DNA from: Candidatus Aenigmatarchaeota archaeon
Lineage (GTDB): Archaea; EX4484-52
Direction: 5' to 3'
Length of the DNA: 10,289 nt
NCBI GenBank assembly: GCA_023137195.1
Contig: JAGLPV010000049.1
Coordinates: 1-10,289, forward strand
Each line of letters starts with the position of its first letter. Position 1 is the stretch's first letter. This document shows positions 1 to 10,289 of the stretch, piece after piece. A model generated the notes under the pieces. It did not search any database. It was not told where the DNA came from and saw nothing but the letters and a program-made list of their open reading frames with translations. The position numbers and the translations under genes were made by a program.

Positions 1-20
1 TTTTTAATTAAGTGTCAAAC

Positions 21-206
21 TTAGGTTACAGCATCTTCTCCGCTGATAAATATCTCATCAAGAGGAATTTCATCCGTTGCTATCTCGACTTCAGACAATC
101 CAAAGTTTGTTATTGCATCCGCTCCGGAAATGGTTATCTCTGCTGATGCAAAAACACCAAAAGCCAGCAAAGTCAACAGACAGGCAAATAGTATACAGGT
201 TTTCAT
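21..206 (-). CDS. Small secreted acidic protein (61 aa) with an internal 11-aa repeat; possibly a truncated remnant
   Basis: Sec-type signal peptide MKTCILFACLLTLLAFGVFASA (A-S-A cleavage site); acidic mature part with EITISGADAIT / EIFISGEDAVT; starts 7 bp after the stop of the upstream gene. Confidence 0.6.
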   Translation of the reverse strand: MKTCILFACLLTLLAFGVFASAEITISGADAITNFGLSEVEIATDEIPLDEIFISGEDAVT

Positions 207-213
207 ATCTATT

Positions 214-972
214 TTATGAATAAATCAAGATGCTTGCAACGCCAGCCCAGCCATTGCGAGGAATGCCGTAAAATCTTATTGTATGTGGTTCTCCAAGTGT
301 AAAGTAAGTTCCATATGCACCACATCCCATCCAAGTTACCTCGCCTCTCTTTACACCATCTATATACAAATTTGTGCGTAGATAAGTATTATAATAATCA
401 CCACTGCCAACCAATGAAAAAACCGCTTCATAAAGAGTATAATTAGCCGGCATCAAAATAGTCGTATAATCATATCCGTTGGTAATCCTTGTGTTTGCAA
501 ATATCTTTATCTTATCTGCATTAGGATATTTAAAATCATAATATTCTACATTGCCTTCAATTTCAGTATAATTAACATCAATTACAGTGCACATTCTGCT
601 TATTGCATCAGACATTGTCGTTCGCTCAAAAACAGGATTGCTTAGATTGATGCCAGACCATTGTATCATTTTCCCTCTTTGTTCATCTCTTTTTAAATAT
701 GCAACAATCCAGCCATCTGTATCTACATATACTCGCAACACATCCGATCCGCCACTAACCCCATTACCAATAGAAATAAGACCAATTGCATGAGTTTCAC
801 TAAGCTCTTCTATCTGGTAATATGCTCCTACTACATCTTCAAGATTTATGCTCCCTCCAACATTAACATAAGCACTAATCCCTGCCTCATCTTGAGGAAA
901 CGCATTTCCGGCATCTGCCGATACAACCCCTGCCAGAAGCAGAATTGTCATTAAAAATATAGTTTTATTCAT
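214..972 (-). CDS. Secreted hypothetical protein (~252 aa)
   Basis: Long ORF (track 214..993). ATG at 972 gives a clean signal peptide MNKTIFLMTILLLAGVVSA-DA and removes the overlap with the upstream gene; ATG 978 is an alternative start. Y/G/N-rich, probably beta-rich C-terminal half. No family recognised. Confidence 0.8.
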   Translation of the reverse strand: MNKTIFLMTILLLAGVVSADAGNAFPQDEAGISAYVNVGGSINLEDVVGAYYQIEELSETHAIGLISIGNGVSGGSDVLRVYVDTDGWIVAYLKRDEQRGKMIQWSGINLSNPVFERTTMSDAISRMCTVIDVNYTEIEGNVEYYDFKYPNADKIKIFANTRITNGYDYTTILMPANYTLYEAVFSLVGSGDYYNTYLRTNLYIDGVKRGEVTWMGCGAYGTYFTLGEPHTIRFYGIPRNGWAGVASILIYS

Positions 973-982
973 ATTCATCACT

Positions 983-1159
983 TTAATCATCAATAAACGG
1001 CGGCTTTTTCAGCGGTATCGTAACAGCATTACTCCCACTATCTTTTGTCGAATTTACAACAGAATCCACAATAGAAATATTATCAATACTATTTTTCGTA
1101 TCAACACCCACCTCAACACACCCCGACACAACAAACAAAACCAATATCAAAATTTTCAT
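983..1159 (-). CDS. Small lipoprotein (58 aa)
   Basis: From ATG 1159: MKILILVLFVVSG-C, a charged N-terminus, hydrophobic stretch and lipobox VSGC; then an S/N/D-rich linker and C-terminal IPLKKPPFIDD. The track start at 1237 is probably over-extended. Confidence 0.65.
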   Translation of the reverse strand: MKILILVLFVVSGCVEVGVDTKNSIDNISIVDSVVNSTKDSGSNAVTIPLKKPPFIDD

Positions 1160-1185
1160 TGCGCATAAACCATACCTTGCGTCGA

Positions 1186-1192
1186 ATTTAAA
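1186..1192 (-). promoter_or_regulatory. Possible TATA box for the lipoprotein/secreted-protein genes
   Basis: Minus-strand TTTAAAT about 27-33 nt upstream of ATG 1159; weak evidence in an AT-rich genome. Confidence 0.3.
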
Positions 1193-1291
1193 CACGTTCA
1201 TAATATTTTTCGTCAAAAAAATTCGCTTGTAACTCATACCATCTCTCTTTTTGTTACCATTAAAAGATGGTGAATTATAAAAAATAAGCGT

Positions 1292-1945
1292 TTATTTCAA
1301 TGCCAATTCTATAGGAATTATGACCAAATCCCCTCCATAGACAGCATCTCCATCAACATAAGCCTCCTCGCTTCTTATCAACAAAGTAGATTTTCCTGAG
1401 GCAGCACCATTTCCTTTTATTACTAATTTCACTTTTTTCCCCCCGGTTGTCGTCAAATCATCCAATTCCCTATAGGCAAGCCGAAATGTAATAAAATACT
1501 CGTCTCCAGTAGGATGCGCCCGTGCAAGCAAAACCCCTGGGTCGTCAATCCCCATTCTACCTGCCCCTGTCTCTTCAGGCGTTCCATTAACCCCCCACAT
1601 GTTTGACCCGGACACAGGAATCCATTCCTCTGAAGTTATATGCGTAACCGGACTCTTGAAAGAATAATAAAAACTATTGGTTTTTTCATCTATCTTCAAT
1701 TCCCCGTCAATATTCAGTATAACATTAGTTTGCCCGCCATTCAGCAGAACATTTGATATTTCTTCATTTATATTAGTCAATTGAGATTGCGCCGCCTTTA
1801 TTTTAGAATTACTGGAACTCTTCTCTATTACAGGAACGCCCCACATATACGCAACTCCTGTAGAAAATATAATTATTGCCGCAACAAGCATATAAGCCAC
1901 AAGTTCAGTTTGTGCTTTCCTGTTTTTTTTTAACTCAAGAAACAT
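1292..1945 (-). CDS. Archaeal type IV pilin-like protein with class III signal peptide (217 aa)
   Basis: From ATG 1945: MFLELKKNRKA|QTELVAYMLVAAIIIFSTGVAYMWG, a basic leader, K-A|Q cleavage site of the PibD/FlaK type and an N-terminal hydrophobic helix, followed by an amphipathic helix and a beta-rich domain. Start supported by the BRE/TATA at 1966-1980. Confidence 0.8.
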   Translation of the reverse strand: MFLELKKNRKAQTELVAYMLVAAIIIFSTGVAYMWGVPVIEKSSSNSKIKAAQSQLTNINEEISNVLLNGGQTNVILNIDGELKIDEKTNSFYYSFKSPVTHITSEEWIPVSGSNMWGVNGTPEETGAGRMGIDDPGVLLARAHPTGDEYFITFRLAYRELDDLTTTGGKKVKLVIKGNGAASGKSTLLIRSEEAYVDGDAVYGGDLVIIPIELALK

Positions 1946-1965
1946 AATAATATATCCAATTAATG

Positions 1966-1980
1966 TTTTTATATGTTTCG
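1966..1980 (-). promoter_or_regulatory. Archaeal BRE + TATA promoter of the pilin-like gene
   Basis: Minus strand CGAAACATATAAAAA; TATAAAAA (1973-1966) lies 21-28 nt upstream of ATG 1945, the spacing expected for a leaderless or short-leader archaeal transcript. Confidence 0.55.
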
Positions 1981-2037
1981 TTATAATCCACAAGAACAGA
2001 AGAAGATAATAAATAATTTCTTACCCGTTCCGTGGGT

Positions 2038-2129
2038 CATTCAACAAAGTTGAATGTGCAAAAAAGCCCTACTTCATCTGTCTTGGACAGATGTGCAGAA
2101 AATCATAGAGATTTTTCCGCATTTTCGCA
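2038..2129. mobile_element. Putative miniature double-hairpin element, outer copy (45 nt once the inner copy is removed)
   Basis: CATTCAAC-AAA-GTTGAATG (2038-2056, perfect 8-bp stem), then TGCAAAAAAG-CCCTA-CTT[inner copy]TTTTCGCA. The palindromes are seen directly; mobility is inferred. Confidence 0.55.
2075..2121. mobile_element. Putative miniature double-hairpin element, inner copy (47 nt)
   Basis: CATCTGTC-TTG-GACAGATG (2075-2093, perfect 8-bp stem) abutting TGCAGAAAATC-ATAGA-GATTTTTCCGCA (2094-2121, imperfect stem); same architecture as the outer copy. Confidence 0.55.
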
Positions 2130-2177
2130 TCCGTGCGTCCCGTGGATTAAAAGCAGTTTCTTACGCATCCCGTGGAT

Positions 2178-4406
2178 TTATTTGCGCTCCCATTCACAAA
2201 CTTCCTTTATTTTCTTCGCCCTCAGCGTACCAATCCCTTCCACATCCACAAGCTTATCCAAAGAAGCATTCACAATATTCTTTATGCTCTTGAATTTATC
2301 AAGTAGTTTCATACTAATATTCCTGTTAATCCGTGGAAAAGAAGAGATTATCCTCTCCTGTATATCATCACAGCCATCTGTTTTTCTATTAGCATACAAC
2401 TGCACAGACCTGCTTTTTTCCACCTGCTCTCTTTTAGCTAGGTTAATCAGCAATTCACAACTCTGGTCAATATTTTTCGTAAAATAAACAGGAATACGAA
2501 AATCAATCAAAACAGAATTTATCGCCCCCATGACTGCAGAAGGATGTATATTCCGGCTATATTTTAAATCAAGCATATCTCCTTCTCCTTCAATCATCAG
2601 CACAGGACGCAAAAAAGAAGAAGAAAGTGCACTCAACTGCTCAAACAATCTCTTGTCTATAATTGAGTCAACAAAATCATCCACTGTTTTTCTCTCCACC
2701 CCTAGTCGGTCCGACAAGATAAAATCTGCAACCTTAAGCTGGTGTACATCAAGAGAAATATTTTTTCTCGCACTTAATTGAGACAGTTTTTTATTGACCT
2801 GCGTTTCCCGGACATCTGCAACAATAGTTATTTTTTTCTCATCCGCATAATAGTCAAATACAGTCGGTTGCTTTTTAGCCTCCTTCATCACCCCATTTGC
2901 TTCAAATGCATTTTTCATATCTTTTAATGTCTTGTGCATTTTCTTTTCCTTCGCCTTGGACGACCAGAAATATGCCTCATCAATAGTATCTTTTGTTATC
3001 AAAATATACAGGCTGCCTTGTTTTTGCCGCCCGGTCCTTCCTCTCCGCTGTATTGTCCTTATTTCAGAGGGTATCGGCTCATGAAAAATAACAGTATCTA
3101 CCTTGGGAATATCCAGCCCTTCCTCGCCAACAGAAGTTGAGATAAGCACATTATATTCATCATTCCTGAATTTGTTCAATATCTCCATCTGTTGCTTTTG
3201 TGTATTTGAAGCGCGTTGTCCTATAAATTTCACCGCCCTGATTTCACCGCCCTTTTTCGAAGCCAGCCAATCATATATTTGCTCTACAGTATTGACATAC
3301 TGTGCAAAAACAATCGCTTTTTTGTTTTTCCCAATATGTTTCTCAAGAAGTTCCATTATGGTATCCATCTTCGGATGTTGTTCTCCTCGTTCAGAGAGCT
3401 TTTCTATATGAATCAATGCCTTTGCAAAATCTTTGCTGCCAAAAAGAGATTTTACTGCCTTTGTCTGCTCCAGTCTTAATTTATCTGCGTATTGTTTTGC
3501 CTGTACAGCACCCTGCGTTGTCAGGACTTCAGCAAGATAATTCAGTTTGATTAAAGAAGAGATGAGCGACACATAGTTGAAATAAAGAGGATTCTTGTCC
3601 TGCCTTATTTTTTCCATCATATCTCTTTGCAGCATCAACAACTGCTTTTTGGATATTTTTGAGCCAAACACCATCTTTGCATCTCGCAGGGATTTCATGT
3701 ATTTTTCTTTTGATTTTTCAAGCAGTCCAAATGCTGTCTTGTATTGCTCTGTCAGCTCCACAACAATCCATTTCTTGTCTATCGTCTGCACATACGGCTT
3801 TATATCCGGGTCATTTTCCTTCCTGATTTCAATATGCTCAATGAATAGGTTTGCGCACAACTCGTTAATCTTATCTTCATTTGAGCCCGGGGAAGCGGTA
3901 AGAGCAGTCAAAATTTTTCCTTCTCTTCCATCAGACAAATATTTTTTTGCAATAAATGTATAGGCGTAATTTCCTATTGCCCGGTGGGCTTCATCAAAAA
4001 CAATTATAGAATAATCATTCAGATTAATGACGCTTTTTATCAAATCATTTTCTATGACCTGGGGAGTTGCAATTACAATCTGGTGAGATTCATAATCTTC
4101 CTTTCTTTTTTGCGGGCTTATCGCCCCGGTCAAAAGGCATATTTTGGCGATGTCATATTCCAGAAAATCTTCAAGGCTTTTTTTATGCTGCTCTGCCAGG
4201 GGCTTGGTCGGAGCAAGAAGAAGAACCTTTTTTTCCGGGTAATTTTCAAGCCGTTGCGCAACCAACCCAATTGCAATAATTGTTTTTCCAATGCCCGTTG
4301 GAAGCACCACAAGAGAATTCTTGTCTTTGCATGAGCGTATAATAGATTCCTGATAATATCTTTTTTCTATTTTGTCTTTTTTTAAGAAGGGATGCTCTAA
4401 ATGCAT
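2178..4406 (-). CDS. hef: Hef: FANCM/Mph1-like SF2 helicase fused to an ERCC4/XPF nuclease
   Basis: Q-motif RYYQ, Walker A LPTGIGKT, APTKPLAEQH, DEAH box, TAS motif III, SVGEEGLDIP, motif VI QRRGRTGR; C-terminal ERCC4 domain (DVRE...ADF...VERKTVDDF) and HhH motif (VEGIG). Confidence 0.95.
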   Translation of the reverse strand: MHLEHPFLKKDKIEKRYYQESIIRSCKDKNSLVVLPTGIGKTIIAIGLVAQRLENYPEKKVLLLAPTKPLAEQHKKSLEDFLEYDIAKICLLTGAISPQKRKEDYESHQIVIATPQVIENDLIKSVINLNDYSIIVFDEAHRAIGNYAYTFIAKKYLSDGREGKILTALTASPGSNEDKINELCANLFIEHIEIRKENDPDIKPYVQTIDKKWIVVELTEQYKTAFGLLEKSKEKYMKSLRDAKMVFGSKISKKQLLMLQRDMMEKIRQDKNPLYFNYVSLISSLIKLNYLAEVLTTQGAVQAKQYADKLRLEQTKAVKSLFGSKDFAKALIHIEKLSERGEQHPKMDTIMELLEKHIGKNKKAIVFAQYVNTVEQIYDWLASKKGGEIRAVKFIGQRASNTQKQQMEILNKFRNDEYNVLISTSVGEEGLDIPKVDTVIFHEPIPSEIRTIQRRGRTGRQKQGSLYILITKDTIDEAYFWSSKAKEKKMHKTLKDMKNAFEANGVMKEAKKQPTVFDYYADEKKITIVADVRETQVNKKLSQLSARKNISLDVHQLKVADFILSDRLGVERKTVDDFVDSIIDKRLFEQLSALSSSFLRPVLMIEGEGDMLDLKYSRNIHPSAVMGAINSVLIDFRIPVYFTKNIDQSCELLINLAKREQVEKSRSVQLYANRKTDGCDDIQERIISSFPRINRNISMKLLDKFKSIKNIVNASLDKLVDVEGIGTLRAKKIKEVCEWERK

Positions 4407-4445
4407 AATTTATTCCTTGCCAGAGATAACGTAGAGTTGTTATTA

Positions 4446-4985
4446 TTATTCTTCGCTTACTTCTTCCTTTTTTTTCCTTGATAAAATTCCAAGCACGACA
4501 TTTAATTTTGCGCCGTCAAGTATGCTGTTTATTGCCAGGTTGCATATATATACATCTCTGGCTCTCCCAACAATGCTTATTGATTTTCCATAGATGCTTA
4601 TTTTTGTGCAGCTAATATTTTCCAGCTTTTCTTTTATTGCCCCGTCTTTGCCGATTATTCTTGCCTTTTGCCTTAAATTGTATTTTTTATTTTTGCCAAG
4701 ATTGATTGTATGGAAAGCATAATCTCCCCTCAGGAGAACAGAAGCTACATCACTTGAAAATCCTCTTGAAATAGCCTTTATAATGTCCGTCAATTTCTGG
4801 TAAGCATCATAGTCATTTAAAAAACACATCACTGTCCCGTCTTTGCCGTCAATCACAAGTTTCGCGTTTAATTTCGCTTCTATTTCTCTTTTAAAAGACC
4901 CGCCCTTTCCAATCAAGGCGCCAACACGCAGGGGCGATATTTTTATGACCTCGTTAATTATGTATTTTTCATTTTTTATTTCCAT
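4446..4985 (-). CDS. dim2: Archaeal tandem-KH RNA-processing protein (Dim2/Pno1/Krr1 family)
   Basis: 179 aa with two KH GxxG loops (RVGALIGKGG, RIIGKDG), IIKAISRGFS linker and ISIYGKSISIVG, as in archaeal Dim2/Pno1. Confidence 0.88.
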   Translation of the reverse strand: MEIKNEKYIINEVIKISPLRVGALIGKGGSFKREIEAKLNAKLVIDGKDGTVMCFLNDYDAYQKLTDIIKAISRGFSSDVASVLLRGDYAFHTINLGKNKKYNLRQKARIIGKDGAIKEKLENISCTKISIYGKSISIVGRARDVYICNLAINSILDGAKLNVVLGILSRKKKEEVSEE

Positions 4986-5022
4986 TTTTATTTTAGCTTA
5001 CTTTTAGAGGACATGATATTTT

Positions 5023-6183
5023 TTAAATTGAATCTGCAAGTTTTTTTGCCAAATTAGTATGTTCCCAGCTAAATTCTTTTTCACTTCTTCCCATGTGCCC
5101 GTAACTGGCTGTTGCCGAATATATTGGTCTTTTCAGGTCAAGCATCTCTATTATTCCCTTGGGAGTTAGTTTAAATAAATCTCTTACAATCCCTGAAAGT
5201 TTTTCAGAAGAATGCTCAGATGTTCCGAATGTGTCTACCATCACAGAAACGGGTTCTGCAACGCCAATGACATAGGCAATCTGCACAAGGCATTTTTGAG
5301 CCAAACATGCAGCCACTATATTTTTTGCAATATATCTTGCCATGTATGCTCCGGACCGGTCTACTTTTGTAGGATCCTTTCCGCTGAATGCTCCTCCTCC
5401 ATGGGCAACGACGCCGCCATAAGTATCCACTATTATTTTTCTTCCTGTAAGACCGGTATCTGCCGCAGGACCTCCAATCAGGAATTTTCCTGTCGGGTTG
5501 ACATGATAAACAGTATCTTTGGTAAGCATTTGTTCGGGAACAATCGGCTTGATTACAGCGTTTATTATCTGTTTCCTTGCTTCCTCTGTTATTACAGAAT
5601 GGTCTTTTTTGTCCAAAATTTTTTCTGTGTGCTGTGTTGAGACAACAATATTTGTGATTTCTTTTGGTTTGTCGTCTTCATATTTGATACTTACCTGTGT
5701 CTTTCCGTCCGGACCAAGGTAATCTAGGAGTTTTTCTTTCCGTACTTTTGCAAGTTGTCTTGAGAGTTTATGTGCAAGAGAAATAGGCATAGGCATCAGT
5801 TCAGGGGTTTCATCACAGGCATAGCCTATCATTATTCCCTGGTCTCCCGCACCGCCGGTGTCAACACCCTGTGAAATGTCTGGAGATTGTTTTCCTATGA
5901 CATTTATCAGACCGCAGGTATTGGAGTCAAGACCATATATTGAAGAAGTATATCCAATCTGCCTTAGTTTTTTCCTCACCAGTTTGTCGAGGTCAACATA
6001 TGTGTTTGTTGTAATTTCGCCACCTACAATTACCAGACCATTTCCTACGAATGTCTCACAGGCAACCCGTCCGTTTTTGTCTTCGCTTAAAACTTCATCC
6101 AGAACAGCATCTGATATCTGGTCGCAGATTTTATCTGGGTGACCTTCTGTTACAGATTCGCTGGTTATGTATTTGGTTTCCAT
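5023..6183 (-). CDS. metK: S-adenosylmethionine synthetase, bacterial/eukaryotic-type MAT
   Basis: [48 protein letters not shown] and [16 protein letters not shown] signatures; 386 aa. Confidence 0.97.
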
Positions 6184-6205
6184 AGTAGTATCTTAAAAGA
6201 AAGTA

Positions 6206-6216
6206 AATTTATAATT
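6206..6216. promoter_or_regulatory. Putative shared bidirectional TATA box between metK and the flippase
   Basis: AATTTATAATT with palindromic core TTATAA (6209-6214) in a 52-bp divergent gap, about 26 nt from the metK ATG and 22 nt from the flippase ATG, with A-rich BRE-like tracts upstream on both strands. Confidence 0.5.
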
Positions 6217-6235
6217 GTTTGTTTTGTAGGGGGAT

Positions 6236-7777
6236 ATGGATAATGATTCTAAAATAATAGCAAAAGGGGCAATGTTTGTATTTGCAGGGATTGTTATTTC
6301 AAAACCAATCACTTATCTCTGGAGAATTTATATTGCTCGGTATATTGGGCATGATGCATATGGGATATTTTCCATTGCTCTTGCTTTGCTCGGACTAATA
6401 AATGTATTTGCCATTCTTGGTTTTTCCAGCGGACTATTTAGATATACTTCTTTTTATTTTGCAAGAAAAAAATATGCGGATGCAAAGGGAGTACTAATAA
6501 CTGTGTTTTCTATAAATTCAGTTTCATGTTTGTTTTTTTCATGTCTGCTTGTATTTTTTGCACCTTATTTTGCAGAAAATTTTTTTCACAATATAAATAC
6601 AACTGGTCCTGTATATGTTGTAGCATTCATTCTTCCTTTTTTTGTTTTTTCAAACCATTTTTTGGCTCTTTTAACTGTAAAATTACGGGCAGATTATAAT
6701 GCATTAATAAAAAATGTATTGGAAGGTATTATCAAAATTTTTGCAACAATTGCTTTAGTCTGGTTGGGATATAGTGCTATTGCCGCAATTTTAGGATATT
6801 TTATTGCTATTTTTGGTACCTTTGTTTTATCTGCTTATTTTTTGTTTTTTAAAACAGACTATGGTATTATCTTAAAGTCTAAAGCAAAATATCATTCCAG
6901 AAATCTGGTTAACTATTCTATTCCTTTGATGATTACAGGATTTGTCTCCGGGTTTCTCACATACACAGATACAATAATGCTGAGTTATTTCAAGGGAGTT
7001 TCCCAGACCGGAATCTATAATGCCGCTCTTCCAACAGCACAATTAATAGCTATTGCCTCCTGTTTTTCAGTACTGTTTTTCCCTCTTTTTGTTGAAAATT
7101 ACAGTAAAAAAAATTATAAAGAAATGAATAAACTATATATAACAACAGTAAAATGGATATTTCTTATAGCACTCCCAATGGTTTTTGTGATTATGTTTTT
7201 TCCAGGGGTAATTCTTAATTTTCTTTGGGGTGCAGAATATGTAGGTGGAACTGTAGCATTGACAATTCTTGCGATAGGATATTTTGTGTCAAACGTTTGT
7301 GCCCCCACAGGAGGAGTTCTCAAGGCAATAGAAAAACAAAATATTGTTCTAATGGTTACAATCTGCGGCAGTATATTGAATGTTATTTTAAATTATTCTT
7401 TAATTCCTGTTTTTGGAATGGCTGGAGCCGCAGGTGCAACAGCAACATCAATTGTATTTATTTACAGCGCCTATTTATTTTTTGTCCATAAATATACTGG
7501 GTTTTTCCCATTTAATGTTAATCTGCTGAAAGGTTTTTTTGCAACACTTATCGCATTTGCTTTTACTTATTTTGCTGTTAAATTAATTTTTCCTGTAACG
7601 CCTCTTTTTGCGCTTGTTCCTGCTCTTGGAATATATTCAATAATGTATTTTTTCATAATGGTAAAATTCAAAGTTATCGATAAAGATGATCTAAAGTTAC
7701 TTAGGGCATTAGGGAAAAAGAGTGGTTTAGACCTTAGCTTTTTGGAGAGGATTGTAATGAGGATGTGTAGAATATAA
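6236..7777 (+). CDS. Oligosaccharide flippase (Wzx/RfbX-like, MOP superfamily)
   Basis: 513 aa with many hydrophobic segments; motifs IARYIG..AYG, YSIPL, TDTIML.YF......GIYNAA, LNVILNYSLIPVFGMAGAA.AT; adjacent to glycan genes. Confidence 0.92.
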   Translation: MDNDSKIIAKGAMFVFAGIVISKPITYLWRIYIARYIGHDAYGIFSIALALLGLINVFAILGFSSGLFRYTSFYFARKKYADAKGVLITVFSINSVSCLFFSCLLVFFAPYFAENFFHNINTTGPVYVVAFILPFFVFSNHFLALLTVKLRADYNALIKNVLEGIIKIFATIALVWLGYSAIAAILGYFIAIFGTFVLSAYFLFFKTDYGIILKSKAKYHSRNLVNYSIPLMITGFVSGFLTYTDTIMLSYFKGVSQTGIYNAALPTAQLIAIASCFSVLFFPLFVENYSKKNYKEMNKLYITTVKWIFLIALPMVFVIMFFPGVILNFLWGAEYVGGTVALTILAIGYFVSNVCAPTGGVLKAIEKQNIVLMVTICGSILNVILNYSLIPVFGMAGAAGATATSIVFIYSAYLFFVHKYTGFFPFNVNLLKGFFATLIAFAFTYFAVKLIFPVTPLFALVPALGIYSIMYFFIMVKFKVIDKDDLKLLRALGKKSGLDLSFLERIVMRMCRI

Positions 7778-7807
7778 CACAGGTTTATCTTTTAATACAT
7801 CTGGGTG

Positions 7808-8551
7808 CTAATGTACTTTTTTTTGTTTAATATGACTGTTTATTTTAATCAATTCTGGCTCCCGCTCCAATAAAGCCAGAATATCGTCTTTAAAAAATAT
7901 GTGTTTTTTTGGATAAATTTTTTTATACACTGTTTCTATGAATTCAAAATCTTCCTTTGTATCTAATGTCCACCGGAGGTGGCTTAAATCGACATCATTT
8001 GTTACATTAATTAATTTGAATTTGCCGGGGTTTTCTTTTATGTATGGCGTGACATGCTCTCTTTCATATTCTTTTTTTGCCTCCTTCCATGCCCTTTCGA
8101 GCGCATCAAAAGAAAATACCTCTGTACTAAGACCTCGCGGATAAGTCAATTCAAATGTATTAGAGCAGTAATCACACTCTGAATCCAAATATTTTTTAAT
8201 AATAGAATCAGACACAATCATATCAATAAGCGGACAGTCTGAAGTCATTCTTACCACAACATCTGCCTTGGTCTGGACAGCAGCATTGTAATATCTGTCT
8301 AAAACATCATCTTCACTACCCCTTGTAATTATTATGTCTTTGTTGTAGTTTTTTACAGTATCTCGGATTATGTCATTTTCATCTCCATAAGGTATTGCAA
8401 TAACTATTTTGTTGATTAACTTTGACAGCAGCATTCTGTCAATATCCCACAATATAACTGGTTTACCAAGAATTTCTTTCATGACTTTTCCGGGCAGTCG
8501 TGTTGAACCCATTCGGGTTTGTACAATGGCTACGATGTTTTCCATAATCAT
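7808..8551 (-). CDS. spsF: SpsF-like acylneuraminate/nonulosonate cytidylyltransferase family protein
   Basis: IVQTRMGSTRLPGKV, RGSEDDVLDRY, VRMTSDCPLID, YPRGLSTE, REHVTPYI, RWTLDTKED; directly downstream of a NeuB-family gene. Start at 8551 or 8545. Confidence 0.88.
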   Translation of the reverse strand: MIMENIVAIVQTRMGSTRLPGKVMKEILGKPVILWDIDRMLLSKLINKIVIAIPYGDENDIIRDTVKNYNKDIIITRGSEDDVLDRYYNAAVQTKADVVVRMTSDCPLIDMIVSDSIIKKYLDSECDYCSNTFELTYPRGLSTEVFSFDALERAWKEAKKEYEREHVTPYIKENPGKFKLINVTNDVDLSHLRWTLDTKEDFEFIETVYKKIYPKKHIFFKDDILALLEREPELIKINSHIKQKKVH

Positions 8552-8576
8552 ATATAATTACCCGGAGAGATTAAAT

Positions 8577-9641
8577 TTATATTTTCTCCCAGGTAAATGC
8601 ATCCCCTTTTTTCATATCTGTATTTATTTTTTTACCAGTAAGAATATCTTCGTATTTTGGTTTCATTGCATTCTTATCTGCTGGTCTTAATACATCAATC
8701 ATATCTTTTGTTATAGTAGAGCCTTTAGAGATGTCTATTGCCGCCCTTAAGCATCTTTGTTGAAGAATAACAGTCTCTTTTTCATTTTCATAAACATCCT
8801 TTAGTGGGGTTCCGAGAGATTTTTCCAAAAGCCTAATGCTGTCAACCATTTCTTTAAAGTCTTTTCCGTCCATAGCAAAAGGATGATCCGGACCTTTCCG
8901 GGTTTTATCGTCTGTAAAATGTTTCTCAATAATACATCCTCCTAATGCAACCGCTCCTAATGGAACAATAATTCCTGGTGTATGATCAGAATATCCGACA
9001 GGAACATCGAATAAATCCCCCATCGCTTTCATTGCCCGAATATTTGCATATTCAAACTGCGAAGGATAATTTGTGACACATTGGAGAAGAATAATCCTGT
9101 CGTTTCCTGCAGATCTTATTATTTTGATTGCTTCATCAACTTCAGCAATTGTGCTTGCGCCTGTTGCTAAAATAACAGGCTTTCCTTTTTCTGCTATGTA
9201 TTTTAAAATCCCGTGCCAAGTGATGTCGCCAGAGCCTATCTTGAATGCAGGAACACCCAGCTTATCAAGGATATCAACTGCCTCTTTATCATACGGTGCA
9301 GAGAGAAAATCAAGTCCTTTTTTATTGGCATAATGAAATAATTCCTCATGCCATTGTCGCGGGAATTCCGCTTTTTTATAAGTTTCATGTACGGTTTCTT
9401 TCCATTTTTCCTGAAATCCGACTTTTAATTTATCAAATGCTTCTTTTGAAATGATTTTTTCAGCAGTAAAACACTGGAACTTAACCGCATTGGCACCACA
9501 CTCTTTAGCAAGATCAATAAGCATTTTAGCACGTTCAATACTGCCATCAAAATTTGAACCAACTTCAGCAATAATATATGCAGGATATTCTTTTCCTACA
9601 AATCTCTGTCCTATTTTTATTTTTTCTTTATTATTATCCAT
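8577..9641 (-). CDS. neuB: NeuB/SpsE/PseI-family nonulosonic acid synthase with C-terminal SAF (antifreeze-like) domain
   Basis: IIAEVGSN, GANAVKFQ, FKIGSGDIT, GKPVILATG, GYSDHT, IEKHFT, GPDH motifs; C-terminal RCLRAAIDISKG...LRP SAF region. The product sugar cannot be determined from motifs. Confidence 0.93.
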   Translation of the reverse strand: MDNNKEKIKIGQRFVGKEYPAYIIAEVGSNFDGSIERAKMLIDLAKECGANAVKFQCFTAEKIISKEAFDKLKVGFQEKWKETVHETYKKAEFPRQWHEELFHYANKKGLDFLSAPYDKEAVDILDKLGVPAFKIGSGDITWHGILKYIAEKGKPVILATGASTIAEVDEAIKIIRSAGNDRIILLQCVTNYPSQFEYANIRAMKAMGDLFDVPVGYSDHTPGIIVPLGAVALGGCIIEKHFTDDKTRKGPDHPFAMDGKDFKEMVDSIRLLEKSLGTPLKDVYENEKETVILQQRCLRAAIDISKGSTITKDMIDVLRPADKNAMKPKYEDILTGKKINTDMKKGDAFTWEKI

Positions 9642-10282
9642 AAAATTATTTTTACAATAGCTTTAAATATTTTCCAATTTGCCTTTAATTTTTCCCCAAA
9701 CCGGGAATTATCCTCTCTTTCATTTATATCAATATTTCTCTGAACTATTTTATATCCCTTCTTTTTTGCATTAAACATAAGTTGAGTTCCTATAGATGAA
9801 AGTTTGTCAAAGTATCCAATATCATTATATATATCTATATGATATGCCTTAAGCCCGCAAAGAGGGTCATCAATGCCTATTTTGATTTTTGCAATAAATG
9901 CAAAAAGATATTCTGTAATTCTTGCATAGTGTGGTCTTTTTCCGGTAACAATATCGGCTTTTCCATCTATAATTGGACTAATAATTTTAGGAATATCTTC
10001 GGGGTTATGCTGACCATCTCCATCAAAAGTTAAAATAATTGTAGCACCTCTCTTTGATGCCAATATAAAACCAGCGCCAATGGCCTTATCATAACCCATA
10101 TTTTTACTATGCGAGATGACAATGGCGCCATCCTTTTGAGCAATAGTCTTTGTTTTATCTGTAGAGGCATCATCGACTAAAACAATTTCATCAACATATT
10201 TCTTTACGCCTTTTATTACTTTTGAAATTGTCTTTTCTTCATTGAGTGCAGGAATAACTGCAATTATTTTTTGTTTAGTCAT
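9617..10282 (-). CDS. Family 2 glycosyltransferase (DPM/DPG synthase-like)
   Basis: VIPALNEE, VDDASTDKT, N.GY..A...G, TFDGDGQH, DPLCGLKAY, R....SRF; overlaps neuB by 25 bp. Confidence 0.92.
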   Translation of the reverse strand: MTKQKIIAVIPALNEEKTISKVIKGVKKYVDEIVLVDDASTDKTKTIAQKDGAIVISHSKNMGYDKAIGAGFILASKRGATIILTFDGDGQHNPEDIPKIISPIIDGKADIVTGKRPHYARITEYLFAFIAKIKIGIDDPLCGLKAYHIDIYNDIGYFDKLSSIGTQLMFNAKKKGYKIVQRNIDINEREDNSRFGEKLKANWKIFKAIVKIILWIIIKKK

Positions 10283-10289
10283 ATTTTAG

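Follow-up and report, generated by a model that had tools for sequence, protein, structure and literature searches.

The 92-nt block at positions 2038 to 2129 is a 47-nt two-hairpin unit lodged inside a 45-nt relative, which itself lies within a larger palindromic repeat. The window, i.e., the whole stretch of DNA analyzed, is an entire contig (C44; 10,289 nt) of the assembly of this organism (G000; 1.42 Mb in 57 contigs, 35% GC, 85% complete), in which about 91% of the sequence is coding. Window coordinates are positions on C44, C-numbers designate contigs of G000 unless G003 is named, and G001, G002 and G003 are congeners. The nested block sits between two minus-strand genes, one pilin-like and one encoding a Hef-type helicase-nuclease, and the region is organized as follows.

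1292–1945, minus strand: pilin-like gene; its N-terminus MFLELKKNRKAQTELVAYMLVAAIIIF resembles an archaeal class III signal peptide
1946–1985: promoter spacer of the pilin-like gene, 40 nt, with a TATA-like run; length conserved in G003
1986–2177, plus strand: composite repeat, from ATCCACAAG to CCCGTGGAT, filling the space from the hef stop codon to the 40-nt promoter spacer
1986–2037, plus strand: left part of the host repeat, an imperfect palindrome (arm ATCCACAAGAACAGAAGAAG, A/T loop, arm TTTCTTACCCGTTCCGTGGGT) ending in the 9-mer-type ..CCGTGGGT
2038–2056, plus strand: hairpin 1 of the outer unit, ATTCAAY type, 8 bp with a 3-nt loop; family-wide covariation
2057–2074, plus strand: 5' part of stem 2 of the outer unit, with left arm TGCAAAAAAG (2057–2066), loop CCCTA (2067–2071) and the start of the right arm, CTT (2072–2074)
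2075–2121, plus strand: complete inner unit, 47 nt, ATCNGTC type, with hairpin 1 at 2075–2093 and bulged stem 2 at 2094–2121
2122–2129, plus strand: remainder of the outer unit's right arm, 8 nt, TTTTCGCA; the 2074/2122 join scores 32.7–32.8 bits
2130–2147, plus strand: two 9-mer-type repeats and the first terminal GTGGAT, TCCGTGCGT CCCGTGGAT
2148–2177, plus strand: host repeat, centre and right arm repeated a second time, up to the outer terminal GTGGAT, which abuts the hef stop codon (2178–2180)
2178–4406, minus strand: hef-type helicase-nuclease gene (Pfam matches DEAD, Helicase_C, ERCC4 and HHH), the 3' end of which touches the composite

The product of the gene at 1292–1945 looks pilin-like as judged by its N-terminal motif, and its Pfam search returned no match.

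The letters and coordinates that an earlier sequence-only reading had given for 2038–2129 were all correct when the sequence was read again. The two first hairpins, CATTCAAC-AAA-GTTGAATG at 2038–2056 and CATCTGTC-TTG-GACAGATG at 2075–2093, each pair perfectly over 8 bp, with 4 of the 5 inner pairs differing between them, and both the inner and the outer unit are flanked by T on either side. The asymmetry of stem 2 that had been noticed in these two units, a 3' arm one base longer than the 5' arm, extends to 20 of 20 aligned units. Excising 2075–2121, so that 2074 joins 2122, leaves a complete 45-nt outer unit made of 2038–2074 and 2122–2129, as proposed, and uninterrupted copies of this outer type (TGCAAAAAAG-loop-CTTTTTTCGCA) are present at C7:35280 and C55:10228.

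When 47-nt deletions were shifted by -8 to +8 nt, the full unit was re-formed only at -1, 0 and +1, with the best score at 0 (32.8 bits); when the deletion began at 2075 and its length was varied from 40 to 54 nt, 46 and 47 nt alone re-formed the unit, 47 being the best. The inner unit itself obtained an E-value of 2.8e-13 with a covariance model and 45.6 bits with an HMM. Folded as DNA, the region 2020–2185 reached -29.8 kcal/mol (-15.1 +/- 2.8 for shuffled sequences; z = -5.25), a value that 0 of 200 shuffles equaled, and the RNA fold of the opposite strand gave z = -3.69.

Both units are lodgers in a larger 192-nt repeat of TIR type (1986–2177), a point absent from the earlier reading. With the two units removed, 2037 meets 2130 in a seamless ..CCGTGGGT/TCCGTGCGT.., like the unit-free arrays found elsewhere, and related unit-free elements exist (e.g., C8:8687-8787 and C21:2982-3081). 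A direct repeat (D9) within this host repeat links 2005–2035 to 2145–2175 with 74% identity. Its inverted ends read ATCCACRG...CYGTGGAT and its arms are made of 9–10-nt repeats (CACGGAAC / GTTCCGTG type). Counted over both strands, the genome has 158 occurrences of ATCCACRG, where base composition would predict about 46. For all the TIRs of the host repeat (ATCCAC...GTGGAT), there is no duplication at its one orthologous empty site and no consistent one in its flanks: TA, TAT and TTA were each possible at single loci, and none was consistent across loci.

Family, nesting and landing sites of the units

The family was described from an alignment of 20 complete units over 47 columns (14 of 17 obtained by a structure-aware scan, the inner unit of the window and five others), three identical duplicates being left out. 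Units are 44 to 48 nt long and share one plan, a flush 5' hairpin (YAT-N5-loop-N5'-ATR) directly followed by a bulged 3' hairpin, with a sequence of either TGCRGAAAATC-loop-GATTTTCYYGCA or, in its A-rich version, TGCAAAAAAG-loop-CTTTTTTCGCA. Among the positions without any variation are A2 and T3 (YAT), A17 and T18 (ATR), and T20, C22, G45 and C46 (stem 2); G21 and A47 are each shared by at least 90% of units. Pairing according to this structure was observed in 94.5% of the cells, compared to 33–47% when the partners were slid. Hairpin 1 displayed two-sided (compensatory) changes in 6 of its 8 pairs, with 98.8% of the helix paired, and stem 2 was conserved in sequence. The sequence-only reading had called the difference between the two first hairpins of the window a covariation; their perfect pairing stands, but the difference separates two sub-types with distinct landing sites.

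As suggested in that reading, the genome was scanned with a covariance model (R1), which recovered 28 complete units in G000 at E <= 1e-9 (the 20 seeds, the 3 identical duplicates and 5 new ones) and thereby a structure-defined, non-coding, genome-wide family. R1 additionally matched truncated heads of interrupted units, e.g., 2038–2060. Two side leads were set aside. A search for second hairpins without a first one, as traces of a split autonomous element, relied on a regular expression that was far too permissive (442 matches) and was dropped. Kinship with integron attC sites, the core sites of which are RYYYAAC and GTTRRRY, was considered for the resemblance of ATTCAAC...GTTGAAT to such core sites and abandoned, the second hairpin type having no such likeness.

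Thirteen composites were peeled in silico, innermost unit first. Removal of the innermost unit re-formed a canonical unit of 45–47 nt in 9 of the 13, and eight of them (C44, C3:646, C16:9098, C17, C21:18272, C33, C1 and C12) peeled fully to seamless host sequence, C17 in three rounds corresponding to three layers. The other five (C3:5236, C14, C38:9371, C48 and C7:57653) were degenerate or deletion-bearing. Nests comprise two to four layers. By-eye counts of left halves equaled those of right-arm stubs in 10 of the 13 composites (4:4 at C3:5236) and were unequal in three (C14, C48 and C7:57653). The nesting without target duplication proposed for the window was thus borne out and recurs in other composites, the peeled sites being seamless. 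Mirror-order stubs and a restored 12-nt right arm argue for nesting, as tandem duplication predicts neither.

The 92-nt composite of the window occurs at three loci (C44, C3:646 and C16:9098), the copies being more than 95% identical from stem 2 onward and differing mainly in hairpin 1, so that the nesting event did not necessarily take place at the hef-pilin locus.

The units inserted between ..(R/N)GT on their 5' side and T(T)C on their 3' side (..GT^T..), in a site- and orientation-specific manner that produced no target duplication. Units of the ATTCAAY type stand between two 9-mer-like repeats (..YYGTGNGT^TCYRTGG..) in a single orientation relative to them, the junction, which may also be written ..GTGNGT^TCCGTG.., lying in the arm of the larger ATCCAC...GTGGAT palindromic repeat. 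Each of the 12 tabulated array insertions was preceded by ..GT(G/A)NGT, or a closely similar sequence, and followed by TC(Y)... Complete ATTCAAY-type units were located directly in arrays in 16 of 18 cases (two mislabels corrected by eye), whereas complete ATCNGTC-type units were located inside another unit in 10 of 10 (about seven independent composites). The latter type enters the 3' arm of stem 2 of its host unit, mostly at GAGT^TTCYCGCA, and in the type seen in the window at CTT^TTTTCGCA.

The 5' flank was mostly (N)GT, i.e., GNGT in arrays and GAGT in units, with CTT in the nest of the window and GGGG or GTAT in some copies; flanking sequence differed between the two sides of the units. 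Unit-free arrays with an identical junction exist, e.g., ..GTGCGTTCTGTGGAT at C8:8687-8787. Interrupted right arms read GAGTTTCC, with GAGT at a place where it was found in 0 of the 20 aligned uninterrupted units. The resemblance of GAGT^TTCC to the array junction GNGT^TCC points to a target word ending in GT.

An alternative origin of the composites would be modular, i.e., BOX/BIME-like repeats with a head, variable middles and a tail, arising by slippage, unequal recombination and gene conversion, no single 46-nt unit ever being transposed. BOX elements of Streptococcus pneumoniae are arranged as boxA-boxB(n)-boxC, and the composites resemble them in having middle modules, in varying number, between a head and a tail. 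Left halves (hairpin, left arm and loop; about 37 nt) indeed lie head to tail in C14, C17 and C3:5236, a single left half is accompanied by two or three right stubs at C7:57653 and C43:7765 (also G003 C8 and C1), and the ATCNGTC type was never found alone. All four pairings of the two hairpin-1 variants (C..G and T..A closing pairs) with the two stem-2 variants occur, and hairpin 1 is the sole difference between near-identical composites, which indicates that recombination or gene conversion is likewise active. Slippage, however, does not predict one extra 8-nt stub per extra left half in mirror order (10 of 13 composites), nor full-length units with the canonical 12-nt right arm after peeling. 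Junctions are base-identical in independent composites with different hairpins, and the units always split continuous 9-mer arrays in the same phase and the same orientation. Each extra middle module comes with a mirror-order right-arm stub and peeling restores complete units, which differs from BOX elements and argues for nesting instead of BOX-like tandem repetition; a purely modular origin is accordingly unlikely.

Orthologous sites, strain variants and gene ends

The alignment of the hef-pilin region proposed in the sequence-only reading displayed an empty site in G003: the two genes are 40 nt apart, their spacer aligns without gaps to 1946–1985 of the window, and the whole 192 nt (1986–2177) are missing, with neither target duplication nor deletion. 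Conservation of the block as one unit at the orthologous locus, which that reading had held to speak for a structured RNA, was thus not found, and the empty site shows that no structured RNA conserved at that locus is at hand. In G001 and G002, hef is not beside the pilin-like gene, the flanks upstream of hef differ, and the pilin-like matches are on other contigs.

Both flanks of 38 G000 repeat loci were compared to the 67 contigs of G003, and were found together at only five loci (C44, C57, C38:9371, C37:6117 and C3:5216). In G003, the C44 site is empty, the C57 site holds an unrelated 114-nt insert, and the C38:9371 site holds a smaller related composite. Where a flank could be aligned to within 25 nt of the element (19 loci), G003 had a related element at 5, none at 13 and unrelated sequence at 1. 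Gene order between G000 and G003 was broken at most composite loci.

At C38:9371 and G003 C8, located at the same gene pair, G000 carries a solo unit plus a two-layer nest and G003 one unit with two right-arm stubs; we read the G003 arrangement as a nest eroded by deletion between tandem left halves. The orthologous unit at C24 and G003 C12 is identical at 43 of 45 nt next to a gene about 83% identical, which hints at constraint or homogenization. No orthologous site with the outer but without the inner unit was found in the comparison of G000 with G003, so unit-level movement rests on paralogues and differing nests. A candidate for such an outer-only orthologue, G003 C6:21653, proved to be orthologous to the G000 unit C16:8570.

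The read-level check covered contigs, not raw reads, from four runs of one study, with overlaps in repeated sequence. Public contigs tile the window form piecewise (1400–2065; 2038–2115 with 0 differences; 2086–2292 with 0 differences), and none of those listed spans the whole stretch. A 1,222-nt contig from one run (X2) matches 1400–1997 and 2175–2292, has 68 other letters in place of 1998–2174 and differs at 9 positions in 118 nt of hef; it is a second, shorter allele of the site, from a co-occurring related strain. The exact 30-nt flank pattern of this allele had no match in metagenome contigs.

These contigs also bear on the concern that the nested arrangement is an assembly artefact, i.e., that copies of the repeat were collapsed or fused into chimeras during metagenome assembly. 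With 10.3 kb, the window is one complete contig out of 57, many contigs end in these repeats, and the public contigs break within the block (at 2065 and 2109), where depth rises about tenfold in repeated sequence. However, independent contigs of other runs reproduce 2038–2115 and 2086–2292 without differences and 1400–2065 as well, the same 92-nt composite has unique and different surroundings at each of its three loci, ten more loci have nests with other hairpins, and a second genome holds related elements, one of them with extra right-arm stubs. An artefact would therefore be extremely improbable.

According to crude ORF calls, the 29 unit loci with both neighbours called comprised 19 convergent, 8 tandem and 2 divergent gene pairs. 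At 10 of 30 loci, the terminal GTGGAT was located -1 to +4 nt relative to the stop codon of an ORF (at least 134 aa) encoded on the opposite strand, and the other repeat end (TAATCCAC) overlapped or was at most 4 nt from a TAA stop at 7 of 26 loci. Of the 33 tRNA positions in G000, none adjoins a unit locus. The placement of the repeats at gene ends is compatible either with selection against insertions in promoters, coding sequence making up about 91% of the genome, or with a 3'-end function.

Under the latter, the block would mainly be a functional cis-element of gene 3' ends (structured 3' UTR, bidirectional terminator or RNA-stability module) kept by selection, its repeat nature being secondary. 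The convergent bias, the coincidence of repeat ends with stop codons, a T6 run on both strands of the A-rich stem 2, and the high identity of the C24 / G003 C12 unit relative to its flanking gene are all in its favour. Conversely, the congener does without the block at the hef-pilin site and without any such element at 13 of 19 comparable gene ends, and copy number, nest depth and content vary freely among loci and species. No Rfam family was matched either: the sole match of 1900–2300 in Rfam 15 was caiA, outside the block, at 15.4 bits for a gathering threshold of 55.5 (E = 6.6). A simple scan of 1850–2300 for bacterial-type terminators and promoters found none, which says little for an archaeal host. 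In addition, convergent gene ends are where purifying selection leaves any selfish insertion in a genome this densely coding. As a main explanation, 3'-end function seems quite unlikely to us.

Proposed mobilization, kinship and distribution

The sequence-only reading had proposed a non-autonomous family mobilized in trans and had likened it to HUH/Y1 systems. The family part held, with its 28 units, but a link to HUH/Y1 was not supported, none being found in G000 or beside the Y1 genes of relatives. Profile searches of G000 (85% complete) gave nothing over the cut-off for PF01797 (Y1), PF07282, PF13358 and PF01548, while PF01609 gave 4 matches, none of them near any element. Y1 genes were detected in 8 of 42 genomes of the order, with only a fragment in G003, and none of 10 Y1 loci of the order had a unit-like hairpin beside it (best match E = 0.3). 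A hairpin near a Y1 gene of G010 (L042:1407-1433) was rejected, as it lies within the 3' end of an ORF and is unlike G010's own units.

Overall, the units probably form a family of PATE/REP-like non-autonomous hairpin elements with site-specific nested insertion and no precedent in DPANN-type archaea. We infer mobilization of the units by an enzyme supplied in trans. In the window, the host repeat would have come first, the outer unit next and the inner unit last; alternatively, the 92-nt outer-plus-inner composite may have arrived as one piece, since the same composite is present at three loci. The units would move as folded single strands via a hairpin-recognizing enzyme, in a manner akin to the 'peel and paste' of IS200/IS605-derived PATEs or to REP/RAYT, the conserved 5' flank possibly providing the target word and ...GCA marking where cleavage would occur at the 3' end. 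Deletions between tandem left halves may then erode nests and leave one left half with several right-arm stubs. The two hairpins extend to the very ends of the unit (+/-1 nt), unlike those of IS608-type ends, which are located 10–19 nt inside.

A more far-reaching possibility is that the units are a new class of ultra-small (45–47 nt) hairpin-ended transposon of DPANN-type archaea, moved by an enzyme other than an IS200/IS605 or RAYT Y1. Landing sites would be dictated by the 5' hairpin sequence, one hairpin type choosing the 9-mer junctions of a second family of repeats and the other the element's own stem, and the host repeat would supply TAA stop codons (TAATCCAC...GTGGATTA) to convergent genes, the whole forming a three-tier repeat ecosystem in a reduced genome. 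This combination is speculative and, in our estimate, rather unlikely.

The closest likeness is to haloarchaeal PATEs. Dyall-Smith et al. (2011, PMC3119063) describe the 52-bp terminal-only PATEs of Haloquadratum as derived from IS605-type elements and apparently mobile, without TIRs or target duplications; Table 5 of that paper gives 6 PATE-into-PATE insertions, and repeat-mediated erosion is described as well. By that account (PMC3119063), PATEs and the present units have in common that they are too short to code, lack terminal inverted repeats, carry a palindrome at each end, make no target duplication, insert into one another and erode by repeat-mediated deletion. PATEs have a short conserved word in the 5' flank, where most, but not all, units have (N)GT. 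In the units, one end (YAT...) is not an inverted copy of the other (...GCA). The palindromes of PATEs as described there are near-terminal and set back further at the 5' end (PMC3119063), whereas unit hairpins are flush at both ends, and, unlike PATEs, units land in junctions of one other repeat family and in the element's own stem. Moreover, PATEs are kin to IS200/IS605, while no such gene or IS end was found in G000 or beside the Y1 genes of relatives.

The host repeat recalls SMR-A of Haloquadratum, for which the same source gives about 110 bp, inverted terminal repeats, no kin among known transposons and no target duplication (PMC3119063). Size, TIRs and absence of duplication are alike, and SMR-A, as described there, targets the palindromes of other elements; the two have no sequence relation. 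The roles are reversed: SMR-A inserts into PATEs (PMC3119063), whereas in G000 it is the tiny unit that invades and the large TIR repeat that is invaded.

With REP, BIME and REPIN sequences (Nunvar 2010, PMC2817692; Bertels & Rainey 2011, PMC3116915; Di Nocera 2013, PMC3733652), the units share short, bulged, extragenic palindromes, a location at gene 3' ends and mosaic arrangements. Both are thought to move as single-stranded hairpins, in the case of REPs through a Y1 enzyme acting in trans. In contrast to REPs, the unit alignment contains no GTAG or CGTC tag, units starting with YAT and ending with GCA; unlike in REPINs, the two hairpins are dissimilar and in direct order instead of forming an inverted pair. 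Units number 28, compared to hundreds for REPs, no RAYT gene was found in G000 (85% complete), and, in the genomes searched, the family was limited to a single archaeal genus. Units differ from MITEs in having neither TIRs nor target-site duplications.

A full-text literature search, at the level of listings and abstracts, found no description of such elements in DPANN archaea. The general phenomenon is already known from haloarchaeal PATEs and bacterial REPs, and the present family has a new host and an unusual geometry and targeting. Little mobile DNA would be expected in reduced archaeal genomes of symbiont type, and G000 carries layered tiny repeats that target one another with base-level precision, i.e., selfish-looking DNA. 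The repeats on neighbouring stop codons may shape gene ends and rearrangements. With two defined hairpins, a target and an orientation, the family is a testable substrate and a start for finding a hairpin-moving enzyme of DPANN archaea.

At E <= 0.01, R1 obtained matches in 11 of 41 genomes, G000 included: the congener G003 had 8 (best 3.4e-13), G001 had 4 weaker ones and G002 none. More distant genomes, e.g., G010 and G022, had another first hairpin and a similar second one (GCGAAAAATC...GATTTTTCAGC). A head-plus-left-arm pattern found no viral contig and 9 stretches among 185,579 species genomes, of which three were taken as G003 contigs and the remaining six (bacterial records and one Nitrososphaera record) were presumed to be chance matches. 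In metagenome contigs, the same pattern found 7 stretches, of which three were again G003-type contigs and two were chance matches within a secY-like gene. On a 2.7-kb metagenome contig, two units flank toxin-antitoxin-like ORFs.

Ends and internal structure of the host repeat

The host repeat, the larger palindromic repeat in which the two-hairpin units are lodged, has the termini TAATCCAC...GTGGATTA, which frequently fall at TAA stop codons of the flanking genes on either side; loci from the window and elsewhere in the source genome (G000) are listed below.

Host repeat ends and TAA stop codons
window 1983-1991: left end
window 2170-2180: right end, touching the hef stop codon
G000 C57:20868-21121: further example
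G000 C3:526-760: further example
G000 C55:378-510: further example
G000 C38:9371-9575: further example

A stop codon was located -1 to +4 nt from the right end of the host repeat in 10 of 30 loci, and within 4 nt of the left end in 7 of 26. Stop codons may be the place where the host repeat lands, or may be brought in by it.

The window composite (host repeat plus units) also contained a 31-nt direct repeat (2005-2035 and 2145-2175, 74% identity) and thus had one right end at 2147 and another at 2177. It appears that the centre and right arm of the host repeat were partially duplicated.

Alleles and gene order at repeat loci

On a contig from X2, a public sequencing run, 177 nt of the window (1998-2174) were replaced by 68 other nucleotides, and the 3' end of the neighboring hef gene differed from that of the window at 9 of 118 nt. 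The X2 form is a second allele of the window site, from a related strain.

Flanks of 38 G000 repeat loci were compared with contigs of the congener genome G003. For 33 of the 38, the two flanks were not found together in syntenic arrangement on one G003 contig: some of these loci had their flanks on separate contigs with room remaining in them, and others had no G003 match for one or both flanks. Gene order between the congeners is therefore often broken at these repeats.

Several G003 gene ends harbored a different hairpin repeat (..GCAAAATTTCGCAAG.AGTTTAGTTTCGGCAAAAAGAA.TTTGC.., e.g., C8:4402-4517), found once at a site occupied in G000 by an ATCCAC-type composite.

Small genes and other repeat families

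Small cargo genes were flanked by two repeat copies at G000 C21:2390-3081, where the cargo is the sole GxxExxY (PDDEXK_3, PF13366) gene of that genome, and on a 2.7-kb metagenome contig (L156:780-2465), where it comprises HicA/HicB-like and MazF-like ORFs, assigned by eye.

A second palindromic family of G000, about 67-86 nt long (ATCCACAAGATTCTTG...AATCTCGTGGAAATCTGTGTTAATCTGTGGAT), has its terminal octamer in common with the host repeat and often directly adjoins 9-mer arrays. Three unit loci are bordered by yet another dispersed repeat (..ATATCGCGGCACAA..GGCGCGATATACTAGCAAAATACATAAAT..), some 200-250 nt in length.

Other dispersed repeats in G000
C4:55234-55310: palindromic family
C8:18625-18710: palindromic family
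C17:34909-34985: palindromic family
C26:9895-9979: palindromic family
C34:15010-15087: palindromic family
C37:11005-11080: palindromic family
C37:24994-25060: palindromic family
C38:2202-2273: palindromic family
C42:2902-2976: palindromic family
upstream of unit at C7:35280: 200-250-nt repeat
upstream of unit at C43:7765: 200-250-nt repeat
upstream of unit at C16:8570: 200-250-nt repeat
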